In this document: positions 1 through 25,803 of the stretch, one piece after another | Numbering within the stretch: position 1 is the first letter of the stretch | How the letters are laid out: each line of letters begins with the position of its first letter | Sequence record: KM389300.1 | Direction: 5' to 3' (one strand) | Source: Escherichia phage CBA6 | Length of the DNA stretch: 25,803 nucleotides | The notes under the pieces: model-generated | Told to the model about the DNA's origin: nothing | The model's database searches: none | The model's input: only the letters and a program-made list of their open reading frames with translations | Translations under genes and position numbers: made by a program

Positions 1-130
1 ATGCAAGTGAAATGCAAATAGCTTTCAGCGTCCTGACGATTTCGGGTTCGATTCCCGACGCACTCTCCCAACGCCCATTATCAGAAATTGCTGTGAGTAG
101 TCTTTCCATCCCCACGATGGTTTAACATAG

Positions 131-159
131 CCCGATCAGGACGATCGGGTTTCTTTTTG
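131..159 (+). terminator. intrinsic terminator
   Basis: 7-bp stem CCCGATC (131..137) / GATCGGG (143..149), loop AGGAC, then T-tract TTTCTTTTT (150..158). Confidence 0.7.
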
Positions 160-198
160 TCTGTAATAAATAGATCTGACTTGTAAAGGAGGTCTATT

Positions 199-432
199 AT
201 GGCAACTGCTAAGATCACACCAAACGCAAGTACATGGACGCAAGTCTCAGACGGCACATCTTTGAAAACTCTTCAAGTGACTCACGGTTCTGTGTATCTG
301 TGTGATAGCCCCAGCACTCCAACGGGTAACAACGCGCATATCATATATCAAGGAAATATGGTCGTTTTAACCCCGCCGACGGTGGGATGGGTTAAGGCAA
401 TTAATTCTGATGCGACGGTTATCGTTTCTTAA
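199..432 (+). CDS. hypothetical protein (77 aa)
   Basis: ATG at 199 with SD AAAGGAGG (185..192); ORF ends TAA 430..432; no recognisable motif. Confidence 0.6.
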   Translation: MATAKITPNASTWTQVSDGTSLKTLQVTHGSVYLCDSPSTPTGNNAHIIYQGNMVVLTPPTVGWVKAINSDATVIVS

Positions 433-441
433 GGAGGGAGT

Positions 442-960
442 ATGGCCATTTTGATATCTCCCTATTTGGGGAATATGCTTCAGACCCATCGCATCAAAAC
501 AGAAGTCAGATTTTCCGGTTTGTCACAACTTCTAACTTCTGGGGCAACTGGAATAGATTTGTTAACTGTGTTGGATGGGAAGACTCCGAACCCTTCTTCT
601 CCTACTGGTTTGGCTCCGTTCTTTAAATTATCAGATCACAAATTTCATGTGTTTCCCTATGATTCTATTCTTCCTGTGAAGGTTAATATTGTCGGATCAT
701 GGTCTGGGTCTACTTCTAATAGAACCATGATATTAGATTTTGTGGGTTCTGTGGGGAACCAGTTATCAAGAAGTCGTGATGCTAGCGTCCCGCCGCCGGA
801 CACTTTGTCTTTCATTACATTCTTCAGCGTTGACAAGGATGGGAACCTGGCGACCAACGGAGCGCAAATGAAACTGTACTCTTATGGTGGTGACTTTACC
901 ATTACCGAGGTCGTGTTGATCGCTGAGCAGGTTGTCCCACTCTATATGACTAGTATTTGA
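442..960 (+). CDS. hypothetical protein (172 aa)
   Basis: ATG at 442 with SD AAGGAGG (431..437), 9 nt after the upstream stop; Ser/Gly/Thr/Val-rich; no recognisable motif. Confidence 0.6.
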   Translation: MAILISPYLGNMLQTHRIKTEVRFSGLSQLLTSGATGIDLLTVLDGKTPNPSSPTGLAPFFKLSDHKFHVFPYDSILPVKVNIVGSWSGSTSNRTMILDFVGSVGNQLSRSRDASVPPPDTLSFITFFSVDKDGNLATNGAQMKLYSYGGDFTITEVVLIAEQVVPLYMTSI

Positions 961-977
961 TTTGTTCAATGAGGAAG

Positions 978-1019
978 AGGGGTTTAAAATTTAACCGTTT
1001 ATAAACCCCTTCATTGATT
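978..1019 (+). terminator. hairpin, possible terminator or attenuator
   Basis: 9-bp stem AGGGGTTTA (978..986) / TAAACCCCT (1002..1010) with 15-nt loop, followed by a weak T-rich stretch; lies between two + strand genes. Confidence 0.4.
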
Positions 1020-1031
1020 TGAGGAAACAAC

Positions 1032-1733
1032 ATGCGTAATGTTACGATTTGGGATTACAACGATGTCGTTTGTGACCTGCCTCCATTTGCTCGCCTGTAC
1101 ACATACAAAGGGAACAAACGTACTCTGAATGAGTTCTTGTATCCGGCATATATCTATCGGGACGGACATCTTGCTCCGCGATCACTTGAAGAAACTGGTG
1201 TGTGTACTCCTTTTGATATCAACAAGAAAGGACAAGCGATATTCATTGGTTATTCCAGCGAAGACGACATGGTAAATGGTCGACGCGGTCTGTATATGGT
1301 GTTTAACACATTTGAGCAAGCCGTGAATTGGTTATTCAAAAATGGTTATGATTTCTATGGTGAAGAGAGTTCTACTGCTCGCCGCCGTAAAGTAAAGAAT
1401 GTTGATTTCTACGCAGAGCGCAAGAAATATATGGATATTGCTCATCAATATGAGCAATCTAAGAAATCCGTTCTAATCAAACCATGCGTTACGGTCGGTG
1501 AAGAAGTGAGTGTCGTGGACAATTCCTATTTGAATCAGGCAATTAAATCTTTGAAGCCAACTCCTCTGGCCAGTGGTGCTCCGGTTGTTAAACATGACAG
1601 TTCAATCCCGACACCGCCTACTCCTCCGGCCAGTCGTGTTCTGAATGATCAGGGCGCTCCGGTAAAACAAAAGGTCAAGAAGCCGACTTTCATGGATAAC
1701 ATGATGAAGTTCCTTCGTCTGTTCAAGAAGTAA
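1032..1733 (+). CDS. hypothetical protein (233 aa) with Pro-rich, basic C-terminal region
   Basis: ATG at 1032 with SD GAGGA (1021..1025); C-terminal region has an imperfect internal repeat (PTPLASGAPVVK / PTPPASRV...GAPVKQK) and tail KKPTFMDNMMKFLRLFKK. Confidence 0.6.
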   Translation: MRNVTIWDYNDVVCDLPPFARLYTYKGNKRTLNEFLYPAYIYRDGHLAPRSLEETGVCTPFDINKKGQAIFIGYSSEDDMVNGRRGLYMVFNTFEQAVNWLFKNGYDFYGEESSTARRRKVKNVDFYAERKKYMDIAHQYEQSKKSVLIKPCVTVGEEVSVVDNSYLNQAIKSLKPTPLASGAPVVKHDSSIPTPPTPPASRVLNDQGAPVKQKVKKPTFMDNMMKFLRLFKK

Positions 1734-1755
1734 GCCGAGATTCTCCTTTTCTATA

Positions 1756-1795
1756 CTCCTGTAGATACGCTATGATAAGCCAATGCCTACAGGAG
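1756..1795 (+). promoter_or_regulatory. SD-sequestering hairpin in the leader of the PLP-enzyme gene
   Basis: 9-bp perfect inverted repeat CTCCTGTAG (1756..1764) / CTACAGGAG (1787..1795); the 3' arm contains the SD AGGAG (1791..1795), 7 nt before ATG 1803. Confidence 0.4.
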
Positions 1796-1802
1796 AAATA
1801 GA

Positions 1803-3074
1803 ATGAACGATACACAAATAAAATGTGAAGAGACTTCATCTGGTGTCAACGATTTCGTAAACCACTGGATTGATTTAGTCAACCAAAAAACGATATTCAA
1901 CACTCTTTCACTCAGTCGTGACCAGGTTCACTGGGAAGACTATCTTTACAAACACACCCCGTGCGAACTCGTTGCCAACCCCGAAACCAATCAGCAGGTC
2001 TGGTTCAAGCGTGAAGACTACTTCGCGCCGCTGTCCAATTATGCAAATGGCCAGCAGGGCATTAATGGGAGCAAACTCCGTCAGGCCATCTGGCTCATGA
2101 TGGAGCATCTTAAAGCGGGAGGATCCCCAGATCTTATCCATGGTACTGTCGTTGGTAGTCCGCAGTCCCCTATGGCGACGGCAGTCTCACGGCATTTCGG
2201 CGGCAAGACAACCACTGTGCTGGGTGCCACTAAACCAACCACATGCATGAACCATGATATGGTTTCAATGTCAGCATGGTTTGGTAGTGAATTTAACTTT
2301 GTTGGATCTGGTTACAATAGCACCATTCAGCCGCGCTGTAAGAAACTCATTGAACAATTAAATCCAAAGGCGTATTATCTGGAATATGGCATTACATTGG
2401 ATCATACCGTTCATTCACCAGAACGCATTGCTGGATTCCATATGCTGGGTGGTGAGCAGGTTGCCAATATCCCAGACCATATCACTGATCTGATCATTCC
2501 TGCTGGTTCTTGTAATTCATGCACCAGTATCCTGACAGGTTTGGCGATGCATCCGAAACCAAATCTGAAGAATGTCTATCTGATCGGGATTGGACCTAAC
2601 CGATTAGATTTCATTGAAAGTCGTTTGCGCATTATCGGTAAGCAAGCAAACCTCCCTCACATAACTGATTTCACTCGTCGCTATCACGACAACCCAGACT
2701 ATGTGTATGGTAAGAAGGATCTTCAGCATGCCTCTAAGAGCGTTTCGTTGGCTGGCCTCCTAAGTGGTATCAGGCCAAAGAACGAGCCGGATATCGTGCT
2801 TCCTCGCTTTGAGGTACACCATTGGGATCTTCATACCACTAATTGGGTTCGTTACAACGACCTCATGGATTACCAGTGGGGGGATATTGAGTTGCATCCT
2901 CGTTATGAAGGTAAGGTCATGACATGGATACAGGAACACAAACCAGAATTGCTTAATGAGAACTCATTGTTTTGGATCGTGGGGAGCAAGCCATATCTGG
3001 AAGCGATGAAAGCTGCTTGTCCTGAATTATCAATCCCCGAACATGTCCCTGTGAATGAGTTTGTCCCCAGCTAA
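1803..3074 (+). CDS. PLP-dependent enzyme, ACC deaminase / D-cysteine desulfhydrase fold (tryptophan synthase beta-like, fold type II)
   Basis: Family motifs in order: FKREDYFAP...NGSKLRQ (KRDD...GGNKLRKLE block with candidate PLP lysine), VVGSPQSPMATAVSRHFG (GxxQSNHxR phosphate loop), IIPAGSCNSCTSILTGLA, HPRYEGKVM (DPVYTGKAM block), IVGSKP (HTGG block); 423 aa with a C-terminal extension. Confidence 0.75.
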   Translation: MNDTQIKCEETSSGVNDFVNHWIDLVNQKTIFNTLSLSRDQVHWEDYLYKHTPCELVANPETNQQVWFKREDYFAPLSNYANGQQGINGSKLRQAIWLMMEHLKAGGSPDLIHGTVVGSPQSPMATAVSRHFGGKTTTVLGATKPTTCMNHDMVSMSAWFGSEFNFVGSGYNSTIQPRCKKLIEQLNPKAYYLEYGITLDHTVHSPERIAGFHMLGGEQVANIPDHITDLIIPAGSCNSCTSILTGLAMHPKPNLKNVYLIGIGPNRLDFIESRLRIIGKQANLPHITDFTRRYHDNPDYVYGKKDLQHASKSVSLAGLLSGIRPKNEPDIVLPRFEVHHWDLHTTNWVRYNDLMDYQWGDIELHPRYEGKVMTWIQEHKPELLNENSLFWIVGSKPYLEAMKAACPELSIPEHVPVNEFVPS

Positions 3075-3084
3075 TCCATCCTAA

Positions 3085-3112
3085 ATACCCCATACGGACC
3101 AGTGTGGGGTAT
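3085..3112 (+). promoter_or_regulatory. hairpin immediately upstream of the ART-like gene start
   Basis: 8-bp stem ATACCCCA (3085..3092) pairing with TGGGGTAT (3105..3112), 12-nt loop; the G-run (3106..3109) that could act as SD for ATG 3115 lies in the 3' arm; no T-tract. Confidence 0.35.
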
Positions 3113-3114
3113 CT

Positions 3115-3564
3115 ATGAAAACCTTTCTAGAATTTTATCGCGAATCAACGCTACCTGATTTTACGAATATCGTTTTGTATCATGGGTCTAATGTTGAATT
3201 CGATATATTTGATTTTGAAAAATTTGGCCAGACTGACTCTGGTACGATGGGTGCTGGGTTTTACCTGACGGGGGATCCAGAAAAGGCACAGATCTACGCA
3301 GAAAATGCCGTGCGCTATCGTCAATCTGGTGAACCTATTGTCATGGCATTTCGTGTCAAGGCCAAGAAGACTCTTGTAATAGATTCCAACAATGTTTCGG
3401 TGTGGGAAAATAAAATGCGAGAGTTGGGGATAAAGCCTGGTAAGATACATGATAATGTGAAAGAACTTATCAACAAAGGGTTCGATTCCATAGCCTCTAT
3501 AAGTGCCAATAACGTTGAGGAAATGGTGGTGTTTAAGCCAGGGTTGGCGACCAGAGAAGCCTAA
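3115..3564 (+). CDS. putative H-Y-E class ADP-ribosyltransferase (diphtheria toxin / PARP-like minimal catalytic domain), 149 aa
   Basis: YHGS (His23); GAGFYLTGD with Tyr50 and a second Tyr61 exactly 11 residues later (as in DT Tyr54/Tyr65 and PARP1 Tyr896/Tyr907); NNVEEMVVF (Glu135/Glu136) near the C-terminus; function is inferred from motifs only. Confidence 0.5.
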   Translation: MKTFLEFYRESTLPDFTNIVLYHGSNVEFDIFDFEKFGQTDSGTMGAGFYLTGDPEKAQIYAENAVRYRQSGEPIVMAFRVKAKKTLVIDSNNVSVWENKMRELGIKPGKIHDNVKELINKGFDSIASISANNVEEMVVFKPGLATREA

Positions 3565-3599
3565 ATAGTCCAAAGCGGTTTATTCAAGAGGACATTACC

Positions 3600-4058
3600 A
3601 TGCCAATTTCGAAATTATTTGAATCTGATTCCCCAGCAGATATGCCTATCTGGACTGGTGTTCAAGACGGGACTACGATTGAATTCTTTGAGCGCGGGGA
3701 AACAGGCGCTGAAGAGATTTATGCTTCCGTACAAGGGACAGACGTCGTCCGCGCCGCCGTAGCTCTTGCTACATTTTTAGAGGACGCCCCGATTGACGGT
3801 ATCCCGTTTGAAGCCCATGTGGACCCAGAAGACCCGACGTCTATCATCATTACAGTCCAGGGTGCTGAATATACATCTTACAGTATTGAGCACGATGAAG
3901 AAACAGGGGCGCTGTTTATAGCCACGGATCTTCAATTGGAAGATGACGAAATTGAATATCTGAAACAGAATGGTCGTCTTCCGGAGTACTCTGACGAAGA
4001 ATTGGATTCTGCGTTTGATGAAGTAGACGATGAAGACGACTTTTGGGATGGGAAATAA
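3600..4058 (+). CDS. highly acidic hypothetical protein (152 aa), possible DNA mimic or partner of the ART-like protein
   Basis: ATG at 3600 with SD AGAGGA (3587..3592); very Asp/Glu-rich, ending DEVDDEDDFWDGK; 35 nt after the ART-like gene. Confidence 0.6.
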   Translation: MPISKLFESDSPADMPIWTGVQDGTTIEFFERGETGAEEIYASVQGTDVVRAAVALATFLEDAPIDGIPFEAHVDPEDPTSIIITVQGAEYTSYSIEHDEETGALFIATDLQLEDDEIEYLKQNGRLPEYSDEELDSAFDEVDDEDDFWDGK

Positions 4059-4088
4059 ACAAAGGGGCTTAATGCCCCTTTGTTTTAG
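4057..4088. terminator. bidirectional intrinsic terminator between convergent genes
   Basis: Stem AAAGGGGC (4061..4068) / GCCCCTTT (4074..4081), loop TTAAT; T-tract on both strands; sits between the + gene ending at 4058 and the - gene ending at 4085. Confidence 0.75.
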
Positions 4089-4459
4089 ATATCGTTTGTG
4101 TGTACTGTGAATCTCATTGTTACGACATCTGTTCTTTCATCCTTGTGTAATTCGAACTTCAAACCTTCCTTCAGAAGACTCGCCACCAACAATGTTTTGA
4201 ACTTTTCGACTTGCTTGTCTGTTGGGTATTTTTGAGACTTATATGCCTGTTGAAATGCGGTTAATATTTCGTCAAACCTGTGGCCACCAACAGCGTACAC
4301 CATGTCATCAATTTCAACTCCGCGATTTGCTTGGGAAACGAGTTGCTTCTTCATTTTACAAACAAAGATATCAACGGCTTTTTCAACTATCCCCATGGCT
4401 TCCCAAATCTGAGCCTGGTCAATCGTAGTCTGTAATTCTTGTGCGAAGTTCTTCATCAT
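4085..4459 (-). CDS. hypothetical protein (124 aa)
   Basis: ATG at 4459 (- strand) with SD GAGGAAGG; start overlaps the stop of the upstream - strand gene (ATGA overlap), suggesting translational coupling. Confidence 0.55.
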   Translation of the reverse strand: MMKNFAQELQTTIDQAQIWEAMGIVEKAVDIFVCKMKKQLVSQANRGVEIDDMVYAVGGHRFDEILTAFQQAYKSQKYPTDKQVEKFKTLLVASLLKEGLKFELHKDERTDVVTMRFTVHTNDI

Positions 4460-4998
4460 TTCACCTTCCTCGTTGGATATTGGTTAAAGAGTTTGCCCAG
4501 CTTGGACACATTGATAATCGTCTGAGTCTTCCAGCGCTCGATCCCCTCTGGTGTAGTCACGGTTAGGATTGAATAACCCCATATATGGGAACCATTCAGC
4601 ACAGCCGCGCTGTGCCCACCAATTTTGTCTTCCAGTTTACAAATGAAAGACTCATATTGCATCGCAGCGTTTCGACGTGCTTCTTTGACAAACAGAGCAT
4701 GGCGCTCAGGATCAGCTTTGACAATATCCGGCTTCCCAGGTATGTAAGAAGGATTCACTGCCTGGGTCAAAGAACGGTAGAGCGCATGTTTTGATTTCAT
4801 TCGTTGGTAATCTGGATCACCAAACTTGACACCAACCGAAGATGGCCACGGAGCGCACTTCTCGACGTCCCAGCCGTTGGATGCCAGATCGTCCATTATG
4901 TTCTTGATGACTTTGTTCGCGTACTGCTCAGCAGCATTCTCAGCATCAACCAGCAGAGGCTCAACTGCGATACGGACAGGAGTTTTTGGCATATTCAT
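4456..4998 (-). CDS. hypothetical protein (181 aa from the SD-supported start)
   Basis: Preferred start ATG at 4998 (MNMPKTPV...) with SD AAGGA 8 nt upstream; the alternative ATG at 5046 directly abuts the upstream stop and lies inside a hairpin; contains KHALY and ERHALF motifs of unknown meaning. Confidence 0.5.
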   Translation of the reverse strand: MNMPKTPVRIAVEPLLVDAENAAEQYANKVIKNIMDDLASNGWDVEKCAPWPSSVGVKFGDPDYQRMKSKHALYRSLTQAVNPSYIPGKPDIVKADPERHALFVKEARRNAAMQYESFICKLEDKIGGHSAAVLNGSHIWGYSILTVTTPEGIERWKTQTIINVSKLGKLFNQYPTRKVK

Positions 4999-5021
4999 GA
5001 TATAGTCCTTCAGTTCAAAGT

Positions 5022-5039
5022 AAGCCCCCGAAGGGGCTT
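5022..5039 (-). terminator. GC-rich hairpin, possible weak terminator or RNA stability element
   Basis: AAGCCCC / GGGGCTT stem with 4-nt loop directly after the stop (5047..5049) of the upstream - strand gene; downstream T-run is weak. Confidence 0.35.
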
Positions 5040-5046
5040 CAGTCAT

Positions 5047-5577
5047 TTAGATACGGGAATCCAACCATGCATTCTTTTCATTCTGCCATTCCCAAGCGGC
5101 CTGACCACCAGCCATGATAACTTCCAGAGAAGGAGTATTGTCATCCTCGCCACCGTGTAGGTCTGGGTCAAATCCATCATCTTCAGGATCGTCTTCACAT
5201 TCGTTCTGATATGCGGAATATTCAATATAATGCGCTTCGGCTTCGCAATCCATGTCTCCTAGAGCAGTCTCAAGAGTCATTTTACCTTCGGCAATCAGCT
5301 CAGCCGTTGCGTCGTCCAGACCTGCGTCTTTCGCTTCAACGAACAGTTCGTGACGTTTCTGGAAGAAAAAGAACTGCATTGCGTCGCAGTGGTTGTCGAA
5401 CTTCTGTTTGAGTTCGCAACGAACACCCTTGACAACCGGATGGTAAACCACCATGTAACGGCCAGCAGAAATTTTGTCACCGTTTATAGCAGCGCCGAAG
5501 AAGTTACCGAAGACTTGGCCTTCGCCTGCGTCGCACAGAACGGTATTTTTGTTTGCTGTTTCTGCTAAAATTTTCAT
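5047..5577 (-). CDS. hypothetical protein (177 aa) with strongly acidic C-terminal half
   Basis: Start ATG at 5577 (MKILAETANK...) with SD AAGGAAA, about 45 nt downstream of the early-type promoter; the longer ORF to 5757 is an SD-less extension; C-terminal half rich in D/E. Confidence 0.55.
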   Translation of the reverse strand: MKILAETANKNTVLCDAGEGQVFGNFFGAAINGDKISAGRYMVVYHPVVKGVRCELKQKFDNHCDAMQFFFFQKRHELFVEAKDAGLDDATAELIAEGKMTLETALGDMDCEAEAHYIEYSAYQNECEDDPEDDGFDPDLHGGEDDNTPSLEVIMAGGQAAWEWQNEKNAWLDSRI

Positions 5578-5626
5578 GATGTATTTCCTTCTCTTCAGAT
5601 TGTTGTTTGTTCGTACTACAATTAGA

Positions 5627-5655
5627 AGTATACGCCAGTTATTGAAGAAGTAAAC
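5627..5655 (-). promoter_or_regulatory. T4 early-type (sigma70-like) promoter on the - strand
   Basis: On the - strand: -35 GTTTAC (5655..5650), 17-nt spacer, -10 TATACT (5632..5627), with an A/T-rich block upstream (5656..5680); positioned to drive the gene starting at 5577. Confidence 0.5.
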
Positions 5656-5672
5656 TTTATTCAATAAATATT

Positions 5673-5885
5673 TTAATAAATTTTGAACTCTGCTCCCCTG
5701 TATGTCGCCGATCCTCGTTCTATGAGGCCGTCGGGGACAATTACCTTTGTGGGCCATCCGCCGTCCGGTGCTTTGACAGTCAGGCGTGTCTTATGATCAC
5801 CCAGCTGAATCTGTTCGTAAATCCTTCCTCTCACTATCGTCGCCCCGCCTTGGGTGACCAGCAATCTCTTGTTTACCACTTTCAT
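5673..5885 (-). CDS. small hypothetical protein (70 aa)
   Basis: Single ATG at 5885; AAGGA lies only 1-2 nt from the ATG (poor spacing) and the gene sits between a terminator and a downstream promoter, so expression is uncertain. Confidence 0.4.
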   Translation of the reverse strand: MKVVNKRLLVTQGGATIVRGRIYEQIQLGDHKTRLTVKAPDGGWPTKVIVPDGLIERGSATYRGAEFKIY

Positions 5886-5889
5886 TCCT

Positions 5890-5921
5890 TAACACCAAAA
5901 GAAAGGGGAGTTTCCTCCCCT
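5890..5921 (-). terminator. intrinsic terminator (- strand)
   Basis: Stem AGGGGAG (5904..5910) / CTCCCCT (5915..5921), loop TTTC; on the - strand it is followed by TTTCTTTTGG; lies just after the stop of the membrane-protein gene. Confidence 0.6.
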
Positions 5922-5926
5922 CTAAC

Positions 5927-6499
5927 TTATTTCTTCAGATCAGGCCACGCACCAGAGGTCGCAGTAGACCCAGCTGGGGGAGCAGACTCAAGATCGGGAG
6001 AACCCGACTGAGTAACAACAGTGGGATCTTTGTTAACCACTTTGACCCCAAACTGTTTGAGAGCATCCACAGCTTGCGCCTTCCGGCTATTGCTTTTGTA
6101 ATGGTTGTACCCCTTGATACCGAATGATGCACTAATTGCTGTCAATAGCGAAGCAGTATACCAATCAGGCGCTGTTTCAAGGGCTTGCATACCATCAATT
6201 ACTGCTTTGATGAAATCCCCTTTATGATACTCGGTGGGGAACATTAGAAGTTCCACAACCGGAGCGATCATAACAAGGATAGCGGGAACAGCCAAAACGA
6301 TTGTCCAGAATTCATCTTTCCAAGATCCGCCGACTTCGGTAATCTTAGAAAGTTCCCATTCTGAAGAAGACTTTATTGCCTCCAGTTTAACATCGTGTTT
6401 AGCCTGAACAATTTCCCGCTTATATTGCACCAAATCAGTCCCAAGATTCCAGAGTTGCTTTAGCGCCCCTGGAATCATGCTCACAAAGGGGATTGCCAT
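5927..6499 (-). CDS. membrane protein (191 aa), central hydrophobic helix; divergent from the DNA polymerase gene
   Basis: Start ATG at 6499 (MAIPFVSM...) with SD GGAG 7 nt upstream; central TM segment FWTIVLAVPAILVMIAPVV; Ser/Thr/Pro-rich C-terminus; ORF extends to 6559 but without SD. Confidence 0.55.
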   Translation of the reverse strand: MAIPFVSMIPGALKQLWNLGTDLVQYKREIVQAKHDVKLEAIKSSSEWELSKITEVGGSWKDEFWTIVLAVPAILVMIAPVVELLMFPTEYHKGDFIKAVIDGMQALETAPDWYTASLLTAISASFGIKGYNHYKSNSRKAQAVDALKQFGVKVVNKDPTVVTQSGSPDLESAPPAGSTATSGAWPDLKK

Positions 6500-6528
6500 T
6501 TTAAACTCCTTGGTCATTGAACGTTCCT

Positions 6529-6568
6529 CGGTTAAATTACGGGGACGTGCTGACGGCACGGTTAACCG
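6529..6568 (+). promoter_or_regulatory. structured leader of the DNA polymerase gene, candidate translational operator
   Basis: Inner hairpin CGTGC (6546..6550) / GCACG (6556..6560) with loop TGACG, nested in an outer stem CGGTTAA (6529..6535) / TTAACCG (6562..6568) whose 3' end abuts the SD GGAG (6568..6571); ATG at 6579. Confidence 0.4.
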
Positions 6569-6578
6569 GAGACAAACA

Positions 6579-9575
6579 ATGACTGTTTTCTATACGAACG
6601 TTGCCCGACAGGGTAACGACCTTCTGATTCGTATCGCAGACGACAACGGCAATCGCCGCATGTTGCGTAAGAAATTCGAACCCACCTTGTATTTACCCAC
6701 AGCTGATTATTCCAAAGTTGAAAAGATTGGCCTCCTCAATGAACCGTTGGTGTCTAAAAAGTTTGCATCAATGCGAGACGCTGACAACTATCTTGAGGAG
6801 TACAAGGAGGTCGAAGGGGCTGCGGTGTATGGACAAACGGATTATGCATATCAATTCATCGCCCATAGTTTTCCTGGGATGATCACACCTGATTATTCAA
6901 ATATCCACATCGCCAACGTGGATATCGAAGTGTTCTCGGCTGGTTGGCGTGACGGAGAAATGACTAAAGGTCCATTCCCACACGCAACGATTGAATCTCA
7001 CACGTTTAAAGGCAGCGAGGCGCGGGTTCGTCGTTTCCATAAGCAAGTACTGGCCAACCATGATTTCGTTCGGGAGCATTTCCCTGGTTCCTTTATTTCC
7101 AATAACGTGACTGACCAATTCCCTATAATTGACAGTAACGGTAAAATCACACAGAACATGAATGCGGCGTTCCCTATTACGCTGATACAGCTCCAAGATA
7201 TGAATACCAATAAATTCTATGTCTGGGGCATGCCGTGTTCCAAGGATCGCCATAAATTCAAATATGACCCCAATGATGAAGAAGTCGGCGGTCTTGAGGT
7301 TGAATATAAAGAATATACGACGGAACAAGATCTGCTTCGCGCCTTCTTAGATTACTGGTCGGAACGTCAATTTGACGGTTGGACGGGGTGGAACATTGAA
7401 ACGTTCGATAGCCCCTATTTGGTTGAACGAATTATGCAGGTTCTTGGTGAATCTGAAGCCCAGCGCCTCAGTCCTTGGGGTAAACTCAAGAAACGTTTCA
7501 TCAAAGACCGTAAAGGCGACGTGACTTCTTATCAATTCGTGGGTTGTCCTATGATGGACTACATGCAAGTTTACAAGAAACACACTTACACCACCCGCGA
7601 AAAATACTCACTGGACTGGATCGCTTATTGTGAACTCGGTGAGAAGAAGTTGGATTATAGTGAAAGCAAATCATTGTATGACCTTTATTTCAATGATTAT
7701 TGCAAGCATACGCGATATGGTATCAAAGACGTCAAGCTGGTGTGGCGCTTAGAACAAAAACTGCGTTTGATACAGCTGATGTTTGTATTGGCTTATCGCA
7801 CTAAATCCAACTATGAAGACGGTCTCGGCACTGTAGCACCGTGGCTGGCAATGTGCTATTATCGTCTTTATGAGAAGGGGATTGTCCCGAAAATCCAGCG
7901 CGTCTATGATGGGCCAACAGATTTTGAAGGCGCATATGTCATGGAGGTTGCCCCAGGGATATATTTCTGGGTCTTCTCTGAGGACTTAAACTCCCTGTAT
8001 CCCCACATCATACAGCAATACAACCTTGGTCCAGAGACTATCGTTTCTGATAAGCACACACGCCGTGATATTATTGAGGCCATGTGTGAGGAATTGACCA
8101 AAGCGATGAATGATATGACAACGCCGATGAATAAACGTCGTCATCTCAAAAATCTTCACGACAAGTTGCAGCGTGCTATTGATGAACGCATACAAGTTGT
8201 TGATGAATTGGTCGCGCTGGGCGAATTCCATTTTGAAACACTACGCCGATATAACGTTTCGTTTACCCCGAACGTTCAGTTCTTCAGTAATGAGAAGATG
8301 TCCTTCCTTTCCGAAATTATGCGAGGCATATACGCTGACCGTAAAGGAGAGAAAGCAACTGGCCTGAAGTATGAGCAATGGGCTGGTTGGTGTAAGGAAA
8401 TGTCTAAAGGTGATTTCCACCTTGAATCCGCCATGAAGTCTCGTTTCTACGATCCTGAATGGTATGAAGAACACAAGCACATCGATCTTGATCACCTGAC
8501 TGAAGTCATGCACAAGTGGGAAGATCTGGGGGTTGCTCAAGATACGTTACAACAAGGTCTGAAGATCTTGATGAACGCAGGTTATGGCGCAATCTCCAAC
8601 GTCTGGTTTAAAGAATACTTCAACATCAACATCGCTGAAGCAATCACCACTTCCGGCCAGCTGATCAACAAATGGAACAAACGCCACACCGATGATTATC
8701 TGAACAAACTTTGCGGCACTACTGGTCAGGATTTTGTTATCGCGGGTGATACTGACTCCAACTACATTTGCATTGAACGTCTGGTCAAGCAATTGTGGCC
8801 TGAAGAAAAGGATCATCACAAACTCGTTGATAACATTGACCAATGGATCAAAGAGAATTACCAGCCAAAAACCAGTGAATGGGCGCAGTTGTTGTGTAAT
8901 ACCATGAACGGGTTTGAGCAGCGCATGGTCTGGGAACGTGAGGTCATCGCATCGTCTGCTGTATGGCGAGCCAAGAAGATGTATTGCATGGCAGTATACG
9001 ATAGCGAAGGCATCAAGTATGAGAAGCCAAAGATCAAATTCAAAGGTCTGGAAGCGCGTAAATCTACAACGCCGGAATGGTGTCGTGAGCGTCTGGTTAA
9101 ATGCTATGAGAAAGTTCTGCTGGGGACGGAGGCTGAAGTTCAGGAATTGATCGCGGGTTATAAGAAGGAATATATGGAATTAACCGTGGATGATATTGCT
9201 CAAGCCTCTGGCGTTAGTGATATTGAGAAGTGGTTAGACGGCAACGGAAATTATATCAGTGGCACACACTTTGCTGCCAAGGCTTGTATTATGTACAACA
9301 AGCTGATAGACAAGCATGAAGACCTCGGTCTCCCGCCGATAGAATCTGGCGATAAGGTTAAAATCATTAACCTGAAACCTGGGAACCCTGTGGGGAACGA
9401 CCGCATAGCCTTCCCTGACTTCCTCCCTCCGGAGTTGGGGCTGGATAAGTGGGTAGATTACCACACCACGTTTGAAAAGACCTTCATAGAGCCGATTCAG
9501 TCTATTCTAGACGTGGTTGGTTGGTCTCACAAACGTCGAGTTAATCTGTTGTCCATGATGGGCAAGAAAGGTTGA
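6579..9575 (+). CDS. DNA polymerase, family B (T4 gp43-like), 999 aa
   Basis: N-terminus MTVFYTNVARQGN... resembles T4 gp43 MKEFYISIETVGN...; exo I motif VDIEVF; motif A DLNSLYPHII; motif C IAGDTDSNYI; start at 6579 chosen for SD GGAG (6568..6571) rather than the SD-less ORF start at 6477. Confidence 0.93.
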   Translation: MTVFYTNVARQGNDLLIRIADDNGNRRMLRKKFEPTLYLPTADYSKVEKIGLLNEPLVSKKFASMRDADNYLEEYKEVEGAAVYGQTDYAYQFIAHSFPGMITPDYSNIHIANVDIEVFSAGWRDGEMTKGPFPHATIESHTFKGSEARVRRFHKQVLANHDFVREHFPGSFISNNVTDQFPIIDSNGKITQNMNAAFPITLIQLQDMNTNKFYVWGMPCSKDRHKFKYDPNDEEVGGLEVEYKEYTTEQDLLRAFLDYWSERQFDGWTGWNIETFDSPYLVERIMQVLGESEAQRLSPWGKLKKRFIKDRKGDVTSYQFVGCPMMDYMQVYKKHTYTTREKYSLDWIAYCELGEKKLDYSESKSLYDLYFNDYCKHTRYGIKDVKLVWRLEQKLRLIQLMFVLAYRTKSNYEDGLGTVAPWLAMCYYRLYEKGIVPKIQRVYDGPTDFEGAYVMEVAPGIYFWVFSEDLNSLYPHIIQQYNLGPETIVSDKHTRRDIIEAMCEELTKAMNDMTTPMNKRRHLKNLHDKLQRAIDERIQVVDELVALGEFHFETLRRYNVSFTPNVQFFSNEKMSFLSEIMRGIYADRKGEKATGLKYEQWAGWCKEMSKGDFHLESAMKSRFYDPEWYEEHKHIDLDHLTEVMHKWEDLGVAQDTLQQGLKILMNAGYGAISNVWFKEYFNINIAEAITTSGQLINKWNKRHTDDYLNKLCGTTGQDFVIAGDTDSNYICIERLVKQLWPEEKDHHKLVDNIDQWIKENYQPKTSEWAQLLCNTMNGFEQRMVWEREVIASSAVWRAKKMYCMAVYDSEGIKYEKPKIKFKGLEARKSTTPEWCRERLVKCYEKVLLGTEAEVQELIAGYKKEYMELTVDDIAQASGVSDIEKWLDGNGNYISGTHFAAKACIMYNKLIDKHEDLGLPPIESGDKVKIINLKPGNPVGNDRIAFPDFLPPELGLDKWVDYHTTFEKTFIEPIQSILDVVGWSHKRRVNLLSMMGKKG

Positions 9576-9588
9576 TTCAATAAAACAA

Positions 9589-9608
9589 AGGGGGATATAA
9601 TTCCCCCT
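9589..9608 (+). terminator. hairpin after the DNA polymerase gene, possible terminator
   Basis: Stem AGGGGGA (9589..9595) / TCCCCCT (9602..9608), loop TATAAT; preceded by TTCAATAAAA (9576..9585); T-tract is weak. Confidence 0.45.
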
Positions 9609-9635
9609 GTTATCCCTTTGACAACAGGTATTGTT

Positions 9636-9980
9636 ATGAAACTCAATAAGATTCTTCTGGTGTGTGCTCTGGCTTTCTCTACCACTGCATGCTCTACCCT
9701 TCTGGACGTTGCGTCTACTGTTGACCTCGATGCGCCGACGTTCACCAATCAGCAAGCGGTGAATAAGATGGAAGACACCATCAAGGCACATGCAGCTTTG
9801 GACAACACCACTCCTGGTCCGTTGCAAACTGTTTGCAATTATGATGATTCCATCCAGGAAGATGAAACCTATCACTGCACCACTTACGTGAAGGAATCTT
9901 CTGTGGTTCTGTATGCCGATTGCACCGAAGAGCAATGCACCGCAACGGGTTATGACAATGTGGAGAAATCTGATGAATAA
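9636..9980 (+). CDS. putative lipoprotein (114 aa)
   Basis: ATG at 9636; N-terminus MKLNKILLVCALAFSTTAC resembles a signal peptide with a lipobox-like Cys; acidic, Cys-containing mature part; the ORF track start at 9618 is TTG. Confidence 0.5.
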   Translation: MKLNKILLVCALAFSTTACSTLLDVASTVDLDAPTFTNQQAVNKMEDTIKAHAALDNTTPGPLQTVCNYDDSIQEDETYHCTTYVKESSVVLYADCTEEQCTATGYDNVEKSDE

Positions 9981-10755
9981 TCACGTTGGTCTGTATGACG
10001 CATGTTCTAAAATTGGCGGGTTATATCGCGTTCTGGTGGATGTGGATTTGACTCTGGTTGATTCCCTATCGCCGTGGGTTGAATGGTTCAATATTTCTAA
10101 TTCTAAAGCCGCTGCGGAAAATATGGGATGTCACGACTACCCATCTGAATTTCAACCAATCACCAAAGAGTGTTATATGTCACACGCTGGTGATCTGGCG
10201 ATCCTCATGCGTGAACGCGCGCATCCGGCCTGGTTAACGCGCCGTGTATTCGTTGCTGGTCAGTGGATGGATTCGCCAACAGGACGTGATCCGATGGATT
10301 GGTGGCGTATGCCTGATCTGTATTCCAGAATGTCACCACTGCCAGGGGCTGTTGAATTCCTTACGAATTTAAAGGCCGCTCTCCTTCAGAAGTTTGAGCA
10401 AGTGGAAATGGTGGCTGTTACAAAATGCGAACCGGAACACGAACGCAGCAAGCGTCAGTTCATATACCATCACTTTGAATCGTTGATTAATGGGTTCGTG
10501 AGCACGGATGAAAAGCATCTGCTTGCTGGCGATGTCCTGATCGACGACAATCCGAAGTATGTTGAGCCGTGTGCCCTGAATAACATCTTCGTCATCTTCG
10601 TCCCTCAGGGCAATTATGAAAAACTGGATCTTTCGAATTGCGAGGATATGCTTTATATTAAGCATGTAGAAGGCCAAAACCACTTTGACTTCTTGAATCG
10701 TAACCTCGATGAAGTGGTGAATCGCCTGGTTTCTCATTATCAATATGTCCGATAG
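9973..10755 (+). CDS. HAD-superfamily phosphatase, 5'(3')-deoxyribonucleotidase-like (260 aa)
   Basis: Start ATG 9973 with SD GGAG (9962..9965), overlapping the upstream stop; HAD motif I VLVDVDLTLVD (DxDxT) and motif IV GDVLIDDNP. Confidence 0.65.
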   Translation: MNNHVGLYDACSKIGGLYRVLVDVDLTLVDSLSPWVEWFNISNSKAAAENMGCHDYPSEFQPITKECYMSHAGDLAILMRERAHPAWLTRRVFVAGQWMDSPTGRDPMDWWRMPDLYSRMSPLPGAVEFLTNLKAALLQKFEQVEMVAVTKCEPEHERSKRQFIYHHFESLINGFVSTDEKHLLAGDVLIDDNPKYVEPCALNNIFVIFVPQGNYEKLDLSNCEDMLYIKHVEGQNHFDFLNRNLDEVVNRLVSHYQYVR

Positions 10756-10764
10756 GAGCACATC

Positions 10765-11070
10765 GTGCAAGAACAAAATAAAGTTGTAGAAAGCCCTGAC
10801 AAGCGTTCCGGTGACAGTGATATGGATGGTATCATTATCCATGTAAACAACTTCATCCGTAATCAGAATCCACCAACTTCCGTTGGCGCAGCGTTGGAAT
10901 TAAAACGAGTTCTGATTGAAAACGGTATGGCACCTGATGACGACGAAATTTTCTATAACTTTGATGACCAGTATAAAGTGAAGTTTGTTGAGAATGGTCA
11001 TCCGCAAGTTGCCGTGTTTTGGGCACCTTGGTTGGGTGGAGTGAGTTGGCGCATTGAGGATGCTGCATAA
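10765..11070 (+). CDS. hypothetical protein (101 aa)
   Basis: GTG start at 10765 with SD TAGGAG (10753..10758); stop overlaps the kinase start (TAATG at 11068..11072). Confidence 0.5.
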   Translation: MQEQNKVVESPDKRSGDSDMDGIIIHVNNFIRNQNPPTSVGAALELKRVLIENGMAPDDDEIFYNFDDQYKVKFVENGHPQVAVFWAPWLGGVSWRIEDAA

Positions 11071-11984
11071 TGGCAAAGATCATCGTAATCAAAGGAACCA
11101 GCGGCACGGGTAAAGGCACTCGTGTCGTACAGTTCATCGAGTGGCTCCGCACTAAGCTGAAGCCGACTGAATTGTCGTACACTGTTGGGGATAAGACGCG
11201 CTCCTTCGGCCTGAAATTTGAAGAGCTGAAGTTAATCTTCGTCGGCCAATACACAGTGTCCAATAAATCCGGCCTGGCGTCTTGGACCTCTATGGACGCC
11301 ATTCATGCTGCCACAGGCTCTGGGGATATTGCTCGCGACCTCGTCAAGGGTTGGCTGGCTCAGGGATATACCCTGGTGTGTGAGGGCGAACCTCTGATGC
11401 TGTCGGACAAGTGGCGTCCTGAATGGATGTTCAATAACTATCCGATTGATTCTTTGGCGCTGCTGTACTTTGCATATCCAGACCGCTATCAGTACGATGC
11501 CCGCATCCGTGGACGCTCTGGTAAAGAAGCGGGGGATTCCGGCTGGTCGCGCAACGAATCTTACTCCAAGGAGTTCGAGAAGTCCAAGGCTGAAATGCTG
11601 GCGCTTGGCTGGAATGTTGCCGTGGATGATTACAGTGGGCAAGACGTTTTGTACCACCAAACGGCTACGAACACCCAAGAATTCAAGACTGGGAATGATA
11701 GCGAATTGGCTATGTTGCCGTTCGACGCCCCGTTGTGGGTGGTGGGTAATGCTATCTATCATCAGCTTGGCACAGTTTGCCGCGCTAACAATCTGATGTC
11801 GAAAGACTTCTACGGCTATTGCGAAACCAATCCGATGACGCGTGAAGTCGGCGGTCAGGATCCTTTGGCTCACAGAGTGCCTGAGAAGCCGCAGAAGGCA
11901 TCCAAAACTAAAAACAAGGCCGTCGCCAAGGAAGAACCAAAGACCTCATCCGTGTCCCTTCTGGGGCTAATGCGTAAGGTGTAG
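11070..11984 (+). CDS. P-loop kinase, NMP-kinase-like Walker A; candidate nucleic-acid (5-hydroxymethyl-pyrimidine DNA) kinase
   Basis: N-terminal Walker A GTSGTGKGT (the GxxGxGKGT form typical of adenylate/NMP kinases) at residues 9-17; 304 aa; C-terminal tail KTSSVSLLGLMRKV matches the polymerase tail. Confidence 0.7.
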   Translation: MAKIIVIKGTSGTGKGTRVVQFIEWLRTKLKPTELSYTVGDKTRSFGLKFEELKLIFVGQYTVSNKSGLASWTSMDAIHAATGSGDIARDLVKGWLAQGYTLVCEGEPLMLSDKWRPEWMFNNYPIDSLALLYFAYPDRYQYDARIRGRSGKEAGDSGWSRNESYSKEFEKSKAEMLALGWNVAVDDYSGQDVLYHQTATNTQEFKTGNDSELAMLPFDAPLWVVGNAIYHQLGTVCRANNLMSKDFYGYCETNPMTREVGGQDPLAHRVPEKPQKASKTKNKAVAKEEPKTSSVSLLGLMRKV

Positions 11985-11987
11985 ATA

Positions 11988-12191
11988 ATGAAAAAGATGT
12001 CTAAATATTTTGTGTTCGTCGGTCTGGTGATGTGCTTTTCAGCTATGCTTGTCGGTGTTATGAAATATTTGGGCATCGTTGAATTAGACTCAACCGAAAT
12101 ATTGAATGTTTACGCGTTATATTATTCGGGCGGTGTCGCTTTATTAACGCCGTTCGTTTACAACATAATTGAAAGTTTCAAAAGGAATTAA
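11988..12191 (+). CDS. small hydrophobic protein (67 aa), probably two TM helices
   Basis: ATG at 11988 with SD AAGGTG (11975..11980); hydrophobic segments FVFVGLVMCFSAMLVGV and GGVALLTPFVYNII. Confidence 0.45.
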   Translation: MKKMSKYFVFVGLVMCFSAMLVGVMKYLGIVELDSTEILNVYALYYSGGVALLTPFVYNIIESFKRN

Positions 12192-12192
12192 A

Positions 12193-12543
12193 ATGAAAAT
12201 TCTTATTCCACGCAATGCCATTGCTATTGCTGTTGACTATCGTGGCGATGCCAATATGATTAACGCTGTCCGATATTATCCGGAACAGAATAAAATCATT
12301 CCCCAATTCCAGCTGAACACCAATCCATCTTCTAAAGATTTCGGTGCATGGCGGCAAATTGGGTTGGCACGGACTCAGGTTAATGCCCAGCATTATATTT
12401 CTGAAAAAACGAAAACCGCCAAGCAAATCTGGGTAGTATCCAATGACCGTCGGTTCCTTCCAATTTGGTCTTTGGGCCAGCCCGTTTTAAACCCTGAAGA
12501 TATCCAACTCGAAGCCGAGGTGAAGGATGACGCATCTATCTAA
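12193..12543 (+). CDS. hypothetical protein (116 aa)
   Basis: ATG at 12193 with SD AGGA (12183..12186); the ORF track start at 12169 is TTG. Confidence 0.5.
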   Translation: MKILIPRNAIAIAVDYRGDANMINAVRYYPEQNKIIPQFQLNTNPSSKDFGAWRQIGLARTQVNAQHYISEKTKTAKQIWVVSNDRRFLPIWSLGQPVLNPEDIQLEAEVKDDASI

Positions 12544-13762
12544 AATGCCGACAGGTTATACGCCTCCGGCTGAATGGAAGTACCCAATTGATTTGTCAAT
12601 CGATTATCGTAAGCCAGAGAATCGGATGTATCTGCTCAAAGCATGGGTGGAGGCGCTGTCGTATACGGAAGAACACAACCAACAAGTTCGTCTGATGGAT
12701 TATGCGATTGAAGTCACTGAAGGCATTACGCAGCTTGAGAAGATCGAGCGCAAGATCTGGATGGCGTTCCTTTGGGGCTGTTGTTATAATGGGATTGGCC
12801 CATGGACGATTTATAGTGAGTTTCCTGTACCGCCTCAGTCACCACAAGAGTTCAAGCGATTCTGTGATTGGTATAACCTGAACTTCGAGCGTATGCGATT
12901 CGATACTGATTGCCGCTATCGCAAATCGAAGATGATCCCGTGTGTTCAGTCCTACATTGATTGGCTGGCTGGTCGTACTCAGATGGATGCTTTCCGTCCG
13001 TTGTTGGAGACTAAACTGCAAAGTGATCAATTCGTTAAGCTATGGGACACGGCTATGGGGTGGAAATACTTCGGTCGCCTGAGCGCCTGGAACTTCCTGG
13101 AAGCCCTGAACATGGTATTCGGCAACATGTATCAGATCGACGTCCCTGGGTTCATGTTGCGTGACCGTGATGGTAGTGAGTCCAACCGCAACGGCGCGGC
13201 ATTCTTGTCAAACCGTGACGACTGGGTGACCAAGCACGGAAAGAAAAAGATCAACGGCTGTCCTATCACCGATGAAGAATGCGACATCCTTGAGGCTGAT
13301 CTTGAACAGGCATTCAAAGATTGTGTCGCCGAGTTTGGTCACATCACGTTCATCAATCGTTTGAACTTTGAGACTTCCGGCGCTTGTTGGCTTAAGAAAT
13401 TCTTCCGTCTGAAAAACACTCGTTACATCGGGTGGGATGCCGAGCGTACTTGGGATGAGATCGACTACATGGAACGCATCTGGCCTGAGTACTCCTGTAA
13501 GGCATTATGGGAAGCCCGTTCCCTCTGGCTACCAGATACCCTGTTATGCGAAAAAGCTCCTGCAGGGCACGTTCCTGGCGTCCAGAAGTGGAAGATGCCT
13601 GTGTTCTTTGAGACGGGTGTTCCTCTACATATATGGCACCTGCAGCAGGGTACGCGTTGGGAACCATCTGAGGTTTACACTAATCTGAAAATGCCCGTCC
13701 GGAAGATAGATGACAATCCGAAGTCGACCAGTGTAAACCTCATGTCTTTGTTGAAACGATGA
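12527..13762 (+). CDS. hypothetical Trp-rich enzyme (411 aa); candidate DNA base-modifying transferase carrying the polymerase-like C-terminal tail
   Basis: ATG at 12527 with SD GAGGTG (alternative in-frame ATG at 12545); no motif I can name; C-terminal tail KSTSVNLMSLLKR matches the polymerase and kinase tails; two genes downstream of the kinase. Confidence 0.6.
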   Translation: MTHLSKMPTGYTPPAEWKYPIDLSIDYRKPENRMYLLKAWVEALSYTEEHNQQVRLMDYAIEVTEGITQLEKIERKIWMAFLWGCCYNGIGPWTIYSEFPVPPQSPQEFKRFCDWYNLNFERMRFDTDCRYRKSKMIPCVQSYIDWLAGRTQMDAFRPLLETKLQSDQFVKLWDTAMGWKYFGRLSAWNFLEALNMVFGNMYQIDVPGFMLRDRDGSESNRNGAAFLSNRDDWVTKHGKKKINGCPITDEECDILEADLEQAFKDCVAEFGHITFINRLNFETSGACWLKKFFRLKNTRYIGWDAERTWDEIDYMERIWPEYSCKALWEARSLWLPDTLLCEKAPAGHVPGVQKWKMPVFFETGVPLHIWHLQQGTRWEPSEVYTNLKMPVRKIDDNPKSTSVNLMSLLKR

Positions 13763-13770
13763 TATAAATA
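13763..13770 (+). promoter_or_regulatory. T4 late-type promoter box TATAAATA
   Basis: Exact TATAAATA at 13763..13770, about 30 nt upstream of the ATG at 13801; the only exact copy I found in the window. Confidence 0.5.
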
Positions 13771-13800
13771 TCCTTGCTTATAAAAGTGAGGATATAAATC

Positions 13801-13968
13801 ATGTTACAAGATCTGTTGGTGTATGCGCTCCCAGGCGTGGTTGTTGGTTTCATTGCTGGCGCTCTGGTTTTTCGTAAACACGCGCAAGACGGTGAAGCCA
13901 TCGTCCAGAAAGGTAAAGAGATTCTGGACCAAATTGAAGCCAAGCTGGAAGAGCTGAAGAAAAAGTAA
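13801..13968 (+). CDS. small single-pass membrane protein (55 aa; below the ORF-track size cutoff)
   Basis: ATG at 13801 with SD GTGAGGA (13786..13792); TM segment LLVYALPGVVVGFIAGALVF; charged C-terminal helix; followed by a strong terminator. Confidence 0.45.
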   Translation: MLQDLLVYALPGVVVGFIAGALVFRKHAQDGEAIVQKGKEILDQIEAKLEELKKK

Positions 13969-13996
13969 TCTGACTGCGATTGCGTTCTTCAATAAA

Positions 13997-14034
13997 GGGG
14001 AATGGGTTATTATTAGCCCGTTCCCCTTTCTTTT
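13997..14034 (+). terminator. intrinsic terminator
   Basis: 10-bp stem GGGGAATGGG (13997..14006) / CCCGTTCCCC (14017..14026) with one G-U pair, then TTTCTTTT; preceded by the conserved 18-mer CGTTCTTCAATAAAGGGG (13983..14000). Confidence 0.75.
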
Positions 14035-14049
14035 ACAAGGAAATACATC

Positions 14050-14304
14050 ATGGCAATGCAACGAATTGAAGATATGGACTCCCTCGATATTGAATCTATG
14101 GTATCGGTGATTCTGGAAGAAGATCATAAAAATCCAACAAAATACCAGATGACTGAGTTAGGCGATGCTGATGCTCTTTGGAATATACTGAACGGCAACA
14201 AAAATTCCGGCAAGAGTGCGTTTGGTCTACTACATGGCGAGGGGCAAGGCGGTTTCCGTCGCGGTGAACTGAATATTATCTGTGCCGGAGGGATTACGAG
14301 ATGA
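14050..14304 (+). CDS. hypothetical protein (84 aa)
   Basis: ATG at 14050 with SD AAGGAAA (14037..14043); stop overlaps the next start (ATGA). Confidence 0.5.
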   Translation: MAMQRIEDMDSLDIESMVSVILEEDHKNPTKYQMTELGDADALWNILNGNKNSGKSAFGLLHGEGQGGFRRGELNIICAGGITR

Positions 14305-14687
14305 TGCGCCCCGAATACAAACAATATTTGTACGATCTGTTCATGAAAGAAACAGACGGCGTGTTACATCCTAAGAAAGCGACTATTGTTAAATTGCATT
14401 CTGAAGGTGATTTGTCTATTGCATATATTCGGAAAGAACTCGATTTGATGGGTATTGAATATGAAGACCATATCACTGATACACGTGCTTTAAAAAGAGC
14501 GACAGCAATCGTTCTTCATACCGTTGCAACAATTATGCATCGCCACCATGTTTCTTTTGACGATGCAATGACTCCACAGTATCATGAAGAACGTTGGGAT
14601 CTGTTGTTGAAAAATGGAGCTGAATCAGATCATAAAAATCAACTTCTTGGTATGACGAAGGAACAACTCGTGGATGGTGTGTTATGA
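14301..14687 (+). CDS. hypothetical protein (128 aa)
   Basis: ATG at 14301 with SD GGAGGG (14287..14292); stop overlaps the next start. Confidence 0.55.
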   Translation: MMRPEYKQYLYDLFMKETDGVLHPKKATIVKLHSEGDLSIAYIRKELDLMGIEYEDHITDTRALKRATAIVLHTVATIMHRHHVSFDDAMTPQYHEERWDLLLKNGAESDHKNQLLGMTKEQLVDGVL

Positions 14688-15793
14688 TTTACCTTCTGTT
14701 TGTGGTCCCTATTATTTTAGCCATATTGTTCGTGGTTTACCATCGCAAAACCCATGAACCAAAAGAAACGCTAATTGCTACTGCGATAGTGGTTGTATTA
14801 TCCTGTCTTATCCAGGCGGGAGCATACGCTGCATTTTCCCTGGGTAGTTCGGGAGATGTTGAAATTTTGAATGGGTACGTTACTGACAAGCAACGAAATA
14901 AGGTGGGTTGTAGCCATTCTTATGAATGTATGTGCTATTACACAACTTCTTGCTCTGGTTCAGGAAATAACCGATCTTGTACACAAACGCGTCATTGCAG
15001 CACGTGCTATGAGCACTCTTATGACGTTGATTGGGACGTATTAACAACCGTCGGGGATCTGAGCATTGACCGTATTGATCGTCAGGGTACTACAGAGCCT
15101 CCGCGTTGGGCGCAAGTTAAAATCGGAGAACCTGCAGCTCGTGAACATGCATATATGAACTATGTTCTGGGGAACAAGGATTCTTTATTCTCCAAATCTG
15201 ACCAACAATTCGCTGAGAAGTTCAAAGACCATATCCCGTCATATCCAAGGGTGTATGATTATTATCGGGTGACTCGTGTTCTGAATATGTCAGGGATGGA
15301 TATTCCCGTTGATTATTGGAATGATTATCTGAACAACACTTTGAAAACATTGGGGGCATCACGTCAGGTCAATATCGTGTGGGTAGTGACTTCTGGCCAG
15401 CCTGTGGAATATTTTCAGGGGCTGCTATATGCATGGTCTGGTGGTAAAAAGAACGATGTCATTGTGGTTACTGACATATCGAAGGATATGAAAATCAATT
15501 GGGGTAAATCCACGTCATTTGCTGATGGGATGAATAACATGGAACTCCATTCCCGAAACGGTCTTTCATTGACTGGCAAACCCATGGGGATATCAGTATT
15601 CCAAGAAGTTGCAGTCAATATCAGCAAAGGATATAACCGCGTTGAAATGAAGGAAATGGAGTATCTGAAATGGCGTGACCTCAAGACATGGGAAGTGATT
15701 ATCGTCGTTTTATTAGGTTGTGTTCCGTTTACCGCAATTTTCATATTAGGCCATATGCAGTACAATGGTCGCACTTACAAACGTTTGTTTTAA
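14684..15793 (+). CDS. membrane protein with Cys-rich domain (369 aa)
   Basis: Two N-terminal TM helices and one C-terminal TM helix (WEVIIVVLLGCVPFTAIFILG); Cys-rich stretch CSHSYECMCYYTTSCSGSGNNRSCTQTRHCSTCYEHSYD between them; directly upstream of the LemA-like gene. Confidence 0.6.
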   Translation: MIYLLFVVPIILAILFVVYHRKTHEPKETLIATAIVVVLSCLIQAGAYAAFSLGSSGDVEILNGYVTDKQRNKVGCSHSYECMCYYTTSCSGSGNNRSCTQTRHCSTCYEHSYDVDWDVLTTVGDLSIDRIDRQGTTEPPRWAQVKIGEPAAREHAYMNYVLGNKDSLFSKSDQQFAEKFKDHIPSYPRVYDYYRVTRVLNMSGMDIPVDYWNDYLNNTLKTLGASRQVNIVWVVTSGQPVEYFQGLLYAWSGGKKNDVIVVTDISKDMKINWGKSTSFADGMNNMELHSRNGLSLTGKPMGISVFQEVAVNISKGYNRVEMKEMEYLKWRDLKTWEVIIVVLLGCVPFTAIFILGHMQYNGRTYKRLF

Positions 15794-15808
15794 CAAGAGG
15801 AAGTAAAG

Positions 15809-16378
15809 ATGTCGCAGCGTAAAGGTATTTCAATTGGTTGGATCATCGGTTTGGCGATTCTGGCTTTTGTTGTAATCGGTGTTGGTAGTTTCGTCAGTTA
15901 TTTCAATGATTTCAATCGTATTGAACAGCAAGTCAAAAAGTTCAATAAAGATTCTGAAAACCATCTGAGCAACTATACAAACAAAGTACAAGAGACGGCT
16001 CAGATACCTGGCCTGTACAAAGACGGTCTGAAAGAAGTGATCAAAGATACTTTCCAGGGTCGTTATGGTGCTGATGGTTCAAAGGCGGTTATGCAATGGA
16101 TCCAGGAACAGAACATCCAGTTTGATTCAAGCCTGTACAAAGAAATTCAGGTGGTCATCAGTTCAGGACGTGATGAATTCCGTATCAGCCAGACAAAGAA
16201 ATTGGACGCGTGTGCTATCTATGAAACCAAACTCGGCCAGTTCCCTGGATCTGTCATTGCTGGCATCTTTGGATACCCTCGCATCGATCTTGACAAGACC
16301 TGTCAGGTGGTGAGCGATACCCGTACCCAGGCCGCGTTTGACTCTGGGGTTCAGAACCCAATTAATTTCAAAGGTTAG
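15809..16378 (+). CDS. LemA-family membrane protein (189 aa)
   Basis: ATG at 15809 with SD AAGAGGAAG (15795..15803); N-terminal TM helix GWIIGLAILAFVVIGVGSFV; LemA-like C-terminal motif QFPGSVIAGIFGYP (compare FPTNxVAxxFGF). Confidence 0.6.
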   Translation: MSQRKGISIGWIIGLAILAFVVIGVGSFVSYFNDFNRIEQQVKKFNKDSENHLSNYTNKVQETAQIPGLYKDGLKEVIKDTFQGRYGADGSKAVMQWIQEQNIQFDSSLYKEIQVVISSGRDEFRISQTKKLDACAIYETKLGQFPGSVIAGIFGYPRIDLDKTCQVVSDTRTQAAFDSGVQNPINFKG

Positions 16379-16381
16379 ACC

Positions 16382-16807
16382 ATGAGCGTGAAACTTACTG
16401 AATCTTTGACTCTGGAACAGCAACAGGCTTTGTTGGATGAAGTGGTGATCTCTGCTATCAAACAGGGGATCATCCGTGACGACACGTTGCTTACCCGTCC
16501 TGAGATGATCCATCATCTGGTGGTGTGCCTTGGTGAGGCGAATAATCCTCGTAAGAAGATTCGCATGTTCAAAGGCGGGGTGATTTATCCAAATGGCCGT
16601 TTCGCCTTCCTGGAGCCAGTGCTGAAGTCTGATGGTGCCCCAAATAACGTTGGTGATCATATCAAAACTTCAGTTCCGGTAACTCCATACACTGAAGGAG
16701 TTGATGAATTGTCTTGGTTTGAGACAATTAACACCATCTACATCATGTCGCCGGATGGCAAACCCGTCCAGGATCTGCGCGGTGATAAAGTAGAATCCAA
16801 AGACTAA
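16382..16807 (+). CDS. hypothetical protein (141 aa)
   Basis: ATG at 16382, 3 nt after the upstream stop; followed by a terminator. Confidence 0.55.
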   Translation: MSVKLTESLTLEQQQALLDEVVISAIKQGIIRDDTLLTRPEMIHHLVVCLGEANNPRKKIRMFKGGVIYPNGRFAFLEPVLKSDGAPNNVGDHIKTSVPVTPYTEGVDELSWFETINTIYIMSPDGKPVQDLRGDKVESKD

Positions 16808-16822
16808 TCGTTCTTCAATAAA

Positions 16823-16856
16823 GGGGGATAGGGTATTATTGCTCTATCCTCTTTTT
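16823..16856 (+). terminator. intrinsic terminator
   Basis: Stem around GGATAG (16826..16831) / CTATCC (16844..16849), extended by G-U pairs, then TTTTT (16852..16856); preceded by the same 18-mer CGTTCTTCAATAAAGGGG (16809..16826) as at 13983. Confidence 0.7.
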
Positions 16857-16868
16857 ATGGAATGTAAT

Positions 16869-17240
16869 ATGTCTGACAAGCCAAGAAAGATTGCAATTAT
16901 TGGAGGAGGGGTGGGCGCTCGTACTATGGCCATCATCCTTCAAGAAAAATTGAAAGGCGTTGAGGTGGAATGCATCAGTGTTGACGACATTCCCAAACGT
17001 CGTTGTGAACCAGGCGAGCGCATGATAATTTGTGATGACCTGGTAGAAAGCGAACGTAAAATGCTGGTGTCACAAGCGGTCGCGCAATTACGAAGAACGG
17101 ATGTTTCTTGCTGTGAAGCCGAAGCCGACTACAGGGATATAATTGCCTCACAGCGTTATCAAAAGCCTCCGCGCTTGTATGGAGCCGCTCAGCATAAACG
17201 TCAAGCCAAGAAATCTAAAAATAGGAATAAACGAAAATGA
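16869..17240 (+). CDS. hypothetical protein (124 aa) with GGGxG motif and polybasic C-terminus
   Basis: ATG at 16869 (alternative ATG 16857 lies in the terminator hairpin); KIAIIGGGVGA resembles a dinucleotide-binding P-loop, but the protein is too short for a full Rossmann enzyme; tail HKRQAKKSKNRNKRK. Confidence 0.5.
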   Translation: MSDKPRKIAIIGGGVGARTMAIILQEKLKGVEVECISVDDIPKRRCEPGERMIICDDLVESERKMLVSQAVAQLRRTDVSCCEAEADYRDIIASQRYQKPPRLYGAAQHKRQAKKSKNRNKRK

Positions 17241-17683
17241 CTGCTCAAAAACCAACTTATGATGAACTGGCCGCCGCGCTGATTCATCTGGATGACGCCT
17301 TCCAAGATCTCTTCGGACAAGTGTGTTCCAACACAGTGACGAACGCTTGGGGAAAACCCGTGAACTTTTCCGTTATGAACAAACACCGCGAACAGGCGAG
17401 TTCAACTATCAGCAATCTGCGTAGAACGATGGATGCGAAACAACCAAGTATCCAGCAGTATCTGGAAAACTTCGATGAGTATTCTTTCAAAGACCTTCTG
17501 TTCAAAGACCTCGTTGAGCAAGAACAACGTCGACAGAGCAAGAACTGCTCCGAAATACAATCTTCTGATGAAATACGTGAGATTTTAGAACAAGAATTCG
17601 AAGGTACGTGCGACCCAATCGGATTGGCCGTGATGATTGTAAAAGCACTGGCATATGCAGCAAAAGGAGAAACAGATGTCTAA
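17237..17683 (+). CDS. hypothetical protein (148 aa)
   Basis: ATG at 17237 overlapping the upstream stop (ATGA); no recognisable motif. Confidence 0.55.
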   Translation: MTAQKPTYDELAAALIHLDDAFQDLFGQVCSNTVTNAWGKPVNFSVMNKHREQASSTISNLRRTMDAKQPSIQQYLENFDEYSFKDLLFKDLVEQEQRRQSKNCSEIQSSDEIREILEQEFEGTCDPIGLAVMIVKALAYAAKGETDV

Positions 17684-17882
17684 ACCATTATCTGCTGCGG
17701 CTGTAGCAACCCTCGCCTTGTCCGCGATGGCTGAAGATATGTCTCACAAAGGACGCCTCTGGGATGACCAACGTTATGCCCAAGGTTGTACCCCTGGGGA
17801 GCCTGGGCATGCCCGTCCTTCCGTTAGTCGTCCTAAAAAGGCCAAGATCCATGGAAAGAACAAAAAGAAACGCCGTAAATGA
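17676..17882 (+). CDS. small protein with signal-peptide-like N-terminus and polybasic C-terminus (68 aa)
   Basis: ATG at 17676 with strong SD AAGGAG (17664..17669); N-terminus MSKPLSAAAVATLALSAMA; tail RPKKAKIHGKNKKKRRK; overlaps the upstream gene end by 8 nt. Confidence 0.45.
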   Translation: MSKPLSAAAVATLALSAMAEDMSHKGRLWDDQRYAQGCTPGEPGHARPSVSRPKKAKIHGKNKKKRRK

Positions 17883-18054
17883 TGTCATCCCCGAATACCG
17901 CCTTCATGCATTATCTGAAGGCGAACCCAGATTATCACGTTGCCATGTGATGTTTGAAGAGGGAAAGATAATGGCCGATGAAATCCTTTTCCTTCGAGCA
18001 GAGGTCGTCCGGTTAAGTAACAATAACCCCCAAAGAAATGAGGATATGTCATGA
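17851..18054 (+). CDS. possible small ORF (67 aa), start uncertain
   Basis: Open frame between two better-supported genes; in-frame ATGs at 17851 and 17971 (the latter with SD GAGGGA); overlaps the 17676 gene in another frame; weak. Confidence 0.25.
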   Translation: MERTKRNAVNDVIPEYRLHALSEGEPRLSRCHVMFEEGKIMADEILFLRAEVVRLSNNNPQRNEDMS

Positions 18055-18404
18055 GTTCTATTGAACAGCTGATCACGCCACAATATGTTTACAGCAACAT
18101 TGTGGAACACCTTCGTTCACAACTGAATGTGAAGCAGTTGAGCAGCTCTGAATTGAGTGGTTTGGAAATTACAGAAGTTGAAGTGGCGGCGTTTGGTAGT
18201 CGTTACCATTTTGTTGTGGCTCACACCCAAGTCGAACAAGTTACTTCCAGTATCATTGAACTTGGAGCAACGAAGCCTTCACGTTCTGAGCCTAAAACCG
18301 TGGTGCGGAATATCGCAGGTTATCTGGAAGAAACGTTAGAGCCAGGCGCTACCCATCCGACATTCAACTTTAACGCTGCCGTTGTAAATGTAGACCAGAG
18401 TTAA
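18051..18404 (+). CDS. hypothetical protein (117 aa)
   Basis: ATG at 18051 with SD GAGGA (18040..18044); followed by a strong terminator. Confidence 0.55.
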   Translation: MSSIEQLITPQYVYSNIVEHLRSQLNVKQLSSSELSGLEITEVEVAAFGSRYHFVVAHTQVEQVTSSIIELGATKPSRSEPKTVVRNIAGYLEETLEPGATHPTFNFNAAVVNVDQS

Positions 18405-18412
18405 ACCTGATT

Positions 18413-18436
18413 AAGCCTCCTTTTGGAGGCTTTTTC
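18413..18436 (+). terminator. intrinsic terminator
   Basis: Stem AAGCCTCC (18413..18420) / GGAGGCTT (18425..18432), loop TTTT, T-tract to 18436. Confidence 0.75.
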
Positions 18437-18512
18437 TATTGAGTCCCCCGCTAGTATCATACCCATACCCCAATAATGTGTTCCCTTTGAAACTGAATAG
18501 GAATTCTATACT

Positions 18513-21254
18513 ATGAAAATGCGCAAGTCTGAGCATTTCGTGCGCTCTTCTTCCACTATCGTCGGACAGACATTTAATGTCAAGATGACGGATAAATTAT
18601 TTGAAACATTATTTTCAAGTCTCTACAAATATAAAGAGGCCGCATCTTTGCGTGAGACGTTATGTAACGGTATAGACTCGCATAATATGCGTGATCGCCA
18701 ACAGCGTTGGTTGCCGTCCCATTATGCCCCTCTTACCCCTATGCCCCAAAGATACAGCAAGCATCTTGCTCCCAAAGGGACGCCCGTTGTGGTCCATTTA
18801 CCTGATGTTATGGAACCATGGTTGGAAATCAAGGATTATGGGATTGGCCTTCCGTTAGAAATGATTATCGGGGAACCTATCGCAGCGCGGGAAGATGAAG
18901 TGCTTGTCGAAGGCAACATTGTTGTGAAGGAAGATGAAATCCCTGACAGCACTGCTGTTATTGGGACGCCTGGTTATTACAATGGGGTGTTGGTATTCCG
19001 CGCTGAGGATGGCGAGATCATCCGCGGACCTGGTTTGTACACCACACTCTTCCACAGCACCAAAGAGGACGACGACGGGCAGATCGGCGCGTTCGGGCTG
19101 GGTTCTAAATCCCCATTTGCAGTGTCGGACTCATTTACTGTAGAAAGTCGTTATGAAGGTAAACTGTATCGCTTCCTTATGTATCTGAATGCGGACAGGA
19201 TTCCTACTGTGGACCTGATCACCAAGGATTTGGATACCCGTGATCCGAAACCAGAAGACACTGATGAGTTCAATGGTCTGACTGTTAAAGTGCCTGTAAA
19301 GAATCAGCGATTTACCGCATTTGAACAAGAACTGGTCCGTCTGGGTCGAGTTATGCGCCCATCAATGCGCCCGAAGGTTGAAAATGCCAGTTATTCTTTC
19401 CGCTGGCAGGACATCAATTTTGAAAACCGTGTGGGCAACACGTATATTCAGCCGAAGTCTGATTCTGATAATACCCACTATGCCGTTATGGGCGGGGTTT
19501 CTTATCCGATAGATCTTGAGCAATTGGATTCTGAAATACGTTCGGTGCTGGAGAAATTCCCGAGTTCCTATACATTCTTTGAACTTGGAGAATTGAATGT
19601 TCCTCCATCACGTGAAGACTTGTCATATGACGAGTTCACCCGTGAAAGCCTGAACCGAGTGTTCAAATATGTGGCTGACAATATTATGCAGGCGAAGATG
19701 TATGAACTTCGCCAGGCCGAATCTATGGGTCCTCTTATGCTTTATATGAAGAAGGCTCAATTGACCGATATGTTCGGTAGTGGTTTCCGTAAATTAGTGG
19801 AGCGAGAATTTCCTGCAGATAACCGTTTCTACAAAGGCACGTTCCGTTATATCGGAGCGCCGGACGTCGTGCGCGATTACTCTGTGGATGCACCTTTCCG
19901 GTCTATTGGTAGTCCTTACGAAATTGAAGTACACGACGACGGTGTAGTACACGACAGCATTTATGTGAACTCTGTCGGAAATTGGTTGAAATCTAAATCA
20001 AAAATTGCTGTTATTATTGATAACTCGAATCGTGCTCGAAACCTGAAGATACAAACAGCACGCAATAACTTCAATGTCGTTATCGTCGTCAAGCCGAATG
20101 AAAATTATTTCAGTAATCGGAATCAGCTGGCGGCACATAAAGAATCATTCACCAACCATGAGGAATTGAAGTCTTATTTTGAATCATGGATCGGTGTACA
20201 AGAAACAACACCGGACTACCTGGTCTTTGCCGATAAACTGATCGAGGTTTTTGGCGATTTATTCAATCCGGATGAAGTTTATTTCATGCATGAAATGGAA
20301 TATGTTCGCCCGACCGTTGAAAAAGATCCTGGGATGTTTAGTTTCCATTACAATTCATTTAACTTCGACAGCGTTTATGAATTGGATGGAAAAACCGTTT
20401 CAGATATTATTGATTCAGGCAAAAAGATCGTATATATCGAAGTATCTGGCCGAGAAGGTATCCATAAAATTCATGGTAATACCTTACGGCAATCCACGGC
20501 TGGACATTTGCGTGAAGCGATGGAAAGAACGAAGTTCGGCGAGAATGGAAACGAAAACATGTTTGATTTGCTGGGAGCGCATCCAACAATCGTTCTTGCG
20601 CGTCGTAAATCTGTTCCGATGATGAAGAAATTCCCAGAAGTATTCATCCCCATTGACGCAGTGTTTGATATGTTGCTTGAGCATTATAAAGATGAATTTC
20701 AGGCGCTTGAATCTAAGAAACTCCTGAAACTTCGCAAGGGCATAAACATCATGTCTCATCGCATTGATTATGGTGCCAAGCTGTTGATTGATTCCCATGG
20801 AGAAGTTACGGATGGCTATGCTCATCATCAACACAGGGCAAAAGCAATCATCGGTTATGCGAAACAACAAATCACTGAAGAAGAATGGAAGGTTGTTCGT
20901 ATGCTGGCCAAACGAAACCCGTCTGGATCGGGGTATGGTTATTTCCGCAAGGCGGTTGAGGAATTACATTATCGTATAGAAATGCCTTTCTCAACTACGA
21001 GATTTTTCCGCGCCTGTAACCAGTTAACTCAAGTTGTTGATTTATTGAATGAAAAATTAACTGCTGAAGGATTTGATGAGATAAAGGTCACTAGCACTAT
21101 ATCTCAAAAGCAAAAGGCCAAAAACCGATACCGAGTTGAATGTCATCGTTTGGTGAAATTCATGATGTCAAAATATCAGCCAACGGCGCATAATGCGATT
21201 GAAGATGCCACTAGATTTGTGAAGGCTATTTCAAAACGTATTCTCGGGGCATAA
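18513..21254 (+). CDS. rIIA: rIIA protein (913 aa)
   Basis: Clear resemblance to T4 rIIA as I recall it: N-terminal ATPase-like block FNVKMTDKLFETLFSSLYKYKEAASLRETLCNGIDSHNM, GAFGLGSKSPFAVSDSFTV, GGVSYPIDLEQLD, LNVPPSREDLSYDEFTRESLNRV. Confidence 0.9.
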   Translation: MKMRKSEHFVRSSSTIVGQTFNVKMTDKLFETLFSSLYKYKEAASLRETLCNGIDSHNMRDRQQRWLPSHYAPLTPMPQRYSKHLAPKGTPVVVHLPDVMEPWLEIKDYGIGLPLEMIIGEPIAAREDEVLVEGNIVVKEDEIPDSTAVIGTPGYYNGVLVFRAEDGEIIRGPGLYTTLFHSTKEDDDGQIGAFGLGSKSPFAVSDSFTVESRYEGKLYRFLMYLNADRIPTVDLITKDLDTRDPKPEDTDEFNGLTVKVPVKNQRFTAFEQELVRLGRVMRPSMRPKVENASYSFRWQDINFENRVGNTYIQPKSDSDNTHYAVMGGVSYPIDLEQLDSEIRSVLEKFPSSYTFFELGELNVPPSREDLSYDEFTRESLNRVFKYVADNIMQAKMYELRQAESMGPLMLYMKKAQLTDMFGSGFRKLVEREFPADNRFYKGTFRYIGAPDVVRDYSVDAPFRSIGSPYEIEVHDDGVVHDSIYVNSVGNWLKSKSKIAVIIDNSNRARNLKIQTARNNFNVVIVVKPNENYFSNRNQLAAHKESFTNHEELKSYFESWIGVQETTPDYLVFADKLIEVFGDLFNPDEVYFMHEMEYVRPTVEKDPGMFSFHYNSFNFDSVYELDGKTVSDIIDSGKKIVYIEVSGREGIHKIHGNTLRQSTAGHLREAMERTKFGENGNENMFDLLGAHPTIVLARRKSVPMMKKFPEVFIPIDAVFDMLLEHYKDEFQALESKKLLKLRKGINIMSHRIDYGAKLLIDSHGEVTDGYAHHQHRAKAIIGYAKQQITEEEWKVVRMLAKRNPSGSGYGYFRKAVEELHYRIEMPFSTTRFFRACNQLTQVVDLLNEKLTAEGFDEIKVTSTISQKQKAKNRYRVECHRLVKFMMSKYQPTAHNAIEDATRFVKAISKRILGA

Positions 21255-21261
21255 TAGCCCC
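21246..21261 (+). promoter_or_regulatory. hairpin spanning the rIIA stop codon
   Basis: GGGGC (21246..21250) / GCCCC (21257..21261) with loop ATAATA containing the rIIA stop TAA (21252..21254); no T-tract; 25 nt before the rIIB start. Confidence 0.35.
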
Positions 21262-21286
21262 ATTACCCCACAGTGAGAACTACAAG

Positions 21287-22870
21287 ATGAATGCTATAGA
21301 AAAACGTATTCTCAAGCTGTTGAATGAGAACAGAAGTCAAAGTTCAATAGCCAGTGAATTGGGCGTACCGCGCTCAATGATACAACGCGTGTCGGATAAA
21401 GAACTGGGAGTGGATCCGGCTTCGATTAAGTCTCTGACCACTGAACAGATTCAAGAAATACAAACCAAGAGCAGCAAAGGTGAAAGCAATTCTTCTCTGG
21501 CATCAGTTTATGGTGTCAGTGCCAAAACAATTGCCCGTGCCCTGATGGTTCGTATCATCAAAGAATCTAATAACGTGGTCGTGATTTCGCCAATTAAAGA
21601 ATTGACTGAAGAAGGCAAAATCCCCGACACCTATGAAGTTCTGGAAGGTTCGGTGTCTGTCGATTCTGAAGGCGAAGAATGGTATGTTGGCCGTTTCCTG
21701 GAAAACCAAACAGTGTTTATCTGTATGCGTTATGATAGCTCTGCTGCTATTCAGGCCAAACTTTTCAGAAGCGAAGAACTGAAACCGTTAGAAACTCGGT
21801 CAAGCCGCTTCAATGAAGAAAATATTTCGCCGTTAGCAGAACTGGCTACTGCATTGGTTGATGGCGTGGTTAAAGTCAATGATGGTGTGGAAATCAGCGT
21901 ACAGCATGACGGTGAAACATATCCGATGCGCGGTTCCCTTGATGCCCGTCGGCGCGTGGGTTACTTTGATGCAATTTTAGGCCGTACACTTCGTCTGGCA
22001 TTGTCATCCGTATTATTCGTGGTCAAGACGGTTGCAGTTGTTGAAGAAACAGGCGACAAGCAAACTCAGAATTCATTTAATGAAAAAGAACTGTCTGTGT
22101 TCCTGAACGAACACCAGATCATGATTTTGCCGGAAAGTATCGTGATTGTGGTCGATGGTAAACCGGAAACGATCACAACGAGCCACCAGGCGTATGACCG
22201 TATTGTTGAAGCGATTAAAAATCGTGACGTCAAAACAGCTTACACTCTGATGAAACCGCGTGAAGCCATCAAACAATTCACTACAGGCATGGTTGATCTT
22301 TCAGACAATCGTGTTCGCTGGGGTGGCTATGATATCACCGGAACTTCCGTTGCCAAACGCATTTTGGCTTTGGCATTAAAAGGCGATTATCCGAACTTGG
22401 AACGCTTGGGCCGTTTCCTTGATAAGATGTTCCAAAACCCGAGCGCTGCTCTGGTTCAGTCTGGTCGGATCTATGAATTCATGGCATACTCAGACATTGA
22501 GATTCATGAAGACGGCGACATTATTCTATACAAATCCGTTCGCGGAAATTATATGGATAAGCGCACAGGTAAAGTCAGCAACGCACCTGGCACTATCGTC
22601 CGGATGGCTCGCTCATTCGTGAACGATAACAACAAAGACCTGTGCTCCTATGGTCTTCACGTTTGTTCTCTGGCGTATCTGAAACAATGTTTCGGTAGCC
22701 TGGGCCAGCGGGTTGTGCGTTGTAAACTGAACCCGAAAGACATCGTGTCTATCACTGATGATTACGGTTCTAGTAAAATCCGTTGCTGTGAATATCTCGT
22801 GATGGATGACTATACCACGGAATACAACCGCCAACATAAATCTATTGACGTTGACGGTCTGTACAAGTAA
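21287..22870 (+). CDS. rIIB: rIIB protein (527 aa)
   Basis: N-terminal block SLTTEQIQEIQTKSSKGESNSSLASVYGVSAKTIARAL and C-terminal block LCSYGLHVCSLAYLKQCFGSLGQRVVRCKLNPKDIVSITDDYGSSKIRCCEYLVMDDYTTEY resemble T4 rIIB; immediately downstream of rIIA. Confidence 0.88.
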   Translation: MNAIEKRILKLLNENRSQSSIASELGVPRSMIQRVSDKELGVDPASIKSLTTEQIQEIQTKSSKGESNSSLASVYGVSAKTIARALMVRIIKESNNVVVISPIKELTEEGKIPDTYEVLEGSVSVDSEGEEWYVGRFLENQTVFICMRYDSSAAIQAKLFRSEELKPLETRSSRFNEENISPLAELATALVDGVVKVNDGVEISVQHDGETYPMRGSLDARRRVGYFDAILGRTLRLALSSVLFVVKTVAVVEETGDKQTQNSFNEKELSVFLNEHQIMILPESIVIVVDGKPETITTSHQAYDRIVEAIKNRDVKTAYTLMKPREAIKQFTTGMVDLSDNRVRWGGYDITGTSVAKRILALALKGDYPNLERLGRFLDKMFQNPSAALVQSGRIYEFMAYSDIEIHEDGDIILYKSVRGNYMDKRTGKVSNAPGTIVRMARSFVNDNNKDLCSYGLHVCSLAYLKQCFGSLGQRVVRCKLNPKDIVSITDDYGSSKIRCCEYLVMDDYTTEYNRQHKSIDVDGLYK

Positions 22871-22888
22871 CCGCGAACTGACATAAAA

Positions 22889-22914
22889 GAGGAGGCTTCG
22901 GCCTCCTTTTCTTT
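22889..22914 (+). terminator. intrinsic terminator
   Basis: Stem AGGAGGC (22890..22896) / GCCTCCT (22901..22907) with TTCG tetraloop, then TTTTCTTT. Confidence 0.8.
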
Positions 22915-22923
22915 GAGGTTAAT

Positions 22924-23223
22924 ATGGAAACCAGAGATGTTTACTTCGTGTATGAGCAACAGGCATTTGGATCACTGCGTCGAAAAACAAAGTTCCTTGT
23001 TGATTCATTCCAATTTGAGGGTGAACTCAGAGAATACTCGTTTAAGAATTTTCCTCCAAGAGAAGTCAGCGGTGACCAGTTTGTAAAATTGTTTTGTCGT
23101 TGCGGTGGGTGTGACTTCAATGACGACGGATATTCCATGCACGTTTATTGCTGCAATTGCTGTGGTAAATACATTACAGTCTATAGGAGAACTGATCATG
23201 GCGAAGACACCAAAGAAAATTGA
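22924..23223 (+). CDS. small Cys-rich protein (99 aa), possible zinc-binding
   Basis: ATG at 22924 with SD GAGG (22914..22917); Cys cluster CRCGGCDFNDDGYSMHVYCCNCCGKY; 3' end overlaps the next gene. Confidence 0.5.
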   Translation: METRDVYFVYEQQAFGSLRRKTKFLVDSFQFEGELREYSFKNFPPREVSGDQFVKLFCRCGGCDFNDDGYSMHVYCCNCCGKYITVYRRTDHGEDTKEN

Positions 23224-23611
23224 AAATACCCAAACTTCCCAGGAAATCACCGCCCAGGAAGAAAACAAACTTCCAAGTTATCTTCAGCGTGTGGTGGATA
23301 ACATTCCTCAGGGTGGCGACGGCGGCATTGTTTATGCTGGTGACTACGGTTGGGTATGTGAATACAAAGACGGCACGAAAGAGCTTCTCGCGGAACTTAC
23401 GGGGCTGGCGGGTACTTTACGTCGATATGGGCTAGACAAGTTCGGTAAGCCTATGAAACCAGGCACTGTGGTATCCACCGATATTACGGTTGAAGTCCTT
23501 CTCTTGCTTGACATCAATGATCTTAAAACATTGGCCGAACCTTTGGGAATTGTTTCTACCGACCGGAATGAAATTATTGCTCAATTGACTGAAAAACTCC
23601 AGATTAAATAA
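23198..23611 (+). CDS. hypothetical protein (137 aa)
   Basis: ATG at 23198 with strong SD TAGGAGAA (23184..23191); the ORF track start at 23105 is an SD-less extension. Confidence 0.5.
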   Translation: MAKTPKKIENTQTSQEITAQEENKLPSYLQRVVDNIPQGGDGGIVYAGDYGWVCEYKDGTKELLAELTGLAGTLRRYGLDKFGKPMKPGTVVSTDITVEVLLLLDINDLKTLAEPLGIVSTDRNEIIAQLTEKLQIK

Positions 23612-23643
23612 TCCCAGTGTATAACTGCTGATTATAATTCAAT

Positions 23644-24036
23644 ATGGCTATCGTTGACGAAAGCAATTTGATGGAATATGCCCTGAGACACTATATCACT
23701 GCTGGTGTCTCACGGGATGATTTGATGGTAGACATTCAGCGAATTTCGCTAATTAATCAATCATTGAAGAGATTTGTGCCAGGGAAAAGTCCTCGTGTGC
23801 TTATCAATCAATTGATTATTCTTTTCAATACTTTCGAAACTGAAGCTGTGTGTCGAATGCTGGTGTTGAAAACGGATAAGAACCAACATCCTCGTCTAAA
23901 GGCAGCGCTGTTGACGTTAGGAGTTTGGAGAGATGATTTATGTTCCGGTTCATACGAACCAGATAACGAGCTGATGATGGCTCTGAACAACGATTTGGAT
24001 GAGTGGAGGAAACCATGCCAACAATCACAGTATTAG
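23644..24036 (+). CDS. hypothetical protein (130 aa)
   Basis: ATG at 23644; no clear SD; 3' end overlaps the next gene by 22 nt. Confidence 0.45.
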   Translation: MAIVDESNLMEYALRHYITAGVSRDDLMVDIQRISLINQSLKRFVPGKSPRVLINQLIILFNTFETEAVCRMLVLKTDKNQHPRLKAALLTLGVWRDDLCSGSYEPDNELMMALNNDLDEWRKPCQQSQY

Positions 24037-24824
24037 TCGCGCCGGAAGTTGTCCGCAACAAACCGGAAACCGAACGCAATCATGTCGTGACGGGTGTTGC
24101 AAAGGGTTGGCAAAAAACCAGCCTAAATCAAGATCCTGATGAGATCCTGACCGAATGTAAAGGTCTTGATGCGTTGCTGACCAAAAGTAATCTGCAAGCG
24201 GACGGTGTCACCAAAGTTGATCCGACCAAGCCAGTAGGTTTCCAGGTTTCTTATGAAATCCATGATCCGACTGCTGTTCTTACCACAGGTCTGACCATTA
24301 CTCCGGCTACGGCCAGCGGGGAAATAGGCCAAATCGTTGAATTGCTGGCCACTGTTGCTCCTGTGAACGCAACATATCAAGGAGTGAACTGGTATTCTGG
24401 CGACCTGACGAAGGCGATCCATATCGGCGGTGGTAAATTCAAACTGCTTCAGTCTGGTTCTGTTACAGTTTATGGTGTTACTGTAGAAGGAAATCACACC
24501 GATTCCACCGTCATTACCGTCGCAGGGTTGTTGTCGTTGACAACTGACCTCATCGCCACCAAAGATGTTACTGCTGGTCAGGATGGCACTTTTAGCGTTG
24601 TGGCTGCGGGTGGGACAACCCCTTACACTTATGTGTGGCACTTCTCTGATGTTCCTGGCGGTGCGGGTGCGGTGATTGATGCCAGTGCTAACACGACTGC
24701 TGCTACTGCCAATTTGGTCATCACTGCAGTTGAAGCATCAGATGAAGGCGAATATTGGTGTGTAGTTTCTGATGCGGATGGTCATTCTGTAACATCCACC
24801 CGTTGTGAAATGGCTGTGGTGTAA
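24015..24824 (+). CDS. Ig-like domain protein (269 aa), Big_2-like plus Ig-like domains
   Basis: ATG at 24015 with SD GGAGG (24005..24009); Big_2-like stretch ATASGEIGQIVELLATVAPVNATYQGVNWYSGD...VTVYGVTVEGNHTDSTVITV; second Ig-like domain with DEGEYWCVV; Thr/Ala/Gly-rich linkers. Confidence 0.6.
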   Translation: MPTITVLVAPEVVRNKPETERNHVVTGVAKGWQKTSLNQDPDEILTECKGLDALLTKSNLQADGVTKVDPTKPVGFQVSYEIHDPTAVLTTGLTITPATASGEIGQIVELLATVAPVNATYQGVNWYSGDLTKAIHIGGGKFKLLQSGSVTVYGVTVEGNHTDSTVITVAGLLSLTTDLIATKDVTAGQDGTFSVVAAGGTTPYTYVWHFSDVPGGAGAVIDASANTTAATANLVITAVEASDEGEYWCVVSDADGHSVTSTRCEMAVV

Positions 24825-24827
24825 TTT

Positions 24828-25049
24828 ATGAAGAGCTTCCAGGATTACCTAGAAGACTCTTCGGCTCCGGCCACCACTACCGCTGATGTGGGGAAACCCG
24901 AAGGCGGTATGGTTCAAGAACCTGTCAAGAGACCGAAAGATCTTGAAGAAGAGTCAGGGTTTAAAAAGATCTTCGGTAATATATTCAAAGACCTTGACCT
25001 ATCCAAGGCCAGGAAATGGAATTTCAGGACAGGCAAATATGACGATTAA
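24828..25049 (+). CDS. small hypothetical protein (73 aa)
   Basis: ATG at 24828, 3 nt after the upstream stop; charged and Pro/Lys-rich; followed by a strong terminator. Confidence 0.45.
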   Translation: MKSFQDYLEDSSAPATTTADVGKPEGGMVQEPVKRPKDLEEESGFKKIFGNIFKDLDLSKARKWNFRTGKYDD

Positions 25050-25070
25050 AGAGGCTTCGGCCTCTTTTTC
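25050..25070 (+). terminator. intrinsic terminator
   Basis: Stem AGAGGC (25050..25055) / GCCTCT (25060..25065) with TTCG tetraloop, then TTTTTC. Confidence 0.8.
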
Positions 25071-25137
25071 ATTGTTGTGTCTAAGGGTATAATTTTTATG
25101 TTCCCCATGAGCGGAACGTAAATTCGAGGCTCCAACA

Positions 25138-25716
25138 ATGAAATCTTTAGTTAAACGAAAAGTAGAAGTATCCCTTAATGCGCATATTGAAATGCTACAA
25201 CAATTGGTTCTAGATGCGTATGAAATTCAAAAAGATCGCCGGATTCGTCACGACCTTGATCCCGCAGACAGTGGGAGCATGCTCTACTATCGAATGCTTC
25301 GCCAGACTGGTCACACTGCGGCGTTAAAGAAACTCCTTTCTGAAAAATTCCAAATTGAAAATGACATCGACGTATTCGGTGTATTTCACACTGCGGCGTT
25401 AAAGAAACTCCTTTCTGAAAAATTCCAAATTGAAAATGACATCGACGTATTCGGTGTATTTCACACTGCTCGTGAACGTGATACGTTTTTCACTCAATCG
25501 AAAAATGTAACCACAGGGGAGCAGTATGAAAAATTTGATCGAAAAGAGAAAACGTCGACCATGGCCAATTTTATGGGAACCAAAATCGACAAGGCCAATA
25601 TCATCGTGTTTTCAGATACTCTGCATGATGCTAAGCGCCTTTCCGCTGCCCATCAAATGTTAAAAGATAATCGCAGCTGCTTTACAAATTTGACTTTAGT
25701 AGTGTTTCTGGGCTAG
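25138..25716 (+). CDS. hypothetical protein (192 aa) containing a perfect 25-aa tandem duplication
   Basis: ATG at 25138 with SD GAGG (25124..25127); internal repeat HTAALKKLLSEKFQIENDIDVFGVF x2 encoded by identical 75-bp units. Confidence 0.6.
   Translation: MKSLVKRKVEVSLNAHIEMLQQLVLDAYEIQKDRRIRHDLDPADSGSMLYYRMLRQTGHTAALKKLLSEKFQIENDIDVFGVFHTAALKKLLSEKFQIENDIDVFGVFHTARERDTFFTQSKNVTTGEQYEKFDRKEKTSTMANFMGTKIDKANIIVFSDTLHDAKRLSAAHQMLKDNRSCFTNLTLVVFLG
25312..25461 (+). repeat. perfect 75-bp direct tandem duplication (2 copies), in frame within a CDS
   Basis: 25312..25386 and 25387..25461 are identical base for base; each copy begins CACACTGC, and the same 8-mer follows the second copy at 25462. 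Confidence 0.9.
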
Positions 25717-25725
25717 ATAATTTGT

Positions 25726-25748
25726 ATGGGGAGGAAACTCCCCATTTG
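25726..25748 (+). terminator. hairpin, possible terminator
   Basis: Stem ATGGGGAG (25726..25733) / CTCCCCAT (25738..25745), loop GAAA, then TTTG; its core is the reverse complement of the terminator at 5904..5921. Confidence 0.5.
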
Positions 25749-25763
25749 AATCGGAGGTGATTT

Positions 25764-25803
25764 ATGCTACGTTGCAAAAGAGGTTCCAACTCCTTTAAGT
25801 TGG
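25764..25803 (+). CDS. 5' end of a CDS running off the window (13 codons seen)
   Basis: ATG at 25764 with SD GGAGGTGA (25754..25761); reads MLRCKRGSNSFKL... to the window edge. Confidence 0.3.
   Translation, partial: MLRCKRGSNSFKL

Follow-up and report, generated by a model that had tools for sequence, protein, structure and literature searches.

Terminator hairpins sharing a TTCAAT box in a Vi01-like phage are probably composite terminator-promoter cassettes

Background

Why should the nucleotides leading into a terminator hairpin be kept letter for letter at two places in a phage genome? In a 25,803-nt stretch of Escherichia phage CBA6 (KM389300.1; hereafter the window), the 18-mer CGTTCTTCAATAAAGGGG occurs after two genes and in both cases runs into a hairpin. 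A preliminary description of these elements, and of a third relative behind the polymerase gene, treated them as a family of terminators and suggested that the unpaired part of the leader has a function beyond termination, as a processing site or a protein-binding site. Identity between the window and Salmonella phage Vi01 (Kuttervirus, Ackermannviridae) is 99.8%.

We consider it probable that the elements are composite cassettes, in which a terminator and a promoter of a Vi01-like (Kuttervirus) phage are combined. The most likely role of TTCAATAA, which lies within the leader, is at the DNA level, where it would be the upstream box of a promoter that uses the loop region as its -10. Three findings underlie this reading: a -10-like hexamer stands at a fixed 14 nt from the box, box and hexamer also occur together without a hairpin, and ordinary terminators lack the box.

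Hairpins at the two copies of the 18-mer

The two copies of the 18-mer are exactly identical, as claimed, and both lie on the plus strand; with up to three mismatches allowed, no third match is found in the window (0.02 expected from shuffles). The copies and the features that follow them at sites 1 and 2 are listed below.

13983-14000, plus strand: first copy of the 18-mer (site 1), beginning 15 nt past the stop codon of a 55-aa ORF (13801-13968)
16809-16826, plus strand: second copy of the 18-mer (site 2), beginning 2 nt past the stop codon of an ORF (16382-16807)
5' arm 13994-14009, loop 14010-14013, 3' arm 14014-14029, plus strand: hairpin of site 1, -26.5 kcal/mol, z -6.6
5' arm 16820-16835, loop 16836-16839, 3' arm 16840-16855, plus strand: hairpin of site 2, -21.0 kcal/mol, z -6.2
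14027-14034, plus strand: T-run TTTCTTTT of site 1, directly past the stem as in a terminator
16852-16856, plus strand: T-run TTTTT of site 2, directly past the stem as in a terminator

Terminator-like hairpins do follow both copies, each with a folding energy far below that of shuffled sequence, and a stable G/C-rich hairpin stands close 3' of a stop codon at sites 1 and 2 and at the site behind the polymerase gene. At site 1 the T-run is followed by a Shine-Dalgarno-like AAGGA and then by an ATG at 14050. In the predicted folds of sites 1 and 2, 16 pairs enclose a 4-nt loop (UUAU), and the AAA of the leader is paired to the T-run. The stems are longer than had been described, and part of what was called the loop is paired. 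Changes on both sides of the stem that preserve pairing are likewise present and show that the stems are under selection for pairing: 7 of the 16 pairs are altered on both sides in a covariation alignment of 15 distinct copies, orthologous and paralogous, in which 93.3% of cells are paired and the observed level is reached by none of 500 shuffles. Rfam gave no match to a known RNA family across the entire window.

These properties would suit plain intrinsic terminators, in which TTCAATAAA is an A-rich leader that extends the stem via the T-run or makes the terminator bidirectional, and in which the loops are alike through descent from a duplicated element. The pairing of AAA with TTT in the predicted fold agrees with this, as do the TTTATT found past the hairpin on the minus strand and the scoring of the polymerase-site hairpin as a minus-strand terminator in a terminator scan. 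Orthologues have also been listed or annotated simply as terminators: the phage AG3 paper has a terminator, Torf248 (-22.9 kcal/mol), at the orthologue of site 1, and the phage Menlow annotation has terminators at the orthologues of sites 1 and 2. There are, however, no minus-strand genes here that need termination, and the evidence given in the next two sections leads us to regard plain termination as an unlikely full account.

A bipartite motif at fixed spacing

The third relative is real: TTCAATAAA occupies 9576-9584, and a 7-bp hairpin follows (9589-9608). When the three sites are compared, the 'unpaired leader' and the 'similar loop' appear as two halves of one DNA motif, TTCAAT-N14-TAnnnT. 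Common to all three is TTCAAT-N14-TA(T/A)(T/A)AT, with TTCAAT exact at 9576, 13988 and 16814 and a 14-nt spacer each time.

9576-9608, plus strand: polymerase site, with TTCAAT at 9576-9581, N14, and a perfect TATAAT at 9596-9601 in the hairpin loop
13988-13995, plus strand: TTCAATAA box of site 1, at about -32 to -25 relative to the predicted start
16814-16821, plus strand: TTCAATAA box of site 2, a candidate upstream promoter box
14008-14013, plus strand: -10-like TATTAT of site 1, at the hairpin apex, 14 nt past TTCAAT
16834-16839, plus strand: -10-like TATTAT of site 2, 14 nt past TTCAAT

An A at position 2 and a T at position 6 are the signature of a sigma-70 -10 element. Both are kept in the TATTAT of sites 1 and 2, which matches TATAAT at five of six positions. 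Several observations count against the cassette reading: this hexamer is non-consensus, the TG of an extended -10 is absent, a 14-nt spacer lies outside the working range of sigma-70 -35/-10 recognition, the spacing at site 1 in the Vi01 reference is 13 nt, and TAnnnT would be expected by chance fairly often in AT-rich hairpin apexes.

The hairpin of the polymerase site is weaker (-15.9 kcal/mol for a 50-nt stretch, z -3.3), and its stem is followed on the plus strand by GTTATCCC and not by a proper T-run; given this poor T-run, the terminator half of this element is doubtful. Its orthologue is given as a putative early promoter, Porf237, in the AG3 paper, which also has an overlapping promoter/terminator pair, Porf067/Torf069.

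The family has far more than the three members originally noted. Four others lie in the window:

965-990, plus strand: TTCAAT-N14-TAAAAT in a GGGGTTT...AAACCCC hairpin, upstream of an ORF starting at 1032
1749-1776, plus strand: looser member, TTCTAT-N16-TATGAT in a long hairpin, upstream of an ORF starting at 1803
18413-18460, plus strand: side-by-side version upstream of rIIA, a tetraloop terminator (18413-18432) and then TTCTAT-N15-TATCAT (18434-18460)
25068-25093, plus strand: side-by-side version, TTCATT-N14-TATAAT directly past the GGCTTCGGCC terminator and upstream of an ORF starting at 25138

Two familiar promoter types were considered and rejected. Canonical sigma-70 promoters fail as a general explanation, as sites 1 and 2 have no -35-like hexamer at a distance of 16-18 nt upstream from the one in the loop; TTGATT, at 18 nt, is found at the polymerase site only. 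Nor is TTCAATAAA a T4-type late promoter: the late motif of the family is CTAAATAcCcc and precedes structural genes, and a late start placed right at the hairpin would terminate itself.

Conservation and genome-wide distribution

We compared copies from Kuttervirus, Agtrevirus, Limestonevirus, Taipeivirus and Miltonvirus. TTCAATAA is invariant in all 15 distinct copies aligned across genera. In the hexamer, the A at position 2 is invariant and position 6 is T in at least 90% of copies; orthologues of site 1 have TATTAT, TAATAT, TATATT or GATAAT, and the TATTAT of site 2 is unchanged in 16 of 16 distinct orthologues while the stem base varies. Stems diverge among genera with pairing kept, and in Taipeivirus, where site 1 has one G fewer and one C more, the spacing stays at 14. 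Plain terminators would not predict this pattern, since pairing is possible for the AAA only, yet TTCAAT is invariant among genera, and the apex hexamer is better conserved than the stem, with changes that keep the A and the final T.

Across the Vi01 genome, with at most one mismatch permitted per motif half, matches peak sharply at a spacing of 14 nt (33, versus 6-19 at other spacings). In its intergenic DNA the 14-nt motif occurs 13 times, against 1.35 +/- 1.09 (maximum 4) in 300 dinucleotide shuffles. Enrichment outside genes, set beforehand as a refuting test, was strongly borne out, with 25 of 44 TTCAATAA copies falling in intergenic DNA, which makes up 7.6% of Vi01. Among the intergenic copies, 21 of 26 are oriented toward the following gene, whose start lies mostly 43-107 nt downstream, and the distance from -10 to start codon is 29-47 nt in the 17 clearest members. 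The distantly related Serratia phage 3M also has a peak at 14 nt (9 matches, versus 0-5 and typically about one elsewhere), and its copies are mostly without a hairpin.

A spacing peak might have been a by-product of hairpin geometry; we reject this, because hairpin-free copies in Vi01 (26246, 55265, 137426 and 6579) and 3M hold the 14 nt. The same copies, those of 3M above all, tell against plain termination, which does not account for a box 14 nt from TATAAT where there is no hairpin. Conversely, Vi01 hairpins with a -10-like apex carry a TTC(A/T)(A/T)T box in 8 of 12 cases, whereas the 44 other hairpins are essentially without it (exact box in only two; Fisher's exact test for the contrast, P = 1.3e-5). 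Ordinary tetraloop terminators lack the box.

Proposed mode of action and alternative explanations

As RNA, the G/C-rich hairpin and T-run of a cassette would act as an intrinsic terminator for transcripts of the upstream gene; as DNA, the same stretch would be a phage promoter of the TTCAAT-N14-TATAAT type found throughout the family, its spacer filled by the 5' arm of the hairpin and its -10 hexamer forming the apex. Initiation would fall about 7 nt downstream of the -10, within the 3' arm, which by sigma-70 geometry would place the transcript start of site 1 at about 14019-14021, just upstream of the T-run. Having no 5' arm, the new transcript could not form the terminator and would therefore read on into the next gene, after a short leader, about 30 nt long, that contains a Shine-Dalgarno sequence. 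The net effect would be that read-through is stopped and transcription restarted at a set level between prereplicative genes. Termination, transcript start and the reader of the TTCAAT box are what we infer here from the sequence, and in the literature searched we found no 5'- or 3'-end mapping in any Ackermannviridae phage. The suggested role of TTCAATAA beyond termination is supported, most likely as that of an upstream promoter box; an RNA processing site finds no support, and a protein-binding site is retained only in the sense of DNA to which an activator or RNA polymerase would bind.

Normal sigma-70 -35/-10 recognition needs a spacer longer than 14 nt, which implies a phage factor or a -35-independent mode. 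One version of the former, to which we give little weight, is that TTCAATAA binds a putative phage transcription factor that drives the early-to-middle switch of Ackermannviridae, activating at cassettes and repressing at early promoters, with cruciform extrusion as an aid at the -10. In cassettes, where its position is about -32 to -25, the box would stand in for the absent -35 and so allow activation. In strong sigma-70-like early promoters of the form TTTACTTCTTCAATAA-N6-TATAYT, the box lies within the spacer, and protein bound to it would block RNA polymerase. Candidate early promoters with a TTCAATAA box in the spacer are the following:

Window 5654, minus strand
Vi01 99216
Vi01 63966
Vi01 144196

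As to the cruciform, an inverted repeat of 16 bp has the -10 at its apex, and its extrusion on supercoiled DNA could give a single-stranded -10 and might in this way aid -35-independent opening.

Recombination could instead be the main cause of the likeness, the exact 18-mer included, with the cassettes serving as short homology patches for gene conversion and modular shuffling, a role that has been proposed for PeSLs, and with regulation secondary. The two sites are direct repeats at a distance of 2.8 kb that share 18 identical nt between unrelated flanks, and in T4-like phages exchange through PeSLs and the formation of mini-circles have been documented. Moreover, in SFP10 and EP75 a further gene, about 200 bp long, is inserted exactly at the 3' edge of site 1, so that homology with the window ends at 14041 and resumes at 14044, and Taipeivirus keeps the element without the genes on either side, although few junctions were examined in both comparisons. 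Against this, the homology of 18-45 nt is short, the elements keep their positions from genus to genus, as would be expected of function no less than of mobility, and functional constraint alone could explain the similarity. We regard recombination as the main cause as rather improbable.

The weakest alternative, that TTCAAUAAA is an RNA signal (a cut site for RNase E or a phage endoribonuclease, or a site for binding of a translational repressor beside the hairpin), is very improbable: although the motif is single-stranded, A/U-rich and immediately 5' of a stable hairpin, a setting that resembles the general context of RNase E sites, and RegA-like and putative RegB-like proteins are encoded in the phage family, this does not account for a -10-like hexamer at a fixed 14 nt, for copies without a hairpin or for copies at divergent promoter regions (e.g. 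Vi01 133994), the window has zero Rfam matches, and the motif differs from GGAG, the RegB site.

Relation to known systems

The motif TTCAAT[N14]TATAAT was reportedly first described by Adriaenssens et al. in 2012 (Arch Virol, 'Viunalikevirus'). It is named as an Ackermannviridae regulatory motif in a 2020 paper (PMC7283392), whose text gives the motif and its positions only. The elements of the window share its hexamers and its 14-nt spacing, exactly at the polymerase site and with one -10 base off at sites 1 and 2, and they come from the same phage family, of which Vi01 (ViI) is itself a member. The motif is thus already in the literature for Vi01-like phages, and the preliminary observation is correct and the finding an ordinary one. 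In the literature examined on the motif there is no mention of a -10 at a terminator hairpin apex, of mapped transcripts or of a recognition factor.

In design the cassettes resemble the PeSLs and PmSLs of T4-like myoviruses, in which a promoter and a terminator are likewise combined (Arbiol et al. 2010, PMC2839356; Comeau et al. 2014, PMC4122927). Each kind is repeated, lies between genes in an A/T-rich region just past a stop codon, and has a poly-G/poly-C stem-loop that either separates the promoter boxes or overlaps the -10. A Shine-Dalgarno sequence and start codon come next, and promoter and stem-loop are joined in one cassette. PmSLs of nt-1 also have TATTAT as their -10. The role of PeSLs and PmSLs is to stop upstream transcription and restart it, which for the Vi01-like cassettes we infer from sequence. 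PeSLs and PmSLs are associated with gene insertions and deletions, and the few junctions examined at site 1 (SFP10, EP75 and Taipeivirus) may reflect a similar association. The promoters differ: those of PeSLs are canonical sigma-70 promoters (TTGACA-N17-TATAAT or close) and PmSLs have a TGCTT Mot box, whereas the Vi01-like box is TTCAAT(AA) at 14 nt, in another phage family for which no MotA/AsiA is reported. Neither a sigma-70 consensus (-35, N17, -10) nor a Mot box with a -10 is found as the promoter part. With a TTCAAT box at 14 nt and no -35-like hexamer at 16-18 nt at sites 1 and 2, the cassettes are therefore PeSL-like in design and are not classed as members.

T4 middle promoters, which depend on sigma appropriation by MotA/AsiA, are similar in layout only. 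They too have a TAnnnT -10 without a usable -35, serve prereplicative genes, and carry a conserved box, about 8-9 bp long and centred near -30, that ends 12 nt ahead of the -10; TTCAATAA, however, is unrelated to (a/t)(a/t)TGCTT(t/c)A, and no MotA box is present. The 2011 CBA120 paper found no MotA or AsiA homologues in ViI-like phages and could not identify their early and middle promoters. With rho-independent terminators the cassettes share a G/C-rich stem and T-run just past a stop codon, at -21 to -26 kcal/mol, but they have a conserved -10-like apex in place of a free tetraloop, and a conserved non-pairing box at a fixed distance upstream.

Implications

The cassettes mark probable starts and ends of prereplicative transcription units in Kuttervirus phages, which are used therapeutically, and in their relatives, and their positions help in the annotation and engineering of phages of this group. 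As clean and conserved elements, they also offer a substrate for asking how host RNA polymerase handles a box that lies 14 nt from a -10.

Leader and hairpins at the three sites

Salmonella phage Vi01 (Kuttervirus, Ackermannviridae) is 99.8% identical to the window, which spans the start point of the Vi01 record, and its complete genome was used as the genome-wide background for counts. All genes near the leader and hairpin sites lie on the + strand; the neighbours comprise the DNA polymerase gene and a series of small genes whose function is mostly unknown, and rIIA occupies window 18513-21254. The 18-mer leader CGTTCTTCAATAAAGGGG occurs exactly at 13983 and 16809, as the preliminary description had stated, with no further match in the window at up to three mismatches (0.02 expected). 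Both copies begin shortly 3' of a stop codon and lead into a hairpin and T-run, for which the predicted fold has a 16-pair stem and a 4-nt loop, the AAA of the leader pairing with the T-run.

Predicted hairpins (z against shuffled controls for sites 1 and 2)
Site 1, 13983 copy, + strand: hairpin of -26.5 kcal/mol, z -6.6
Site 2, 16809 copy, + strand: hairpin of -21.0 kcal/mol, z -6.2
Site 0, 9576-9608, 3' of the polymerase gene: hairpin with a 7-bp stem, z -3.3, without a proper T-run

The third relative proposed after the polymerase gene is thus real but weaker. In an alignment of 15 distinct site 1 and site 2 copies from relatives, pairing is kept in 93.3% of cells and two-sided changes affect 7 of the 16 pairs, a result matched by none of the shuffles, so that the compensatory stem changes noted earlier are borne out.

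A box at fixed spacing from the hairpin apex

Inspection of all TTCAATA occurrences in Vi01 brought out a motif common to the three sites: TTCAAT, within the box TTCAATAA, then exactly 14 nt, then a -10-like hexamer, TATTAT or TATAAT. This hexamer is the 'similar loop' of the preliminary description; it is indeed shared, but the stretch then taken as loop is partly paired. With one mismatch allowed per half, the 14-nt spacing yields 33 matches across Vi01, against 6-19 at other spacings; it is not accidental. The intergenic matches at 14 nt number 13, compared with 1.35 +/- 1.09 in dinucleotide shuffles (maximum 4, n = 300). The box is also enriched between genes across Vi01: 25 of 44 copies of TTCAATAA are intergenic although intergenic DNA makes up 7.6% of Vi01. 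Intergenic copies are mostly oriented to the next gene (21 of 26), and in the 17 clearest members the start codon lies 29-47 nt 3' of the hexamer.

Among 56 intergenic hairpins in Vi01, 12 have a -10-like apex, and eight of these carry the box. The other 44 are mainly GNRA or UUCG-type tetraloop terminators, of which only two have the exact box (Fisher p = 1.3e-5), both belonging to another promoter class. Hairpin-free copies of box and hexamer also occur in Vi01, one of them (133994) at the divergent region where the + strand gene block starts. Of the relatives examined, Serratia phage 3M (Miltonvirus) is the most distant; here too a -10-like hexamer lies most often 14 nt after an exact TTCAAT (nine copies, versus 0-5 and typically about one at other spacings), and most of these 14-nt copies have no enclosing hairpin. 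The hairpin census, the hairpin-free copies and the 3M peak together say that the box is a promoter property, not a terminator property. The sites are, as judged from sequence, terminators; the function beyond termination suggested for the leader is upheld, with promoter recognition, not RNA processing, its most likely form.

Conservation across genera

Sites 0, 1 and 2 occupy matching positions in Kuttervirus, Agtrevirus, Limestonevirus and Taipeivirus; Miltonvirus keeps sites 0 and 1 and has an ordinary terminator in place of site 2. TTCAATAA and the hexamer A at position 2 do not vary in the alignment, and at least 90% of copies have T at position 6; sigma-70 depends most on A(-11) and T(-7). 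As the site 1 hexamer varies among genera (TATTAT, TAATAT, TATATT or GATAAT), it is the -10 character that is preserved and not one particular sequence. In Taipeivirus site 1 the loss of a G is offset by the gain of a C, leaving the spacing at 14, and the 3M site 1 stem is completely different. At site 2 the hexamer is constant everywhere and the stem base variable. Because the loop is more constrained than the stem, this pattern argues for an apex read at the DNA level.

In Vi01 itself, site 1 (152532-152560) has a G-run (window 13997-14000) shorter by one G, giving 13-nt spacing, and the first base of the site 2 18-mer (155358; window 16809) is T where the window has C. Every other Kuttervirus copy examined agrees with the window. 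The Vi01 form may reflect a homopolymer sequencing error in that reference, or it may be a genuine variant. The site 1 orthologue of an IMG/VR Kuttervirus contig (L014, 2320-2380) has one U-G stem pair changed to C-A and another to U-A; its apex is altered to TAATAA, with a -10-like AATAAT only at 15-nt spacing, and it is the sole exception to the A/T rule within the alignment.

At the few junctions examined, two phages show an additional gene, some 200 bp long, inserted exactly at the 3' edge of site 1.

Extra gene, between the 3' edge of the cassette (the proposed composite terminator-promoter element) and the next gene (window 14041-14044)
SFP10, 6345-6550
EP75, 6347-6552

Taipeivirus (Menlow) keeps the cassette without the upstream 55-aa ORF (13801-13968) or the downstream 84-aa ORF (14050-14304).

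Other promoter-type and terminator-like elements

A second promoter class places the box differently. At window 5620-5665, minus strand (Vi01 144196), the sequence TTGAATAAAG-TTTACTTCTTCAATAACTGGCG-TATACT comprises a sigma-70-like -35 (TTTACT), a 16-nt spacer with TTCAATAA inside, and TATACT; further members lie at Vi01 99216, 63966, 58256 and 87411 and in 3M, and the AG3 list has an orthologue type as early promoter Porf138. CTAAATA(C/T)CCC, the late-promoter-type motif (CTAAATAcCcc) of Vi01's phage family, stands immediately 5' of structural and late genes (window 3081-3091, 3561-3567 and many Vi01 intergenic regions); at 3081 it is followed and overlapped by a ATACCCCATAC...GTGTGGGGTAT hairpin. 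The end of rIIA, at the rIIA/rIIB junction (window 21230-21260), has a small GGGG-CATAATAG-CCCC hairpin with a -10-like apex and TTCAAA 14 nt upstream, perhaps a degenerate copy belonging to the cassette family. At window 4061-4081, AAGGGGCTTAATGCCCCTT separates a + strand gene from neighbouring minus-strand genes; it is terminator-like on both strands in a consensus scan, and its AG3 orthologue is listed twice (Torf227 and Torf229).

A possible point of stopping and restarting transcription

From this arrangement we infer a mechanism in which incoming transcripts would be terminated by the hairpin and T-run, while RNA polymerase at the apex -10 would initiate about 7 nt downstream, near 14020 and 16846, within the 3' arm. 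RNA begun there, without the 5' arm and hence unable to form the terminator, would reach the next gene through a leader some 30 nt long, and the net outcome would be a compact point for stopping and restarting transcription. As the literature searched yielded no transcript mapping, functional claims for the cassettes remain computational. The spacing of 14 nt is shorter than sigma-70 region 4 needs for -35 contact, and the -10 has no TG extension. In layout the sites are like T4 middle promoters, the box stopping 12 nt short of the -10, but its sequence is not that of the T4 box. MotA and AsiA are both reported absent in the CBA120 paper.

Novelty is low, as the motif is already published for Vi01's phage family and the cassette architecture is known from T4-like phages. 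The motif was reportedly first described in the 2012 proposal of the genus 'Viunalikevirus'. The elements listed in the AG3 paper include terminator Torf248, orthologous to site 1; promoter Porf237, orthologous to the polymerase site; and Porf067/Torf069, a promoter and a terminator that overlap, at the position orthologous to Vi01 38922. The Menlow annotation has terminators at sites 1 and 2. The same design is found in the PeSL/PmSL cassettes of T4-like phages, poly-G/poly-C stem-loops placed between promoter boxes or across the -10, which reporter assays showed to act as promoters and as terminators. These cassettes have been implicated in gene shuffling, an idea with which the SFP10 and EP75 insertion and the Taipeivirus gene absence would be in line. 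The recognition of a box at 14-nt spacing from the -10 lends itself to experiment.

Follow-up and report, generated by a model that had tools for sequence, protein, structure and literature searches.

A Divergent LemA-TPM Gene Pair in Escherichia Phage CBA6 and Other Large Phages of Gram-Negative Bacteria

The stretch of Escherichia phage CBA6 DNA analysed here (sequence record KM389300.1; 25,803 nucleotides, referred to below as the window) contains two adjacent genes, designated A and B, which encode a form of the widespread bacterial LemA-TPM pair that is specific to phages and very divergent. This two-gene cassette recurs, with its genes kept together, in hundreds of large phages that are unrelated to one another and infect Gram-negative bacteria, and it is carried by at least 486 sequenced phages. 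The literature search found no publication about a LemA or TPM pair of phages and no experiment on any phage member of the two families.

The Locus and Its Genes

The window belongs to a lytic Kuttervirus of the ViI-like group and is 99.7% identical to Salmonella phage Vi01. The original prediction for this DNA had placed two open reading frames at 14684-16378, and both are present exactly there on the plus strand: gene A (14684..15793, +, an open reading frame of 369 aa) is the homologue of Vi01_203, and gene B (15809..16378, +, 189 aa) is the homologue of Vi01_204. Since protein A matches PHROG 2087 with an E-value of 4e-166 and protein B matches PHROG 1383 with an E-value of 2e-85, and since more than 496 homologues of A were found in the protein collection while the B family comprises 1397 cluster representatives at 50% identity, A and B are real genes and not chance open reading frames.

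Both genes are members of a five-gene block (14050..16807, +; homologues of Vi01_201-205) whose starts and stops overlap or abut, an arrangement that suggests translational coupling. The other three genes of the block encode products of 84, 128, and 141 aa, which are assigned to PHROGs 5099, 5047, and 4236 with function unknown there, and according to neighbour clustering their conservation is limited to Ackermannviridae. Within the window the pair is located between the DNA polymerase/ADDT genes and rIIA/rIIB.

The block is flanked by two copies of a repeated element. The upstream copy (13983..14035, +) consists of a conserved 5' arm CGTTCTTCAATAAAGGGG, a 16-bp hairpin, and a T run, and the fold of its hairpin (13994-14029, 16-bp stem) was calculated at -27.3 kcal/mol with a z-score of -5.1. 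The downstream copy (16809..16862, +) lies directly 3' of the five-gene block and folds at -26.2 kcal/mol (z -6.1); although its 3' arm differs from its upstream counterpart, the stem still pairs over all 16 bp. The element resembles an intrinsic terminator and perhaps has promoter function as well. A late promoter had been proposed upstream of the pair, and of this proposal only the motif itself stood: one T4-late-like TATAAATA is found at 13763-13770, but the strong terminator-like hairpin at 13994-14029 separates it from the operon of the pair, and other phages carry the pair in early/middle nucleotide-metabolism regions. Because no Kuttervirus transcriptome was found in the literature search, the timing of expression of the pair is deduced from genomic context only.

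Protein A and the TPM Fold

Protein A had been expected to possess two N-terminal transmembrane (TM) helices, one C-terminal TM helix, and a cysteine-rich loop, and both the hydropathy profile and the cysteine positions agree with this description. The TM segments were assigned by hydropathy to approximately residues 1-20, 30-52, and 337-357, and in the AF2 model (mean pLDDT 86) helices coincide with these positions. The layout of this inner-membrane protein is TM1-TM2, a periplasmic Cys/His-rich beta domain, a TPM-fold domain, TM3, and a short basic tail.

Protein A carries a TPM-fold domain at approximately residues 185-320 (15236..15643, +), which is an alpha/beta/alpha sandwich as in TLP18.3, Psb32, and MOLO-1 and contains the invariant motif W-x-G-G-K-K-N-D. 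The direct Pfam scan of the window protein gave no hit to the TPM model PF04536, for which the gathering threshold is 22.1 bits, and sub-threshold matches of 15-18 bits (best E-value 1.8e-4) were obtained for 10 of 36 relatives. When the A family was compared by hhalign with one bacterial TPM partner, the match was confined to the TM region, with no sequence-level TPM match. TM3 (approximately residues 337-357) comes after the TPM-fold domain, and this order is like the signal peptide-TPM-TM arrangement of bacterial LemA partners.

The other soluble part of protein A, approximately residues 56-160 (14849..15163, +), was modelled by AF2 as a beta-rich domain of long hairpins with strands at residues 57-74, 80-91, 98-108, 114-121, 124-128, and 150-158. 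It includes the Cys-rich stretch of residues 76-114 with seven cysteines (76, 82, 84, 90, 99, 105, and 108), and two more cysteines of the protein are located one each in TM2 and TM3. The conserved motif of the domain is C-x-H-S-Y-x-C-x-C...C...C...C-x2-C-Y-E-H...D-x-D-W. C76 and C82 are conserved at 99%, and H78, C108, and H111 are conserved at 93% and are lost jointly in a GAP32-like subgroup. C84/C105 and C90/C99 covary, being lost pairwise, and both pairs are predicted disulfides. For this beta domain no family match and no PDB sequence match was obtained; a Cys-rich toxin, the sole hit of the A profile among PDB sequences, was rejected as noise.

Protein B and the LemA Family

The N-terminal TM helix and the C-terminal motif predicted for protein B were both confirmed, with one TM segment detected and QFPGSVIAGIFGYP located at residues 144-157, where residues 145-157 constitute the motif FPGSVIAGIFGYP. 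A TM-like segment at residues 4-35 is followed in the AF2 model by an all-helical domain, which corresponds to the LemA layout of approximately 150 aa.

Direct comparison of protein B with the Pfam LemA model PF04011 gave no hit at E<=0.1 and did not reach the gathering threshold, and hits were obtained for 4 of 36 relatives, all of them sub-threshold (best E-value 0.0016). Despite this failure with the Pfam model, the LemA-like nature that had been claimed for B was upheld by profile comparison, since hhalign aligned the phage B family profile with the LemA alignment over 154 columns with 96.6% probability and an E-value of 5e-10, and the sole PDB hit of the B profile was the LemA structure 2ETD (E-value 0.008, covering residues 36-163). 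The phage B HMM scores true Thermotoga and Neobacillus LemA proteins at approximately 39 bits, and the LemA HMM gives the window B 22.4 bits and detects 78 of 216 phage relatives at E<=1e-3. The C-terminal F-P-x4-A-x3-G-F/Y motif reads FPGSVIAGIFGY in the window B and FPGSLIAGMTGF in Neobacillus LemA; of 215 phage relatives, 185 retain its G-(Y/F)-P part and only 47 the leading FP. According to these profile comparisons B is a remote, divergent member of the LemA superfamily.

In a count made on phage proteins only, C135 and C165 of B occur together in 80 sequences, are both missing in 126, and occur singly in none, and we infer that the two residues form a disulfide. A PADLOC match of B to LeoBC (E-value 2e-5, 21.9 bits) covers the TM segment and the first helix (residues 9-114) and was rejected as most likely an effect of composition; protein A gave no hit to the PADLOC defence systems, and the direct NCBIfam scan of A and B returned nothing meaningful.

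Pairing and Distribution

The pairing of the two genes is obligate: B adjoins A in 79 of 80 viral loci, including those of ViI-like, T4-like, T5-like, ICP1, and jumbo phages, and in 26 of 31 genome loci. One protein of 553 aa (P0222) is an apparent A-B fusion with a TM order that fits the topology proposed below. Neighbour clustering revealed no third conserved partner gene around the pair. In T4-like, T5-like, Saclayvirus, and jumbo phages and in ICP1 the pair is surrounded by genes of nucleotide metabolism and by small genes of early type. All hosts named in the tblastn summary belong to Gram-negative genera. T4 and T5 are absent among the matches listed in that summary, and the hit counts per host genus are far under those that the T4 and T5 groups would give, because of which the module looks dispensable for large phages generally.

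Lack of profile support and lack of synteny had been set as grounds for abandoning the original prediction; a profile match was found and the pair is syntenic almost everywhere. The proposed association of LemA with a second membrane protein turned out to be more specific than claimed, as A has the fold of TPM, the canonical neighbour of bacterial lemA. The view that the pair was borrowed from the host was not sustained, as close bacterial homologues are absent and a survey of 185,579 species genomes yielded A at only 31 loci, the majority of them in MAG bins. The module is an old lineage circulating among phages and not a recent host capture. In an Achromobacter locus (L084) genes for RecA, a YqaJ-like recombinase, and an MscS-like protein are close by, and this locus is probably a mobile element or prophage.

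Comparison with Known Systems

The closest known system is the bacterial operon of LemA (PF04011/COG1704) and TPM (PF04536/COG1512), for example, Thermotoga TM0961 (PDB 2ETD) with its downstream gene. Bacterial lemA overlaps with a TPM gene directly downstream of it, an adjacency that was confirmed in two genera, and since the layout of the LemA partner is signal peptide-TPM-TM-Gly-rich tail, the bacterial TPM partner is extracytoplasmic too. The phage genes are likewise adjacent, co-oriented, and overlapping or nearly abutting; B consists of an N-terminal TM segment and an approximately 150-aa helical domain ending in FPxxxxAxxxG(F/Y), A has an extracytoplasmic TPM fold with a TM helix and a short tail C-terminal to it, and the soluble domains of both lie outside the cytoplasmic membrane. 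Unlike in bacteria, the gene order is inverted, with TPM first, in nearly all phage loci. Phage A also differs from the bacterial TPM partner in having two N-terminal TM helices and no signal peptide, an inserted Cys/His-rich beta domain of approximately 100 aa, and no Gly-rich tail, while neither phage protein reaches its Pfam threshold and both, unlike the bacterial examples, probably carry disulfides.

Some other systems can be likened to the phage proteins by description. MamQ of magnetotactic bacteria belongs to the LemA type and, like B, has one TM helix, at its N-terminus; the formation of the magnetosome membrane, a remodelling process, depends on it (PMC3905215). Unlike that of B, its partners are other Mam proteins and not a TPM protein. 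The MamQ phenotype was also the only one of the LemA family found in the literature search. In Flavobacterium, membrane stress induces both lemA and a TPM gene (PMC13236525). The YdjG/YdjH proteins of the B. subtilis pspA-ydjGHI operon combine a TPM membrane protein with a Cys-rich zinc-ribbon partner in membrane stress (PMC11237479), which recalls, by description, the beta domain of A; unlike in the phage pair, the partner system is PspA/SPFH and there is no LemA.

No sequence or fold relation was detected between A or B and the T4 Imm/Sp or RI antiholin proteins. The latter are, like A and B, phage inner-membrane proteins with periplasm-facing parts that are made in infection, but, unlike A and B, they are small and each is specific to one phage lineage.

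Proposed Role and Alternative Explanations

The soluble domains of A and B are placed in the periplasm because cysteine pairs are gained and lost together and the named hosts are Gram-negative. Protein A would insert with its N-terminus out, leaving the TM1-TM2 loop and the C-terminal tail, both of them basic, in the cytoplasm and approximately 280 residues, which comprise the Cys/His-rich beta domain and the TPM domain, in the periplasm. Protein B would insert with its N-terminus in and the LemA-like helical domain in the periplasm, and disulfides would stabilise the periplasmic parts of both proteins.

Our best explanation, which is advanced tentatively, is that A and B constitute an inner-membrane complex derived from LemA-TPM that maintains or remodels the host envelope during infection. 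We infer a physical complex made during infection and probably not a component of the virion, which would act on the cytoplasmic membrane from its periplasmic side. TPM domains have been proposed to help assemble membrane-linked complexes as a type of "membrane chaperone" and are associated with PspA systems (PMC12419801 and PMC11237479), and the phage complex may have a comparable assembly or chaperone role and, as MamQ of the LemA family does, help to shape membranes. In this way the cell would stay energised and intact while large phages go through their long replication cycle. For the phage pair this role is argued by analogy. Envelope remodelling, superinfection exclusion, and lysis control, the functions put forward in the original prediction, are all plausible candidates.

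The main rival to envelope maintenance is superinfection exclusion or entry blocking, where an early inner-membrane complex would stop the DNA of a later phage from crossing the periplasm and inner membrane, or would protect peptidoglycan, like T4 Imm/Sp. The periplasm-facing soluble domains and the inner-membrane anchoring of A and B are consistent with it, and so are the position of the pair within early-type gene regions in many phages, the accessory, patchy occurrence of the cassette, which is typical of competition genes, and its vicinity in the window to rIIA/rIIB, also membrane-associated conflict genes. Exclusion proteins are usually small, fast-evolving, and lineage-specific, whereas many residues of this pair, such as GGKKND, DYY, W117, and R141, are invariant across myoviruses, siphoviruses, and jumbo phages with differing injection machines, and the pair descends from a bacterial module of housekeeping type; on balance, exclusion is considered unlikely.

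A role in the lysis machinery or its timing, for example, as an antiholin-like periplasmic sensor or a holin/spanin accessory, is quite unlikely. The gene label "host lysis protein" of Vi01_203 speaks for it, but the product name of the same gene is "conserved uncharacterised protein", without a supporting note, and searches of Pfam, PHROG, and NCBIfam gave no significant holin, endolysin, or spanin match, the only holin hits being two at noise level in TM regions of relatives. The membrane-anchored, periplasmic architecture of A and B would be compatible with lysis control, and B, as modelled, is a long helical hairpin that loosely resembles an i-spanin. In Citrobacter phage Ci1 the pair is found approximately 2.7 kb upstream of pseT, and in T4 the spanin genes lie in that region. 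However, no annotated lysin adjoins the pair at any inspected locus, and its neighbours are not lysis genes. In Vi01-like phages Rz-like and i-spanin genes are annotated separately and elsewhere (PMC10892097), which also argues against lysis control.

It is improbable that A is a periplasmic enzyme in which the H78/C108/H111 cluster together with KKND and DYY would form a catalytic or metal site for modification of an envelope component such as a lipid, peptidoglycan, or LPS precursor or for phosphatase activity. The extreme conservation of polar residues and the joint loss of H78, C108, and H111 in the GAP32-like subgroup count in its favour, but that subgroup retains the pair without them. 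Some TPM proteins have been reported to possess phosphatase or ATPase activity, as summarised in PMC13456599; however, the phosphatase claim for TPM proteins is disputed (PMC12419801), the TPM-fold protein AscF binds neither metal nor nucleotide (PMC13456599), and no known enzyme family matches.

That B, and perhaps A, is packaged in or attached to the particle is very improbable, despite the RefSeq and PHROG label "virion structural protein", which is the name of PHROG 1383 and is also attached to the homologues in CBA120, phiAS5, Vibrio phi 3, RAY, and CBB, since no primary mass-spectrometry evidence was traced as the origin of this label on B homologues, CBB_344 is missing from the mass-spectrometry table of the CBB paper and its label was therefore transferred by homology, the homologue in Pectobacterium phage DU_PP_V is called "major capsid protein", which makes such labels unreliable, and the genes are outside structural modules. 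Moreover, B is anchored by a TM segment at its N-terminus, is homologous to LemA, and is obligately paired with a membrane protein, and virion preparations are commonly contaminated with traces of membrane proteins, a point made in PMC10892097 for proteins with low counts. The labels "host lysis protein" and "virion structural protein" are not supported.

Significance

A more far-reaching reading, and a doubtful one, is that the pair represents a hitherto unrecognised, near-universal "envelope module" of large virulent phages of Gram-negative bacteria, that is, a disulfide-stabilised periplasmic LemA-TPM complex with its own Cys/His centre, which would sense the state of the cytoplasmic membrane or periplasm, or alter it. 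As such a module the pair might uphold proton-motive force, block membrane-triggered abortive infection, or set lysis timing. The strict conservation of the cassette suggests that it meets a need common to large phages of diderm hosts.

In summary, a testable description replaces the misleading annotations "host lysis protein", "virion structural protein", and "major capsid protein". Of the bacterial membrane proteins still without an assigned function, LemA and TPM proteins rank with the most widespread, and the phage cassette, which is present in such model phages as ICP1 and CBA120/ViI, offers a compact viral system for the study of LemA-TPM loss-of-function phenotypes, topology, and interaction partners. 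If the reading as an envelope module is true, genetically tractable hosts, namely, E. coli with CBA120 and V. cholerae with ICP1, would provide the first handle on LemA-TPM function anywhere.

Organization of the Two Genes

The window belongs to the genus Kuttervirus (family Ackermannviridae), and the 3 kb surrounding the pair shows 99.7% identity to Salmonella phage Vi01, where Vi01_203 and Vi01_204 correspond to A and B, respectively. The previously proposed limits of ORF A (14684–15793, 369 aa) and ORF B (15809–16378, 189 aa) were reproduced exactly, and hydropathy analysis confirmed three membrane segments in A (approximately residues 1–20, 30–52, and 337–357) and a single N-terminal one in B. 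The reported cysteine-rich stretch comprises A residues 76–114 with seven cysteines, and the motif QFPGSVIAGIFGYP comprises B residues 144–157. With matches to PHROG 2087 (A, E 4e-166) and PHROG 1383 (B, E 2e-85), both are, judged by sequence, real and conserved genes. They lie within a five-gene block (14050–16807) with overlapping or abutting start and stop codons. The original prediction is confirmed and the finding more coherent than first thought.

At A residues ~88–92 the Vi01 reference reads YYTLSALGSG and the window YYTTSCSGSG, the otherwise conserved Cys90 being absent from the former; the 2010 record seems to carry either a sequencing error or a compensated frameshift confined to this spot.

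B as a Divergent LemA Protein

The LemA-like character of B was upheld by mutually consistent profile-level and HMM searches but not by the Pfam LemA model (PF04011), which did not match window B even at E 0.1 and matched 4 of 36 diverse B relatives, all below threshold; among these 36, LemA was the family matched by most members. When the phage B-family profile was compared with all PDB sequences, the sole chain found was the Thermotoga LemA structure 2ETD, and since the match spans B residues 36–163 it is independent of the TM helix. Against a profile built from 25 aligned bona fide LemA proteins, the phage family profile gave 96.6% probability (E 5e-10, 154 columns). The B-family HMM scored the true LemA proteins of Thermotoga and Neobacillus at ~39 bits, while the LemA HMM gave 22.4 bits for window B and E ≤ 1e-3 for 78 of 216 phage B relatives. 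The C-terminal motif is nearly identical in B (FPGSVIAGIFGY) and Neobacillus LemA (FPGSLIAGMTGF). The AF2 model of B, with pLDDT 50–60 in its middle, retrieved generic helical bundles only. Taken together, the Pfam failure and the agreement of the sensitive searches place B, at the level of sequence profiles, within the LemA superfamily as a divergent protein outside PF04011 as now delimited.

The Partner Protein A and Conservation of the Pair

Beyond PHROG 2087, window A was recognised by none of the family libraries scanned. Its AF2 model draws on 36 relatives, has high confidence (mean pLDDT 86), and consists of TM1-TM2, a beta-rich region (~57–158), an alpha/beta region (~199–316), and TM3. 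The W-x-G-G-K-K-N-D strand, invariant among relatives, seems by eye to resemble the G-x-x-K-E-N-N-G-V-L-L strand of bacterial TPM (PF04536) partners; no tool aligned the two strands when the A family was compared with the bacterial partner, and the cysteine-bearing beta domain had no match in any sequence search.

In Thermotoga and Neobacillus the gene directly 3′ of lemA overlaps it and encodes a TPM protein (signal peptide, TPM, TM, and Gly-rich tail), so that the phage pair is the counterpart of this operon but with inverted gene order. Conservation of the pair in relatives was borne out: a B relative lies immediately downstream of A on the same strand in 79 of 80 viral contigs with an A homologue (identities reaching as low as 34%), the lone exception stopping at a contig edge, and both genes are present in 26 of 31 loci of bacterial genome assemblies. 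Pairing in phages is thus almost absolute, and in clustering of all neighbouring ORFs no other gene was conserved beyond Ackermannviridae. The only clear order exception among about 105 pair-holding loci is L086, one of these 26 loci, on a MAG contig binned as Rickettsia typhi, where the LemA-like gene precedes the TPM-like one as in bacteria.

Predicted Topology and Putative Disulfides

In a 553-aa representative protein (P0222) the TPM-like and LemA-like parts are apparently fused in A-B order, which is possible only if the A C-terminus and B N-terminus share one side, the cytoplasmic one. Basic segments in the TM1-TM2 loop (HRKTHEPKE) and tail (RTYKRLF) of A and at the B N-terminus (MSQRKG) would, by the positive-inside rule, place the soluble parts of both proteins in the periplasm. 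Cysteine covariation supports this predicted placement: the equivalents of C135/C165 are both present in 80 of 206 full-length phage B proteins, both absent in 126, and never single, while the A pairs C84/C105 and C90/C99 are each lost together. C76 and C82 of A are invariant, and H78, C108, and H111 are jointly missing in a GAP32-like subgroup. From these patterns we infer three disulfides and, possibly, a metal or active site made up of Cys and His.

Distribution and Origin

By tblastn, A occurs in at least 486 phage records, including Ackermannviridae, T4-like Aeromonas and Citrobacter phages, T5-like Vibrio phages, Vibrio phage ICP1, Acinetobacter Saclayvirus, and the jumbo phages GAP32, CBB, RaK2-like, RAY, Atu_ph07, and Lu11; B-family matches include T5-like Pectobacterium and Providencia phages. 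Among the matches listed for A, genomes are ~94 kb or larger except one 14-kb partial record, named hosts are Gram-negative genera throughout, and T4 and T5 are absent. Borrowing from the host, as originally suggested, was not supported, the A family being found at only 31 loci in 185,579 species genomes, chiefly metagenome bins, with two isolate genomes. Broad phage spread and this rarity indicate an old module circulating among phages, not one recently taken from a host.

One of the isolate loci, in Achromobacter anxifer LMG 26857 (487-kb contig), has genes for full-length RecA, a YqaJ-like recombinase, and an MscS-like protein in its flanks and probably belongs to a mobile element such as a large prophage. 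In the GAP32/CBB jumbo phages (Pectobacterium phage CBB, 248797–257879) the pair comes after a gene for TelA-like "toxic ion resistance" and one for a putative metallopeptidase, which brings a second envelope-stress-type gene into this neighbourhood.

Transcription Context

The placement downstream of a late promoter region stood in part: one T4-late-type TATAAATA, the sole copy in the window, lies upstream (13763–13770, directly 3′ of the ADDT gene stop), but a terminator hairpin intervenes and late transcription is not established. The motif is followed 31 nt later by the gene of a 55-aa single-TM protein (13801–13968, PHROG 3879), then by the 16-bp terminator hairpin and the five-gene block. 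The upstream element (13983–14035) consists of the arm CGTTCTTCAATAAAGGGG, the hairpin, and a T run; a second copy with the same 5′ arm is located 3′ of the block (16809–16862), so the operon is bracketed by a repeated regulatory cassette. The copies share 91% identity over the first 32 nt, and both keep the full 16-bp stem despite differing 3′ arms. These elements resemble terminators and may in addition act as promoter cassettes, as PeSL elements do in T4-type phages.

The ADDT gene (12527–13762, 411 aa; PF18724, E 3e-58, amino acid:DNA transferase family) and the preceding guanylate-kinase-like gene (11070–11984) together serve thymidine hypermodification in ViI-like phages. Elsewhere, a 75-nt unit occurs twice in tandem at 25311–25460, with 100% identity between the copies.

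Possible Role

The pair lies between DNA polymerase/ADDT and homologues of rIIA (913 aa) and rIIB (527 aa), which begin ~2 kb downstream (18513–22870) beyond a terminator-like site (18413–18432). rIIA and rIIB, too, are membrane-associated, and they take part in conflicts that set the phage against other genetic elements. Superinfection exclusion by the pair itself, the main rival to the role proposed below, is considered unlikely. In other phages the neighbours are ribonucleotide reductase, thymidylate synthase, denA, RNA ligase, pseT, and many small genes, that is, early/middle-type regions, neither structural nor lysis modules. Lysis control is somewhat less probable still; the "host lysis protein" label on Vi01_203 carries no evidence and is unsupported by the present analysis. 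A periplasmic enzyme, for which the possible Cys/His site of A could serve, has low probability. A virion component is very improbable: the label "virion structural protein" is widespread on B homologues, one being called "major capsid protein", while a search for primary evidence behind the former traced none, and CBB_344 is absent from the CBB mass-spectrometry table.

The LemA-family protein MamQ is required to form the magnetosome membrane (PMC3905215), TPM domains are proposed to aid membrane-complex assembly and are linked to PspA systems (PMC12419801, PMC11237479), and in Flavobacterium under membrane stress lemA and a TPM gene are both upregulated (PMC13236525). Because of these hints it is tentatively proposed that A and B may form an inner-membrane complex with periplasm-facing domains, which would maintain or remodel the envelope while infection proceeds. 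The phage pair is a variant of the known LemA–TPM module, unstudied in phages, and would be of high value if tractable phage systems reveal what LemA–TPM pairs do.

Follow-up and report, generated by a model that had tools for sequence, protein, structure and literature searches.

A 75-bp in-frame tandem duplication in the Vi01_008 orthologue of Escherichia phage CBA6, probably recent and bounded by microhomology

The stretch of Escherichia phage CBA6 DNA analysed here (KM389300.1; 25,803 nt, referred to as the window) contains a gene in which the same 75 nucleotides stand twice in succession, which raises the question of whether the second copy is an old feature of the gene family, a recent mutation or a product of library preparation or assembly. 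An earlier note had described a perfect in-frame tandem duplication at 25312..25386 and 25387..25461 that encodes a duplicated block of 25 amino acids, and both statements were borne out. A script comparison found the two 75-mers (both on the + strand) to be identical, and TRF returned a single array at 25311..25469 (period 75, 2.1 copies, 100% matches, 0 indels, score 318). A direct-repeat scan placed the copies at 25311-25385 and 25386-25460 with 100% identity, and this was the sole direct repeat of more than 32 nt in the 25.8-kb window. The units lie head to tail with no spacer between them, as expected of a tandem duplication, and a perfect match of 75 nt cannot have originated by chance. 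The array is in frame within the ORF at 25138..25716 (+), which encodes 192 aa, against 167 aa in relatives. The translated ORF reads ...RQTG-HTAALKKLLSEKFQIENDIDVFGVF-HTAALKKLLSEKFQIENDIDVFGVF-HTARERD..., with copy 1 as residues 59-83 and copy 2 as residues 84-108. The inserted length of 75 nt is divisible by 3, which preserves the frame and the native stop codon and lengthens the protein by 25 residues.

The borders of the units share a short direct repeat. From 25300 to 25470 the order is ...CAGACTGG TCACACTGC GGCGTTAAAG...GGTGTATT TCACACTGC GGCGTTAAAG...GGTGTATT TCACACTGC TCGTGAA..., and the run of matches at an offset of 75 extends over 84 nt (25311 to 25394, by script). The 9-mer TCACACTGC is present on the + strand at 25311-25319 (left border), 25386-25394 (junction of copy 1 and copy 2) and 25461-25469 (right border), which gives three 9-mers for two units (n+1) with one at the junction. 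The left and right 9-mers are ancestral and were found in relatives. The middle one, preceded by GGTGTATT and followed by GGCGTT, marks the new junction (GGTGTATTTCACACTGCGGCGTT) and occurs in this context in no other record. The earlier note had given the flank as the 8-mer CACACTGC; a shared flanking microhomology does exist, but it is 9 nt long (TCACACTGC) rather than 8.

Judged by sequence similarity, the window is a genome segment of a Kuttervirus (Vi01-like, Ackermannviridae; phages of Salmonella and E. coli). The region matches about 268-269 phage records, the closest at 99.8%, and the best match to the first 25 kb is phage Sa157lw (98.1%). The gene with the duplication was delimited from the ORF list and a match to phrog_4164; it is an orthologue of Vi01_008 and has the same start and stop as its relatives. 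Annotated orthologues are present in Vi01, Sa157lw, SeF3a and ST-W77, and the gene order in the window is that of these four phages, with an Ig-domain structural protein (24003..24824), a 73-aa ORF (24828..25049), the duplicated gene and a 63-aa ORF; the next small gene after the duplicated one starts at 25764. A terminator-like hairpin (AAAGAGGCTTCGGCCTCTTT and then a T-run) closes the upstream gene at 25048..25067 (+) and corresponds to an annotated terminator in Maynard, Mooltan and Matapan. Because of this hairpin, the duplicated gene would begin a new transcription unit. A sigma-70-like promoter match (TTTTCA, 16-nt spacer, TATAAT; 10/12) lies about 45 nt 5' of the ATG at 25066..25093 (+); it is a match to the consensus only, and promoter-consensus matches in the region are no more numerous than expected from shuffles. 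The lone Rfam match overlaps the upstream terminator hairpin and scores far below the gathering threshold, and no RNA element was found by that search. Two terminator-like hairpins (GAGGCTTCGGCCTC and then a T-run), at 22892-22915 and 25051-25074, are 92% identical and 2.2 kb apart. One follows the rIIB-like gene and the other the 73-aa ORF, and the pair looks like a reused terminator module.

Outside the repeat, the window is collinear with Sa157lw except for mosaic patches, and its ORFs are intact. The ORF at 1803-3074 (423 aa) differs from its Sa157lw orthologue (locus 3003-4430) over the first ~35 codons and has an N-terminal region that is 52 codons shorter, and the remaining ~390 aa are nearly identical. 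We considered the resulting 156-nt length gap as a second repeat event and rejected it, as the difference is an N-terminal mosaic replacement. A second divergent patch relative to Sa157lw lies at 5373-5575. Over positions 1-25000 of the window, the annotation of relatives includes a DNA polymerase, rIIA/rIIB, a protein with an aGPT-Pplase2 domain, a PLP-dependent enzyme and a guanylate-kinase-like gene; together, these genes look like the thymidine-hypermodification gene set of ViI-like phages. Kuttervirus-type genes with 74% and 99% protein identity to window genes were also encountered in OR844942 (Enterococcus phage Efm 3-10) and MN871475 (Pseudomonas phage Pa-sanjiao), respectively, which suggests mislabelled hosts or contamination in these two deposits.

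Two adjacent copies of a protein segment can reflect a conserved two-copy domain architecture, and the age of the repeat here can be read from its copy number in relatives. Direct alignment to four relatives (SeF3a, Sa157lw, Vi01 and ST-W77) showed the block once in each. With a 1004-nt query, each close record covered 929-930 nt in two pieces, 75 nt short of the query, and with a 116-nt query centred on the junction all 33 of 33 matching records aligned in two pieces over 84 nt, which corresponds to one copy. Among the best 60 of 268 records in a tblastn search, the gene was an uninterrupted 501 nt (498 in SJ2) with SeF3a, which has a 1-nt insertion, as the sole exception. The duplication was found in none of the 268 phage records. 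It was likewise absent from all 37 protein clusters of the family (90% identity, drawn from 5.8 billion clustered proteins; family length 155-171 aa). Four clusters of 195-201 aa were considered as duplicated forms and rejected, as their additional length lies only at the N-terminus, where a start further upstream was called. When 1.84 billion representatives (50% identity) were searched with a profile, 21 proteins were retrieved, none of them duplicated and the full-length ones 152-172 aa long; P0055 (824 aa, 8 matched stretches) was considered as a multi-copy homologue and set aside as spurious, being a low-complexity repeat protein. The exact junction sequence was absent from viral, metagenome and genome contig collections, the exact 192-aa protein had no match in a protein look-up, and a literature search for this gene or for a duplication in Kuttervirus or Ackermannviridae found nothing specific.

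Because the relatives are single copy, an ancient duplication is refuted. The two copies present in this gene are the only ones that could speak for a conserved internal repeat, and they are 100% identical in DNA; we give that reading practically no weight. On the sequence comparisons above, the duplication is private to this phage genome and very recent. The earlier note had proposed copy number in related phages as a check and had listed a very recent event as one way to account for zero divergence; the relatives examined have a single copy, and this, together with the absence of the junction elsewhere, supports a recent private event.

The single-copy alleles also indicate how the second copy may have been made. 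In SeF3a, Sa157lw and Vi01, the gene carries TCACACTGC, 66 nt of intervening sequence and then TCACACTGC again, so that the two 9-mers are exactly 75 nt apart; in ST-W77, TCACACTGC lies on the 5' side and TCATACTGC (8/9) on the 3' side. The suggestion in the earlier note of slippage or unequal exchange between short direct repeats thus fits the parental alleles, in which the 9-mers lie one period (75 nt) apart. Kuttervirus probably shares T4-type replication and recombination. We propose that two 9-bp direct repeats (TCACACTGC), 75 bp apart, pre-existed in the Vi01_008 orthologue and that a growing 3' end or a broken end on which the downstream 9-mer had been copied annealed to the upstream 9-mer, either of the template or of a sister genome, in the course of replication or of recombination-dependent replication. 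A further round of copying over the 75 nt would then have yielded two identical units, a single junction 9-mer and three 9-mers in total. The route may have been slippage, template switching or unequal short-homology recombination.

Both copies have GAC where Vi01 and Sa157lw have GAA, and GAC also occurs in SeF3a, GOT and N6, which match the unit at 100% identity. Because both copies carry GAC, the duplication would be later than the GAA/GAC substitution and would have occurred within this sublineage. We also considered hairpin-assisted slippage and rejected it, as the 84-nt ancestral segment folds no better than shuffled sequences on either strand (z 0.08 and 0.38). The single-copy version of the window contains 22 exact direct-repeat pairs of at least 9 nt spaced 10-100 nt apart and, because so many comparable pairs are present, the site of the duplication is not special. 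The resulting 84-bp perfect direct repeat should be lost by recombination at appreciable frequency, and the allele is probably unstable.

Tandem amplifications in T4 have 6-10 bp of microhomology at their borders and retain one copy between the units (PMC9391042; Kumagai 1993 and Wu 1991, cited therein). The duplication described here resembles those of T4-like phages (rII; the Hp17 amplifications; dmd-tifA, Srikant et al. 2022, PMC9391042) in its head-to-tail units, in its borders at short (6-10 bp) direct repeats of the parental sequence with one copy left between the units (PMC9391042), and in its setting in a large lytic myovirus. Unlike the T4-like cases, which involve whole genes or kilobases and act through gene dosage, it spans only 75 bp and lies in frame inside one gene.

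We therefore had to weigh a real event against an artefact in which the phage has one copy and the second was introduced by PCR template switching at the 9-mers, or by a long-read or overlap assembler that made a spurious tandem copy later polished to identity. The assembled sequence is the sole source for the junction, and several observations would fit such an origin: there is no divergence between the copies, the duplication has no second case among 268 records or in any collection searched, with no independent assembly that contains it, and microhomology is exploited by PCR jumping too, which means that the 9-mers would not distinguish an in vitro from an in vivo event. However, chimeric molecules usually make up only a small fraction of a PCR product and would lose in the consensus, and an assembler based on k-mers is unable to invent a junction from a 9-nt repeat. 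A purely computational artefact is disfavoured because a de Bruijn assembler with k>9 needs reads across the junction. Likewise, because the pre-existing 9-mers are spaced by exactly one period, a template-switch event is the better explanation than a computational error. The rest of the window is also clean and collinear with relatives, and its good alignment to Sa157lw and undamaged ORFs show that the assembly is not of low quality overall.

A perfect tandem duplication has moreover been deposited for the same gene in another phage. In rabagast (MT074469, locus 928-959), 16 bp (TTTGCTCCGGCAACAT) are present twice in tandem, and the authors of that record annotated them as repeat_region. As in CBA6, this is a perfect two-copy tandem in the orthologous gene that is private to one isolate. 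It differs from the CBA6 duplication in that it is 16 bp long, lies ~60 nt further upstream (an estimate from gene coordinates), has no flanking microhomology and is out of frame, which splits the gene into two CDS. Given these observations, we regard an artefact as a minority possibility that deserves to be kept in mind, and a real, very recent, microhomology-bounded tandem duplication private to this genome as the probable explanation.

The duplicated gene matches PHROG family phrog_4164, 'histone family DNA-binding' (E 3.9e-86), in a match that the duplication splits into two stretches, and the label 'histone family DNA-binding' or 'histone-like protein' has been copied into many records. 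Pfam returned no match for the protein of the window or for any of 37 family members at E<=5 (Bac_DNA_binding included), NCBIfam returned none for the protein of the duplicated gene, a PDB sequence search had no match at E<=10 and PADLOC had no match to defence families. The predicted structure shows neither an HU/IHF fold (helical body with β-ribbon arms) nor a histone fold. The 'histone family DNA-binding' label is thus without support from the sequence searches or the predicted fold.

The predicted fold is instead a RecA-like α/β fold. A Walker A motif ([AG]xxxxGK[ST]) was found in 0/37 members, and GK[ST] occurs nowhere in them; TGHT lies at the β1-α1 junction in 36/37. Walker B or DExx motifs (hhhD[DE] or DEx[HD]) were also found in 0/37 members, and a later strand carries [IV][IV][IV]F[SP]D[TA] (of the IIVFSDT type) in 36/37. 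No second RecA-like domain is present; the protein ends after one domain, with full-length members of 152-172 aa. Because these motifs are absent, the domain is single and neither an HU match nor an HU fold was found, the protein can be assigned neither to the helicases nor to the HU or histone-like proteins. From the model, it looks like a stand-alone, motif-degenerate RecA-like (helicase domain 1-like) α/β domain. Compared with RecA-like domain 1 of SF1/SF2 helicases (e.g. T4 UvsW, PDB 2oca/1rif), it consists of one domain of 167 aa, lacks a second RecA domain and has no Walker A or DExx motif; sequence identity is 5-17%, and the likeness is one of predicted fold, with homology unproven. In BFVD, Foldseek retrieved small (147-172 aa) uncharacterised proteins with the same predicted fold at E 1e-4 to 4e-3, from Pseudomonas phages EL, 201phi2-1, PhiPA3 and Noxifer, Stenotrophomonas phage Mendera and Aeromonas phage Aes012. 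From these predicted structures, stand-alone degenerate helicase-like domains may form a wider class among large phages, jumbo phages included. As a side result of modest practical value, the analysis casts doubt on the widely propagated 'histone family DNA-binding' label in Ackermannviridae.

The duplicated block (residues 59-83) runs from the His of TGHT to the Phe that precedes a conserved FH[TS]. In an AlphaFold model of the single-copy protein (pLDDT 83, pTM 0.80), it spans two helices and a strand (H56-67, H69-75 and E79-83), so that the block is one complete α-α-β (helix-helix-strand) unit. Positions conserved in at least 90% of members make up 12/25 of the block versus 54/142 elsewhere, so that the block and the remainder of the protein are conserved to a similar degree. 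When the 192-aa protein was modelled, the core was retained (pLDDT 76). Copy 2 occupies the native helix-helix-strand position (H79-92, H94-100, E104-108) and copy 1 is extruded as a low-confidence helix and loop (pLDDT 48-59 over residues 56-77), a placement of the two copies that is biased by the alignment. An extra helix-helix-strand unit would thereby come immediately after the near-invariant T57-G58-H59-T60 motif, at the β1-α1 junction equivalent to a P-loop. On the basis of these models, the 192-aa protein may still fold, and the 25-residue insertion probably perturbs or abolishes its function. The duplicated allele probably persists because the gene would be dispensable in culture and the variant would have been fixed by a plaque-purification bottleneck.

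Other lesions in this gene bear on its dispensability. In SeF3a (ON809763, locus 1839-2343), one additional A in an A-run splits the gene, and in phage 38 (NC_029042, locus 298-809) the loss of one A causes a frameshift; these two homopolymer frameshifts may be sequencing errors or true loss alleles. Truncated versions of the gene product were also seen in BFVD for SeSz-1 (129 aa), phage 38 (91 aa) and Serratia phage 3M (123 aa). The occurrence of several independent lesions hints that the gene is dispensable in culture. As a control, we used the DUF7207 gene (window 23644-24036): in spread samples, interrupted alleles were found in 2/~58 Ackermannviridae records for the duplicated gene versus 0/~32 for the control, which is not significant. 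We considered the gene as a lesion hotspot and did not retain the idea, as interrupted records are too few (2/~58 versus 0/~32) for a claim of enrichment. The two genes differ in their rate of change. The DUF7207 gene is 99-100% identical across Kuttervirus and 95% identical in Klebsiella and Serratia phages, with homologues in cyanophages and a Vibrio phage at 33-41%, whereas the duplicated gene falls into identity classes of 96, 83, 69 and 36% within the genus. By this sequence comparison, the duplicated gene, two ORFs downstream of the DUF7207 gene, does evolve much faster.

Fast evolution and repeated lesions could also mean that the expansion was adaptive, with 25 additional residues selected because they changed or abolished the activity or recognisability of the protein, possibly as an escape from a host defence that senses an early protein. 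The preserved frame would agree with this, as would the fast divergence of the gene within the genus next to a DUF7207 neighbour that stays 99-100% identical and the independent lesions that rabagast, SeF3a and phage 38 carry in it. There is precedent in other phages, as in-frame intragenic tandem duplications were selected in a myovirus tail-fibre gene during coevolution (PMC6365445), and microhomology-bounded amplifications in T4 were selected against toxIN (PMC9391042). However, an in-frame outcome has a prior of 1 in 3, the 75-bp duplication recurs in no other isolate, and the gene does not have significantly more lesions than the control gene. PADLOC assigned the protein to no known defence or anti-defence family. 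The tail-fibre duplication of EfV12-phi1 is like the one in CBA6 in being an in-frame intragenic tandem duplication with perfect copies in a lytic myovirus (PMC6365445). In EfV12-phi1, however, the units are 1.8 kb long, the tail fibre has a clear link to host range, and the duplication recurred in replicate populations with variable copy number, whereas in CBA6 a 75-bp singleton lies in a non-structural gene of no known function. We consider an adaptive origin unlikely.

A more specific proposal is that the Vi01_008 family comprises an early, rapidly evolving protein whose degenerate fold resembles that of helicases and which is costly on some hosts, for example when a host defence senses it. 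Four lesions (75-bp duplication in CBA6, 16-bp duplication in rabagast, frameshifts in SeF3a and in phage 38) would then be independent escape or loss alleles selected during propagation. We think this very unlikely; if it were true, the gene would be a recurrent target of host-imposed selection in Ackermannviridae.

The reading we prefer remains a recent, private duplication between two short direct repeats. Such a change is an ordinary, textbook kind of mutation (or else a library artefact) and not a new biological feature. Its value is as a flag for genome curation and as a naturally occurring marker for an event of very recent date. If the dispensability of the gene is confirmed, it could be a neutral insertion site for engineering Kuttervirus phages.
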